Assembly (NCBI GenBank): GCA_964613475.1
Contig: CAZTGV010000006.1
Span: 1 to 50,778, forward strand
Source of the DNA: an uncultured Gemmatimonadota bacterium
GTDB lineage: Bacteria > Gemmatimonadota > Gemmatimonadetes > Palauibacterales > Palauibacteraceae
Direction of reading: 5' to 3'
Length of the DNA: 50,778 nucleotides
The stretch's first letter is position 1. The number at the start of each line of letters is the position of its first letter. Both the position numbers and the translations under genes were made by a program. The notes beneath the pieces were generated by a model, which saw nothing but the letters and a program-made list of their open reading frames with translations, had not been told where the DNA came from and ran no database searches. Shown piece after piece: positions 1 to 50,778 of this stretch.

Positions 1-2
1 AA

Positions 3-836
3 GGGGAGGAGGTGCGCTGGGCGGTGAAGGTGGCCGGCTGGGACGCGTTCGACGTGCTACGGCTCGAGGATCTACGGCTGCCCGCTCCGAACGGGGCGGG
101 CGAGATCCGGCTGGCCGGCGTGGCCGAGGTGGGCCGCCGGGACGTCCTCTCCCTGATCCGGCGCGAGGACCAGCAGTACGAGCGCTCCGTCGCCTGGGAG
201 TTCCGCGGCCCCCGCCGGCTCGGCGACCTGGTGCGCGACGCGGTCGTGGAGGCGATGGCGCTTCCGCCCGGCTACCGGATCGAGCGCGACGACCGCTGGC
301 GCTGGCCCGAGGAGGAGAAGCGCCAGGTCTGGTGGGTGATCGCCTTCGCCGTGCTCCTGGTCTACATGGTGACGGCGGCGCTCTTCGAGTCCTACCGCGC
401 GCCTCTGGTGGTGCTCCTCACGCTACCGCTCGCCCTGATCGGCGTATTCCTGATCTTCTTCTACGCGGACGCCACCTTCACGCGCACGGCGTACATCGGC
501 GTCGTCATGATGGGAGGGATCGTGGTGAACAACGCGATCCTCATCGTCTACCACATCGGCGAGCTGCGCGCGCGGCTCCCGGCGCACGAGGCGATCCTGC
601 GGGGCACGCTGGAGCGGGTGCGCCCCATCCTGATGACCACCCTCACCACCGTGGGCGGGCTGCTGCCGCTCGTCCTCTTCGCCGGCCACCAGGACGAGAA
701 CATCTGGAACGCGCTGGCGCTGGCCACCATCGGGGGACTGCTGTCGAGCACCCTGTTCGTGCTGGTGGCGATCCCGGTCGCGTACCGGTGGGTGGTGGTG
801 GGCACTCGTGAAAGGAACGGTTCGCTCGTACCATAG
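3..836 (+). CDS. RND (AcrB-family) efflux permease, C-terminal part (runs off left edge)
   Basis: Open frame from the window edge; motifs ALFESYRAPLVVLLTLPLA, GIVVNNAILIV, ERVRPILMTTLTT and IGGLLSSTL match AcrB-family TM8-12. Confidence 0.93.
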   Translation, partial: GEEVRWAVKVAGWDAFDVLRLEDLRLPAPNGAGEIRLAGVAEVGRRDVLSLIRREDQQYERSVAWEFRGPRRLGDLVRDAVVEAMALPPGYRIERDDRWRWPEEEKRQVWWVIAFAVLLVYMVTAALFESYRAPLVVLLTLPLALIGVFLIFFYADATFTRTAYIGVVMMGGIVVNNAILIVYHIGELRARLPAHEAILRGTLERVRPILMTTLTTVGGLLPLVLFAGHQDENIWNALALATIGGLLSSTLFVLVAIPVAYRWVVVGTRERNGSLVP

Positions 837-2919
837 GCCTCGTAGGAAGACGATCACTGACGGTACGGACCGTTCGGGCGCCCACGCCCTCATCGTCTCG
901 AACGGCCGCTCGGGTAAGATCGTGACACCTGCCCGCCACATCGGCTCACCGGCATCGCCCGTCCTCCGGGCGCAGCGGCTCGGGTCGGCGGCGCTGCTCC
1001 TCCTCGCAGTGGCGCCGCTCCTCGCGCCGGCGGCGCTCTCTGCCCTCCACGCGCAGACCGTCCGCGGCACGGTGAGCGATCCGGACTCGGCGGAGCCGCT
1101 GTGGGGCGCCGTGGTCCTTTTGCTCGAGGGCCCGGCGGGCGAGACCCGGGCGGCGGGGACGATCACGGACGAGGGAGGCCGGTACCTGATCCGGGTGCCG
1201 GAGCCGGGCGTGTACCGGTTGCGGGCGCAGCGGATCGGCTTTCGCAGCATCACCACGGAGCCGTTCGCGATCGCCCCGGACGAAGCGGTGCACCGCGCTC
1301 TGAGGGCGCCCGTGCAGGCGGTGCCGGTCGAGGAGATCCAGGTCGTCGGTGAAACCCGGTGCCGCCGGATCGTCGAGGGGGCGGCAGCGGCCTATCGCCT
1401 GTGGGAGGAAGCCCGGAAGGCGCTCGTCGCCACCGTGATCACGGCGGAGATGGACCCCTACTGGTTCGACGCGGCCCTCTGGGAGCGACGCCTACACCCC
1501 CGCAGCCTGCGCGTGCGGGAGGAAGAGCTCCGGACGATCGGGGGGCGGGGTCGTCGTCCATTCCGCAGCATCCCGGCCCGGCGGCTGGCCGCCGGCGGCT
1601 GGGTGCAGGAGACGGACGAGGGGACGATGTACTACGGCCCGGACGCGCGGCTGCTGCTCTCCCAGTCCTTCATGGACGATCACTGCTTCTACGCCCGTGA
1701 GGGCGAGGAACCGGGTTCCGTCGGGCTGGGGTTCGAGCCGATGCCGGGGCGCGACCTGCCGGAGATCGCCGGGACGCTGTGGCTCGACGCGACGTCGGCC
1801 GAGCTTCGGTACCTCGAGTACCGGTACGTGAATCTCGATCTGCCCGTTCGCTCCGACGCGATCGGGGGCGAGGTCGCCTTCGACCGGCTCCCGGACGGGG
1901 GTTGGATCGTCCGCCGCTGGTGGATCCGGATGCCGCAGATCACGCTGGAGCGCGTGCGATCCAGCGTCCCCGGCCGGATCAGGCCCCGCGACCGTCCCGT
2001 CCTCTCGGCGCTCAAGGAGGACGGGGGCGAGATTCGCGCCGTCCGCCGGGAGGACGGGACGCTGGTCCGCGACTACGGCGGTCCAGCCCGCCCGGTGGAC
2101 GCGGCGGACGCCGCTCCGGACGCTCCGGAGCAGCCGACCCCCGGCGCGGACGCCGACGAAGCGGAGGGGAAGGACCAAGAGGCTTCGAGGATGGCGTCTC
2201 CGAGCGCGCGGATCGTCGGCCGGGTCGTGGACGACGGGTCCGGCCGACCGGTCGCGTCGGCCCGGGTGTCGCTCGTCGGGACAGCGCTGGAGACGTTCAC
2301 GGACGAGGGAGGCCGCTTCGCCTTCGCGGTCCCCGCGGCCGGCCCGGCGACACTGCGCGTGGATCACATCGGTTACGGAACTCGGTCGGCGGCCCTGGAG
2401 GTTCCGGCGGGCGGGGCGATCGCCGTCACCTTCCGCGTGGCGGTCGATGCGGTGCCGGTCGAGCCGATCTCGGTCACCATCCTGGCGGAGCGCCGCCGCC
2501 GCGACCTGGCACGGGTGGGCTTCTACAATCGACGGGCTCGCGGCCGCGGCGTCTTCATCACGCGGGAGGAGATCGAGGCGCTGCGACCGATCCGGGTGAC
2601 CGACGTGCTCCGGCGGGTTCCGGGGCTCGAGCTGATCCCGAACCCGGAAGCCGGCAACTATCGGATCCGCGTCCGGGCGGCGCCGGCCTCTCTGCTGGAC
2701 TTCGACTGTCCGATCCGGATCTACCTCGACGGGGCGCTGCTGAGCACGGGCGCGCCCCCGGACGACCCGAGCCCGGGCTGGCCGCTGGACGCGATGGTCC
2801 GCATCGAGAACGTGGCCGGCGTGGAGGTCTACACGCGCCCGTCCCAGATTCCCGCGCGCTTCCGGGCCTCCAAGAACGCGCGCTGCGGGGTGATCGCCGT
2901 GTGGACGCGGGAGCGTTGA
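808..2919 (+). CDS. Secreted protein: carboxypeptidase-regulatory-like domain, unknown beta-rich domain, second carboxypeptidase-regulatory-like domain and TonB-plug-like domain; true start probably near 922
   Basis: Signal peptide ending ALHA-Q; VRGTVSD..PLWGAVV..TDEGGRY and IVGRVVD..PVASARV..TDEGGRF repeats; C-terminal GFYNRRARGRGVFITREEIE..DVLRRVPG..YLDG..GVEVY..CGVIAVWTR plug-like segment. Confidence 0.8.
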   Translation: MKGTVRSYHRPRRKTITDGTDRSGAHALIVSNGRSGKIVTPARHIGSPASPVLRAQRLGSAALLLLAVAPLLAPAALSALHAQTVRGTVSDPDSAEPLWGAVVLLLEGPAGETRAAGTITDEGGRYLIRVPEPGVYRLRAQRIGFRSITTEPFAIAPDEAVHRALRAPVQAVPVEEIQVVGETRCRRIVEGAAAAYRLWEEARKALVATVITAEMDPYWFDAALWERRLHPRSLRVREEELRTIGGRGRRPFRSIPARRLAAGGWVQETDEGTMYYGPDARLLLSQSFMDDHCFYAREGEEPGSVGLGFEPMPGRDLPEIAGTLWLDATSAELRYLEYRYVNLDLPVRSDAIGGEVAFDRLPDGGWIVRRWWIRMPQITLERVRSSVPGRIRPRDRPVLSALKEDGGEIRAVRREDGTLVRDYGGPARPVDAADAAPDAPEQPTPGADADEAEGKDQEASRMASPSARIVGRVVDDGSGRPVASARVSLVGTALETFTDEGGRFAFAVPAAGPATLRVDHIGYGTRSAALEVPAGGAIAVTFRVAVDAVPVEPISVTILAERRRRDLARVGFYNRRARGRGVFITREEIEALRPIRVTDVLRRVPGLELIPNPEAGNYRIRVRAAPASLLDFDCPIRIYLDGALLSTGAPPDDPSPGWPLDAMVRIENVAGVEVYTRPSQIPARFRASKNARCGVIAVWTRER

Positions 2920-4100
2920 GGCGCTGGGCGACGCTGCCGCTCCTCCTCGCGGTCGCCTGCTCGCCACCCCCGTCCGGACCCTGCGATCCGGCACCGGCCT
3001 CCACTCCGGTGCTGCGCGTGTCGGGTCCCGGCGCCTGGGAGGCGGGCGGAGTTGTCCCGGGCTGGCGCGAGCTGTGGCGCGTGGGCGGGACGCGCGACGG
3101 AGAGGAGCTGGTCTTTCCGGTCTTCCCCGCCGTTTCCGCGGATGGGTGGCTCGCCATCCCGGACTTCGCGTTGGGCGAGGTGGCCGTGGTGTCGCCCGAG
3201 GGGCGCTGGCAGGGCAACTGGACCCCGCGGGGGGACGGGCCGGGCGAGGTGCGCCGCCCGATCGCCGCGGCGTGGGACGCGGAGGGCCGGCTCCGCGCCT
3301 TCGACCTGGAGGGCTCCCGGATCGTGTCCGTCCGCACGGACGGGCCGGACGGGCCGGAGCTGCCGTTGGCGACCTCGTTCACCGGTCCGGCGCTCGCCTC
3401 CGGCACCCTGTCTTGGGCCGGCCTGGCGGCGGACGGCACGGCGTTCCTGCTGGCCGAGCTGCCGCCGGCCGAGGGAGAGCGGGCAGGCCATGCGGCCGGG
3501 GCGGACCGAGCCGGTGGCGACGGGGCGAGATCGGCTGCGCGAATGGGCCTTCTCCGCCTGCCGCCGGCGGCCGCGGAGCCGGAGACGCTGGCGGTCGTCG
3601 AAATCGCTCCCGTCCTCGCTCCGGAGTGGCCGCTGCCGGCGCCGCCGCTCGCTCCGGCCGTCGGCGGGTCCGGATGGGCCGCCGTGGGCCGCCGAGGCGC
3701 CGACGCGTGGCTGGAGATCCACGGGTCCCGCGGCACGCCCGAGCTCCGGATCTGCCTCGATCGGGCGTCGCGGTCGCGAGCGAGGTGGTGGAGGTCCGGG
3801 GCGCGGCTGCCGGCGCGTTCGATCGTCCGGGTGCTGATCGGGGCCGGCGGCCGCATCTGGGTGGAGCGGAGCGTGGGAGGCGACGTCACCGCCGCGGACG
3901 CGCTGCTCGGGATTCCCGGGGGCGAATACGACGTGCTCGGGCCCGAGGGCGCCTACCTGGGACGCGTACGCGCCCCGCCCGGGGCGCGCCTGCAGGCGAT
4001 GGCGGACGACACCGTGTGGGCCTTCGAGACCGGCCCGCTGGACGAGACGTGGGTGGTCGCCTACCGGCTGGAGCGGAGCGGCGCGGCGTCGAGGAGGTGA
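2916..4100 (+). CDS. 6-bladed beta-propeller lipoprotein
   Basis: TTG overlaps upstream stop (TTGA); lipobox LAVAC; GDGPGEVRRP, GRIWVER and YDVLGPEGAYLGRV motifs typical of these propellers; C-terminal part of ORF 1779..4100. Confidence 0.75.
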   Translation: MRRWATLPLLLAVACSPPPSGPCDPAPASTPVLRVSGPGAWEAGGVVPGWRELWRVGGTRDGEELVFPVFPAVSADGWLAIPDFALGEVAVVSPEGRWQGNWTPRGDGPGEVRRPIAAAWDAEGRLRAFDLEGSRIVSVRTDGPDGPELPLATSFTGPALASGTLSWAGLAADGTAFLLAELPPAEGERAGHAAGADRAGGDGARSAARMGLLRLPPAAAEPETLAVVEIAPVLAPEWPLPAPPLAPAVGGSGWAAVGRRGADAWLEIHGSRGTPELRICLDRASRSRARWWRSGARLPARSIVRVLIGAGGRIWVERSVGGDVTAADALLGIPGGEYDVLGPEGAYLGRVRAPPGARLQAMADDTVWAFETGPLDETWVVAYRLERSGAASRR

Positions 4101-4231
4101 ACGCGAGCGGCGCGATCGTTGACGGCGCAAGATCCTCGGTCCCAGTTCCGTCGATCACCACGATACGCGCGACGGCAAGCTGTGCCGGGTCTCGGGGAGC
4201 CTCCATCTCGCCAGGGCGCGCCGTACCAGCC

Positions 4232-5551
4232 TCACGGGACCAGCGACACGTGATACCCGACCACGACGACCCGGCCGTCGGCGTTCCGCGCCAGGACGAC
4301 CCGTTCCCGGGCGACCGTCACGCGATCGCGACCGGCCGCCGGACGGGAGAAGACCGTCCAGTACGTTCTGGTGGCGTATCCGTCCGGCGCGACCCGCCGC
4401 GACTCGCGATCCAGGTAACCGGGCATGTGGCGCCGCGACATCGGTCCGCCGAGCAGGTCTCGCAGCGCTCGAATCGTGTCCCGCCAGGTCTCCGGGGTGA
4501 ACCGGGCGCGAAGCTCGGCGCCGGCCGCCGCGAAGGCTTCGTCGTGGCGGTCGTCATCCAGGAGCCGCAGCCACTCACCGGCCGTGAGGTCGGCAGACCG
4601 AAACGGCCGCAGTTTCGTCGGCGGGCGCCCGTCCGCTCCGCGCCGCGGAGGGTCGATCCCGAGGCCGGCCTCCCGGGGCGGCCCTTCGCCCTCGCAGCCT
4701 TCGGGCGCGAGGGGTGGGCGACCCTCCCGCACGCCGTCCGCGATGAACCGGCGCAGCTCGCAGAAGAAGACGTGCGGCCGGTTGTACCACGGACTGTGTC
4801 CGGCGCCCTCGATCACGCGCCGCTCGGCCCGGGACAACGTGCTCCAGAGCGGACCCGCGTCCGTTCGCGGCCAGACCTCGAAGGAGCCCTGGAGCAGCAG
4901 CGTCGGCGTCCCCAGGGAGCGGAGCTCGTCAAGCTCGGGAAGGCTGCCCAAGCTCGCGATCGTGGAGAAGAGCGCCCGTCGACAGAGTCGCACGCGGTTG
5001 GAGTACGTGGGGTCGACCCCGTGCTCGTGCGGATCCACGCCAGCGCCCCAGCGGGTCGTGTCCGCGTCATGCGCCGCGACCGCGTTCGCCCACTTGCGCA
5101 GGTTCTCGAAGGAGGGCACCCCGCTGAGCACGAGGCCGGCCACGCGCTCCGGATGCGCGCGGGCGTAGAGCAACGCCAGCACGGAACCCCACGAGACGCC
5201 CGCCAGGTACACCGGGCGGTCGGGGCTGACCTCCGCGAGGAGTCCGTGCAGGTCGGCCACGTGGTCCTCGGCGCGGTAGGAGTCCGCCGGGTCGCTCCGG
5301 CCGCAGCCGCGCTGGTCGTAGTACACGAGCCTGTGGTCGGCGGCCAGCGCGTCCCACTCCGGCCGCAAGTAGTCGTGACTCACCCCGGGACCTCCGTGGA
5401 GCACCACGACGGTGGGGCCCTCCCCGAGCTCTCGAAAAGCGAGCCTCGGAGCGTTCCCGACGTGCCGCACGGGACTGGCCGATTCTCCGCACGCACCGGC
5501 TCCGCACGCGACGAGAACCAGCAGCGAGGCCACGGGGCGGGCGGCTCGCAT
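4232..5551 (-). CDS. Alpha/beta hydrolase (prolyl aminopeptidase-like) lipoprotein fused to a C-terminal DUF4019-like domain
   Basis: Lipobox LVAC; HGGPG oxyanion motif, YDQRGCGRS, GVSWG nucleophile, GAGHSPW His; C-terminal WLRLLD..W..R..LG..ERV..VGYHV resembles DUF4019. Confidence 0.8.
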   Translation of the reverse strand: MRAARPVASLLVLVACGAGACGESASPVRHVGNAPRLAFRELGEGPTVVVLHGGPGVSHDYLRPEWDALAADHRLVYYDQRGCGRSDPADSYRAEDHVADLHGLLAEVSPDRPVYLAGVSWGSVLALLYARAHPERVAGLVLSGVPSFENLRKWANAVAAHDADTTRWGAGVDPHEHGVDPTYSNRVRLCRRALFSTIASLGSLPELDELRSLGTPTLLLQGSFEVWPRTDAGPLWSTLSRAERRVIEGAGHSPWYNRPHVFFCELRRFIADGVREGRPPLAPEGCEGEGPPREAGLGIDPPRRGADGRPPTKLRPFRSADLTAGEWLRLLDDDRHDEAFAAAGAELRARFTPETWRDTIRALRDLLGGPMSRRHMPGYLDRESRRVAPDGYATRTYWTVFSRPAAGRDRVTVARERVVLARNADGRVVVVGYHVSLVP

Positions 5552-5651
5552 CGGCCCACCTCGAGCCGCTCGACGATGGATGGCCGGGCAGGACAAGCGG
5601 AAGCTCCCCCCTCTGCGCCGGCCGTTGCAGCCTCTGTCTGCGCCGGCGGTC

Positions 5652-5708
5652 TGAAGGTAATATTTCACGTCTTAGCGACATCTACTACCCGGAAAGACGA
5701 GCGTCCGC
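5652..5708. promoter_or_regulatory. Divergent promoter region between hydrolase and ECF sigma
   Basis: Locally AT-rich stretch (GGTAATATTTCACGTCTTAG) between divergent starts in a very GC-rich background; exact elements not resolved. Confidence 0.4.
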
Positions 5709-6299
5709 ATGCGGAGTTCGGAGAAGAGCGGCGCCGGAGCGGAACGGCGGGGACTCGGGGACGCGCGGACCGCCGAACCGGACGCCGCCACGCTGGCGCG
5801 CGCCGCTCGCGGGGACTCCGGCGCGATCCGGGCGCTGCACGACCGCTATGTCGAATCGCTCTACGAGGTGGCGTTCCGGCTCACGCAGAGCTCGGCCGAT
5901 GCCCGCGACGTCGTGCAGGAGGTCTTCGTCGGGCTGCCGGAGGCGCTTCCGAGCTTCGAGGGGCGCGGCAGCTTCGGCGGGTGGCTTCGGAAGATCGCGG
6001 TGCGCGCCAGCCTGATGAAGCTCCGGCGTCGTCGCCGCAGGCGCGAAGTCTCGCTGGCGTATCTGAGGGGGCGGCTGCCGTTCGATGATGCGTCCGACGC
6101 GGTGCTGGACCGGCTCGCGGTGGAACGGGCGGTGGCGGCGCTCCCGCCGGAGATGCGGGCCGTCGTCCTGCTCAAGGAGGTGGAGGGCTATTCGCACCGG
6201 GAGATCGGCCGCTTGCTGGGGATTTCCGAGGGGGCCTCGGCCGTCCGGCTTCACCGTGCCCGCAAGGTCCTGCGGCGGGTCCTGGCGGAGGCCCGTTAG
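5709..6299 (+). CDS. ECF RNA polymerase sigma-70 factor
   Basis: Region 2 DARDVVQEVF..SFGGWLRKIA; region 4 LPPEMRAVVLLKEVEGYSHREIGRLLGISEGASAVRLHRAR. Confidence 0.95.
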   Translation: MRSSEKSGAGAERRGLGDARTAEPDAATLARAARGDSGAIRALHDRYVESLYEVAFRLTQSSADARDVVQEVFVGLPEALPSFEGRGSFGGWLRKIAVRASLMKLRRRRRRREVSLAYLRGRLPFDDASDAVLDRLAVERAVAALPPEMRAVVLLKEVEGYSHREIGRLLGISEGASAVRLHRARKVLRRVLAEAR

Positions 6300-6365
6300 C
6301 GCCGAGCCGCGGGTCCTCCGAGTCGCCGGACAGCGGCCCGCGGCCGCGTCCGCGGAGATCCGTCG

Positions 6366-8885
6366 ATGAGTCGGCTCCGGCATCCGGGACGCCGCGGGTT
6401 GGAGCGGCTGGCGGACGGGGAGTGCGCGCCCGCCGAGGCCCGCCGGATCCGCGCCCACCTGGCCGAGTGCCCAGCGTGCCGCGCCGAGCTGGGGTGGCTC
6501 CGGGAGCTCGGTCGCGCGCTGCGGGACATCCCCGCCCCCCGCCCGCCTGAGGGCACGCTCGAGGCCGCCCTGGCGCGCCGCGAGCGGGGCGAGCGGCGCA
6601 TCCTGCCGGTCTCCGATCCCGCGCCGCGCCGGCGTCCTTCGCGCGTGGCGCTCGCCGTGGCCGGCTCCCTGGTGGCGCTCGCGGGCGCGGCCGCCCTGGT
6701 CGTCCTGACCGGTCGGGAGGCGGCGGCCGGAGCGAGCGAGCTCCGCCTGCCGGCGGAGGCGCTCTCGGCCGCGCGTCCGGTCACGGCCGAGTTCCGGGCC
6801 GCCTCCGCGCTCGCCGGCGAGACACGCCTCCGGCTCCGCGGCCGCTACCGCGCCGCCGGCGACGCCCCCCCGCGCGTCCACCTGGGCCGCCCTATCGACG
6901 CGGAGCTCGCCCGGGAAGGGCCGGGCCGCTTCCGCGGCTCGTTGAGGCTGCCGCCGGGCGCCGTCTACGCCGCGTTCTCGCTCGAGGACCTCGACGGCGA
7001 CGACGTGGATGCGAACGGAGGGCGATTCTGGGAGCTCCTGGAGCGGGACGAGGCGGGGCAGCCCACCTTCCGGGCGCTGCAGGAGCGGATGTGGGCGATG
7101 AGCCTGATCCGGTGGGAGCTGGCCCTGGAGACGGCGGTGGAGGCGACGACCCTCTATCCGGACCGCATCGACGGATGGTTCCAGCGCCTGTTCTACGAGG
7201 GCTTGCTCAAGGATCGCGCGGGCAGGGCGCGCCTGCTCGCCGAGCACGCCGAGCGCTTCGCGGCCTTCGAGCGCCAGGTGGCGGGCGCCTCCGCGCCGAC
7301 TGTCGACGAGCTGGCGGCGCTGGTGCGCTACGCGCGCAGCCTGGGGGATGCGGAGGCGATCGGCCGCTGGACCGAGCGTCTGGAAGCGGTCGCGCCGGCA
7401 CATCGGCTGGTCGTCCAGGAGCGGGTTGGCGAGATCGGACGCGCGCACCGGGACGATCCGGCCGCCGGGCTCGAGCGATTGGAGGCGGTGTGGGAGCGCG
7501 CGGGGCCGGCGGACGAGACGCTGTTTCCGCAAGCGTTCGAGGCGGCCCTGGCGCTCGGCGACGCGCGGGTGACGCTCGCCTGGGCCGACCGGATCGATCG
7601 GTACGTGCCCCGGTGGTCGCCGGGCGTGGCGCTGCGCCTCGCGGAGCGCCCCACGCTGCGCGCGGAGGGGATGGCTCGACTCCGACGCGAGCTCCGGCGA
7701 CTGGAATGGGACGGCCCGGATGACCGGCCGCTCGATCTCGGTCGGGCGGAGCACCGGGCGGAAGCGCGGGAGGAGAGCGCCCCGCTCCTGGCGGCCCTGG
7801 GACGCGCCCTCCTGGCCGAAGGGGACAGCGCCGCGGCCGCCGACACGCTCGCGCTGGCGGCCGAGCGCACCTGGGACCCCGCCCTGTTCCGGGAGCTCGC
7901 GGCCGTGCGCGCGGCGGCCGGCGATGCCGAGGCCGCGGTCCGACTGCGGGCGCTCGCCGCCGCCGATCCGCTGAGCGAAGCCGGAGAGCGGGCCGCGCTC
8001 CGACTGGGGCCGGGACCCTCGATCGGGACGGAGGCGTGGCGGAATCGGCTGGCCGAGGCCCGTCTGGAGCTTCAGCGCCGGGCGCGGAGCCGATCGGTCT
8101 CGCGGCCCGTCCCCGAAGGCGTCCGAGTGATGGACGGGGCGGGGGAGGAGCGCCCGCTCCTGGACCTCCTGGGCGGCCGGCCGACGCTCCTCGCCTACTG
8201 GATGCACGTGCCGACCGTCGCCCATCGAGACGGGGCCCGGCTGTCCGCGCTCTCGGGGCGGCTTCGCGACGCGGGCACCCGGGCGGTGGCGGTCGTCGGC
8301 CGGGAACGCTCGCCGGAGCTGGACGCGTTCGCCCGCGACGACGTGACCGGCGTGGTCGTGGCTTTCGACGACCACGCGCAAGCGGGCGCCTCTCTCGAGC
8401 TCTGGGGACGGACCCGCTACCTGGTCATCGACGGGAACGGGCGGATCCGCTTCCGCTTCCGCGAGCACGAGCTGGATCGAGCCCTTCGCCACCTTCTCCT
8501 GCTGGCGGAGGGTGCTCCGACCCTGTCCTCCGACGCGACGGGTCCCGTGCGCGGGCCCGCCGATGTGGAGGGAGCGACCGGCATCGCGACCGACCATTTC
8601 GACATGGGAGGGACCGATGCGATGCAAGCGACGCTGGACGCGGGTCACGTGCCTCGTGGCGACCTTGGCGCTGCTTCCGTTGGGGGTGGCATCCAGTGGG
8701 GACGTGGGGTGGAAGGACGCGTGCGGGGCCTCCGGGAGCTGCATCCCGGAAGCGGGATCGGCGTGTACGGTGGATGGACACGTCACGTACAACGCACGCC
8801 CGTATCCGCTGTAGACACGGGTGAAGAACCGGCGGGGCGGTCGCCCGGTGGGCGCGCCGCCTCCGCAAGGCTGATCGACAGCTAG
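6366..8885 (+). CDS. Zinc-finger (zf-HC2) anti-sigma factor with TM helix, large extracytoplasmic TPR-like region and thioredoxin-like (TlpA-like) domain lacking CxxC
   Basis: HLAECPAC motif; TM VALAVAGSLVALAGAAALVVL; helical repeats; ..PTLLAYW..YLVIDGNGRIRFR redoxin-like fold; the last ~120 aa look non-coding-like and overlap a peptide gene. Confidence 0.82.
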   Translation: MSRLRHPGRRGLERLADGECAPAEARRIRAHLAECPACRAELGWLRELGRALRDIPAPRPPEGTLEAALARRERGERRILPVSDPAPRRRPSRVALAVAGSLVALAGAAALVVLTGREAAAGASELRLPAEALSAARPVTAEFRAASALAGETRLRLRGRYRAAGDAPPRVHLGRPIDAELAREGPGRFRGSLRLPPGAVYAAFSLEDLDGDDVDANGGRFWELLERDEAGQPTFRALQERMWAMSLIRWELALETAVEATTLYPDRIDGWFQRLFYEGLLKDRAGRARLLAEHAERFAAFERQVAGASAPTVDELAALVRYARSLGDAEAIGRWTERLEAVAPAHRLVVQERVGEIGRAHRDDPAAGLERLEAVWERAGPADETLFPQAFEAALALGDARVTLAWADRIDRYVPRWSPGVALRLAERPTLRAEGMARLRRELRRLEWDGPDDRPLDLGRAEHRAEAREESAPLLAALGRALLAEGDSAAAADTLALAAERTWDPALFRELAAVRAAAGDAEAAVRLRALAAADPLSEAGERAALRLGPGPSIGTEAWRNRLAEARLELQRRARSRSVSRPVPEGVRVMDGAGEERPLLDLLGGRPTLLAYWMHVPTVAHRDGARLSALSGRLRDAGTRAVAVVGRERSPELDAFARDDVTGVVVAFDDHAQAGASLELWGRTRYLVIDGNGRIRFRFREHELDRALRHLLLLAEGAPTLSSDATGPVRGPADVEGATGIATDHFDMGGTDAMQATLDAGHVPRGDLGAASVGGGIQWGRGVEGRVRGLRELHPGSGIGVYGGWTRHVQRTPVSAVDTGEEPAGRSPGGRAASARLIDS
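8617..8814 (+). CDS. 65-aa secreted Cys-containing peptide (nested in +1 frame of the anti-sigma tail)
   Basis: GGAGG at 8607-8611, 5 nt before ATG; basic N-terminus plus hydrophobic core (MRCKRRWTRVTCLVATLALLPLG); mature part DACGASGSCIPEAGSACTVDGHVTYNARPYPL; higher GC3 than the overlapping frame; hairpin after stop. Confidence 0.72.
   Translation: MRCKRRWTRVTCLVATLALLPLGVASSGDVGWKDACGASGSCIPEAGSACTVDGHVTYNARPYPL
8832..8866 (+). terminator. Strong GC hairpin just downstream of the peptide gene (terminator or mRNA stabiliser)
   Basis: GCGG-GGCGG-T-CGCCC GGT GGGCG-CG-CCGCC-T-CCGC pairs into a long stem; no U-tract. Confidence 0.45.
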
Positions 8886-8989
8886 TCGGCCGGGGTCTCA
8901 AGCCTCGGCCCACGGCGCCTCCGGATACGCCGGCGGCCGCCGTCTTCCAGGATCGCGATGCCGGCCCGCCCTCTCCCGCTCGTCGCGAT

Positions 8990-10150
8990 GTGGATCGGGA
9001 GCGATCATTGCCTCGGCAGGATCTGCAGGGGACCGATCAGCGGAGCGCCGCGCGAGCAAGCGCCAACGGGGCGCGGGGCCTCGATCGGCGGACGGCCGTC
9101 CTGGTGCTCGGGGGCCTGCTGCTGCTGGGATTCGCGGCGGTGGAGATGTGGCGGTGGCGCGCCGCCGGACCGGGCTCCCTCTCGCACGAGGGCCTGCCCG
9201 TGCGGCCGCTGGAGGGCAGGGCGCTCGACCTCGGAGATCGCCTCGCCTATCCGGTGGCCATCGTCGTGGTCGGCGAGCGCGTCGTCATCCTGGACGCGCA
9301 CCTGGAGCCGGCTGTCCACCTGATCGAGCCCGACGGAAGGGTCCTCGGCCTCGGCGTGGCCGGCGACGGGCCCGGGGAGTACCGGGCGCCCCGCTCGGTG
9401 GTCGCGGCGCCCGAGGGGGCGGACGCGTTCTGGGTGTACGACATCGTGCTCCGCCGCCTCACGCGGATCGATCCGGCGGCGGCCGCGGCCGCCGGGGACG
9501 AGGTGCCCACGGTGACCCTGCGTTCCGACGCCGTGGTCACCGATCCGGTGTGGCAGGGCCCCGATCGGCTCCTGGCCCTCGGCTACTTCACCGAGGGGCG
9601 GTTCGCCGCGTTCGATGGGGGTGGGGCGATGCGGGAGGCAGTCGGCGCGCTGCCGGAGTCCGATCGTGAGGTCCCGCCGACCGTGCTCCAGCACGCGTGG
9701 CAGGGCCGCATGGAGCCGCGGCCGGGCGGCGGGCGGCTGGCGGTCGGATCGCGGCACGCGGGCCGGCTGGAGATCTTCGCCGCCGACGGGCGGCTCGTGC
9801 GCCGCGCGGAGGCGCCGTTCGAGTTCCTTCCCCGCTATCGGGTCGTGGGCACCGACGGCGAGCCCCGCCTCGGCACCGGCGAGGACCTGCGCTTCGGCTA
9901 CCTGGACGTGAGCGTGACGGGGCAGCGGATCTTCGCGCTCTTCTCGGGCCGCCTGCGGGGCGCCTTCGCGGAGCGGGCGCCGTTCGGGAATCACGTGCAC
10001 GTGTTCGACTGGGAGGGCCGTTTCCTGGAGGCGCTACGGCTGGATGCCGACGCGCTGGCGATCGCGGTCGAGCCGGAGGGGCGCACACTGTACGCCATCG
10101 GGCATCATCCGGTGCCGGCGGCCCGGCGCTACGCGCTGGAGCAGGAGTAG
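8990..10150 (+). CDS. Membrane-anchored TolB-like / BF3164-type 6-bladed beta-propeller
   Basis: N-terminal TM; GDGPGEY, FWVYD, RFGYLDVSVT..IFALFSGR and VHVFDWEGRFL motifs; start uncertain. Confidence 0.82.
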   Translation: MDRERSLPRQDLQGTDQRSAARASANGARGLDRRTAVLVLGGLLLLGFAAVEMWRWRAAGPGSLSHEGLPVRPLEGRALDLGDRLAYPVAIVVVGERVVILDAHLEPAVHLIEPDGRVLGLGVAGDGPGEYRAPRSVVAAPEGADAFWVYDIVLRRLTRIDPAAAAAAGDEVPTVTLRSDAVVTDPVWQGPDRLLALGYFTEGRFAAFDGGGAMREAVGALPESDREVPPTVLQHAWQGRMEPRPGGGRLAVGSRHAGRLEIFAADGRLVRRAEAPFEFLPRYRVVGTDGEPRLGTGEDLRFGYLDVSVTGQRIFALFSGRLRGAFAERAPFGNHVHVFDWEGRFLEALRLDADALAIAVEPEGRTLYAIGHHPVPAARRYALEQE

Positions 10151-10169
10151 CCCCGGCGCTACGCGCTGG
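10122..10169. repeat. 18-bp perfect direct repeat flanking the propeller stop codon
   Basis: CCCGGCGCTACGCGCTGG at 10122-10139 and 10152-10169. Confidence 0.85.
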
Positions 10170-10265
10170 TCGAGCGCCGGGGCCGAAGGCGGGGGTCGAG
10201 CGCCGAGGGGCCGCGTTGGGCCGCGCGCTGGACGGCGCCGCCTCGGGTCCGGTAGCTTTTTCGGC

Positions 10266-10907
10266 ATGCCGCCAGACACGCCGTCCCGACCCGCAGACGG
10301 GCGCCCGACGCGGACGCCGCCGGCGGGCGCGCCGGAACCGGACGCACTGATTCCCCTCCGCACCCTCGACGCGCTCCCGACGAGCTATCGGATCACGCCG
10401 ATCGCCGACCTCATCGCCTATCATCAGCTCGGGGCGCCGCTCGGCGACTACGAGCGGGCGCGTCTCCTGGTCGGGATGTGCATGGATCACCGCACGCAGC
10501 TCCGAATGCCGGAGAACTTCGCCTACGTGCTGCGCTCCGGCGGCGCCAACTTCCACCGGCACGAGTTCAAGATCTCGTTCGCGATCGCGGTGGGCGGGGT
10601 CGAGGCGATCGCGCTGATCGGCCACACGGACTGCGGCATGGTGGGCCTGGGCGATCGGCGCGAGGCGTTCGTCGAGGGGCTCGTGGCGCGGGCCGGCTGG
10701 AGCCGCGAGGAGGCGGAGCGGCACTTCGAACAGCACGCGCCGGCCTTCGAGATCCCGGACGCCGCCGGCTTCGTGCGGGCGGAGGCCGGGCGCCTGCGGG
10801 ACCGTTATCGCGGCGTCGCCGTCTGTCCGTTGCTCTATCGGCTGGGGGACCACCGGCTGTACCTGATCCGGGAGGGGCCGGACCCGGACGTCCCCGGCCG
10901 GGAGTGA
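10266..10907 (+). CDS. Beta-class carbonic anhydrase-like protein
   Basis: Zinc ligands CMDHR (CxDxR) and HTDC (HxxC); RSGGA motif. Confidence 0.85.
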   Translation: MPPDTPSRPADGRPTRTPPAGAPEPDALIPLRTLDALPTSYRITPIADLIAYHQLGAPLGDYERARLLVGMCMDHRTQLRMPENFAYVLRSGGANFHRHEFKISFAIAVGGVEAIALIGHTDCGMVGLGDRREAFVEGLVARAGWSREEAERHFEQHAPAFEIPDAAGFVRAEAGRLRDRYRGVAVCPLLYRLGDHRLYLIREGPDPDVPGRE

Positions 10908-10994
10908 TCGACGTGGAAACGCGGAGCCTTCCGGTCTCGTAGTCCGGGGCCCGGGAGTCGCCCGAGGTGGAACGTCCGACGCGAGAGGTGGTCG

Positions 10995-11318
10995 ATGCCC
11001 GATCCGTTCATCGCCATGAGCATGGCCTTCACCCTGATCCTCATCCTGCTGATCGGCGGGTTCATCCTCGCCTTCCCCCTCGTCCGGCGGCTCGGCGGCC
11101 TGATGGAGGAGTGGATCCGCGAGCGGCGAACGGTGCGGGCCGAACAGGCCCAGCTGACGCAGCTCGGTGCGGCGATCTCGTCCCTGCGCGAGGAGGTCTC
11201 CTCCCTGGAGCGCCGTCTGGAGCTGGTGTCCGAGCGGCAGGCGTTCACCGAGCGACTGCTGGAAGCCGGGTCGGAAGGCGGCGCCACGCCCGCTGGTACC
11301 GAGCCCGCGAAGCACTGA
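10995..11318 (+). CDS. Small membrane-anchored coiled-coil protein
   Basis: GAGGTGG RBS; N-terminal TM, then heptad region ending ERQAFTERLL. Confidence 0.75.
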   Translation: MPDPFIAMSMAFTLILILLIGGFILAFPLVRRLGGLMEEWIRERRTVRAEQAQLTQLGAAISSLREEVSSLERRLELVSERQAFTERLLEAGSEGGATPAGTEPAKH

Positions 11319-11430
11319 GCCGCCGTAACCCGGCCGCGGCCGTTTTCCGATCCCGCCTCCCGCGGTACGTTTTCAGCCCCTGAAAACGACGACTCGCCGC
11401 CGCCCGAAGGGGGGGCGACGGGCGAGCAGC

Positions 11431-12351
11431 GTGCTTGGAGGAGGTGAGGTGCGCACAGGATCGGAGTACGAGGTTGGGCGACGGGCGGGCCCGCGCGGCC
11501 GGGCAGCGCCGCGAGGCGCGGCGGCGCGGCGAGGCCGGGCGGCGCGGAGAGGCGGGGCGACGCGGGTCGCCGCATGCGCGGCCGCGGCACTCGTCGCGCT
11601 GGGCGGTGCGGGGTGCGCCGATGGCGGAGGCGAAGCAGGGCGGTCTGATAACGCAGAGGCGGGCGCCGAGGCGCTGCCACCGCTCGCCGCGACCGACTCG
11701 GCGCTCCTCGATCCGACCGCGCCGGCCCTGAACCGGACGGCGCCCGATTCCTTCACCGTCCGGTTCGCCACCAGCCAGGGTCATTTCCTGGTCCGGGTGC
11801 ACCGAAACTGGGCGCCGCGGGGCGCCGATCGGTTCTACAACCTGGTCCGCGCCGGCTTCTACGACGGCGTCCGGTTCTTCCGCGTGCTCGACGGCTTCGT
11901 GGCGCAGTTCGGCATCCACGGGGACCCGCGGGTCTCGGCCGCCTGGAGCGACGCCCGGATCGAGGATGACCCGGTCTTCCGGAGCAACGACCGCGGCACC
12001 CTCTCGTACGCGATGGCGGGGCCCGGGACCCGCACCACGCAGCTCTTCATCAACCTGGCGCACAACGGGCGGCTGGACGACATGGGCTTCGCGCCGTTCG
12101 GCGAGGTCGTGGAGGGCATGGAGGTCGTGGACCGACTCCATTCCGGCTACGGGGAGGGGGCGCCGCGGGGCGCGGGTCCGGACCAAGGACGCATCCAGAC
12201 GCTCGGCAACCGGTATCTGGATCGCGAGTTCCCGGAGCTCGACCGCGTGGACCGCGCGGAGGTCGTCCGGGAAGAGGGGGACCCGGTGGAAGCGGACGGG
12301 GAGCTGGAGGAAGCGGGCGCCGCCGGCGCACCGGAAGGCCAGGACCGATAG
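11431..12351 (+). CDS. Cyclophilin-type peptidyl-prolyl isomerase, probable lipoprotein (start may be GTG 11449)
   Basis: WAPRGADRFYNLV, FFRVLDGFVAQFG, TRTTQLFINL, FGEVVEGMEVVD; lipobox-like GGAGC. Confidence 0.9.
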   Translation: MLGGGEVRTGSEYEVGRRAGPRGRAAPRGAAARRGRAARRGGATRVAACAAAALVALGGAGCADGGGEAGRSDNAEAGAEALPPLAATDSALLDPTAPALNRTAPDSFTVRFATSQGHFLVRVHRNWAPRGADRFYNLVRAGFYDGVRFFRVLDGFVAQFGIHGDPRVSAAWSDARIEDDPVFRSNDRGTLSYAMAGPGTRTTQLFINLAHNGRLDDMGFAPFGEVVEGMEVVDRLHSGYGEGAPRGAGPDQGRIQTLGNRYLDREFPELDRVDRAEVVREEGDPVEADGELEEAGAAGAPEGQDR

Positions 12352-12723
12352 CCGGCGAGCTCGACGCCATGGCCGGGCGGGACGGCGGCGAAGAACGCGA
12401 CGCGACCGCTGTGGCGTGAGCGCGACAGTCATCGCCGCCTCGGGAGGCGTGCCGCCGCCGCCGCGTCCGGCGGCGAGGGGCCCCGTGATTCAGTCCGTAA
12501 GCCTATACCGCTGACGTACGTACAGCTCACGCGATTCTCTGCCGCCTCGGATGGGCGCCGGCCCCCGCCCGTGCGCGGGAGCACCTCCGGCGACGCGCCT
12601 GTATCTTGCAGCGGGGATGGGTTCTCGGGGATGCATGGACGACCCGAAGTTCGGCTGGCGTGCCGACCGGCTCCGGGAGGCCGGCCGAGCGCGCAAGGTC
12701 ACGGGAGCGAGGGAGGGGAACCG

Positions 12724-13206
12724 ATGCGGGAGCGGCCGTTCAAGCAGGCCCGCATACTGGTTGTAGACGACGAGCCACAGAACGTCCGATACCTTCAGGA
12801 CGTCCTCGGCTGGGCGGGCTACGAGCATGTGGAAGGGGTCACGGAATCCCGTCACGCCCTGGCGCGATTCCTCCAGTTCGAGCCGGATCTGGTCATTCTG
12901 GATCTCCTCATGCCGGAAAAAGATGGTTTCGACGTCATGAAGGAGATTCAGGAGGCGGCCCCGGAGGACGACTATCTCCCGGTCCTCGTCCTCACCTCCG
13001 ACACGAGCCGCGAGGCCCGGCGGCGCGCGCTAGGGGAGGGCGCCCGGGACTTCCTGACGAAGCCGATGAGCCCCACAGAGGTTCGGATCCGCGTGGGCAA
13101 CCTGCTGGAGACGCGGTTCCTCGCGCTCCGTTGCCGCCGACTGGAGCGGGCCCTGGCGGAGCGGGGCGAGCCCGAGGCCGACTCGAGGGTCGGAACGGTT
13201 TCGTGA
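12724..13206 (+). CDS. Response regulator (REC domain with short helical tail, no output domain)
   Basis: ILVVDDE, DLVILDLLMP, VLTS, DFLTKP; GGAGGGG RBS. Confidence 0.9.
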   Translation: MRERPFKQARILVVDDEPQNVRYLQDVLGWAGYEHVEGVTESRHALARFLQFEPDLVILDLLMPEKDGFDVMKEIQEAAPEDDYLPVLVLTSDTSREARRRALGEGARDFLTKPMSPTEVRIRVGNLLETRFLALRCRRLERALAERGEPEADSRVGTVS

Positions 13207-14141
13207 CCCGCGGGGTCGCCGCGGCGCTCCTGCTGGCGGCCCTGGGGCTGCCGGCCGGCTGTGCGACGTCCGGCGGCGGCGCCCCCGAGGCGGGGGCGGA
13301 AGCGACCGCGCCCCTGGCGTTCGAGGAGGCCGAGACCGAGGTCGAGCGGGCGTTCCTCCGCGGCCTGGTCGCCCTCAAGCTGGGCGGTTATCCGGTCGCC
13401 CGTCGCGAGCTCACCGAAGTGGCGGACGCGTGCCCGACGTCGCCGATAGGGGGTCACGCGCTCCTCGCCCTGGCGGCTCTGGAGCTGGACCCGCGGAACG
13501 CCGAGCGAGATCCCCGGATCGCCCGGGAGGCGGCGAAACGGATCTTCCTGCTGCCCGAGAAGCCGGCCTGGATGGAGCCCGCCGCGGAGACGCTGTACCT
13601 TCTGGCGCTCGAGCTCGGGGGCGGCATGGACGCCCCGGTGAATCCGTCCCAGGATGTCGGGGACGAGCCGGCCGATGAGACCGAGAGTCGGGAAGATGGG
13701 GACACGGAGGGTGCGGAGGCCTTGGAGGCCGAGAGCCTCCAGGAAGGCGACCTGGATGGCGCCACGGTGAGCGATGCCGCGGCCGACCCCGAAGCGGTCG
13801 AGTCGCTGGAGCCCGCGGCCCGCCCGGCCCGTGACGGGTTGGCGGAGCGCAGGACGGCGCACGCGGCGCTCTGGCAGGCCGCCGGCGAGCGGGCGCAGGC
13901 TGGCGGCGGGAATGTAGGCAGCGCGGGCGGCCCGTCGTCCCCGGACGGGTGCGAAGCGGCCCGCGAGCGAACGGTCGGCACGCTCCGCGCGCCCATCCTG
14001 CCGGGGATGCCCCTGGTGCAGCGGCTCCAGGCGCTCGAGGCGGAGCGTGACAGCCTCCGGGCCGGCCTCGATCGCTCCGAGGGGCAGGTGGCGGAGCTTC
14101 GCCAGGAGCTCGAACGAATCCGCGAGGCGCTCAGACCATGA
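13203..14141 (+). CDS. Lipoprotein with helical N-domain and C-terminal coiled coil (QseG/YfhG-like architecture)
   Basis: GTGA overlap with the REC gene; lipobox LPAGC; C-terminal LQALEAERDSLRAGL..LRQELERIREAL; ATGA overlap with the kinase. Confidence 0.72.
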   Translation: MTRGVAAALLLAALGLPAGCATSGGGAPEAGAEATAPLAFEEAETEVERAFLRGLVALKLGGYPVARRELTEVADACPTSPIGGHALLALAALELDPRNAERDPRIAREAAKRIFLLPEKPAWMEPAAETLYLLALELGGGMDAPVNPSQDVGDEPADETESREDGDTEGAEALEAESLQEGDLDGATVSDAAADPEAVESLEPAARPARDGLAERRTAHAALWQAAGERAQAGGGNVGSAGGPSSPDGCEAARERTVGTLRAPILPGMPLVQRLQALEAERDSLRAGLDRSEGQVAELRQELERIREALRP

Positions 14142-15697
14142 GCCTGAGAAGCAGGCTGTACCTGGCGAGCGCGGTGATGATCGCCGCGTTGTTCGGGCCC
14201 GCGTACTACGCGCTCGGTCAGCTGGGGGAGCTTCGCGACATCGCCTTCGACCTCCGTAGCCGGCACGCCGCCGCGTTCGTGAGCGTGGGCCAGCTCCAGA
14301 CCTCGGTCTCCGAGCTGAACCGCCTCCAGCGTAGCTACGTCGCCGCCCCGGACGCGGAGGTCCGCCGGGAGCTCCGGGAGCAGTCCAGCCAGGTCACGGA
14401 GCAGTCGGAGAGGCTCCGCCGGAGCGACTACTCCTCCGATGCCCGTTCCGTCACCGCTCGCCTGGACTCCGTTGTCGTCGCCGCCGGGCAGATCGACCAG
14501 CTGGTGCGAGACGGACGGATCGATCAGGCGACCACGGCCCTCCAGGGGGTAAAACCCCTCTACGATCGGGCGAACGAAGGGCTCCGGGCCCTCGCGGAGA
14601 CGATCGACGCCCGGAGCACCGCGGACGCCGTCCGCGCGCAGCGGATCAGCGCGACCGCCGCCCGAACCAGCGCGATCGCCCTCTTCGTCGCCCTCGCCGT
14701 GGCCCTCGCCATCGGCGTGGTGAGCATCGGGGCCGTCACGTCGCCGCTCCGCCGCCTGCGCTCGGCGATGGCGGCGGTGGCCGGCGGCGAGTTCGACCCG
14801 CCCGACCGGCTACCGTACGCCCGCACCGACGAGGTGGGCGACCTCTCCCGTTCCTTCCGCGCCATGACGGAGCGGCTGGCCGAGCTCGATCGGCTCAAAG
14901 CGGAGTTCGTGAGCATCGCTAGCCACGAGCTGAAGACTCCGGTGAGCGTGATCCACGGCTACGCGGAGATGCTGGAGGAGGGGTTCTACGGAGGGGTCAG
15001 CGACAAGCAGGCCGAGGTGCTCGGTTACATCAAGGAGCAGACGGCGGTGCTGGTGGAGCGGGTGAACCAGCTCCTGTCGCTGAGCCGGATCGAGGCGCGC
15101 GGCATGGAGGTCGAGCTGCAGGACGTGCCCCTCCGCGAGCTCCTCGCCGAGCTGAGCCGCACCTTCCAGCCGCTGGCCGTGCAGAAGGAGATCGACTTCC
15201 AGGTGGAGGCGGAAGCCTCGGCGCCGGCCGTCTTCCGCGGCGACCGGGGCAGGCTCTCCGGTGAGCTGCTGGGCAACCTCATCTCGAACGCGTTCAAGTT
15301 CACGCCGGCCGGAGGGCGGGTGCGGGTGCGGGCGCGTGGCGCCGACGGGGCGTCCGGCGGCCGGGTCATGTTCGAGGTGTCGGACTCGGGGGAGGGGATC
15401 CCCCCTTCCCAGCTCCCCTACATCTTCGAGAAGTACTACCAGGCCGGTCACAGCGCGGGGAAGGTGGGGACGGGGCTCGGACTCGCGATCGCCCGCGAGG
15501 TCGTCGAGGCCCACCGTGGGAGGATCGAGGCGGAGAGCGAGCCGGGCCGGGGGACCACGTTCCGCGTGGAGCTGCCGACCCGGCCGGTTCCCGTCCGTGC
15601 GCCGAGGCCGCCGGAGGGAGGGCCGGGCACTGCCGACGGGCGTCGGCCCGACTCGGGCTCCTCCTCGCCGGCCGCCGCGAGCGCCGCACGGAGCTAG
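14138..15697 (+). CDS. HAMP-domain sensor histidine kinase
   Basis: Two TMs, HAMP (DEVGDLSRSF), H-box SHELKTP, N-box NLISNAFKFT, DSGEGI, GTGLGL. Confidence 0.95.
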   Translation: MSLRSRLYLASAVMIAALFGPAYYALGQLGELRDIAFDLRSRHAAAFVSVGQLQTSVSELNRLQRSYVAAPDAEVRRELREQSSQVTEQSERLRRSDYSSDARSVTARLDSVVVAAGQIDQLVRDGRIDQATTALQGVKPLYDRANEGLRALAETIDARSTADAVRAQRISATAARTSAIALFVALAVALAIGVVSIGAVTSPLRRLRSAMAAVAGGEFDPPDRLPYARTDEVGDLSRSFRAMTERLAELDRLKAEFVSIASHELKTPVSVIHGYAEMLEEGFYGGVSDKQAEVLGYIKEQTAVLVERVNQLLSLSRIEARGMEVELQDVPLRELLAELSRTFQPLAVQKEIDFQVEAEASAPAVFRGDRGRLSGELLGNLISNAFKFTPAGGRVRVRARGADGASGGRVMFEVSDSGEGIPPSQLPYIFEKYYQAGHSAGKVGTGLGLAIAREVVEAHRGRIEAESEPGRGTTFRVELPTRPVPVRAPRPPEGGPGTADGRRPDSGSSSPAAASAARS

Positions 15698-15707
15698 CGG
15701 CTCCCCT

Positions 15708-16322
15708 CTACGGGAACCGGACCTTCAGCCCTCCCTGGAGCGCCAGACGGCCGCCGCTCGGCCCATCTCCGAGCACCTCATCCAGCTCGCCGAAGCTCAG
15801 GAAGTCGTAGGAGGCGGAGCCCACGAGCCCGACCTCGTCCGAGACCCAGAGCTCCACGCCGCCGATGCCGCCCGCCTGGAGGCCGTTGGCGGCGGGCTCC
15901 TCCCCGTCGCCGCTGTCCAGGTTCAGCCGCGCCCAGCCCAGCCGCGCGCCGAGGAAGGGGTGCACGTGCGGGATGCGGGTCACGGCCGGCCGGAAGCGAT
16001 AGATCGGCTCGGCGAACACGGTGACGACGTCGCCGGACGGATCGGTCCCGAGCGCCTCGGGGTCGTGGAAGCCGATCCCCACGCCGAGCCCGACCTCCCA
16101 CCCGCTCGGGAAGGCGGCGCTCACGACCGCCTCCGCGCCGAAGCCGTTCTGGAGGTCGAGCGGGGCCTCACCGAAGTCATCCCCCGAGAGGGCGTGCAGT
16201 CCGCCCACGACCTTCAGCCCGATCCCCTCGGAGGTGGGAAAGGCCTGGGCCGCCGCCGTGCCGGGGAGCAGCCCCAGGGCGGCGATCATCCCGACGATCG
16301 GAACGCATCCACGTACGCGCAT
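15708..16322 (-). CDS. Outer-membrane beta-barrel protein (OmpA/OmpW-like)
   Basis: Signal peptide ending AAA-Q; alternating strands, HPFLGARLG, terminal GLKVRFP; AGGAG RBS. Confidence 0.8.
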   Translation of the reverse strand: MRVRGCVPIVGMIAALGLLPGTAAAQAFPTSEGIGLKVVGGLHALSGDDFGEAPLDLQNGFGAEAVVSAAFPSGWEVGLGVGIGFHDPEALGTDPSGDVVTVFAEPIYRFRPAVTRIPHVHPFLGARLGWARLNLDSGDGEEPAANGLQAGGIGGVELWVSDEVGLVGSASYDFLSFGELDEVLGDGPSGGRLALQGGLKVRFP

Positions 16323-16459
16323 GGGTCGTCTCCTTTCTCGTCCACTGACGCCGCGCCGTTGCGGACGGCCGCGCCCGCCGCCCAACATGAGGCGTTCGCG
16401 GCCGCTCTCCCCGCCGGGAGCTCGCGGCCTGCCCACCGACTCTGGGTCACGGCTACGGC

Positions 16460-17746
16460 ATGACGCGTCGCGCGCGCCCACCGCGCCGGGAAGGACTCTC
16501 GCAATCCCCGTGCACGCTCGTACGAAGGACGGGTGAACGCCGCGCCCGGTCACCGGGCGTGCCGCGGTGGCTCGCTCTCGGGGCGGCGGCGGCGCTGGCC
16601 GCCGGGGCGGTGCCGGGGGCCGCCCCGGCCTCGCCGATGGCCGCGCCCGGGGCCGCCCGGGCCGCACAGGACGCGGAGGATGGTGCCGAGCGTCCTCGCG
16701 TCCGGGACGTCGGTCTGATCATCGGCCGTCTGCCGCCCGGCGAGTGGAACGCGATCACCGACGTGCCCGGCGTGCGGGTCGGCCACACGACGATCCGGGA
16801 GGGGGACTCGATCCGGACCGGCGTCACGGCGATCCTGCCGCACGGCGGCGACCTCTTCCTCGACAAGGTCCCCGCGGCGATCGCGGTGGGCAACGGCTTC
16901 GGCAAGCTGGTCGGCGTCACGCAGGTGAACGAGCTCGGCGAGATCGAGACCCCGATCCTCCTCACCGGGACGCTGAGCGTCTTCCGCGCCGCCGACGCGC
17001 TGGTGGACACCCTACTCTCCGCGCCGGCCCTGGCCGACGTGCGCTCGATCAACCCGGTGGTCGGCGAGACGAACGACGGGTGGCTGAGCGACATCCGCGC
17101 CCGCCCGGTCCGTCCGGAGCACGTGCGCCGCGCGCTCCGCGAGGCGCGCGGGGGACCGGTGGAGGAGGGAAGCGTGGGCGCCGGGACCGGTACGCGGACC
17201 CTCGGCTTCAAGGGCGGCATCGGCACGGCGTCGCGGCGGGTACGGGGCGGGTGGGGCGAGCACCGCCTCGGGGTGCTCGTGCAGACGAACTACTCCGGGA
17301 GCCTGCGGGTGGACGGGGTGCCGGTCGGCGCGATCCTGGCCGGCGAGCAGGCGGAGGCGCCCTCCGTGGCGGGTCCGCCCGGCTCCGTGATGATCGTGCT
17401 GGCCACCGATGCGCCGCTGGCCCACCGGGAGCTCGAGCGCGGGGCGTTTCGCGCCTTCGCGGGCATCGTCCGGACCGGCTTTCGGCAGTACCACGGGTCG
17501 GGCGACTACGCGATCGCCTTCTCCACCGCGCGCGGGGCGCCGCCCACGCGCGACCCGGAGCTCCTGTCGGCGCTCTTCCGCGCCGCTCAGGAGGCGACCG
17601 AGGAAGCGGCGCTGAACGCGCTCTTCCGGGCTACGTCGGTCACCGGATTTCGCGGGCGCCGTCAGGAGGCGCTCCCGGTGGCGCGGGTGGTGGAGATCCT
17701 CCGGCGGCACGGCCGGATCCCGGGTCGCGACACCGGAGTGCGCTGA
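16460..17746 (+). CDS. P1/DmpA family aminopeptidase, secreted (start probably GTG 16559)
   Basis: NAITDVPGVRVGH, NGFGK, PVVGETNDG, EGSVGAGTG, FKGGIGTASR; autocleavage G-SVMIVLATDAP. Confidence 0.92.
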   Translation: MTRRARPPRREGLSQSPCTLVRRTGERRARSPGVPRWLALGAAAALAAGAVPGAAPASPMAAPGAARAAQDAEDGAERPRVRDVGLIIGRLPPGEWNAITDVPGVRVGHTTIREGDSIRTGVTAILPHGGDLFLDKVPAAIAVGNGFGKLVGVTQVNELGEIETPILLTGTLSVFRAADALVDTLLSAPALADVRSINPVVGETNDGWLSDIRARPVRPEHVRRALREARGGPVEEGSVGAGTGTRTLGFKGGIGTASRRVRGGWGEHRLGVLVQTNYSGSLRVDGVPVGAILAGEQAEAPSVAGPPGSVMIVLATDAPLAHRELERGAFRAFAGIVRTGFRQYHGSGDYAIAFSTARGAPPTRDPELLSALFRAAQEATEEAALNALFRATSVTGFRGRRQEALPVARVVEILRRHGRIPGRDTGVR

Positions 17747-17844
17747 GGGGTTGTGGAAACTTCGGCGCCGGGGCGGCATCTTTGCCCGCCCCCGGACGCG
17801 CCGGGGCGGATCGGGAGGAGCCGGCCGAACCGGAGACGAGAGCC

Positions 17845-19518
17845 ATGGAGCCCCCTTCAGAGCGCGAGATCCTCCCCGCCCGCTTCCAGCTCGACCTGCC
17901 GCTCGACCGCCTGCTGGTGGAGGAGCCGCCCGGCGAGGAAGCGGTGCCGCTGGACGTGTGCATCGTGGGCGGCGGGCCCGCCGGCCTGGCGACGGCGATC
18001 GAGCTGGCGCGGCTGCAGGAGGAGCGGGGTGGGGCCGGGGAGGGCGGCGCGCCGCTGGAGATCGGCGTGCTGGAGAAGGCGGCGAGCCTTGGCGAGCACT
18101 GCCTCTCCGGCGCGGTGGTGAACCCCGGGCCGTTCCGTGCCCTGTTTCCGGAGGTGGACGAGGCGGAGCTCCCCTTCCGGGGCGCCGTCCCCCGCGACCG
18201 CGTGTACCTGCTCACCGAGCGCGGCAAGGTCCGGCTCCCGGCGCCGCCGACCATGCGCAATCACGGGAACCGGATCGCCTCGATCTGCGAGATCGTCCGC
18301 TGGATGGGCCAGCGCGCGGAGGAGCGGGGCGTAAACGTGTTCACCGGCTTTCCGGCCGACGCCCTTCTCCTGCAGGGCGGGGCGGTGGCCGGCGTGCGCA
18401 CCACGCCGGCGGGGCTGGGGCGCGACCGGGAGCCGGGCTCCGGCTACATGCCGCCCACCGACCTCGCCGCCCGGGTGACGGTGCTCGCCGAGGGCACCCG
18501 CGGGGCGCTGACCCAGGCGTGGCAGCGGCGGGAGGGGATCGGGGGCCGGAACCCTCAGATCTACGCCCTGGGCGTGAAGGAGCTGTGGCGCGTGCCCCGG
18601 GCACCCGAGGCGGTCATCCATACGCTCGGGTGGCCCCTTCCGCCCGACGCCTTCGGCGGGAGCTGGATCTATCCGATGGCGGAGGACCTCGTCTCCTTCG
18701 GCCTGGTGGTCGGGCTCGACTACCGACAGCGGGACCTCGACGTGCACCTTCTGCTCCAGCGGCTCAAGTCGCACCCGCTGCTCGCCGGGCTCCTGGAGGG
18801 CGGCGAGCTGGAGGAGTGGGGCGGAAAGACGATCCCCGAGGGCGGGTACTGGTCGCTCCCGGAGCGGCTGCACGGGGACGGGGTCGTGGTGGTCGGGGAC
18901 GCGGCAGGCTTCGTGGACGTCGCCTCCCTGAAAGGCATCCACTACGCCGTGCAGTCCGGGATCCTGGCCGCGCGGGCGATCGACGCGGCCCTGCGCGACG
19001 GGGGCGAGGCCTCGGCGGACGCGCTGGCCGGATACGACCGGAGCGTGCGCGAGAGCTTCATCGTCCGCGACCTGCGGCGGACGCGGAACATGCGGCTCGC
19101 CTTCCGGGACGGCCTCTACCGCGGCGGGGTGAAGGCGGGCCTGATGCAGCTCACCGGCGGGCGGCTCCTCGGCGGGCACATGGCGCTGGAGGCCGACGCG
19201 GCCGTCCCGCGGGAACCCGGCGCGCCGCCCGCGCAGGCCGAGCGGGAGGCGGAGGGCCTGTCCAAGGAGGACGCGGTCTTCCGCTCCGGCAACGCCACGC
19301 GCGACGACATCCCGTCCCATCTCGTCCCGGGCGATGAGATCCCGGCGGGGGTCGCGCGCTTTTACGAGCACATGTGCCCGGCCGCGGTCTACGAGTGGCG
19401 CGACGACCGGCTGGTCGTGAACGCGCCCAACTGCATCGACTGCAAGGCGACCGACGTGCTGGGTCCGCGCTGGACGCCGCGGGAAGGCGGCAGCGGGCCG
19501 GCGTACAAGCGCATGTAG
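17845..19518 (+). CDS. Electron transfer flavoprotein-quinone oxidoreductase (FixC/FixX-type fusion)
   Basis: GGGPAG FAD motif, GVKELW, KTIPEGG, LKGIHYA; C-terminal CPAAVYE..NCIDCKAT..PREGGSGP Fe-S region. Confidence 0.92.
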   Translation: MEPPSEREILPARFQLDLPLDRLLVEEPPGEEAVPLDVCIVGGGPAGLATAIELARLQEERGGAGEGGAPLEIGVLEKAASLGEHCLSGAVVNPGPFRALFPEVDEAELPFRGAVPRDRVYLLTERGKVRLPAPPTMRNHGNRIASICEIVRWMGQRAEERGVNVFTGFPADALLLQGGAVAGVRTTPAGLGRDREPGSGYMPPTDLAARVTVLAEGTRGALTQAWQRREGIGGRNPQIYALGVKELWRVPRAPEAVIHTLGWPLPPDAFGGSWIYPMAEDLVSFGLVVGLDYRQRDLDVHLLLQRLKSHPLLAGLLEGGELEEWGGKTIPEGGYWSLPERLHGDGVVVVGDAAGFVDVASLKGIHYAVQSGILAARAIDAALRDGGEASADALAGYDRSVRESFIVRDLRRTRNMRLAFRDGLYRGGVKAGLMQLTGGRLLGGHMALEADAAVPREPGAPPAQAEREAEGLSKEDAVFRSGNATRDDIPSHLVPGDEIPAGVARFYEHMCPAAVYEWRDDRLVVNAPNCIDCKATDVLGPRWTPREGGSGPAYKRM

Positions 19519-19553
19519 CGAGAGCCGCGGCGCCGCGGGAGGAGGGGCGGACC

Positions 19554-20375
19554 ATGGGCGAGCGCTATACGGCCGACCACCGGGGGCGGCTCTTCAACCG
19601 GCTCTGGCCGCTCACCCGCTACCTGATGGGCTACGGCACCGCGCTGTTCGGCCTCCTCCTCTTCTTCGTGCTGAACCGCACCACGGTGATCGGCCGGCGC
19701 CACGTGCCACGGCGGCCCGGGACGCTGCTCCTCGCCAACCACCAATCGATGATCGACAGCTTCCTGATCGGCGTGTGCGCCTATTTCCCGCACGCGCTCC
19801 TCCGGCCGACGCTGATCCCGTGGAACCCGGCGGCCGAGGAGAACTTCTACCGAAACCCGGTGCTCGCCTGGCTTGCCGACCAGTGGAAATGCATCCCGGT
19901 GCGGCCGGGGCGACGGGACCTGAAGGCTCTCTACCGGATGATGCGGGCGCTGGAAGAGGGAACGATGATCCTGTTTCCCGAGGGGACCCGGAGCCGGGAC
20001 GGCGAGGTGGGGCGCGGGCGGCCGGGGGCCGGGCTGGTCGCTCTCGGGACGCACCCGCGGCTCGTCCCGGTGGCGATCGAGGGGATGGGCGACGTCCTGC
20101 CGATCGGCCGGCGTTTCCCCCGGTTCTTCCGCCGCGTGTTCGTCTACTTCGGGCGGCCGGTCGACTACTCGGACTTGATCGGTCGTCCCCGCTCCAAGGA
20201 GACCGCGCAGGAGCTGGTGGATCGCGTCATGGCGCGGGTCCGCCGCCAGCACGCGGCGCTGCGGCGGCTGGCCCGCCGGCGGGACGCGCGGCGCGATGGC
20301 CCACCGCCCCGCGAGCCCCGGCGGCGGCCTGGATCGTCGCCGGGGGCGCTGGACAGGCGCGGCTCCGCGGAGTAG
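19554..20375 (+). CDS. 1-acyl-sn-glycerol-3-phosphate (PlsC-family) acyltransferase
   Basis: NHQSMID (HX4D), FPEGTRS; GGAGG RBS. Confidence 0.9.
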   Translation: MGERYTADHRGRLFNRLWPLTRYLMGYGTALFGLLLFFVLNRTTVIGRRHVPRRPGTLLLANHQSMIDSFLIGVCAYFPHALLRPTLIPWNPAAEENFYRNPVLAWLADQWKCIPVRPGRRDLKALYRMMRALEEGTMILFPEGTRSRDGEVGRGRPGAGLVALGTHPRLVPVAIEGMGDVLPIGRRFPRFFRRVFVYFGRPVDYSDLIGRPRSKETAQELVDRVMARVRRQHAALRRLARRRDARRDGPPPREPRRRPGSSPGALDRRGSAE

Positions 20376-20464
20376 GCTTCCGCGGACGAAGCGGCCCCCG
20401 GCGCGGGCTTCCGCGGACGCGGGCCCCGGCGCGGGCTTCCGGGAACGACGCGCCCCGCGGCGGG
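20375..20464. repeat. Three imperfect ~28-31 bp tandem repeats
   Basis: Units begin GGCTTCCG at 20375, 20406 and 20434, each followed by a ..CCCCG..GCG.. segment. Confidence 0.6.
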
Positions 20465-20493
20465 GAACGGACCGATCACGGGAAGGGACGCGC

Positions 20494-20613
20494 ATGTACT
20501 TTCTCTTTGTCACCCTCCTGCTCGCGCTCTCGATCGTCGGGCTGGCCGTCGGGTTCGCTTTCGGCTGCCGCCTTCCCGACCTTCCCGAGCGGCGGCGCCC
20601 CCCACGCCCGTAG
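20494..20613 (+). CDS. 39-aa single-TM small protein
   Basis: GGAAGGGA RBS; MYFLFVTLLLALSIVGLAVGFAFGCRLPDLPERRRPPRP. Confidence 0.55.
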   Translation: MYFLFVTLLLALSIVGLAVGFAFGCRLPDLPERRRPPRP

Positions 20614-20720
20614 CGCCCCCCGGCGGGCCGCCCCGACTTCCGATCGAGCCCACCGCGCCATAAGTTGGTCGCACCGCGCAGGCCTCCGGCCTGGATCTTC
20701 CACTCCAGCTCGAGGTGGTC

Positions 20721-20972
20721 ATGACGAAGCATTTCCGCGATGAGGACGGACGCCGCTGGAAGGCCTGGCTCGCTTCCCGGGACGTGTTCTGGCCCGATCC
20801 CGAGGAGAGCGTGCCGGAGCCCGGCCTCGAGTCGGTCCTCTTCGTGTGCTTTTCCGATCCGCATCAGCCGCAGCGACGCGTCCGGCTCCCGTCGGGATCC
20901 TTCGAGTCGCTGACGGTGGAGGACCTCAAGGACCGCTTCCTCGAAGCGACGATCGACCCAGCGATCCGATAG
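20721..20972 (+). CDS. Small hypothetical protein
   Basis: GAGGTGG RBS; FRDEDGRRWKAW..LFVCF..LESLTVEDL globular pattern; high GC3. Confidence 0.72.
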   Translation: MTKHFRDEDGRRWKAWLASRDVFWPDPEESVPEPGLESVLFVCFSDPHQPQRRVRLPSGSFESLTVEDLKDRFLEATIDPAIR

Positions 20973-21028
20973 CGGCCCACCGCGGACCGGGTCGCCGCAG
21001 GCATAGAAAGACACCAGAAAGGCGTCCG

Positions 21029-22156
21029 ATGGTGGAACAGATCATGGCGAAGGGTCTCGAGGGCGTCGTGGCCTCCGAGTCTTCGCTGAGCTTCATCGAC
21101 GGACAGGAGGGGGTCCTCCTGTACCGCGGCTACAGCATCCACGACCTGGCCCGCCACGCCGGCTTCGTCGAGACGGTCTTCCTCCTGTGGAACGACCGCC
21201 TGCCGACGCGCGCCGAGCTGGACGCGTTCGAGCGCGAGCTGGCCGTGGAGCGGGCGCTGGATGACCGGCTGCTCGAGACGCTGGCGCGCCTTCCGACCGG
21301 CGCCCATCCGATGGCGGTGCTGCGCACGGGCGTCTCGGCGGTCGGCGCCTACGATCCGGAGGCGGAGGACCCGTCCCCCGAGGCGAGCCGTCGGAAGGGC
21401 GTGCGCCTGGTCGCGAAGCTCCCGACGATCATCGCCGCCTTCGAGCGTCTGCGGAACGGCGCGGAGCCGGTGGCGCCGGACCCGGAGCTCTCCCACGGCG
21501 GCAACTTCCTCTACATGGTCAGCGGCGAACGGCCGGAGGAGACGGCCGCCCGCGCGCTGGACACCACCCTGTTGCTCTACCTGGACCACGGCCTGAACGC
21601 CTCCACCTTCACCTGCCGGGTCATCGCCTCCACCCTGTCGGACATGCACTCGGCGATCACCGGCGGCATCGGGGCGCTCAAGGGCGCGCTGCACGGCGGC
21701 GCCAACGCGAAGGCGATGGAGATGCTGCTCGAGATCGGCGAGCCGGAGCGGGCCGAGGAGTACGTGGATCGGGCGCTGGCGGAGAAGCGCAAGATCATGG
21801 GGTTCGGTCACCGGGTCTACAAGACGGAGGACCCGCGGGCCACGCACCTGCGGCGCATGTCCGAGGAGCTGGGCCGGGCGCGGGGCGACACGAAATGGTA
21901 CGAGATCTCCCGCCGCCTCGAGGACGTGATGCGGGAGCGGAAGGGGCTCGACCCGAACGTCGACTTCTACTGCGCGTCCGTCTACTACGCGCTCGGGCTG
22001 CCGATCGACCTCTACACGCCCCTGTTCGCCGCCGGCCGGATCGGCGGCTGGACCGCGCACGTGATGGAGCAGCAGGCGGACAACCGGCTGATCCGGCCGC
22101 GGGCCGAGTACGTGGGGCAAAAGGACCGGGAGTTCGTGCCGATCGAGCGCCGTTGA
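21029..22156 (+). CDS. gltA: Citrate synthase (citrate/2-methylcitrate family)
   Basis: KGLEGVV, YRGY, DHGLNASTF, LHGGAN, GFGHRVYK, PNVDF; alternative start 21044. Confidence 0.92.
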   Translation: MVEQIMAKGLEGVVASESSLSFIDGQEGVLLYRGYSIHDLARHAGFVETVFLLWNDRLPTRAELDAFERELAVERALDDRLLETLARLPTGAHPMAVLRTGVSAVGAYDPEAEDPSPEASRRKGVRLVAKLPTIIAAFERLRNGAEPVAPDPELSHGGNFLYMVSGERPEETAARALDTTLLLYLDHGLNASTFTCRVIASTLSDMHSAITGGIGALKGALHGGANAKAMEMLLEIGEPERAEEYVDRALAEKRKIMGFGHRVYKTEDPRATHLRRMSEELGRARGDTKWYEISRRLEDVMRERKGLDPNVDFYCASVYYALGLPIDLYTPLFAAGRIGGWTAHVMEQQADNRLIRPRAEYVGQKDREFVPIERR

Positions 22157-22259
22157 GGGGCTCGTCGGCGGGGACCGCCCGCCGGTCGCGTGGTGCCTGG
22201 GGGGCGGGTCGGACGGCCCGCCCCTCGTCGCATCCGGCCGAGGACGCCGGAGGAGGGCG

Positions 22260-23792
22260 GTGAGCGAGATCCGGGAGATTCGGGCGCGGGCGGGCGCGCC
22301 CGAGGCCGGCGAGCTCGACCTGGTCGCGGTGCCGCTGGCGCCGGAGGCGGCGCGCGGCGGCGAAGAGCTCCGGGCCGGGGACCCGCGCCTGGACCCCGCG
22401 GCGGCGGCGGCGCTGCGGCGCATGCTCACCGCCGGCGCGTTCCGGGCCGAGGCGGGCGAGACGCGGGTGGTGGCCGCGGGGGCGGAAGGCCGACCGGACT
22501 TGCTGGCGGTGGGCACGGGCGACTCGGACCCGGCCTCGCCGATCGCGCTCCGGCGGGCGGCGGGGGTGGCGATGCGCGCCGCCCGGCGCCAGCGGGCCCG
22601 GCGGCTCGGCTTCGTCCTCCCGGACGCCGGACCCGAGGATGGGGGCCGTGAAGACTGGGCGGAGCGGGTCCAGGCCGCGGTCGAGGGGCTCGCCCTCGGC
22701 GACTGGTCCTACGACGCGCTCCGGGGCGAGGCGGCCCGGGAACGCCGGCCGCCCCCGCCCGAGGCGGCCGTTCTCCTGCTGGCCGAGGCGGCGCCCCCCA
22801 CCGCGGCACTCGAGCCGGCCCTGGCGCGCGGACGCATCCTGGCCGAGGTCCAGAACCGGACCCGCGACCTGGTGGCCCAGCCGGGCAACGTCGTCACCCC
22901 CCGCCACCTCGCCAACGTCGCCGAGGGCCTCGCCGAGCGCTGGGGGCTCCGGGCGCAGGCGTGGGGGCCGGAGAAGCTGCGGAGCGAGGGCCTCGGCGCC
23001 CTGCTGGCGGTCTCCCGCGGATCCGTGGAGGAGCCCCGGTTCGTGATCGTCGAGCACGCCGGCGCCGAGGGCCCGCCGGTGGCGCTGGTCGGGAAGGGGG
23101 TGACCTTCGACAGCGGGGGCATCTCCATCAAGCCGTCTTCCGGCATGGAGTCGATGAAGTACGACATGGCCGGCGCGGCGGCGGTGCTCGGGGCGCTGGA
23201 GGCCGCGGCGCGGCTGGAGGTGCCCCGGCGGGTGGTGGGGCTGATCCCCGCGACCGAGAACCTGCCGTCCGGGAGCGCGCTGAAGCCCGGGGACGTGATC
23301 CGCGGGCTCTCCGGCCGCTCGATCGAAGTCGTGAACACCGACGCCGAAGGCCGCCTCATCCTCTCCGACGCGCTCACCTTCGCCCGGCGGCTCGAGCCCC
23401 GCGCGATCGTGGACCTCGCCACCCTGACCGGCGGCTGCGTGGTCGCCCTCGGCCATCACGCGATCGGCCTGATGTCGCCGGACGATGCGTTGGCCACCGC
23501 CCTGGAGGCGGCCGGCGAACGCGTCGACGAGCGGGCGTGGCGGCTCCCGCTTTGGACGGAGTACCGGAAGCAGCTGGACTCGGAGATCGCCGACCTCAAG
23601 AACACCGGCGGACGGGAGGCCAGCCCGATCACCGCCGGCTGGTTCCTCCGGACCTTCGTGGAGGGGACGTCGTGGGCCCACCTGGACATCGCGGGGACCG
23701 CCTGGTCCGAGGAGGAGCGGGGCTGGCAGCCGAAGGGCGCGACGGGCGTGGGTGTACGCCTCCTGCTGGAGTGGCTGCGGCACGAGTCCTGA
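22260..23792 (+). CDS. pepA: Leucyl aminopeptidase (M17)
   Basis: VGKGVTFDSGG, MKYDMAG, NTDAEGRL, DLATLTG, HLDIAG. Confidence 0.95.
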   Translation: MSEIREIRARAGAPEAGELDLVAVPLAPEAARGGEELRAGDPRLDPAAAAALRRMLTAGAFRAEAGETRVVAAGAEGRPDLLAVGTGDSDPASPIALRRAAGVAMRAARRQRARRLGFVLPDAGPEDGGREDWAERVQAAVEGLALGDWSYDALRGEAARERRPPPPEAAVLLLAEAAPPTAALEPALARGRILAEVQNRTRDLVAQPGNVVTPRHLANVAEGLAERWGLRAQAWGPEKLRSEGLGALLAVSRGSVEEPRFVIVEHAGAEGPPVALVGKGVTFDSGGISIKPSSGMESMKYDMAGAAAVLGALEAAARLEVPRRVVGLIPATENLPSGSALKPGDVIRGLSGRSIEVVNTDAEGRLILSDALTFARRLEPRAIVDLATLTGGCVVALGHHAIGLMSPDDALATALEAAGERVDERAWRLPLWTEYRKQLDSEIADLKNTGGREASPITAGWFLRTFVEGTSWAHLDIAGTAWSEEERGWQPKGATGVGVRLLLEWLRHES

Positions 23793-25585
23793 CCGCCCTG
23801 TGCTGGGCGGCGCTGCTCCCGGCGGGGGCTGCCGCCCAGGAGCCGCCCACCGCGGACCCGCCGCTTCCGGCGGCCGACACGCTGCGGCCCGACACGGTGC
23901 GGGCCGACACGCTACCGCCGCCGCGGTTGCCGGGGCTGGACCGACGGCCGCCCGGCGAGGCGCGCCCGGCGCCGGCCTTCCCCGCGCCCCTCGTCTCGCC
24001 CGCTCCCTCCTACGCGGTGCGGACCTGCGACCGCGCGTGCCTGCTGGACGCGCCCTGGCTCACCCTCGCCGAGGTGGTCGAGGCGCTGGCGCCCGGCGTC
24101 GCCATGGTCCGCGGCGGCTGGTTCGGCGGCCCCCACTACGCGACGCGGGGACTGGCCGGGCCGGCCGGCGTGCGACTGGTGGTGGACGGTCGCGAGGTGC
24201 CGCCGATCGAGTCGGCCCAGGCGGACCTGGCGCGCATTCCACTCGTCCATCTCGAGCGCGTGCGGGTGGTGCGCGCGGCGGCTGGTCTGCGAGTGGAGGT
24301 CGCCACCCGCCGCCACGAGCTCCCAGTCGCCTACTCCCGGATCGACGCCGCGTCCGCCCAGCCGAGCGGCGAGATCCTGCGGGGGATCTTCACGAACCGG
24401 TGGGGCCGCGACCTTCGGGCGGGCGTCGCCTTCGACCTGCTCGACGTGGTGGACGGCCTCGGCTCCACGGACCGCTTCGACTTCTGGGGCCGTCTGGGGT
24501 GGGTGCCCACCGCCGCGGCGGGGCTCGAGCTCGAATACCGCAGCGGTTCGCTGTCGCGCGCGGCCGCCGACACGGTCGAGACGGACCTGCGCGAGCTGCT
24601 GCTGCGGGCCCGGGTGGAGGTCGGGCCCGCCGTGCGGCTGGAGGCGCTGGCGGGGCGCACGGCGCTGGAGGTGGACGGGGAGGAGGTCGCCGAGGTGCGG
24701 GAGATCGGCGTCGCGCTGGGGGCGCGGCTCGGCGAGGCCGAGCTGTCCGGGGGGGGGCGGCTGTACGACGGTCCCGGGTCGCCGAACACCGTCCTCGAGC
24801 TCGCCGCCGCGGCGCCGGTGGCGGGGCCGCTGCGGCTGCACGGCCGCGGCGAGCTCTCGGCCTGGCCCTCCTTCGTGGCCGGGGAGGGGACGCTGGGGGC
24901 GACCCTGGCCACCCCCGTGCTGCCGCTGCTCCTCCACCTCGAGGGCGCGGCCGGGCGCCGCGGCGTTCCCCGTCCGGCCGAGGACGCGGCGGACAGCGCC
25001 TCCTTCGCCGCGGTGACCGGGGGCGTGGACGTCACGCTCGGGGCGCACACCCTGTGGGGTCGGCTCGCCCGCGAGCGGACGGAGCGGCGGCTGCCCTTCG
25101 GCGCCGCGTTCGATGCGGCCCTCCCGCCCGGTCCGGAGGCCGAGATCACCGCCTGGGAGGTGGGCGCCGCGGGCCCCGCCTTTCCCGTGTCGGCCCTCGT
25201 GCCGGGTCTGGCGCCGATCCGGGCCGAGGCGTGGTGGCGGGAGCAGCGGCCGGTGGACGGCTCGTCGCCGCTCTACGTGCCACCGCGCCTGGCGGCCCTG
25301 CGGCTGCTCTGGGTGGACCGCTTCTTCGAGGAGAACCTGGAGCTGCGGCTCGCGGCGCGCCTCGCCTACGCGACCTCCACCCGCTCGGCGGCCTCCGGCT
25401 CTCCCGAGCCGGTGCTCCTGCCCGTCCGCAGCTGGTGGGACCTGGACGTCCAGTTCCGGATCGCCGACTTCCGCTTCTTCTGGAAGGTGCTGAACCCGGC
25501 CGGGCTCCGGGTCGAGGAGGTGGCCGACGTACCGCTCCCGCGCCAGACGAACGTGTTCGGGATCCGGTGGGAGTTCTTCAACTAG
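23771..25585 (+). CDS. TonB-dependent receptor-like outer membrane protein (plug plus beta-barrel)
   Basis: Signal peptide ending AAA-Q, DT-rich linker, plug-like RLVVDGRE..LERVRV, terminal FGIRWEFFN; start uncertain. Confidence 0.7.
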   Translation: MAAARVLTALCWAALLPAGAAAQEPPTADPPLPAADTLRPDTVRADTLPPPRLPGLDRRPPGEARPAPAFPAPLVSPAPSYAVRTCDRACLLDAPWLTLAEVVEALAPGVAMVRGGWFGGPHYATRGLAGPAGVRLVVDGREVPPIESAQADLARIPLVHLERVRVVRAAAGLRVEVATRRHELPVAYSRIDAASAQPSGEILRGIFTNRWGRDLRAGVAFDLLDVVDGLGSTDRFDFWGRLGWVPTAAAGLELEYRSGSLSRAAADTVETDLRELLLRARVEVGPAVRLEALAGRTALEVDGEEVAEVREIGVALGARLGEAELSGGGRLYDGPGSPNTVLELAAAAPVAGPLRLHGRGELSAWPSFVAGEGTLGATLATPVLPLLLHLEGAAGRRGVPRPAEDAADSASFAAVTGGVDVTLGAHTLWGRLARERTERRLPFGAAFDAALPPGPEAEITAWEVGAAGPAFPVSALVPGLAPIRAEAWWREQRPVDGSSPLYVPPRLAALRLLWVDRFFEENLELRLAARLAYATSTRSAASGSPEPVLLPVRSWWDLDVQFRIADFRFFWKVLNPAGLRVEEVADVPLPRQTNVFGIRWEFFN

Positions 25586-25599
25586 TCTATATATTGTGA
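25584..25599. promoter_or_regulatory. NrdR-box-like palindrome
   Basis: AGT-CTATATATTG-TGA; the core matches consensus acaCwAtATaTwGtgt; lies in an AT-rich island. Confidence 0.5.
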
Positions 25600-25653
25600 A
25601 TATAATAGGATACCGCGTGTTATATGATGTTGTTTGTCAAAGAAGGCGGTCGT

Positions 25654-25683
25654 TTGACGCCGCCGCGCCCGGGCCCGTATGAT
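25654..25683 (+). promoter_or_regulatory. Sigma-70-type promoter for the yicC operon
   Basis: TTGACG-18 nt-TATGAT, ~40 nt upstream of the yicC ATG. Confidence 0.6.
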
Positions 25684-25722
25684 CCGGCCCTCCGGCGGCG
25701 ACTCTGGAGGGCGGGGGGGCCC

Positions 25723-26607
25723 ATGATCCGCAGCATGACGGGGTTCGGAACCGGGGGCGCGGACACGGAGCGGGGTGAGGTGCGGGCCGAGCTCCGGTCG
25801 GTGAACTCGCGGCATCTGAAGCTCTCGCTGCGCCTTCCGGAGCGCGCCGCCGGCTGGGAGGCGGAGCTGCGCGCGCTCCTGGTGGCGCGGCTCGGGCGGG
25901 GGCAGGTGGACGTGCGGGTGAGCGTCTCGGAGGCCGGCGAGGAGGAGGCGTCCTGGGAGCTGGACGAGCCGCGGGTGCGCGGCTACCTGGCGGCGATCCG
26001 GACCCTGCGGGAGAAGTACAACCTGCCCGGCCAGCTGGACCTCGGGCTGGTGCTCGGCACGGGCGACCTCCTCCGGGAGGTCCCGCGGGACCCCGCGCCG
26101 TGGCTGGAGCTCGAGCACGTGCGGGAGGCGCTGGAGGCCGCGCTCGAGGGGCTGCTGGAGATGCGGGAGGCCGAAGGGGCGCGGCTCGAGGAGGACCTGC
26201 GGGCGCGCGCCGCGGCGATCCGGGACGGGGTGGACGAGGTCGAGCGGCTCGCCCCGGAGCGGCTGTCGCGCGAGCGTGAGCGGCTCCGCGCCGCGGTGCG
26301 CGAGCTCGCCGAAGGGCTGGAGGCGGACCAGGAGCGGCTCGAGCGGGAGATCGCGCTTCTGGCCGACAAGTGGGACATCGGCGAGGAGGCGGTGCGGACC
26401 CGCGCCCACCTGGACGCCTTCGGCGACTACCTAGCCGCCCCCGCGGAGGAGCCGGTCGGGAAGCGGCTCGCCTTCCTGGTCCAGGAGCTCCACCGCGAGA
26501 TCAACACAATGGGGGCGAAGGCGAACGATGCGCGGATCTCGCGGGCCGTGGTGGAGATGAAGAACGAGCTCGAGCGGCTGCGGGAGCAGGTGGAGAACGT
26601 GGAGTGA
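25723..26607 (+). CDS. yicC: YicC/YloC family endoribonuclease
   Basis: MIRSMTGFG, RSVNSRHL, GKRLAFLVQELHREINTMGAK, REQVENVE. Confidence 0.95.
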   Translation: MIRSMTGFGTGGADTERGEVRAELRSVNSRHLKLSLRLPERAAGWEAELRALLVARLGRGQVDVRVSVSEAGEEEASWELDEPRVRGYLAAIRTLREKYNLPGQLDLGLVLGTGDLLREVPRDPAPWLELEHVREALEAALEGLLEMREAEGARLEEDLRARAAAIRDGVDEVERLAPERLSRERERLRAAVRELAEGLEADQERLEREIALLADKWDIGEEAVRTRAHLDAFGDYLAAPAEEPVGKRLAFLVQELHREINTMGAKANDARISRAVVEMKNELERLREQVENVE

Positions 26608-26683
26608 GCGCGGAGCGGCGGACGGGCGGGGCCTTCGACACGGCGACCGCGGAGGTGGGGACGGAGCGGGCGGGGCCGCCGGC

Positions 26684-27331
26684 ATGACGGAGCTCCTCGC
26701 CGCGCCGTTCCCCGTCGTGCTGGCCGGACCCTCGGGCTCGGGGAAGACGACCGTCGGCCGCGAGCTCGTCGCCCGCCGCCCGGACGTGGCCTTCTCGATC
26801 TCGGCCACCACGCGCCCGCCGCGACCTGCGGAGCGGGAGGGGGTGGACTACCGCTTCCTCTCGTCCGAGCGGTTCGAGGAGATGGTGCGGGAGGAGGCCT
26901 TCCTGGAGTGGGCCGAAGTGCACGGCCACCGGTACGGGACCCCCCGCGACAACCTGGCACGCGCGCGACGCGACGGGGTACACCTCCTCCTGGACATCGA
27001 CGTCCAGGGCGCCCGGGCGGTCCGGCGCTCGGTGCCGGACGCCCTCACCGTCTTTCTCCTCCCACCCTCCGGCGCGACCGTGGTGGAGCGCCTCCGCGGC
27101 CGTCGGACCGAGGACGATCGGGCGCTCCGGCGCCGGCTGCTCGGCGCCGGCGAAGAGCTTTCCGCGGTCGAGGAGTTCGACTACGTGGTGGTGAACGAGG
27201 ATGTGGAGGCGGCCGTCCGCGCGGTGGCGGAGATCCTGGCGGCCGAGCGGCGCCGTGTGGCGCGGCTCGGCCCGGACGCGCGGGAGCGGGTTCGGTCGCT
27301 GGCGGATGAAATCGAGCGGGCGCTGGGCTAG
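26684..27331 (+). CDS. gmk: Guanylate kinase
   Basis: GPSGSGKTT, SATTRPPR..EGVDY, YGT, LDIDVQGA. Confidence 0.96.
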   Translation: MTELLAAPFPVVLAGPSGSGKTTVGRELVARRPDVAFSISATTRPPRPAEREGVDYRFLSSERFEEMVREEAFLEWAEVHGHRYGTPRDNLARARRDGVHLLLDIDVQGARAVRRSVPDALTVFLLPPSGATVVERLRGRRTEDDRALRRRLLGAGEELSAVEEFDYVVVNEDVEAAVRAVAEILAAERRRVARLGPDARERVRSLADEIERALG

Positions 27332-27376
27332 ATTGCGTCCCTTCTCACCCATCGAAACGAAGACGAGGTTCGCGCG

Positions 27377-27592
27377 ATGAAGGTCTTCACGCCGCAAGAG
27401 GTCGCCAGCTCGGCCGGGAACAAGTACCTGGGCGTCCTGGTGGCGGCCAAGTACGCGCGGGAGCTGAACGCCCTCCCGCTGGAGCGGTCCCCCTACGGGC
27501 CGATCAAGCTCACCACCCTGGCCCTGCGGGCCCTCACCTCCGGAGAGCTCGAGTACCGTCTGGTGAAGAAGCGGAGCGGACCGACCGGCTGA
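27377..27592 (+). CDS. rpoZ: RNA polymerase omega subunit
   Basis: NKYLGVLVAAKYAREL; position between gmk and coaBC. Confidence 0.88.
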   Translation: MKVFTPQEVASSAGNKYLGVLVAAKYARELNALPLERSPYGPIKLTTLALRALTSGELEYRLVKKRSGPTG

Positions 27593-27609
27593 GCCTGGCC
27601 CCCCGCCGC

Positions 27610-28818
27610 ATGCGCCCCTTCGACGGACGGCGCGTCCTCCTGGTGGTGACGGGGGGCATCGCGGCGTACAAGAGCGCGATCCTGGCCCGCCGGTTGGTCG
27701 AGGCGGGCGCGGTCGTTGACGCCCTGCTGACGCGGGGAGCGCAACAGTTCATCGGACGGGTCACCTTCGAGGGGCTCACCGGCCGCCCGGCGCACACCTC
27801 GCTCTGGGAGCGCCCGCTCGCGCACCTCGAGCTCGGCCGGGGGGCGGACGTGGCGGTCGTCGCCCCCGCCACGGCGGACTTCCTGTCGCGGATGGCCGTG
27901 GGGGCGGCGGACGAGCTGGGCACCGCCACCCTGCTGGCGGCGCATTGCCCGGTGGTCGTCTGCCCCGCCATGAACACGCGCATGTGGGAGCATCCGGCCA
28001 CGGCCCGGAACGTCGCCACCCTGCGGGAGCGCCGCGTGGTGGTGGTCGGGCCCGCCCACGGCGAGCTGGCGGAGGGGGAGGTCGGGATGGGCCGCATGAG
28101 CGAGCCCGAGGAGATCGTGGAGGCGCTCGGCCGGCTGCTGGAGCCCGCCTCGCCGCTGGCGGGCCGGAAGGTGGTGGTGACGGCGGGGCCCACGCGTGCG
28201 GCCGTGGATCCGGTCCGCTACATCGGGAACCGGTCCTCGGGCCGCATGGGCTTCGCGCTCGCCGCCTCGGCCTGGCGTCGCGGGGCGGAGGTGACGCTCA
28301 TCGCCGGTCCCGGCGCCGCGCCGCGGCCGCGGGGCGTCCCGGCGGTCGAGGTGGAGACGGCCGAGGAGATGCTGGCGGCGCTCCGCCGCGCGCTGGAGGG
28401 CGCCGACCTGCTGCTGATGGCCGCGGCGGTGGCGGACTTCGCGGTGGAGCGGCCGGCCGACCGCAAGATCAAGAAGGCGGACCGGGACGCCCTGGAGCTG
28501 CGGCTGGTGCGCGGCCCGGACCTGCTGGCGGAGACGGCGCGAGAGCGCGAGGGCTGCCTGACCCTGGGCTTCGCGCTGGAGACGGAGGACGCGCTGGAGC
28601 GTGGGCGTCGGAAGCTGGAGGAGAAGGGGCTGGACTTCGTGGCGATCAACGAGGCCGGGCGGCCGGACGCCGGCTTCGAGGTCGCGACGAACCGGGTGAC
28701 CCTGGTGGACCGGTGGGGCGACGTGGAGGCGCTTCCGCTCCTCCCGAAGGCCGAGGTGGCCGATCGCCTGCTGGACCGCATCGAGGAGCGGCTCGAGGAG
28801 CGGATCGAGGAGCGGTGA
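27610..28818 (+). CDS. coaBC: Bifunctional phosphopantothenoylcysteine decarboxylase/ligase
   Basis: TGGIAAYK, PAMNTRMW, TAGPT..DPVRYIGNRSSGRMG, GFALET. Confidence 0.96.
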   Translation: MRPFDGRRVLLVVTGGIAAYKSAILARRLVEAGAVVDALLTRGAQQFIGRVTFEGLTGRPAHTSLWERPLAHLELGRGADVAVVAPATADFLSRMAVGAADELGTATLLAAHCPVVVCPAMNTRMWEHPATARNVATLRERRVVVVGPAHGELAEGEVGMGRMSEPEEIVEALGRLLEPASPLAGRKVVVTAGPTRAAVDPVRYIGNRSSGRMGFALAASAWRRGAEVTLIAGPGAAPRPRGVPAVEVETAEEMLAALRRALEGADLLLMAAAVADFAVERPADRKIKKADRDALELRLVRGPDLLAETAREREGCLTLGFALETEDALERGRRKLEEKGLDFVAINEAGRPDAGFEVATNRVTLVDRWGDVEALPLLPKAEVADRLLDRIEERLEERIEER

Positions 28819-29591
28819 GGGAGCTGCTGCGCGCGTACCTGCAGGGGCGGATCGATCTCGAGGAGCCGGAGCTGGTGCTCCGGGGGACAGAGCGGCGGGC
28901 GGCGCTCCGGGCGGTGCGCCGCCTGGCGGCCGGGATCCCGCCCCGCGCCGCCGCCGCGGTCACGGAGACGGGCGTCTCCGATGCCGAGGTGCGCCGCCTC
29001 GCCCGGGAGGGCCGTCCGGACGAGATCCGCGCGCTTCCCGAGCTCCCGGTGCTCCGGGAGGTCGCCCTCGGCTGCACGCGCTGCGGGCTGCACGAGACGC
29101 GGCGCACGGTCGTGTTCGGGGAAGGGGATCCCCACGCCCGGGTCGTGTGCGTCGGGGAGGCGCCGGGCGCCCGCGAGGACGAGACCGGCCGCCCCTTCGT
29201 CGGCCGGGCGGGTAAGCTCCTGGACCGGCTGCTGCTGAGCGCCGGCTTCCCGCGCGAGTCCGTCTACATCTGCAACGTCCTCAAATGCCGTCCCCCCAAC
29301 AACCGAAATCCCCGCCCCGAAGAGATCGAGGCCTGCGCGCCCTACCTGCTCGGACAGCTCGAACGGATCGATCCGTCCGTGATCGTCGCCTTCGGGACCT
29401 TCGCCGCCCGCACGCTGCTCGAGACCCGGGAGTCGTTGGGTCGGCTGAGGGGGCGGACGCACCTCTTCCAAGGCTATCCGGTCGTGGTCACCTACCATCC
29501 GGCCGCGCTGCTCCGCAACCCGCGCTGGACGCGCCCCACCTGGGAGGACCTGCAGCGGGTCCGCCGGCTCACGGAGGAGCTCGGTGGCTGA
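28815..29591 (+). CDS. Family 4 uracil-DNA glycosylase (4Fe-4S)
   Basis: CTRCGLH, GEAPGARED..GRPFVG, KCRPPNNRNP, TYHPAALLR; GTGA overlap. Confidence 0.93.
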   Translation: MRELLRAYLQGRIDLEEPELVLRGTERRAALRAVRRLAAGIPPRAAAAVTETGVSDAEVRRLAREGRPDEIRALPELPVLREVALGCTRCGLHETRRTVVFGEGDPHARVVCVGEAPGAREDETGRPFVGRAGKLLDRLLLSAGFPRESVYICNVLKCRPPNNRNPRPEEIEACAPYLLGQLERIDPSVIVAFGTFAARTLLETRESLGRLRGRTHLFQGYPVVVTYHPAALLRNPRWTRPTWEDLQRVRRLTEELGG

Positions 29592-30972
29592 CACCCTGCT
29601 CTCGGTCCGGCGGACGGAGGCGTTCGGCGAGCGCCAGCCGCCCTGGTCCGAGGAGGCGGAGATCTCCGTCCTCGGGGGCATGCTCATCGACGGGGACGCG
29701 GTCGCCCGCGCGGTGGAGCTGGTGGACGACGCGGCCTTCTACAAGGAGGCCAACCGGCGGCTCTTCCGCGCCATGGCGCGCCTGTACAACCGCGGGGAGG
29801 TCATCGACCCGGTCACCCTCACGGACGAGCTGAAGTCGGCCGGCGAGCTCGAGGCCGCCGGCGGCATGAGCTACGTGGCGCAGCTGGTGGACGCCGTGCC
29901 GACGGCGGCGAACATCGAGTACCACTGCCGGATCCTGCGCGACAAGTCCACGCTGAGGCGACTCATAGAGGCGGCCACCGACATCGTCCGGGACGCCTTC
30001 GAGGCGCCGGCTGGCGAGGTGGACGAGACGCTGGACCGGGCCGAGCAGAGGGTGTTCGAGATCGCCCAGTCGGCCCAGCGCGCCGGATTCGTGTGGATCA
30101 AGGAGATCCTGTGGCCGGCGTTCGAGCGCATCGAGGAGCTCCAGAGGAGCCCCGGGGCGGTGACCGGCGTGCCTACCGGGTTCTCCGACCTCGACCATCT
30201 GACGGCCGGCTTCCAGCCCTCCGACCTCATCATCCTGGCCGGACGCCCGTCGATGGGGAAGACGGCGCTGGCGCTGAATTTCGCGCAGCACGCGGCGATC
30301 GAGGCCGAGGTGCCGGTGGCGATCTTCTCGCTCGAGATGGCGAAGGAGTCGCTCGTGCAGCGGCTCCTGTGCGCGGAGGGGCGGGTGGACTCGAGCCGGC
30401 TCCGCCGCGGGACGCTCCAGGACGACGAGTACGCGCGGCTGGCCACGGCGGCCGGGCACCTGAACACGGCCCCGATATGGATCGACGACTCGGCGGCGAT
30501 CTCCGCCCTCGAGCTCCGGGCCAAGGCGCGCCGGCTGCGCGCCGAAGTGGACCTCGGGCTGATCATCGTCGACTACCTCCAGCTCATGGCCGGGCCGCGG
30601 AACGCCGAGAACCGGCAGCAGGAGATCAGCAGCATCTCGCGCGCCCTCAAGGCGGTGGCGAAGGAGCTGAACGTGCCCGTGCTGGCGCTCTCGCAGCTCT
30701 CGCGGGCGCCGGAGCAGCGGACCGACCACCGGCCGGTGCTGGCCGACCTCCGGGAGTCGGGGGCGATCGAGCAGGACGCCGACCTGGTGCTCTTCGTGTT
30801 CCGCGAGGAGGTGTACAAGAGCCGCGAGGACCTCCAGGCGGACCCTGGCCTGGAGGGCAAGTCGGACCTCATCATCGGCAAGCAGCGGAACGGCCCCACC
30901 GGGGAGATCCCCCTCTTCTTCCACAAGTCCTACACGCTCTTCGACTCCCTCAGCCGCCGGGACGAGGGCTGA
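29584..30972 (+). CDS. dnaB: Replicative DNA helicase
   Basis: AGRPSMGKT, FSLEM, IVDYLQLM, SQLSR, DLRESGAIEQDAD, KQRNGPTG; no intein. Confidence 0.97.
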   Translation: MADTLLSVRRTEAFGERQPPWSEEAEISVLGGMLIDGDAVARAVELVDDAAFYKEANRRLFRAMARLYNRGEVIDPVTLTDELKSAGELEAAGGMSYVAQLVDAVPTAANIEYHCRILRDKSTLRRLIEAATDIVRDAFEAPAGEVDETLDRAEQRVFEIAQSAQRAGFVWIKEILWPAFERIEELQRSPGAVTGVPTGFSDLDHLTAGFQPSDLIILAGRPSMGKTALALNFAQHAAIEAEVPVAIFSLEMAKESLVQRLLCAEGRVDSSRLRRGTLQDDEYARLATAAGHLNTAPIWIDDSAAISALELRAKARRLRAEVDLGLIIVDYLQLMAGPRNAENRQQEISSISRALKAVAKELNVPVLALSQLSRAPEQRTDHRPVLADLRESGAIEQDADLVLFVFREEVYKSREDLQADPGLEGKSDLIIGKQRNGPTGEIPLFFHKSYTLFDSLSRRDEG

Positions 30973-30976
30973 GGCC

Positions 30977-32395
30977 GTGACGTCGCGGGGCGCCGGGTAC
31001 GTCTGCGCCGCCTGCGGACGGAGGAGCCTGCGATGGGAAGGGCGCTGCCCCGGCTGCGGGGAGTGGAACGCCCTGCGTGCGGCGCCCCCGGAGCCCGCCG
31101 GGGCCGGCGGACGGCGCGACCGGTCGAAGGCGGCCGCGCACCCGGCTTCCGCGGCGCCGCTCTCCGCCGCCCGGCGGGACGAGTCCGTGCGCCGGACGCT
31201 CGGCCTCGGCGAGCTGGACCTGGTGCTGGGCGGCGGCCTCGTGCCCGGCTGTCTGGCGCTCCTCGGCGGCGCGCCGGGGATCGGCAAGTCGACGCTGCTG
31301 CTCCAGGTCGCGGCGCGGATCGCCGAGACGGGCGGCACCGCCCTCTACGCATCGGGCGAGGAATCGGCGGAGCAGGTGCGCCTGCGGGCATCGCGGATCG
31401 GGCCGGAGGCCGAGCGGGTGCTCTTCCTGGCCGAGACGGACGTGGCGCGGCTCGAGGCGACGGCGGCGGAGGTGCGGCCGGACCTGCTGTGCGTCGACTC
31501 CGTCCAGACCCTGTCGAGCGACGCGCTCGGCTCGGCGCCGGGCACGGTGCACCAGGTCCGGGAGTGCGCGGCGGCGCTGCAGGCGTACGCCAAGCGCTCG
31601 GGCACGCCGGTCTTCCTGGTCGGGCACGTCACCAAGGGCGGGAGCCTGGCGGGGCCGCGCACCCTGGAGCACCTGGTGGACGCGGTGCTGCACCTCGAGG
31701 GGCCGCGCGGGGGCGAGCACCGGATCCTGCGGGCGACGAAGAACCGCTTCGGGAGCGCCGGCGAGGTGGCGGTCTTCCGCATGGTCGCTGCGGGGCTCGA
31801 GCCGGTCGCGGACCCGGCGACCGCCTTCCTGTCCGATCGCCCCGAGGGAGAGAGCGGCTCGGCGGTGGCCGTGCCGCTCGAGGGCTCGCGCCCGCTGCTC
31901 GCCGAGGTCCAGGCGCTGGTCGCCCCGGCCCGGTTCGGCACCCCGCAGCGCTCGGCCACCGGCTTCCCGCCGCGGCGGCTCGGGATGCTGCTCGCGGTGC
32001 TGGAGCGGCGGGCGGGGATCTCGCCCGGCGAGGGGGACGTGTTCGTCAACGTGGTCGGCGGGCTGCGGCTCGCCGATCCGGCGGCGGACCTGGCGGTGCT
32101 CGCCGCGCTGGCCTCGGCCGCGCGGGACCGGCCCCTCCCGGACGGGCTGGCGCTGATCGGCGAGGTCGGGCTCGCCGGCGAGGTGCGCGGGGTGGCCCGG
32201 CTGGAGCGGCGGCTCCGGGAGGTGGCGCGCGCCGGCCTCTCCACCGCGGTCGTGCCGGCGGGCGCCGCGCCGCAGGCCGCGCCCCCGGGCCTGGCGCTGC
32301 GGCCCGTCTCCCGGGCGCGCGACCTGCTGGCGCTCCTGGAGGCCGGCCGCGAGGGGGCGCGCGGGCGGCCCCTCCCCGCGGGCAGCGCGCGGTGA
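30977..32395 (+). CDS. radA: DNA repair protein RadA/Sms
   Basis: CxxC..CxxC zinc finger, GAPGIGKSTLLLQ, KNRFG, GEVGLAGEVR. Confidence 0.96.
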   Translation: MTSRGAGYVCAACGRRSLRWEGRCPGCGEWNALRAAPPEPAGAGGRRDRSKAAAHPASAAPLSAARRDESVRRTLGLGELDLVLGGGLVPGCLALLGGAPGIGKSTLLLQVAARIAETGGTALYASGEESAEQVRLRASRIGPEAERVLFLAETDVARLEATAAEVRPDLLCVDSVQTLSSDALGSAPGTVHQVRECAAALQAYAKRSGTPVFLVGHVTKGGSLAGPRTLEHLVDAVLHLEGPRGGEHRILRATKNRFGSAGEVAVFRMVAAGLEPVADPATAFLSDRPEGESGSAVAVPLEGSRPLLAEVQALVAPARFGTPQRSATGFPPRRLGMLLAVLERRAGISPGEGDVFVNVVGGLRLADPAADLAVLAALASAARDRPLPDGLALIGEVGLAGEVRGVARLERRLREVARAGLSTAVVPAGAAPQAAPPGLALRPVSRARDLLALLEAGREGARGRPLPAGSAR

Positions 32396-33177
32396 GCGGC
32401 GGCGAGGCGAAGGAGCCCGGTCCGCGGCCGCCGGGGGCGGCGGCTCCCGCGGCCTCCGGCGCCCCCACGCCACTCCCCCGCGCGGCGGCGGTCGTGGTGG
32501 CGGCCGGGCGGGGACGGCGGCTCGGCGGCGAGGCGCGCAAGCAGTTCGTCACGCTCGGCGATCGGCCGGTGCTCGCCTGGGCGCTGGGCGCGTTCGCCCG
32601 GCATCCCGACGTGACCGGCATCGTGGCGGTGGTGCCCGAGGAGGTGGCGGCGTCCCCGCCCGCCTGGCTCTCCGCGCTGGCGGACGAGGTGGTGGCCGGC
32701 GGCGAGACGCGCCCGGCCTCGGTCGTCCGGGGCCTGACGGCCGTCGGAGGGGGGATGGAGCGGGTGCTGGTGCACGACGGGGTGCGGCCCTTCGCCAGCG
32801 CCGACCTCATCGCCCGGGTGGCGCGGGCGGCGGAGGCGGGCGGGGCGGTGCCGGTGCTGCCGGTGGTGGACACGCTGAAGGAGGTGGACGGGGAGGGGCG
32901 CATCGTGCGGACCGTGCCCCGCGACCGCCTCGGCCGGGCCCAGACCCCCCAGGGATTTCCCCTCGGGGTGCTCCGGGAGGCATACGGGATCGGCGAGGAG
33001 ACCGGAGGGGCCGGAGCGGCCCGAGCCGGGGCCACGGACGACGCGGCCTTCTGCGAGTCGCGCGGCGTGCCGGTCCTCACCGTGCCGGGGGAGCCGCACA
33101 ACCTGAAGATCACCGACGCCCTCGACCTCGCCTTCGCCCGCTGGTTGGTGGCGGAGGGCCGGGTGACGCCTTCGTGA
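32392..33177 (+). CDS. ispD: 2-C-methyl-D-erythritol 4-phosphate cytidylyltransferase
   Basis: AAGRGRR..KQF, VHDGVRPF, AQTPQGF, TDDA, NLKIT. Confidence 0.93.
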   Translation: MSGGEAKEPGPRPPGAAAPAASGAPTPLPRAAAVVVAAGRGRRLGGEARKQFVTLGDRPVLAWALGAFARHPDVTGIVAVVPEEVAASPPAWLSALADEVVAGGETRPASVVRGLTAVGGGMERVLVHDGVRPFASADLIARVARAAEAGGAVPVLPVVDTLKEVDGEGRIVRTVPRDRLGRAQTPQGFPLGVLREAYGIGEETGGAGAARAGATDDAAFCESRGVPVLTVPGEPHNLKITDALDLAFARWLVAEGRVTPS

Positions 33178-33914
33178 GCCCCGAGCCCGCGGCCCCGGGG
33201 GCGCGCTCCGGCCGGCGAATCCGAGCGCCGGGTGCGGCGTACGAGTCGCCCATGAAGGTCCGTGAGCTTCGCGCGCCGGCGCAGGGGGCCGCCCTGGAGG
33301 CCGCGGCGGCCGAGGCCGCCGAGCGGCTGGCGGGGGGGGAGATCCTCGTCCACCCCACGTCCACGCTGTACGGTCTCGGCGCGGAGGCGACGCCCGAGGC
33401 CGACGCGGAGATCGCCCGCCTCAAGGGTCGGTCGCCGGGCGCCCCGCTCATCCGCCTGGTCGCCGACGCGGAGACGCTCCTTCGGGCGCGCCCCAGTCTC
33501 CGCTGGGACGAGCGGGCGGAGCGGCTGGCCCGGGAATTCTGGCCGGGGGCGCTCACCCTCGTGCTGGACGACGGCGGCGAGCACGGCCTGGCGGTCCGGG
33601 TGGACGGCCATCCCGTCGTGCGCGCCATCCTGCGCGCCTACGGCGCCCCGATGAGCTCGACCAGCGTGAACCGGAGCGGCGAGCCGCCGGCGGTCGAGCC
33701 GGCCGAGGTCCGCCGCGCCCTGGCCCGGCTTCCGGCGAGCGACCGTCCGGTCACCCTGCTGGACGCCGGGCCGCTCCCCCCCTCGCCGCCCTCGACGCTC
33801 CTGTCGCTCCGGGAGGAGCGGCCCCGGCTGCTGCGGGCGGGGGCGGTCGAGCCGGCCCGGCTGGCGGCGTGCCTGGGCGAGCCGCTGGCAGGCGCGGAGG
33901 GAGGGGGCGGATGA
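33174..33914 (+). CDS. tsaC: L-threonylcarbamoyladenylate synthase (YrdC/Sua5-type; start may be 33252)
   Basis: PTSTLYGL, LKGR, FWPGALTLV, STSVNRSG, PSTLL. Confidence 0.88.
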   Translation: MSPEPAAPGARSGRRIRAPGAAYESPMKVRELRAPAQGAALEAAAAEAAERLAGGEILVHPTSTLYGLGAEATPEADAEIARLKGRSPGAPLIRLVADAETLLRARPSLRWDERAERLAREFWPGALTLVLDDGGEHGLAVRVDGHPVVRAILRAYGAPMSSTSVNRSGEPPAVEPAEVRRALARLPASDRPVTLLDAGPLPPSPPSTLLSLREERPRLLRAGAVEPARLAACLGEPLAGAEGGGG

Positions 33915-34456
33915 GCGCCGGTTCCTCGTCCCCTCCTTCCGAGGCGGCCGGGGGTCGCGGCGGCGCGTCCGGGGTGCGGCGGCTCCTCTTCATCTGCACG
34001 GGGAACACCTGCCGCAGCCCGATGGCCGAGGCGGTCGCCCGCGCGGAGGCCGCGCGCCGGGGGCTGCGCGGGATCCGGGTCCGCTCCGCGGGCACCTTCG
34101 GGGGCGGAGGCCCCGCCACCTCCCTCGCGGTGGCGGCGGGCGCCGCCCGGGGGCTCGACCTGTCGGCGCACCGCTCGCGCCGCCTGAGCGAGGAGGACCT
34201 GGCGTGGGCCGACCTGGTGCTCGCCATGAGCCCTGACCACGCGGCGGCGGCGCGCGCGCTCGACCCCCGGGCACGGGTCGAGCTCGTCACCCGGTACCTT
34301 CCGCCGGACGACCCCGACCACGGCGCGCCGGTCACCGATCCGCTCGGCGGAGAGCGGGAGGACTACGACGCCGCGCTCTCCCTGCTCGAGCGGGCGATCG
34401 CCGGTCTGTTCGACGCCCTCGCGGCGAGCGAGGAGCCCGCGCCGGAGGGCGAATGA
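33911..34456 (+). CDS. Low-molecular-weight protein phosphatase (YwlE-like arginine phosphatase)
   Basis: FICTGNTCRSPMAE P-loop, SAGT, DP motif. Confidence 0.9.
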   Translation: MSAGSSSPPSEAAGGRGGASGVRRLLFICTGNTCRSPMAEAVARAEAARRGLRGIRVRSAGTFGGGGPATSLAVAAGAARGLDLSAHRSRRLSEEDLAWADLVLAMSPDHAAAARALDPRARVELVTRYLPPDDPDHGAPVTDPLGGEREDYDAALSLLERAIAGLFDALAASEEPAPEGE

Positions 34457-35373
34457 GCGGCGGGGCGCCACCCCGGCCGGCGCGGACGTTCGCGCTGCTC
34501 GGCCGACCGGTCGAGCACTCCGTGTCGCCCGCCCTGTACCGGACCGCCTTCCGGCGCCTGGGGCTATCCGCCGGCTACGAGGCGCGGGCGGTCGACGGTC
34601 GCGGCCTGGAGGCGGCGCTCCGGGCGTACGCGCGGCGAGGCGGGGGAAACGTGACCCTTCCGCACAAGGAGCGCGCGGCCGCGGCGCTGGAGCTCCGGAG
34701 CGACGCGGTCGCCGCGACCGGCGCCTGCAACTGCTTCTGGGCCGACGAGGACGGCCGCCTGGCCGGGGACAACACGGATGTCGAGGGCTTCCTGGCGGCC
34801 GTGCGGGCGTGGCGCGGCGAGGGCTGCCTGGCCGGCGCCCGCGTGCTGCTGCTCGGAGCGGGCGGGGCCGCGCGCGCGGTGCTGCACGCCTGCCTGCGCG
34901 CCGGGGCGGCGCGGGTGGAGGTGCGCAACCGGACCGAATCGCGCGCGCGAGCGCTGGCGGCCGAGCTCGGGGGCGCGGGGGACCGGGTCGTGGCGGGCGC
35001 CCTCCTGCCCCCATCAGCGGGGGAGGAGGAGGGTCGCCTCGCGCAGGGCCCGGGAACCGCCTGGGAGCTGGTCGTGAACGCGACCTCGCTCGGCCTGCGC
35101 GCGGACGATCCGCTGCCGCTCTCGCTCGAGGGCCCGGCCGCCGTCGGGGCCGCCATGGACCTGGTGTACGGGCCGGACGGCACCGCCTGGACGCGGCACG
35201 CCCGCTCCCGCGGCGTGCCGGCGCGTGATGGTCTCGACATGCTCGTCCGGCAGGCCGGTCTCGCGCTCTTGCGCTGGTTTCCGGACGTCGCGCCCCCGCT
35301 CGAGGCGATGCGCGGCGCGGCGCGCGCGGCGCTGGCGGCGCGGGCTCCGGCGGGGCGCTCGAGGGCCCGGTGA
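34453..35373 (+). CDS. aroE: Shikimate dehydrogenase
   Basis: HSVSP, NVTLPHK, DNTD, GAGGAARA, NRT, NATSLG, DLVY, DGLDML. Confidence 0.93.
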   Translation: MSGGAPPRPARTFALLGRPVEHSVSPALYRTAFRRLGLSAGYEARAVDGRGLEAALRAYARRGGGNVTLPHKERAAAALELRSDAVAATGACNCFWADEDGRLAGDNTDVEGFLAAVRAWRGEGCLAGARVLLLGAGGAARAVLHACLRAGAARVEVRNRTESRARALAAELGGAGDRVVAGALLPPSAGEEEGRLAQGPGTAWELVVNATSLGLRADDPLPLSLEGPAAVGAAMDLVYGPDGTAWTRHARSRGVPARDGLDMLVRQAGLALLRWFPDVAPPLEAMRGAARAALAARAPAGRSRAR

Positions 35374-36227
35374 AGGAGCCGCGAGACGGTCCCGCGGCGG
35401 CGCGCGGGCGCGCCCACCGACGGGGCGGCGCAAGGCATGGAACGTGCGCTCCCGCGCTCCCGGCGGAAGCCGGGAGGTCGGCGCCGGTCGGCCTCGGCCG
35501 CCGGCTGCTGGATGCGCTGATCCCGCCGGCGTGCGTGGACTGCGGCGCGGGCCTGCCGCCCGCGCGGCCGCCGGTCTGCGCGCTGTGCTGGCACCGGCTT
35601 CCCCGCATCCCGCCCCCGCACTGCGAGCGCTGCGGGGCCACGCACCCGGGCGCGGGGGCCGGCCTCGCGGCGGCGGGGGCGTGTCCGGATTGCCAGGACT
35701 GGCCGGAGACGCTGCGGCGGGCCGCGGCGCCGTTTCGGATGGAGGCCGGCGCGGCGCGGCTGGTGCGAGGGCTGAAGTACGGCGGCTGGCGCTCGCTCGC
35801 CGAGCCGATGGGCCGGGCGATGGCGGAGGCGGCCCGGCGCCTGGCGCCGCCGGGCGAGGGCGCGGTCCTCGTCCCGGTGCCGCTCGCGCCGGCGCGGGCG
35901 CGGGAGCGCGGCTTCAATCAGGCGGAGCTCCTGGCGCGCGCGCTGACGGAGGCCACCGGCTGGCCCTGCCTGAGCGCCCTGGTCCGCGTGCGGACGGGAC
36001 GAAGGCAGGCGCGTCTCGGGCGGCGCGGCCGGAGCGGCAACGTGAAGGGCGCGTTCCGCGCGGCCGCCGGCTCGCGGCGGCGGCGACTCGCCGTGCTGGT
36101 CGATGACGTGGTCACGACCGGGTCGACCGCGGCCGCCTGCGCCGAGGCGCTGCTCGAGGCTGGAACCCCCTGCGCGGGCGTGGTAAGCTTCGCCAGGGCC
36201 AGCACTCCGCTCGGTGGCCGCGCCTGA
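35370..36227 (+). CDS. comF: ComF family protein (double zinc ribbon plus PRTase)
   Basis: Four CxxC motifs, RGFNQA, VLVDDVVTTGST; start uncertain. Confidence 0.88.
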   Translation: MKEPRDGPAAARGRAHRRGGARHGTCAPALPAEAGRSAPVGLGRRLLDALIPPACVDCGAGLPPARPPVCALCWHRLPRIPPPHCERCGATHPGAGAGLAAAGACPDCQDWPETLRRAAAPFRMEAGAARLVRGLKYGGWRSLAEPMGRAMAEAARRLAPPGEGAVLVPVPLAPARARERGFNQAELLARALTEATGWPCLSALVRVRTGRRQARLGRRGRSGNVKGAFRAAAGSRRRRLAVLVDDVVTTGSTAAACAEALLEAGTPCAGVVSFARASTPLGGRA

Positions 36228-37376
<1,149 letters not shown>

Positions 37377-37386
37377 CGCCGGGTCG

Positions 37387-38622
37387 GTGAAGCGCACCCT
37401 CCGCGACCTGTCCGCCGCCGAGCTCCTGCGTCGCCGCGCGCTGGTCCGGGTCGACTACAACGTGCCCCTGCAAGACGGGCGGGTTACCGATCTCGCCCGG
37501 GTCGAGGCCTCCGTCCCCACGCTCGAGCACCTGCTGCGCGCGGAGGCGCGTCCCGTGCTCCTCTCCCATCTGGGACGTCCGAAGGGAAGCTCCGACCCCC
37601 GCCTCTCGCTGGCGCCCGTGGCACCGCTCCTGTCGGAGCTCCTGGGGGTGCCGGTCGCCTTCGGCGGCCCGGCCGACGCGGCGGACGCGGTCGAGGCGAG
37701 CCGGGCGCTCACCAGCGGGGAGGTCCTGCTGCTCGAGAACACCCGCTTCCTTCCGGGCGAGACCTCCGACGACGACGACCTGGCCCGCCGGCTCGCCACC
37801 CTGGGCGACCTGTTCGTGAACGACGCCTTCGGGAGCCTGCACCGGGCGCACGCCTCCATCGTCGGCCTGGCGCGGCACCTCCGACCGGCGGTGGCCGGCC
37901 TGCTGGTGGAGGCGGAGCTCGAGGCGCTCGACTCGCTGCGCGAGACGCCGGCACGTCCGTTCGTGGTCGCCCTCGGTGGCGCGAAGGTGTCCGACAAGGT
38001 GGCGCTGCTGAAGCGCTTCGCCGAGACGGCCGACCGCCTGCTGGTGGGGGGCGCGATGGCCAACACCTTCCTGCGGGCGCGCGGCCTCGGCACCGGACGT
38101 TCCCTGGTCGAGGAGAACGCGCTCGAGGCGGCGCGGGAGGTGATGGAGACGGCCGGAGACCGGCTGCGGCTCCCGACGGACCTGGTCGTGGCGCCCGCCT
38201 CGTCCGAGGATGGCTCGGGGAGGGAGGGTGCGGCGGGGGCCGAGGGCGACCCCGGGCGGGGGGCGCGCACGGTGCCCCCGGACGGCATTCCCGCCGCCGC
38301 CGCCGCCCTGGACGTCGGTCCGGAGACGCGGGAGGCGTGGGCCGCCGAGCTGGAAGGGGCGGCGACCTTCTTCTGGAACGGCCCGATGGGACGGTTCGAG
38401 CGGGAGCCGTTCGACGAGGGCACGGTGGCCCTCGCCCGGGCCGCCGCCGAAGCCACCCGCCGCGGCGCCTTCACCGTGATCGGCGGAGGGGATTCCGCCG
38501 CCGCCATTCGCAGGGCGGGGGTCGCGCATCAGGTCTCGCACGTCTCGACGGGCGGGGGCGCGGCGCTGGAGTACCTCGCCACCGGAACGTTGCCGGGTCT
38601 GGAGGCGCTGGACGACGCATAG
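37387..38622 (+). CDS. pgk: Phosphoglycerate kinase
   Basis: RVDYNVP, SHLGRPKG, NDAFG..HRAHAS, GGAKVSDK, STGGGA. Confidence 0.97.
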   Translation: MKRTLRDLSAAELLRRRALVRVDYNVPLQDGRVTDLARVEASVPTLEHLLRAEARPVLLSHLGRPKGSSDPRLSLAPVAPLLSELLGVPVAFGGPADAADAVEASRALTSGEVLLLENTRFLPGETSDDDDLARRLATLGDLFVNDAFGSLHRAHASIVGLARHLRPAVAGLLVEAELEALDSLRETPARPFVVALGGAKVSDKVALLKRFAETADRLLVGGAMANTFLRARGLGTGRSLVEENALEAAREVMETAGDRLRLPTDLVVAPASSEDGSGREGAAGAEGDPGRGARTVPPDGIPAAAAALDVGPETREAWAAELEGAATFFWNGPMGRFEREPFDEGTVALARAAAEATRRGAFTVIGGGDSAAAIRRAGVAHQVSHVSTGGGAALEYLATGTLPGLEALDDA

Positions 38623-38689
38623 CCGGAGCGATGCCGGCGTCCCGCCGCCGCCGGATCCGCGAGCGCACGCACCCGAGCCGAGAGGGACG

Positions 38690-39472
38690 ATGTCGCAGGG
38701 GAACGGGCCGTTCTTCGCCGCCAACTGGAAGATGCACAAGGGGCCGCGCCAGGCGCGCGCGTTCGTGGAGTCCTTCGTCGCCCTGCACGCGCCGCGCCCG
38801 GGCGCCCGGGTCGTGTTCTTCCCCCCGGCGATCAGCATCTCCGCCTTCCGGCGCGCGGCGGGGGATCGGGAGGACCTCGAGATCGGCGTCCAGGACGTGC
38901 ACGAGGAGCGCGAGGGCGCGCACACCGGCGCGATCTCGGCGGCCATGGCCGCCGAGGCAGGCGCGCTGTGGGGCCTGGCCGGGCACTCGGAGCGGCGCCG
39001 GGAGTTCGGGGACGACGACGAGCGGGTGGGCCGCAAGCTGAAGCGGCTGCTCCAGGCCGGCCTCCGCCCGATCCTCTGCGTCGGGGAGACGCTGGAGCAG
39101 CGGGAGGAGAACCGGCTGTACGAGGTGCTGTCGCGCCAGGTGGGAACCGCGCTCCGCGAGCTCGGCCCCGACGAGCGGCGGGCCCTGGCCTACGCCTACG
39201 AGCCGGTGTGGGCGATCGGTACCGGCCGCAACGCGGAGCCGGAGGACGCCGCCGAGGCGCACGCCATCCTGCGGAAGCGGATCGGCCACCTGACGGACGA
39301 GGAGACCGCAGCGCGGGCGCCGATCCTGTACGGCGGGAGCGTGAAGCCGAGCAACATCGCCTCCCTCCTCGCCGCCGAGGGGATCGACGGCGTGCTGGTG
39401 GGCGGCGCGAGCCTGGAGCCGGAGAGCTTCGCGTCGATCTGCGCGGCCGAGGCCGGCGCGCGCACCGCCTGA
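38690..39472 (+). CDS. tpiA: Triosephosphate isomerase
   Basis: ANWKM, GHSERR, AYEPVWAIGTG, YGGSV, LVGGASL. Confidence 0.97.
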   Translation: MSQGNGPFFAANWKMHKGPRQARAFVESFVALHAPRPGARVVFFPPAISISAFRRAAGDREDLEIGVQDVHEEREGAHTGAISAAMAAEAGALWGLAGHSERRREFGDDDERVGRKLKRLLQAGLRPILCVGETLEQREENRLYEVLSRQVGTALRELGPDERRALAYAYEPVWAIGTGRNAEPEDAAEAHAILRKRIGHLTDEETAARAPILYGGSVKPSNIASLLAAEGIDGVLVGGASLEPESFASICAAEAGARTA

Positions 39473-39479
39473 GGCATCG

Positions 39480-39508
39480 TTGATTTCGCCGGGCCGTGCC
39501 CCTAGCTT
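39480..39508 (+). promoter_or_regulatory. Sigma-70-type promoter upstream of secG
   Basis: TTGATT-17 nt-TAGCTT. Confidence 0.5.
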
Positions 39509-39575
39509 TCTAAGGCGCCGGCCCGGGAGGGCGAGGCCTCCGGGGCGTCCGAGCGCGCAAAGACGGAGACACGAC

Positions 39576-39609
39576 GAGGCGACGCGTCACGGAGCGCGCG
39601 CCTCTTTTT
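39576..39609 (+). terminator. Intrinsic terminator-like hairpin between tpiA and secG
   Basis: GAGGCG..CGCG / CGCG CGCCTC stem followed by TTTTT. Confidence 0.55.
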
Positions 39610-39661
39610 CACGCCCCCGGGCGGAAGCGTCCGGGAGCTCCAACGCGGAGCCGATCGCGGC

Positions 39662-40078
39662 ATGTACACGTTCCTCATCCTGGCGATCTCGCTGGTGGCC
39701 CTGCTGCTCTGCGTGATCATCCTGATCCAGTCGGGGAAGGGCGGAGGCCTGGCGGCCAGCTTCGGCGGCGCCTCCTCCTCCACCGAGTCGTTCATGGGCG
39801 GACGCCAGACCGCCTCCGTGCTCACCAAGCTGACGTGGGTCGGGGGCGGCGTCTTCCTGTTCCTGGCGCTCGTCCTCACGGTCTTGTCGACGCGTCTCGG
39901 CGAGGCGCCCGACTCGGTGCTCCAGGAGGGCATGGGGCCGTCGCCCCAGGTGCCGGCGGACCCGACGAGCGTGCTGGAGAGCGAGCGGACCGGGATCCCG
40001 GGCGGCGCGGAGCCGGTGCCCGCGGGCGAGCCCGACCCCGGCGGGGGCGGAGCGGAGGGCGGCGAGGGCGGCTCCTAG
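39662..40078 (+). CDS. secG: Preprotein translocase subunit SecG
   Basis: ILIQSGKGGGLAASFGG, LTKLTW; follows tpiA. Confidence 0.94.
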   Translation: MYTFLILAISLVALLLCVIILIQSGKGGGLAASFGGASSSTESFMGGRQTASVLTKLTWVGGGVFLFLALVLTVLSTRLGEAPDSVLQEGMGPSPQVPADPTSVLESERTGIPGGAEPVPAGEPDPGGGGAEGGEGGS

Positions 40079-40115
40079 CCTGGCCGAGGCCTCCGAGGCC
40101 GACCGTCGTCGCCCC

Positions 40116-40730
40116 TCAGTCCGGGCCCGAGTCCGGGTCCGGAGGGGTCGGGTCCGGCCGGAACGACTCCTCCGACGGCACGTCCAGGAAGTCGGCGAAC
40201 CGTCCGTCGTCGATCCGGGCGGACACCCACTCGTCGAAGCCGGAGGGTACAGGGCCCTCCGAACGGTCGCCCTCCCGGGCCGCGCGCACGGCGAGCCAGT
40301 GGGCGTACTCGTTCTTCGGGTGCTCGGCGTGTCCCCGCACCCAGCGCCACTCGACCTCGTGACGCCGGGCCTCGCGGGCCAGCCGCTTCCACAGGGGCAG
40401 GTTCTCGATCCGTCCCCCCTTCCGCCGCCAGCCGCGCTCCGCCCAGCGATGGATCCAGTCCTTCATCCCCTTCACCAGGTACTCGCTGTCGCTGGTGAAG
40501 ACGACGCGGCACGGACGCCGGAGGACGGCGAGCCCGAGGATGCCGGAGACGATCGCCATCCGGTTGTTCGTCGTATCCGGCTCGTGCCGCCAGACGTCCC
40601 GCCGGTGCCAGCCCCGCCGCGCGTCGAAGCGCTCGAGCAGCGCGGCGGCCGCGCCGGGATTGGCGCGACCCTGGAACTGGTTGCCGAGGCAGGATTCGTC
40701 GGCGAAGATGTAGACCAGCGGTTCGCTCAC
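40116..40730 (-). CDS. rnhA: Ribonuclease HI-like protein with atypical active site
   Basis: ADESCLGN, TTNNRM, SDSEY..W...GW, NLPLW, WVRGHAEHPKNE; GTG start. Confidence 0.85.
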   Translation of the reverse strand: MSEPLVYIFADESCLGNQFQGRANPGAAAALLERFDARRGWHRRDVWRHEPDTTNNRMAIVSGILGLAVLRRPCRVVFTSDSEYLVKGMKDWIHRWAERGWRRKGGRIENLPLWKRLAREARRHEVEWRWVRGHAEHPKNEYAHWLAVRAAREGDRSEGPVPSGFDEWVSARIDDGRFADFLDVPSEESFRPDPTPPDPDSGPD

Positions 40731-40829
40731 CCCGGCGTCCTTTCGCGTCGCGCGCCGCCCCTGGGGCGGCGCCACCCGGCCGGGCCTCGAAGCCGTGGAC
40801 CTTCGACCGGAGCCTAAGCGAAGCCCGAG

Positions 40830-42098
40830 GTGATGGACGCGCAAGCCGTGGAAGACGAGTCCCCGCCGAACGGCGGTCCCGGCCGGCCGGAAGGCGACGA
40901 TCCCGCACGGCGGGAGGGCTACCTCCTGCTCGAGGACGGTCGCCGCTTCGAGGGGCGCTATCTCGGCCCGCCCGAGGGGGCGCGCGGCGAGGCCGTCTTC
41001 ACGACCGTGCTCACCGGCTACCAGGAGGTCCTGACCGACCCGTCCTTCGCCGGCCAGATCGTCGTGATGACCGCACCGATGATGGGCGTGTACGGCACCG
41101 ATCCGGCGGACGAGCAGTCCCGACGCCCGTGGGTCGCCGGTTTCGTGGTGCGGCACCTCTCGGCGGCGTCGGGCGAGACGGGAGCGCCCGCCGACGGGCC
41201 GACGTCGGAGCGCGCGGCCCGCGCCGCCGAGGAGGCGCCGGAGCTCGCGGCCTACCTGCGGCGGCACGGGATCCCGACCCTCACGGAGGTCGACACGCGC
41301 GCGGTGACCCGGCACATTCGGGAGGCCGGCGCCATGCGGGCCGCGATGTTCCCGGCCGCGGTGCCGACGGCCGAGGCGGAGCGCCGGCTGCGGGCCGAGC
41401 CTCCCATGCGCGGCCGCGACCTGGCCACCCGGGTGAGCGCGCCCGAGCCGTACGAGCTGGCGCCCGCCGGGCCGGCGCGCGGCCTGGTGCTCTGTCTCGA
41501 CTACGGCGTGAAGCGGCGCAGCCTGGAGCTGATCCGGGACGCCGGGTTCAGCGTCCGGGTGCTGCCGGCCGACACTACCCCCGAAGCGCTCCTCGGGGCG
41601 GGGGCGAGCGGGCTGTTCGTCTCGAACGGACCGGGGGACCCGGAGGCCGTGCCGGGGGCGGTGGAGCGCATCCGGGCGGCGAGCGACGCGGGCCTGCCGG
41701 TGTTCGGCATCTGCCTCGGCCACCAGCTGGTGGCGCGCGCCTTCGGCGGCCGCAACTTCAAGCTCGCGTACGGACACCGGGGCGGAAACCACCCGGTGAA
41801 GAACCTGGAGACGGGCGCGGTCGAGATCACCTCCCAGAACCACGGTTTCGCGGTGGTCGCCGGGGAAGTGGAGGGCGAGGAGGTGGCGGGCGCCCCGGCC
41901 CTGCGCGTCACCCATCGGAACCTGAACGACGGCACGATCGAGGGCCTCGCCCACCGGGAGCGGGCGGTGTTCGCGGTGCAGTACCATCCCGAGTCGGCGC
42001 CCGGGCCGCACGACAGTCGTTACCTGTTCGAGCGCTTCGTGACCGCAATGACGGAACTATCGAGACCTCAAGAGGTTGACAGCGCCGGATCCGCCTGA
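40830..42098 (+). CDS. carA: Carbamoyl-phosphate synthase small subunit
   Basis: GYQEVLTDPS, SNGPGDP, FGICLGHQ, GHRGGNHPV, SQNHGF, QYHPE. Confidence 0.96.
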   Translation: MMDAQAVEDESPPNGGPGRPEGDDPARREGYLLLEDGRRFEGRYLGPPEGARGEAVFTTVLTGYQEVLTDPSFAGQIVVMTAPMMGVYGTDPADEQSRRPWVAGFVVRHLSAASGETGAPADGPTSERAARAAEEAPELAAYLRRHGIPTLTEVDTRAVTRHIREAGAMRAAMFPAAVPTAEAERRLRAEPPMRGRDLATRVSAPEPYELAPAGPARGLVLCLDYGVKRRSLELIRDAGFSVRVLPADTTPEALLGAGASGLFVSNGPGDPEAVPGAVERIRAASDAGLPVFGICLGHQLVARAFGGRNFKLAYGHRGGNHPVKNLETGAVEITSQNHGFAVVAGEVEGEEVAGAPALRVTHRNLNDGTIEGLAHRERAVFAVQYHPESAPGPHDSRYLFERFVTAMTELSRPQEVDSAGSA

Positions 42099-42105
42099 TT
42101 AGGTT
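42076..42105 (+). promoter_or_regulatory. Sigma-70-type promoter upstream of sppA
   Basis: TTGACA-18 nt-TAGGTT overlapping the carA end. Confidence 0.45.
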
Positions 42106-42208
42106 GATCGCGCCCGCGGCGGGGCTGTAGGCCCGCCCCTCCCGGGACGGGCGACGGTCCTCCGACCTCCTCGCCCCCCGGGCAACCCACACGCAGGGGA
42201 TCGGCCCG

Positions 42209-43111
42209 TTGGCTTGGAGCCGACGAACCACAGTCGCGACGATCGCGCTGCTTCTACTCACCTTCGCGGGCGGCGTGTACGTCTCCGCCCGGCTGCTCCT
42301 CGGCGAGGGCGTGCCCGTCCTCACCGGCAGCCGGGTGGCGATTCTCCCGATCGAGGGAGTCATCGCCTCCGAGGAGGAGGTCCTCCGCAACCTCCGGAGC
42401 TTTCGCGAGGACGCGTCCGTGCGCGCTTTCGTGCTCGAGATCCGCTCTCCCGGGGGCGGGGTGGGCGCCTCGCAGGCGATCTATCAGGAGCTCCAGCGCC
42501 TGAAGGAGGAGGACGACCGACCGGTGGTCGCCTGGCTCGGCGACGTGGCCGCCTCGGGCGGCTACTACGTGAGCTTGCCGGCCGACAGCATCTACGCGCT
42601 CCCCGGGACGATCACCGGCTCGATCGGGGTGATCATGGAGTTCCCGAACGCCCAGGAGCTCTTCCGCAAGGTCGGCATCGGGTGGGAGGTGGTGAAGAGC
42701 GGACCCCACAAGGACGTGGGCTCCCCGTTCCGGCCCATGACGGAGGAGGACCGCGAGATCCTGGAACGGCTGGTCGGGGACGTGTGGGAGCAGTTCGTGG
42801 AGGCGGTGGCCGAGAGCCGCGGGCTGGGGCGGGAGCGGGTCGAGGCCCTGGCCGATGGCCGGGTGTTCACCGGGGAGCGGGCGATCGGGCTCGGCCTGGT
42901 GGACGGCATCGGGTCGCTGGAGCAGGCGATCGACGTGGCCGGGCGCCTCTCCGGGCTCGGCGAGGGACCGGCCACCATCCGACCGCGGGAGCGCCGGCTC
43001 GGCCTGCTCGACCTGCTGATCGGGGTGCCCGAGGGGGAGTGGCGGCGTTGGACGCGCTGGATGCCGACCGGGGCCGGCGTGACGCCCCGGCTGCTGTACG
43101 AGTGGAGGTGA
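42209..43111 (+). CDS. sppA: Signal peptide peptidase SppA (S49, 36K type)
   Basis: SPGG, AASGGYY, TGSIGVI, KSGPHKD, DGRVFTG; TTG start. Confidence 0.93.
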   Translation: MAWSRRTTVATIALLLLTFAGGVYVSARLLLGEGVPVLTGSRVAILPIEGVIASEEEVLRNLRSFREDASVRAFVLEIRSPGGGVGASQAIYQELQRLKEEDDRPVVAWLGDVAASGGYYVSLPADSIYALPGTITGSIGVIMEFPNAQELFRKVGIGWEVVKSGPHKDVGSPFRPMTEEDREILERLVGDVWEQFVEAVAESRGLGRERVEALADGRVFTGERAIGLGLVDGIGSLEQAIDVAGRLSGLGEGPATIRPRERRLGLLDLLIGVPEGEWRRWTRWMPTGAGVTPRLLYEWR

Positions 43112-43223
43112 CGAGGGGACCGGACAGGGCGCGGCCGGCCGGTCCCGCCGATCCGCCCGGCCCCGGGGGTCGGGCGAGCGCCCGTTCGCAGGCGTCTACT
43201 ACGAGAAGAGGAGGGGAGGAGCC

Positions 43224-43520
43224 ATGACCAAGGCGGATTTGGTGGAACAGGTGTACGAGGCGATCGGTCCGGGCATCACGAAGAAGGACTGCGGCGCCGT
43301 GGTGGACGCGTTCCTGAACGCGGTGAAGCAGGCGCTGGCGAACGAGCAGCACATCGAGATCCGCGGCTTCGGCACCTTCAAAGTCCGGCATCGCAAGTCG
43401 CGGATGGCGCGGAACCCGCGGACGGGCGAGCCGGTGCGCGTGCCGGCCCGGACGGTTCCGGTGTTCAAGCCGTCGCGCCTGTTCAAGGAGCACGTCGCCG
43501 AAGAAGCCGACTGGCCATAG
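43224..43520 (+). CDS. HU/IHF family DNA-binding protein (IHF-beta-like)
   Basis: MTKADLV, IEIRGFGTF, ARNPRTGE, FKPS; strong RBS. Confidence 0.95.
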   Translation: MTKADLVEQVYEAIGPGITKKDCGAVVDAFLNAVKQALANEQHIEIRGFGTFKVRHRKSRMARNPRTGEPVRVPARTVPVFKPSRLFKEHVAEEADWP

Positions 43521-43557
43521 GCGTAGCCGCGGCGTTTCCCCTCGGTCTCCATCCGGC

Positions 43558-43589
43558 GCCGGGGGGAAATCGGGTCCTCGGCCCCCGGC
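43558..43589. terminator. Hairpin between convergent genes
   Basis: GCCGGGGG ... CCCCCGGC inverted repeat. Confidence 0.4.
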
Positions 43590-44764
43590 TAGGGTCGGAC
43601 CTCGGTGAAGAAGCGGCGGAGGCGTGAGAGGCCCTCGTCCATCGTCTCGGGGGCCACGGCCAGGTTGAGCCGCAGGTGCCCCGGGGAGCCAAACGGCTCG
43701 CCGGGGATCGCCGCCACGCCCGCCTCCATGAGGAGCCGCTCGGCGACCTGCAGCGAGGGCTCCTCCCCCGTCAGCCGGAGGTAGAAGTAGATCGCCCCGG
43801 CGGGGGGGCGGAACTCCAGGCCGGGGAGGTCGGCCAGGACGGCGGCGCCCATGTCGCGCGTCCGGCGCAGCCGCTCCAGCAGCCCCTCGACCGCCGCCTC
43901 GCGCGCCGCGGCCTCGCCCAGCGCGGCGGCCGCGGCGTGCTGGGAGGGGGTCACCGCGCCGGAGGTCGTCTGGCTCTGGAGCGCCGTCGCTTTGGCGATC
44001 AGCGGCGCGGGACCCACCGCATAGCCGATCCGCCATCCCGTCATGCAGAAGGCCTTGGACACCCCGTCGAACAGGACCACCCGCTCCGGCCGGTCCTCCA
44101 CGTCGAACACCGAGGGGGCGGGCCCGTCGGCGAAGTGGAGCCGGCGGTAGATCTCGTCCGACAGCACCCACAGGTCGTGCTCACCCGCCCAGGCGAGGAT
44201 CCGCGCCAGCCGGTCGCGTCCGTAGACGGTGCCGGTCGGGTTGCCCGGACTGTTCAGCAGGAGCCCCCGGGTCCGGTCGGTGCGGGCCCTCTCCAGCGCG
44301 TCCACCTCCAACTGGAAGCCCTCCTCCCAGGCCGTCTCGACCACCACGGGGGTCGCCCCCGCCAGCTCGACCAGGGTCGGGTAGGTGGGCCAGTAGGGGG
44401 CGGGCACCAGCACCTCGTCGCCCGGGCCGAAGAGGCAGTAGACCGCGTTGAAGAGCGCCTGCTTCACTCCCGCGCTCACCAGCACGGCGGCGGGGTCGTC
44501 GGGGGCGCGGACGACGGTCTCCCGCAGGTAGTCGACGATTGCCCGGCGCAGCGCCGGGATCCCCTGGGTCGGCGGATAGTCGGTCCGGCCCTCCCGGATC
44601 GCGCGGATGCCGGCCTCCGCCGCGTAGGGCGGGGTGCCGAACGCGGGCTCTCCGGCGGAGAGGTCCACGATGGAGCGTCCTTCCTCGGCGAGGCGGCGGG
44701 CACGCGCCGCGAGCGCCAGGGTAGCGGAAGGTCTCAGCGACGCGATGTTGGACGAAAAGCGCAC
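43589..44764 (-). CDS. PLP-dependent aminotransferase class I/II (aspartate aminotransferase-like)
   Basis: GEP, NSPGNPTG, SDEIY, SKAFCMTGWRIGY. Confidence 0.93.
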   Translation of the reverse strand: MRFSSNIASLRPSATLALAARARRLAEEGRSIVDLSAGEPAFGTPPYAAEAGIRAIREGRTDYPPTQGIPALRRAIVDYLRETVVRAPDDPAAVLVSAGVKQALFNAVYCLFGPGDEVLVPAPYWPTYPTLVELAGATPVVVETAWEEGFQLEVDALERARTDRTRGLLLNSPGNPTGTVYGRDRLARILAWAGEHDLWVLSDEIYRRLHFADGPAPSVFDVEDRPERVVLFDGVSKAFCMTGWRIGYAVGPAPLIAKATALQSQTTSGAVTPSQHAAAAALGEAAAREAAVEGLLERLRRTRDMGAAVLADLPGLEFRPPAGAIYFYLRLTGEEPSLQVAERLLMEAGVAAIPGEPFGSPGHLRLNLAVAPETMDEGLSRLRRFFTEVRP

Positions 44765-44951
44765 GCTCCCTCGCTCGATTGAAGGGCGACGAGGCGGTCG
44801 GTATCTTCGACGTACGGAGCTTGCGGAAGCGAGACGACGCGGCGGACCCGCGCTCCGCGAGCCGGGGCCGGCGGATCATAGGGAGGCGCCCGCGAGCCCG
44901 TCAAGCGACAGCTCGGCGGGTTCGGACGGCGGAAGGAAGGCGACGACGGCG

Positions 44952-45305
44952 ATGACGACGGAGACCACCACGCACCTGCCGCCGGAGGCCGTCCTGCGGG
45001 CGGTGAAGCGGTTCTTCCTCGGCGAGGACGCCCTCCACAGCGCCTGGCTCGAGCGCGAGAGCGAGACCCACCTCGGCTTCGGCACCTTCCGCGGCAACAT
45101 CGCGGTCGCCGCCTTTCCGGATCCCGAACGGGAGGGCCGGACCCGGGTGCGCGTCTCCACGCTCCGCGAGGAGCACGCGGTGCCGCGCCTGATGACCTAC
45201 CTGCGCACCCTGGACGCCGGCGAGCGGACGGAGGAGACGGACGCCGCGGACCGTCCGGAGGGCGCGGACGCCGTGGAGCGTCCGCGGGAGGGGGCGCGTG
45301 CCTGA
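44952..45305 (+). CDS. Hypothetical protein
   Basis: GGAAGG RBS; high-GC3 globular segment; stop overlaps the next start. Confidence 0.65.
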   Translation: MTTETTTHLPPEAVLRAVKRFFLGEDALHSAWLERESETHLGFGTFRGNIAVAAFPDPEREGRTRVRVSTLREEHAVPRLMTYLRTLDAGERTEETDAADRPEGADAVERPREGARA

Positions 45306-46068
45306 GGCCGCCCGGCGCACGGCCGCCGCGATCCGGGTGCGCGTCCGCTTCTTCGCCCGCTTCCGGGAGCTGGCCGGGCGCGAGGAGGCGACCGTCGAGC
45401 TCGCCCCGGGGAGCACGGTCTCCGACCTTCTGGACGTGCTGCGCGAGCGATCGGGCCTCGGCGAGATCCCGGCCCGGCCGGCCGTGGCCGTGAACCGCGA
45501 GTACGCCCCGCCGGAGCGGCGGCTGGTCGACGACGACGAAGTGGCGCTCATCCCGCCGGTGGCCGGCGGCAGCGGTGCGCCCCGGATCCGGACCGAGATC
45601 GCGGCGGAGCCGCTCAAGCCCTCGCGGCTGCTCGAGGGGCTCGGCACGCACGAGGACGGGGCGGTCGTGCTCTTCATCGGACGCGTGCGGGCGCGGAACG
45701 CCGGGCGCCGCGTCGCGGCGCTCGCCTACGAGGCGTACCGGGAGATGGCCGAGCGGGAGCTCGAGGCGATCGCCCGCGAGGCCGCGGAAGCCCATGGGGC
45801 CGGCGCGATCGCCGCGGCGCACCGGGTGGGGGAGCTGGCGCTCGGCGAGCCGAGCGTGGCCATCGCGGTGGCGGCCCCGCACCGGGCGGAAGCGTACGCC
45901 GCCTCCCGGGCGGTGATCGAGATGATCAAGGAGCGGCTCCCCGTCTGGAAGCGGGAGCGCTACGCGGACGGCTCCGAGGACTGGGTCGGCGGGACCGAGG
46001 TCCGCCCGAACGCGGCCCGGGCCGCGGTCCCGGCCGAGGACGGCGCGCCGGCGGGCGGGACGCCGTGA
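45298..46068 (+). CDS. Fused molybdopterin synthase MoaD-MoaE (MoaX-like)
   Basis: VRFFA..RE..G, AVNREY..ALIPPVAGG (MoaD) directly followed by GAVVLF.GRVR, YEAY.EMA, HRVGEL, APHR, PVWKRE (MoaE). Confidence 0.92.
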   Translation: MPEAARRTAAAIRVRVRFFARFRELAGREEATVELAPGSTVSDLLDVLRERSGLGEIPARPAVAVNREYAPPERRLVDDDEVALIPPVAGGSGAPRIRTEIAAEPLKPSRLLEGLGTHEDGAVVLFIGRVRARNAGRRVAALAYEAYREMAERELEAIAREAAEAHGAGAIAAAHRVGELALGEPSVAIAVAAPHRAEAYAASRAVIEMIKERLPVWKRERYADGSEDWVGGTEVRPNAARAAVPAEDGAPAGGTP

Positions 46069-47045
46069 AGGACCAGCACGGGCGGCGGATCCGCTACCTG
46101 CGGATCTCGGTCACGGACAAGTGCAATCTCCGCTGCACGTACTGCATGCCGGTGGAGGGGTTGGAGTGGATCCCGAAGGCCGAGATCCTGCGCTACGAGG
46201 AGATCGCCGAGATCGTCCGTCAGATGGCCGACATGGGGCTCTCGCGGGTGCGGCTCACCGGCGGGGAGCCGCTCGTCCGTCCGGAGCTGGCGGAGCTCGC
46301 CCGGATGCTGTCGGCGGTGCCCGGGATCGAGGACATCGCGCTCTCGACGAACGCGGTGCTGCTGCCCCGGTTCGCCGACGCGCTGCGGGCCGCCGGGGTG
46401 CGCCGGGTGAACATCAGCCTGGACACCCTGCGGCGGGACCGCTTCGAGGAGATCGCCCGCCGTCCGGCGCGCTTCTTCGACGACACGCTCGCGGGGATCG
46501 AGGCCGCCGAGGCGACGGGCTTCGATCCGATCAAGATCAACTGCGTGGCGCTGCGCGGCCTGAACGACGACGAGCTGGTCGACTTCGCCGAGCGGACGCG
46601 GACCCGTCCCTGGCACGTGCGCTTCATCGAGCTGATGCCGGTGCAGGAGAACCTCCACCTGACGGACCACTTCCTTCCGGCCTCCGAGGTGCTGGCGCGC
46701 ATCCGGGAGCTCGGGGGGCTGGCGCCGGACGAGGGACCGACCGGCAACGGCCCGGCGCGCTACTTCCGGTATCCCGGCGCGCCCGGCACGATCGGGGTGA
46801 TCACGCCGCTCTCCCACAACTACTGCGACCGCTGCAACCGGATGCGGCTCACGGCGGACGGCAAGCTCCGCACGTGCCTGTTCGGGGACCACGAGATCGA
46901 CCTGAAGACGCCGCTCCGGACGACGGGACGGATCGAGGGGGCCGTTCGGCGGGCACTGGCCGGCAAGCCGAAGCGCCATTTCCTTCAGCTCGGAACGGCG
47001 CGGGGAAGCGGCGGCCTGGCGGCGCTCAGCCAGGTGGGCGGATGA
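46065..47045 (+). CDS. moaA: GTP 3',8-cyclase
   Basis: CNLRCTYC, TGGEP, CDRCNRMRLTADG.L..CL, terminal GG. Confidence 0.96.
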   Translation: MKDQHGRRIRYLRISVTDKCNLRCTYCMPVEGLEWIPKAEILRYEEIAEIVRQMADMGLSRVRLTGGEPLVRPELAELARMLSAVPGIEDIALSTNAVLLPRFADALRAAGVRRVNISLDTLRRDRFEEIARRPARFFDDTLAGIEAAEATGFDPIKINCVALRGLNDDELVDFAERTRTRPWHVRFIELMPVQENLHLTDHFLPASEVLARIRELGGLAPDEGPTGNGPARYFRYPGAPGTIGVITPLSHNYCDRCNRMRLTADGKLRTCLFGDHEIDLKTPLRTTGRIEGAVRRALAGKPKRHFLQLGTARGSGGLAALSQVGG

Positions 47046-47109
47046 GGCGCCGGGCGATCGAGGGGACGCGGCGGGTCGATGAGACGACGCGAGAGGGGAT
47101 GACGCAGGG

Positions 47110-47352
47110 ATGACCTACGAGGAGAGGCAGCGCTACCGCGACCTGAAGGACCGGCTCGGCGAGCTGCACGAGCGGCTGTCCGTCGGGCCGCCCGACCGTC
47201 CCGTGACCCGGGCGGAGATGATCGAGCTGCTCGAGCTGCTGGACGCCGCGGTGGAGCGCATGAGTCCGGAGCGCTGGGACCGCGCGCTGGACGCGGTCGC
47301 CGAGGAGGCGGCGCGGCGCGCCGGCGCGATGGCCGCCGCGCGCGGGTCCTGA
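47110..47352 (+). CDS. Small helical hypothetical protein
   Basis: High GC3; fills the gap between moaA and mdh. Confidence 0.6.
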   Translation: MTYEERQRYRDLKDRLGELHERLSVGPPDRPVTRAEMIELLELLDAAVERMSPERWDRALDAVAEEAARRAGAMAAARGS

Positions 47353-47391
47353 GCGCAGCGAAGGCGGACCGGAGAGAGAGGAGAGGGGCGC

Positions 47392-48324
47392 TTGCGGAAG
47401 ATCACCGTCGTGGGGGCCGGCCACGTGGGGGCCACCGCGGCCCAGCGGATCGCCGAGCGCGAGCTGGCCCGCGAGGTCGTGCTGGTCGACATCGTCGAGG
47501 GCCTCCCGCAGGGCAAGGCGCTGGATCAGTGGGAGTCCGCCCCGGTGGAGGGCTTCGACACGCGCCTGCGCGGCACGAACGGCTACGAGGAGACGGCCGG
47601 CTCCGGGATCGTGGTCGTCACCGCGGGGCTGGCCCGCAAGCCGGGCATGAGTCGCGACGACCTGGTCGCCAAGAACGCCTCGATCGTGGGCGGGATCGCC
47701 GAGGAGATCCGGCGGCACAGCCCCGCGGCCATCGTCGTGATGGTCACCAACCCGTTGGACGTCATGGCCTGGGTGGCCAAGGAGACGACGGGCTTCCCGC
47801 GCGAGCGCGTCGTGGGAATGGCCGGCATCCTGGACACCGCCCGCTTCCGGAGCTTCATCGCGCTGGAGCTGGACGTCAGCGTGGAGGACGTGCAGGCGCT
47901 GGTGCTCGGGGGACACGGTGACAGCATGGTGCCGCTCGTCAGCACCGTCTCGGTGGGCGGGATCCCGCTGGCCCAGCTGCTTCCGGAGGACCGGATCGAG
48001 GCCCTGGTCGAGCGGACCCGGAAGGGCGGGGGAGAGATCGTGGGGCTCCTCAAGGAGGGGAGCGCCTACTACGCGCCATCGGCCGCGGTCGCGCAGATGT
48101 GCGAGTCGATCGTCCGCGACAAGAAGCGCCTGCTGCCGTGCGCCGCCTGGCTGGAGGGCGAGTACGGCCTGGAGGGGCTCTTCCTGGGCGTCCCGTGCAA
48201 GCTCGGGCGCGGCGGGCTGGAGGCGATCCTCGAGGTGGATCTCACCGGGGCGGAGCGGGACGCGCTCCACCGTTCGGCCGAGGACGTCCGGGCGACGATG
48301 GAGGCGGTGAGCCTGCCCGCCTGA
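47392..48324 (+). CDS. mdh: Malate dehydrogenase (LDH-like)
   Basis: GAGHVG, ARKPGMSRDDL, NPLD, LDTARF, GGHGD, GSAYYAP; TTG start. Confidence 0.95.
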   Translation: MRKITVVGAGHVGATAAQRIAERELAREVVLVDIVEGLPQGKALDQWESAPVEGFDTRLRGTNGYEETAGSGIVVVTAGLARKPGMSRDDLVAKNASIVGGIAEEIRRHSPAAIVVMVTNPLDVMAWVAKETTGFPRERVVGMAGILDTARFRSFIALELDVSVEDVQALVLGGHGDSMVPLVSTVSVGGIPLAQLLPEDRIEALVERTRKGGGEIVGLLKEGSAYYAPSAAVAQMCESIVRDKKRLLPCAAWLEGEYGLEGLFLGVPCKLGRGGLEAILEVDLTGAERDALHRSAEDVRATMEAVSLPA

Positions 48325-48366
48325 AAACCGCGGTCGAGGCCGCGCTGCCGCCCCGCCGCGACGCCG

Positions 48367-49716
48367 TCAGGTGATCGGCACCTCGGCCTCGTGCAGGGGC
48401 CGGCGGATCGACAGCCCGGGCTCGTCGGCCAGGGGCACCTCGCGCGGCGCCGCCAGCGGCGTCCAATCCTCGTCCCACAGCACCTCCACCGTGGGGCGCA
48501 TCAGGTTCTCCGGGTTCCCGGCTACCACGCGTCCGATCTCTCCGCTGCTCAGGAGCACGTAGCTGTCCGGGGGGAAGACGGAGATCTCGTCGGTGAGCGC
48601 GTCCACCACCTCCGGGTGGAAGTGCTCGCCCCGCAGCGCGATTACCTTCTCGAGCGCCTCGTAGGAGGTGAAGGGCGAGCGGTAGGCCCGGGCGTGCGAG
48701 AACGCCTCGAACACGTCCGCGACCCCCAGGATGCGCGCGACCGGGTCGATCGCCTCGCCGGACCGTCCCTCGGGATAGCCCTGTCCGCCGTGCCGCTCGT
48801 GCTCCTGGGCCACGGCCCGCTCGAGCCATTCGTACTCGGGCCCGAGGCCCCGCACGATCTCGGCTCCGTGCTCCGGGTGCCGCTGCATCTCCTCGCGCTC
48901 CGGCGGGGTGAGCGGTCCCTCCTTGCGGAGGATCCGGTCGGGAAGACGCATCATCCCGAGGTCGTGCAGGAGCCCGGCCTGGAGCACCCGGAGCGTGTCC
49001 GAGATCGGGTACTCGAGCCCGAGCGCGATCTTCCCCGCGATGATCGCCACGTTCGCGCAGTGCGCCGGGAGCTCGAACCGCTTGTACGGCTCGAGCGCGC
49101 GGAGGAGCAGCAGGTTGCTCTGGAGCAGGGAGGTGTGGAGACGCTCGGCGAGCAGCCGCGCCGCCTCCATGTCCGGTGCCGTCCCGGCGGCGCGGGCCCG
49201 CTCGAACGCCTCGCGCACGTAGCGCTCGGCGTCCCCGTACAGCGGCCGGGCGCTGAAGCGGCCCGGACGCCGGAGCTGGAGGGTCGGCTCGGCCCCGCCG
49301 GACCCGGCGGAAGCGGCCGCGGGGCGTTCCAGGAGCGCGCGCGCCAGCGCGACCAACGTCTCGGCGCGGAACGGCCGGACGAGCCAGTGGCCGGCCCCTT
49401 CCGGCGGTTCGGCCTCGGCTGGCAGCAGCAGGAGGACCCGGGCGGGAGACGGGCCGTCCCGGTCGGCGACCGCGCTCCGGAGCGCGGTCGCCTCCTCCGC
49501 GGGACCGGCCGCGTCCAGCACGACCAGGGAGGCGGTGGAGTCCCGAAGCGCCCGGCGCGCCTCGTCGGCGCCGCGGGCCGCCCGGAGCTCCGGGTCCACC
49601 TCGCGGAGCGCGGCCAGGACGGCCGCGTCCCGTTCGCCCTCGGTCGGGAGGAGCGCGAGCACCATCTCCCGCCCTCCGTCCTCCCGCCTGCCGGTCTCGT
49701 CTCGCGTCTTCGCCAT
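48367..49716 (-). CDS. HD-GYP domain phosphodiesterase with degenerate REC-like N-terminus
   Basis: LHDLGM, HPEHG, HERHGGQGYP, VADVFEA, RAYR; GGGAGG RBS. Confidence 0.88.
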   Translation of the reverse strand: MAKTRDETGRREDGGREMVLALLPTEGERDAAVLAALREVDPELRAARGADEARRALRDSTASLVVLDAAGPAEEATALRSAVADRDGPSPARVLLLLPAEAEPPEGAGHWLVRPFRAETLVALARALLERPAAASAGSGGAEPTLQLRRPGRFSARPLYGDAERYVREAFERARAAGTAPDMEAARLLAERLHTSLLQSNLLLLRALEPYKRFELPAHCANVAIIAGKIALGLEYPISDTLRVLQAGLLHDLGMMRLPDRILRKEGPLTPPEREEMQRHPEHGAEIVRGLGPEYEWLERAVAQEHERHGGQGYPEGRSGEAIDPVARILGVADVFEAFSHARAYRSPFTSYEALEKVIALRGEHFHPEVVDALTDEISVFPPDSYVLLSSGEIGRVVAGNPENLMRPTVEVLWDEDWTPLAAPREVPLADEPGLSIRRPLHEAEVPIT

Positions 49717-49893
49717 TGTGGCCTCCCTCTCCCTGCCTCCCGTCCGGGCCGGCCGCCCCACCCTCCGAAGGCGGCGGCCCGGTCGCCGGGCCGAGCCGCC
49801 GCGGGACCGCGACGCCCGACCCGCGACGCCCGGCGTCACGCCCCACAACATACATCGGCTGGCGTTGCCCTGCCCGCCCGATAGGTTGCGGGC

Positions 49894-50262
49894 ATGCCGA
49901 AGCTCTTCCTGCTCCTCGGCGCGCTCGCGGCGTTCCTCTCGGTCGCCGCCGGGGCGTTCGGCGCCCACGGGCTGCGTGGCCGGGTGGATCCGGCCGGCCT
50001 CGCGGTCTTCGAGACGGCCGCCCGGTACCAGATGTACCACGCCCTCGCGCTGCTGATCGTGGCGTGGGCCGCGACGCGGTGGCCGGCGGCGGGATGGCCC
50101 ATCGCCGGCTGGCTCTTCGTGGCCGGCCTCGTCGTCTTCCCCGGGACGCTCTACCTGCTCGCGCTCGGCGGGCCGCGCTGGCTGGGGGCCGTGACGCCGG
50201 TCGGAGGCCTCTGCTTCCTGGCCGGCTGGATCGCCTTCGCGGTCGCCGCGCTCCGCGCCTGA
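49894..50262 (+). CDS. DUF423 family membrane protein
   Basis: GAFGAHGL, FETAARYQMYHAL, GAVTPVGG. Confidence 0.92.
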   Translation: MPKLFLLLGALAAFLSVAAGAFGAHGLRGRVDPAGLAVFETAARYQMYHALALLIVAWAATRWPAAGWPIAGWLFVAGLVVFPGTLYLLALGGPRWLGAVTPVGGLCFLAGWIAFAVAALRA

Positions 50263-50329
50263 GCGGTCCTCACCGCTCCGGCGCCCGGGGCGCGCCCAAG
50301 CGCTCCGCGCCCGGGAGGCGGCCGGCGGC

Positions 50330-50776
50330 TCAGAGGCGGGGCGGCGTCACCCCGCGCTGCCCCTGGTACTTCCCCCGCTTGTCCGCGTAGCTCACCTCGC
50401 ACGGCTCATCCGACTCGAAGAAGAGCACCTGGGCGATGCCCTCGTTCGCGTAGATGCGAGCCGGCAGCGGGGTCGTGTTGCTGATCTCCAGCGTCACGTA
50501 GCCCTCCCACTCCGGCTCGAAGGGCGTGACGTTCGTGATGATCCCGCACCGGGCGTAGGTCGACTTGCCGACACAGATCGTCAGGACGTCGCGCGGGATC
50601 CGGAAGTACTCGACCGAGCGGGCCAGCGCGAAGGAATTCGGCGGGATGATGCAGTCCTCGCCCTGGACCTCCAGGAAGGAGCGCGCGTCGAACGCCTTGG
50701 GGTCGACCAGCGGGGAGAGGGCATTGTGGAAGATCCGGAACTCGTCGGCCACCCGCATGTCGTAGCCGTAGCTGCT
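50330..50776 (-). CDS. dcd: dCTP deaminase (N-terminus beyond the right edge)
   Basis: [42 protein letters not shown]. Confidence 0.95.
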
Positions 50777-50778
50777 GA

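Follow-up and report, generated by a model that had tools for sequence, protein, structure and literature searches.

What does an ECF sigma factor control when it is encoded together with an anti-sigma factor carrying a 600-aa ectodomain, a 65-aa mini-protein and a six-bladed propeller? ECF sigma/anti-sigma pairs count among the main signalling devices of bacteria, and both their input and their output are mostly unknown. As argued below, the source bacterium, a soil member of the Gemmatimonadota, appears to carry a conserved, self-regulating four-gene ECF unit, hereafter called the cassette. On the + strand of the window (the whole 50,778-nucleotide stretch of DNA analysed here), the ORF list and Pfam matches place, all co-oriented, the genes for an ECF (group IV) sigma factor of 196 aa (5709-6299; Sigma70_r2 and Sigma70_r4_2), a single-pass ZAS-type anti-sigma factor in an 839-aa ORF (6366-8885; zf-HC2), a putatively secreted mini-protein of 65 aa (8617-8814; delimited by an 18-member alignment and belonging to no Pfam family) and a TolB-like six-bladed propeller (8990-10150; PF15869), thus confirming the four genes placed by an earlier note on this DNA. 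The genes around them in the window comprise a hydrolase, a carbonic-anhydrase-like ORF and a cyclophilin; a lipoprotein-like ORF further upstream (2868-4100) gave no match in a Pfam search.

The significant sigma-region matches of the 196-aa protein were to regions 2 and 4 alone (Pfam Sigma70_r2, 6.1e-17; Sigma70_r4_2, 6.9e-17), the composition and size (about 200 aa) of an ECF sigma factor, and the NCBIfam model sigma70-ECF (TIGR02937) was matched at 91.6 bits against a cut-off of 42.9; orthologues at 14 loci are 44-56% identical. Just upstream, 25 nt before the sigma ATG, lies a candidate ECF-type promoter (5655-5687, + strand), composed of a -35 element GTAATA (5657-5662) and a -10 element CATCTA (5679-5684) separated by a 16-nt spacer. 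The motif TGTAAGATTT-N11-GGCATCTA was found upstream of the sigma gene in 12 of 15 loci, a clear site being missing in the remaining three (3/15), and we infer from this conservation that it acts as a promoter, which would substantiate the autoregulatory loop suggested earlier. In the source genome (G000), the motif had a single strong match (score of 44.6; next best, 19.6), suggesting that the cassette regulates mainly itself, with the caveat that further sigma targets could be missed in a genome 88.8% complete. Five near-complete genomes of the genus g17 contained 11 matches to the promoter pattern compared to 0 in the reversed control, 7 of the 11 lying beside cassettes and 4 away from them, and ORFs behind extra motif matches returned nothing in a Pfam search. 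The recognisable sigma regulon would be essentially its own operon. No sigma-type promoter was detected upstream of the peptide gene, and a scan of 5400-10600 for sigma-70 promoters and terminators yielded 0 and 0. The four genes are probably co-transcribed, assuming in the orthologues that transcription continues across the gap of 130-330 nt before the peptide gene.

The anti-sigma gene starts 67 nt after the sigma gene, and its product begins with a zf-HC2 domain (aa 15-39; 8.3e-8, 32.6 bits against a Pfam cut-off of 22.2) whose HxxxCxxC motif has H31 and C35 invariant and C38 conserved in 90% or more of the 17 sequences. Membership of the ZAS family suggests that this protein binds and inhibits the sigma factor. 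The AF2 model (pLDDT 85.4, pTM 0.75) predicts, successively along the + strand, a transmembrane helix in a hydrophobic stretch with low-confidence linkers on either side (aa 97-115; 6654-6710), a periplasmic beta-sandwich (aa 125-225; 6738-7040), a TPR-like helical solenoid (aa 235-575, with helices over 235-574; 7068-8090) and a ResA/TlpA/CcmG-like thioredoxin fold devoid of CXXC (aa 587-715; 8124-8510). In Foldseek, the solenoid matched OGT, SPINDLY and designed CTPR superhelices (E of 3e-6 to 2e-5), and the thioredoxin-like fold matched ResA, TlpA, CcmG and Bcp chains with a TM on target of about 0.6-0.8; the AhpC-TSA Pfam match (aa 588-696) was weak, at 16.8 bits below a cut-off of 26. The beta-sandwich is the best-conserved part of the ectodomain between paralogous cassettes (60-62%), and a word-based search gave the ectodomain only 6 relatives among 8000 candidates scored. 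The C-terminal domain shares with ResA, TlpA and CcmG its fold, its membrane tether and its orientation toward the periplasm, but not the catalytic motif: no CXXC occurs at the site in any of 20 aligned sequences, one having CxxS, and the ectodomain is Cys-free in 14 of 20. Without CXXC, and joined to a TPR solenoid and an anti-sigma domain, it can be no more than a pseudo-enzyme, and we read the 600-aa periplasmic part as a protein-binding sensor rather than a redox enzyme.

The anti-sigma frame runs on uninterrupted to 8885 and, therefore, formally overlaps the whole peptide gene, which lies in another frame. The position previously given for the anti-sigma gene stands, but not the full extent of its frame, since conservation ends near aa 716 (8513), homology to the orthologues stopping at aa 697-717, and the tail beyond is unconserved read-through. 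An assembly error at this point was ruled out by an independent metagenome contig spanning 8350-8986 with no indels and by the length of the anti-sigma factors of close relatives (815-840 aa). Could the 65-aa ORF then be a chance frame in 74%-GC DNA, the region being simply the anti-sigma C-terminal tail? The open anti-sigma frame and the many spurious ORFs that high GC yields would speak for it, as would the strain variants in the overlap, whose 7 substitutions favour neither the peptide frame nor that of the tail. This reading is hardly credible and already contradicted by several observations. In most orthologues, the anti-sigma gene stops before the small ORF, and the position, signal sequence and Cys pattern of the latter are kept in 17 other loci plus 20 more. 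Moreover, a strong Shine-Dalgarno sequence, GGGAGGG, precedes the gene (8606-8612, + strand), and inspection by eye shows a GGAGG-like box in most of 18 aligned upstream regions, 5-9 nt ahead of the ATG; dN/dS values are all below 0.5 (0.17, 0.43 and 0.48), and the GC3 signal changes over to the peptide frame around 8560-8780. On these grounds, we take the 65-aa ORF as genuine.

Its product combines a signal-peptide-like segment (aa 1-26), which points to Sec-type export and signal cleavage, with a mature part of about 39 aa in which C36, C42 and C50 are conserved across the 18-member alignment. The family comprises 62 database clusters, all unnamed and from Gemmatimonadota, and searches found no match to Pfam, NCBIfam or a known toxin family. 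As counted from the translation, the mature protein of the window contains more acidic than basic residues. The number of Cys in the family is odd (3 or 5). Reading the first Cys as part of a lipobox would have explained this but was rejected by eye, as charged residues occupy positions -2/-3 and the Cys lies ~12 residues past the hydrophobic core; intermolecular disulfides to the partners were likewise rejected because the propeller and the anti-sigma ectodomains are nearly Cys-free.

Of 20 loci retrieved from related genomes, 14 show the order sigma/anti-sigma/small ORF/propeller, the other 6 consisting of 3 cut by contig ends, 1 with the pair only and 2 with distant propeller paralogues. 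The earlier note had proposed looking for an intervening peptide in homologous loci and would have counted its absence as a refutation, but the peptide is there: a small ORF lies between anti-sigma and propeller in all 14 syntenic loci of related genomes, and in further peptide loci the propeller is directly downstream in 20/20 and the anti-sigma gene present in 16/20. This four-gene arrangement is far beyond chance, and conservation is limited to it, the flanks differing between loci. In the genus g17, whole cassettes are duplicated, each with its own sigma factor, and some genomes contain as many as three or four cassettes; the source genome contains no paralogue of its anti-sigma factor, peptide or propeller at 1e-3. 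Between paralogous cassettes, identity is 40-45% for the thioredoxin-like domain, 45-53% for the TPR solenoid, 39-48% for the peptide and 66-70% for the propeller.

The propeller matches PF15869 (TolB_like; 1e-12, 48.4 bits against a cut-off of 29.2), and AF2 models it with six blades of four strands each (pLDDT 91.5), in agreement with membership of this family. It has no Cys and begins with a hydrophobic helix, either signal or anchor, although its start is uncertain, as one database gene model places it at about aa 39-40 of the ORF. Its relatives form 1822 clusters (50% identity) at E<=1e-3, and no NCBIfam name was found for it. With TolB of the Tol-Pal system, it shares the six-bladed fold, a face predicted to bind a partner polypeptide and the Pfam name; it differs in that its best Foldseek matches among NHL propellers, PAL and YncE are non-enzymatic NHL domains. 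TolB_N was not matched, no tol or pal gene is conserved next to the propeller, and the unconserved flanks hold no Pal/OmpA gene.

Prediction of the complex between the mature mini-protein and the propeller gave ipSAE values of 0.85, 0.90 and 0.90, against 0.02 for the best control. Among 80 solved complexes, 58 attained the ipSAE mark, as did 2 of 110 mismatched pairs, counts that hold roughly here because our own alignments were used, and the score expresses the confidence of the model and is not a measurement. At least 80% of the contacts recur across the runs, and the pLDDT of the partner is a modest 63-67. In the predicted complex, the mini-protein plugs the variable top face of the propeller, its conserved E-x-(D/G)-S-x-C...Y segment touching all six blades, which is favourable to the role of peptide-binding partner earlier attributed to the propeller. 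Variability is higher at the contact residues than over the rest of the propeller (entropy of 2.38 versus 2.02), as expected for a co-diversifying interface, not an active site.

This pair is not confined to the ECF cassette. Under our working definition, which is not Pfam's (a small signal-bearing Cys protein encoded immediately upstream of a TolB_like/DUF5128 propeller), it was found in the window and in 37 other Gemmatimonadota loci. Five genomes with the pair alone contain no full-length anti-sigma orthologue, the one partial match being on another contig, and a stand-alone pair adjoins genes for an aminotransferase and SpoIID; the pair is thus independent of the sigma system. In Bacteroidaceae, NVEALA (PF14055) genes and propeller lipoproteins of the TolB_like (PF15869)/DUF5128 (PF17170) families follow the two-gene order of the cassette, with a 70- to 80-aa protein that has a hydrophobic signal at its N-terminus and Cys in its C-terminal part, then a propeller of 330-400 aa. 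The propellers of the two groups are homologous (25% identity, E of 4e-12), and 21 of 30 ORFs downstream of NVEALA genes match the HMM of the cassette propellers; in L084 (Bacteroidaceae), all three NVEALA genes (3/3) are paired with a propeller. Like the mini-protein, NVEALA occurs in multiple copies, reaching 20 genes in one Bacteroidaceae genome, with tandem arrays of pairs. Sequence homology between the two small proteins was rejected (Pfam, 0 of 18 members at E<=10; hhalign probability of 0.7% against a 16-member NVEALA alignment), NVEALA had no match in the source genome, and an ESM Atlas search linked the mini-protein to an NVEALA cluster with a score of 0.78, which we take as a lead only. 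Around 30 NVEALA loci, no sigma or anti-sigma gene was present out to 1.5 kb, and no NCBIfam names were found for the Bacteroidaceae pairs. Our literature search found no paper on NVEALA, no function for the TolB_like/DUF5128 propeller families and no study of the small-protein/propeller pair in Bacteroidaceae. By gene order and propeller homology, the pairing thus seems to extend, unstudied, to gut Bacteroides relatives. Given the analogous Bacteroidaceae pairs and the pairs without sigma system, the core module would seem to be the pair, with the ECF system as its regulator.

We propose a model, to which we give even chances, of an autonomous, self-regulating ECF cassette in which the mini-protein and the propeller are the functional core and the ECF pair their dedicated regulator. 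A single promoter of ECF architecture upstream of the sigma gene would drive all four genes. In the resting state, the anti-sigma factor would hold the sigma factor through its cytoplasmic HxxxCxxC domain; upon inactivation of the anti-sigma factor, the sigma factor would transcribe essentially its own operon. The output, probably the mini-protein/propeller pair itself, would be more mini-protein and more periplasmic propeller, forming a specific complex. More speculatively, unpaired mini-protein or propeller may be read back by the TPR/pseudo-thioredoxin ectodomain.

Other readings of the same genes were also weighed. In a peptide signalling loop, the mini-protein would be the ligand of the anti-sigma ectodomain and would drive feed-forward autoinduction, with the propeller buffering or presenting it. 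ResA/TlpA folds normally grip Cys-bearing polypeptides, the anti-sigma version having lost the catalytic Cys, TPR solenoids bind peptides, and duplication involves entire cassettes, sigma and anti-sigma factors included. The thioredoxin-like and TPR domains diverge almost as fast as the peptide, unlike the propeller, but this may merely reflect weaker constraint, and the pair exists without this anti-sigma factor in at least five genomes. A precedent is the lantibiotic cluster of Microbispora corallina, in which the pathway-specific ECF sigma/anti-sigma pair MibX/MibW is reported to mediate peptide autoinduction with feed-forward expression (PMC4973701). The cluster resembles the cassette in uniting an ECF sigma/anti-sigma pair with a ribosomal Cys peptide. 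The cassette differs in having no conserved lanthionine synthetase, transporter or LuxR regulator, and the mini-protein has a Sec-type signal, not a leader, in a presumed diderm. The modification enzymes and dedicated exporter expected beside a RiPP or lantibiotic precursor are absent, the four genes alone being conserved. A Sec-exported peptide would stay in the periplasm of a diderm barring further export, making a cell-to-cell signal unlikely, and the presumably periplasmic location of all three ectodomains argues against the freely diffusing, quorum-like signal considered by the earlier note. We regard the signalling loop as unlikely overall.

Alternatively, and with quite a small probability, the genes could encode a toxin/immunity or bacteriocin pair under ECF control, with an antagonistic mini-protein neutralised by the propeller. 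Such a pair would suit the tight and specific predicted complex with its variable interface, the fast evolution of the small partner compared to the conserved large one, the multi-copy cassettes of g17 and the tandem arrays of analogous pairs in Bacteroidaceae, whose small proteins have hypervariable C-termini. However, the cassette has no conserved export, processing or lysis gene, the mature peptide is richer in acidic than in basic residues, periplasmic and dissimilar to known toxin families in our searches, and the small-gene-first order is not diagnostic. The propeller could also be a periplasmic maturation enzyme (a PAL-like lyase or cyclase) modifying the mini-protein: peptidyl-alpha-hydroxyglycine alpha-amidating lyase ranks 8th in Foldseek, the peptide is predicted to enter the central face, which in propeller enzymes houses the active site, and an odd number of Cys could mean a non-disulfide fate for one of them. 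This is very improbable, as the top fold matches are non-enzymatic, the contact residues vary more than the remainder of the propeller does, and the invariant columns (D151, R301, L317, S319 and G320) include no His triad or other metal site.

The autonomous cassette, our preferred reading, can be set beside the canonical pairs of ECF sigma factor and class I ZAS anti-sigma factor. These include RpoE-RseA and SigW-RsiW. The cassette shares with them sigma regions 2 and 4, an adjacent single-TM HxxxCxxC anti-sigma factor with an extracytoplasmic sensor, and, ahead of its own operon, -35/-10 elements with a 16-nt spacing; it differs in its 600-aa ectodomain made of a beta-sandwich, TPR repeats and a Cys-less ResA-like domain, in an operon always including the mini-protein/propeller pair, and in a recognisable regulon that is essentially the operon itself. 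The main text of the 2021 ECF reclassification (PMC7826278) does not contain the words propeller, thioredoxin or Gemmatimon. The earlier statement that no system of such architecture has been characterised is to be qualified in view of MibX/MibW (PMC4973701) and of the Bacteroidaceae small-protein/propeller pairs.

A decidedly doubtful extension would be a private periplasmic circuit, in which the three-Cys mini-protein is a ligand shared by the variable propeller face and the catalytically dead ResA-like/TPR ectodomain, whose thioredoxin fold would have been reused to sense a Cys peptide, the free-versus-bound or redox state of the mini-protein setting sigma activity. If so, genomes containing as many as three or four cassettes would run insulated parallel channels, and the Bacteroidaceae NVEALA/propeller pairs would represent a large unrecognised family of cognate receptor pairs.

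We rate the cassette as a new form of ECF signalling, with an output that seems to come down to two proteins whose mutual binding is predicted. Together with its unusual pseudo-thioredoxin/TPR sensor, this makes it compact enough to be rebuilt in a heterologous host. Our study also offers a first functional handle on three families, namely the Gemmatimonadota mini-protein, the TolB_like/DUF5128 propellers and NVEALA: each small protein probably binds, as a cognate partner, the propeller of the adjacent gene.

The four genes proposed in the earlier note are real and stand at their proposed positions on the + strand, as judged by ORF reading and Pfam. The sigma gene (5709-6299) encodes Sigma70_r2 and r4_2, and the anti-sigma gene (6366-8885) encodes zf-HC2 at aa 15-39 and a weak AhpC-TSA match at aa 588-696, NCBIfam confirming the former as an ECF sigma and the latter as an anti-sigma. 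The propeller gene (8990-10150) matches TolB_like (PF15869) at 48.4 bits against a cut-off of 29.2. The 65-aa ORF between them (8617-8814), here called the mini-protein gene, has no Pfam family, and NCBIfam names neither the mini-protein nor the propeller.

The propeller was used as a query against 61 genomes, namely the window's genome and its relatives, and matched in 23 of them: the window's genome, 20 of the 36 other members of its family, and 2 of 24 from the sister family. Among 20 relatives' loci fetched for synteny, 14 keep the order sigma, anti-sigma, propeller, and all 14 carry a 65- to 79-aa ORF between anti-sigma and propeller, which upholds the intervening peptide. Three further loci consist of the ORF and the propeller (two ended by contig edges, one without sigma genes), and the last three are a contig-end propeller fragment and two distant propeller paralogues without a small ORF. 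Across the phylum, a profile search recovered the small gene from 24 of 401 genomes, including the window's; excluding the latter, it occurs in 19/30 genomes of its own family and in 1/166, 2/93, and 1/4 of three others, and in none of the rest. At 20 new loci, the propeller lies directly downstream in every case and the anti-sigma directly upstream in 16. None of the six flanking ORFs of the window recurs beside the cassette in other loci; the unit is thus exactly four genes. In one genus, genomes hold two to four cassettes, some in tandem, and every cassette has a separate set of sigma, anti-sigma, small gene, and propeller. Duplicates of the whole cassette, with separate sigma genes and similar promoters, are seen at L101 (G155:C3:102500-116500), where they are in tandem, and at L102 to L104 in genome G295; at L103, the anti-sigma and propeller matches are broken into two or three pieces, which suggests a decaying cassette. 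Near-identical DNA is present in soil metagenomes of several studies.

The small ORFs of the 14 syntenic loci share a basic N-terminus followed by a hydrophobic stretch, and their C-terminal half bears Cys. An alignment of 18 members shows three conserved Cys in the motif N-x-x-C, x5-9, C-x-(R)E-x-(D/G)-S-x-C, with an aromatic patch after it. By eye, most aligned upstream regions have a GGAGG-type ribosome-binding site 5 to 9 nt 5' of the ATG, read in the window as GGGAGGG (8606-8612, +). The dN/dS values of three pairs with at least 50% identity are 0.17, 0.43, and 0.48, and a search of 5.8 billion proteins returned 62 clusters matching the profile, all unnamed and, where a taxon is given, all from Gemmatimonadota MAGs. 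Two subfamilies have three or five mature Cys, and a distant relative (L080) has seven, so that the count is always odd. Where the second Cys of a mini-protein is doubled, an additional C-terminal Cys is invariably present, and because of this co-occurrence the two probably pair with each other. A Longimicrobium sp. MAG (L082, oriented 2921-3399) carries tandem mini-protein genes of 74 and 76 aa, with five Cys each, followed by one propeller.

One part of the earlier picture had to be corrected: the anti-sigma ORF runs on to 8885 and thereby takes in the entire small gene, which is read in a different frame. Most anti-sigma orthologues end 5 to 25 codons beyond their last conserved domain, 50 to 330 nt 5' of the small gene. 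A read-through of ~100 to 125 codons is found in the window (8514-8885, +, ~125 codons past the last conserved domain), in L028 among the orthologues, and in three closely related database proteins (60 to 94% identical, 815 to 840 aa), the likeness of the tails being confined to the stretch encoding the small gene's ribosome-binding site. GC3 falls in the anti-sigma frame past ~8500; from ~8560 to 8780, the small gene's frame has the highest GC3. Spanning 8350-8986, an independent contig from another study has 11 substitutions and lacks indels, so the overlap is genuine; with 7 substitutions within it, there is too little variation to tell which of the frames is constrained. Translational interference or coupling between the two genes is possible, because ribosomes terminating on the anti-sigma would cross the small gene's ribosome-binding site. 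In one soil-metagenome strain (run X6, a single low-depth contig), 6 bases are missing at 8521, in frame for the anti-sigma tail and 5' of the small gene.

The motif TGTAAGATTT-N11-GGCATCTA recurs upstream of sigma in 12 of 15 loci, and we read it as an ECF promoter architecture with a -35 GTAAGA, a 16-nt spacer, and a -10 CATCTA. The candidate promoter of the window has GTAATA at 5657-5662 and CATCTA at 5679-5684 (+), 25 nt 5' of the sigma ATG. A weight matrix built from the 12 sites and run over the whole 2.69-Mb assembly (88.8% complete) scored this site at 44.6 and the second best at 19.6. A 15-base pattern, searched with up to one mismatch in five near-complete genomes from the multi-cassette genus, gave 11 matches versus none for the reversed pattern; seven lie beside cassettes, and four precede unrelated small ORFs or nothing recognizable. 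No sigma-type promoter site was found 5' of the small gene. We infer one autoregulated operon whose main target would be itself, in the window's genome perhaps the only one. Extra motif copies were seen just downstream of a propeller (L033, oriented 7228), before an operon with carboxypeptidase-regulatory-like lipoproteins (ORFs by eye) and a paralogous propeller (L040, oriented 2929), and before an 82-aa Cys protein that bears a signal and has no Pfam family (L107, 227-475, in G295).

In the AlphaFold2 model of the anti-sigma (17-sequence alignment, pLDDT 85.4, pTM 0.75), the helical anti-sigma domain spans aa 9-53, the TM helix aa 97-115, and a beta-sandwich aa 125-225. They are followed by a helical solenoid at aa 235-575, which Foldseek relates to TPR superhelices (OGT, SPINDLY, and designed CTPRs), and by an alpha/beta domain (aa 587-715) resembling ResA, TlpA, CcmG, and Bcp at TM ~0.6 to 0.8 on the target. 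Unlike these, the domain has no CXXC: at the catalytic position, none of 20 sequences has a Cys pair and one has CxxS. As modeled, it is thus a thioredoxin fold devoid of redox chemistry, which could plausibly serve to bind a Cys-bearing polypeptide. A word-based protein search scoring 8000 candidates yielded six relatives of the ectodomain, which is entirely Cys-free in 14 of 20 sequences. The propeller ectodomain is likewise Cys-free in nearly all orthologues, and between them the two ectodomains leave the unpaired mini-protein Cys without an obvious partner.

Six blades follow an N-terminal helix in the propeller model (33 sequences, pLDDT 91.5), whose nearest solved folds are NHL domains (Brat, Thin, TRIM2/71), PAL, and YncE (TM ~0.5 to 0.7 on the target). 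With 1822 clusters at E<=1e-3 and 284 at E<=1e-30, the family is large, and its members are lipoproteins in the five-Cys subfamily and in one stand-alone pair. A lipoprotein-like ORF at 2868-4100 (+) has a GDGPGE-type motif recalling propeller blades; Pfam gives no match for it and tblastn no link with the propeller of the cassette, and it might be a very distant propeller. The earlier idea of the propeller as the peptide's partner gained support from the predicted complex of propeller 58-386 with mini-protein 27-65, with ipSAE of 0.85, 0.90, and 0.90 and a best control of 0.02. The runs have at least 80% of contacts in common and a partner pLDDT of at least 63. In calibration, 58 of 80 solved complexes passed the score mark, as did 2 of 110 mismatched pairs; these counts apply only roughly because our own alignments were used. 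Residues 44-49, 51-59, 61-62, and 64 of the mini-protein, including the conserved motif and the aromatic patch, are predicted to contact all six blades, which would place it on the central face of the propeller.

The pair also occurs without the anti-sigma, in four loci of other families and one (L035) of the window's family, one of these pairs adjoining an aminotransferase and a SpoIID gene. None of the five genomes has a full-length anti-sigma orthologue; one has a partial match (aa 4-522) on another contig. Scanning 185,579 species genomes with propeller patterns gave 27 loci, 11 with a short signal-bearing Cys-rich ORF just 5' by a simple heuristic, including Krumholzibacteriia and a Bacteroidaceae MAG. 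The latter (L084, 1479-5906) holds three tandem pairs of an NVEALA gene (PF14055, 29.9 to 36.2 bits, cut-off 27) and a TolB_like or DUF5128 propeller lipoprotein. Within its family, 6 of 26 genomes carry NVEALA genes, as many as 20 in a single genome. At 30 NVEALA loci (L110 to L139), tblastn found a downstream propeller in 13, none in 16, and one cut locus, and an HMM from the Gemmatimonadota propeller alignment matched 21 of the 30 downstream ORFs; the other nine, one from the cut locus, are mostly lipoprotein-like and of similar size. Lipoproteins behind NVEALA genes measure 330 to 400 aa. The N-terminal half of NVEALA proteins is conserved and the Cys-bearing tail hypervariable. Both kinds of pair place a small signal-bearing Cys gene before a homologous propeller; unlike the window's cassette, none of the 30 NVEALA loci has a sigma or anti-sigma within 1.5 kb. 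As NVEALA proteins and mini-proteins have no detectable sequence homology (an Atlas feature match at 0.78 is a lead only), the pairs are analogous in order and architecture and homologous in the large member. The full-text literature search found no mention of NVEALA and no description of its pairing with a lipoprotein or propeller.

ECF/ZAS pairs are textbook regulators. In the model that we propose, the sigma would be held by its ZAS-type anti-sigma until some periplasmic event at the TPR/pseudo-thioredoxin ectodomain freed it; freed sigma would then raise its own operon, and the product that matters would be the specific mini-protein/propeller complex. The best reading makes the mini-protein/propeller pair the core and the ECF pair its regulator, since the pair occurs alone and the anti-sigma does not.

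Four rival explanations were weighed. A chance ORF would draw on the window's GC content of 71 to 80%, at which open frames are abundant; conservation, coding constraint, and genomic position show that the small gene is real. In a substrate/enzyme pair, the propeller would act on the peptide. Its contact residues have a mean column entropy of 2.38 versus 2.02 elsewhere, entropy being lower in 97.8% of random sets of equal size, and none of the five invariant propeller columns suggests a metal centre; a co-diversifying binding interface fits this variability of the modeled contacts better than a conserved active site. The predicted binding would also suit a toxin/immunity pair. An autoinducing ligand would be sensed by the ectodomain, which might instead read the propeller or the mini-protein/propeller complex. 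Between paralogous cassettes of one genome, identities are 66 to 70% for the propeller, 60 to 62% for the beta-sandwich, 53 to 60% for sigma, 45 to 53% for TPR, 40 to 45% for Trx, and 39 to 48% for the mini-protein, values compatible with TPR and Trx tracking the mini-protein and equally so with weaker constraint. In the microbisporicin system, as in the cassette, an ECF/anti-sigma pair accompanies a ribosomal Cys peptide, over which it is described as exerting feed-forward control (PMC4973701).

The main text of the ECF reclassification (PMC7826278), in its consulted portion, has no propeller, thioredoxin, or Gemmatimonadetes, and the supplementary group descriptions may contain a matching group. 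The records listed by full-text search held nothing relevant on an ECF sigma/anti-sigma with a propeller in Gemmatimonadetes and no function for DUF5128, BF3164, or PF15869, the last being merely a TolB marker in the excerpt of one preprint. Of the earlier interpretation, there stand a real peptide, an apparently autoregulated cassette, and a propeller predicted to bind the peptide. Altogether, we rate the cassette as ECF signalling built around a widespread, uncharacterized mini-protein/propeller module.
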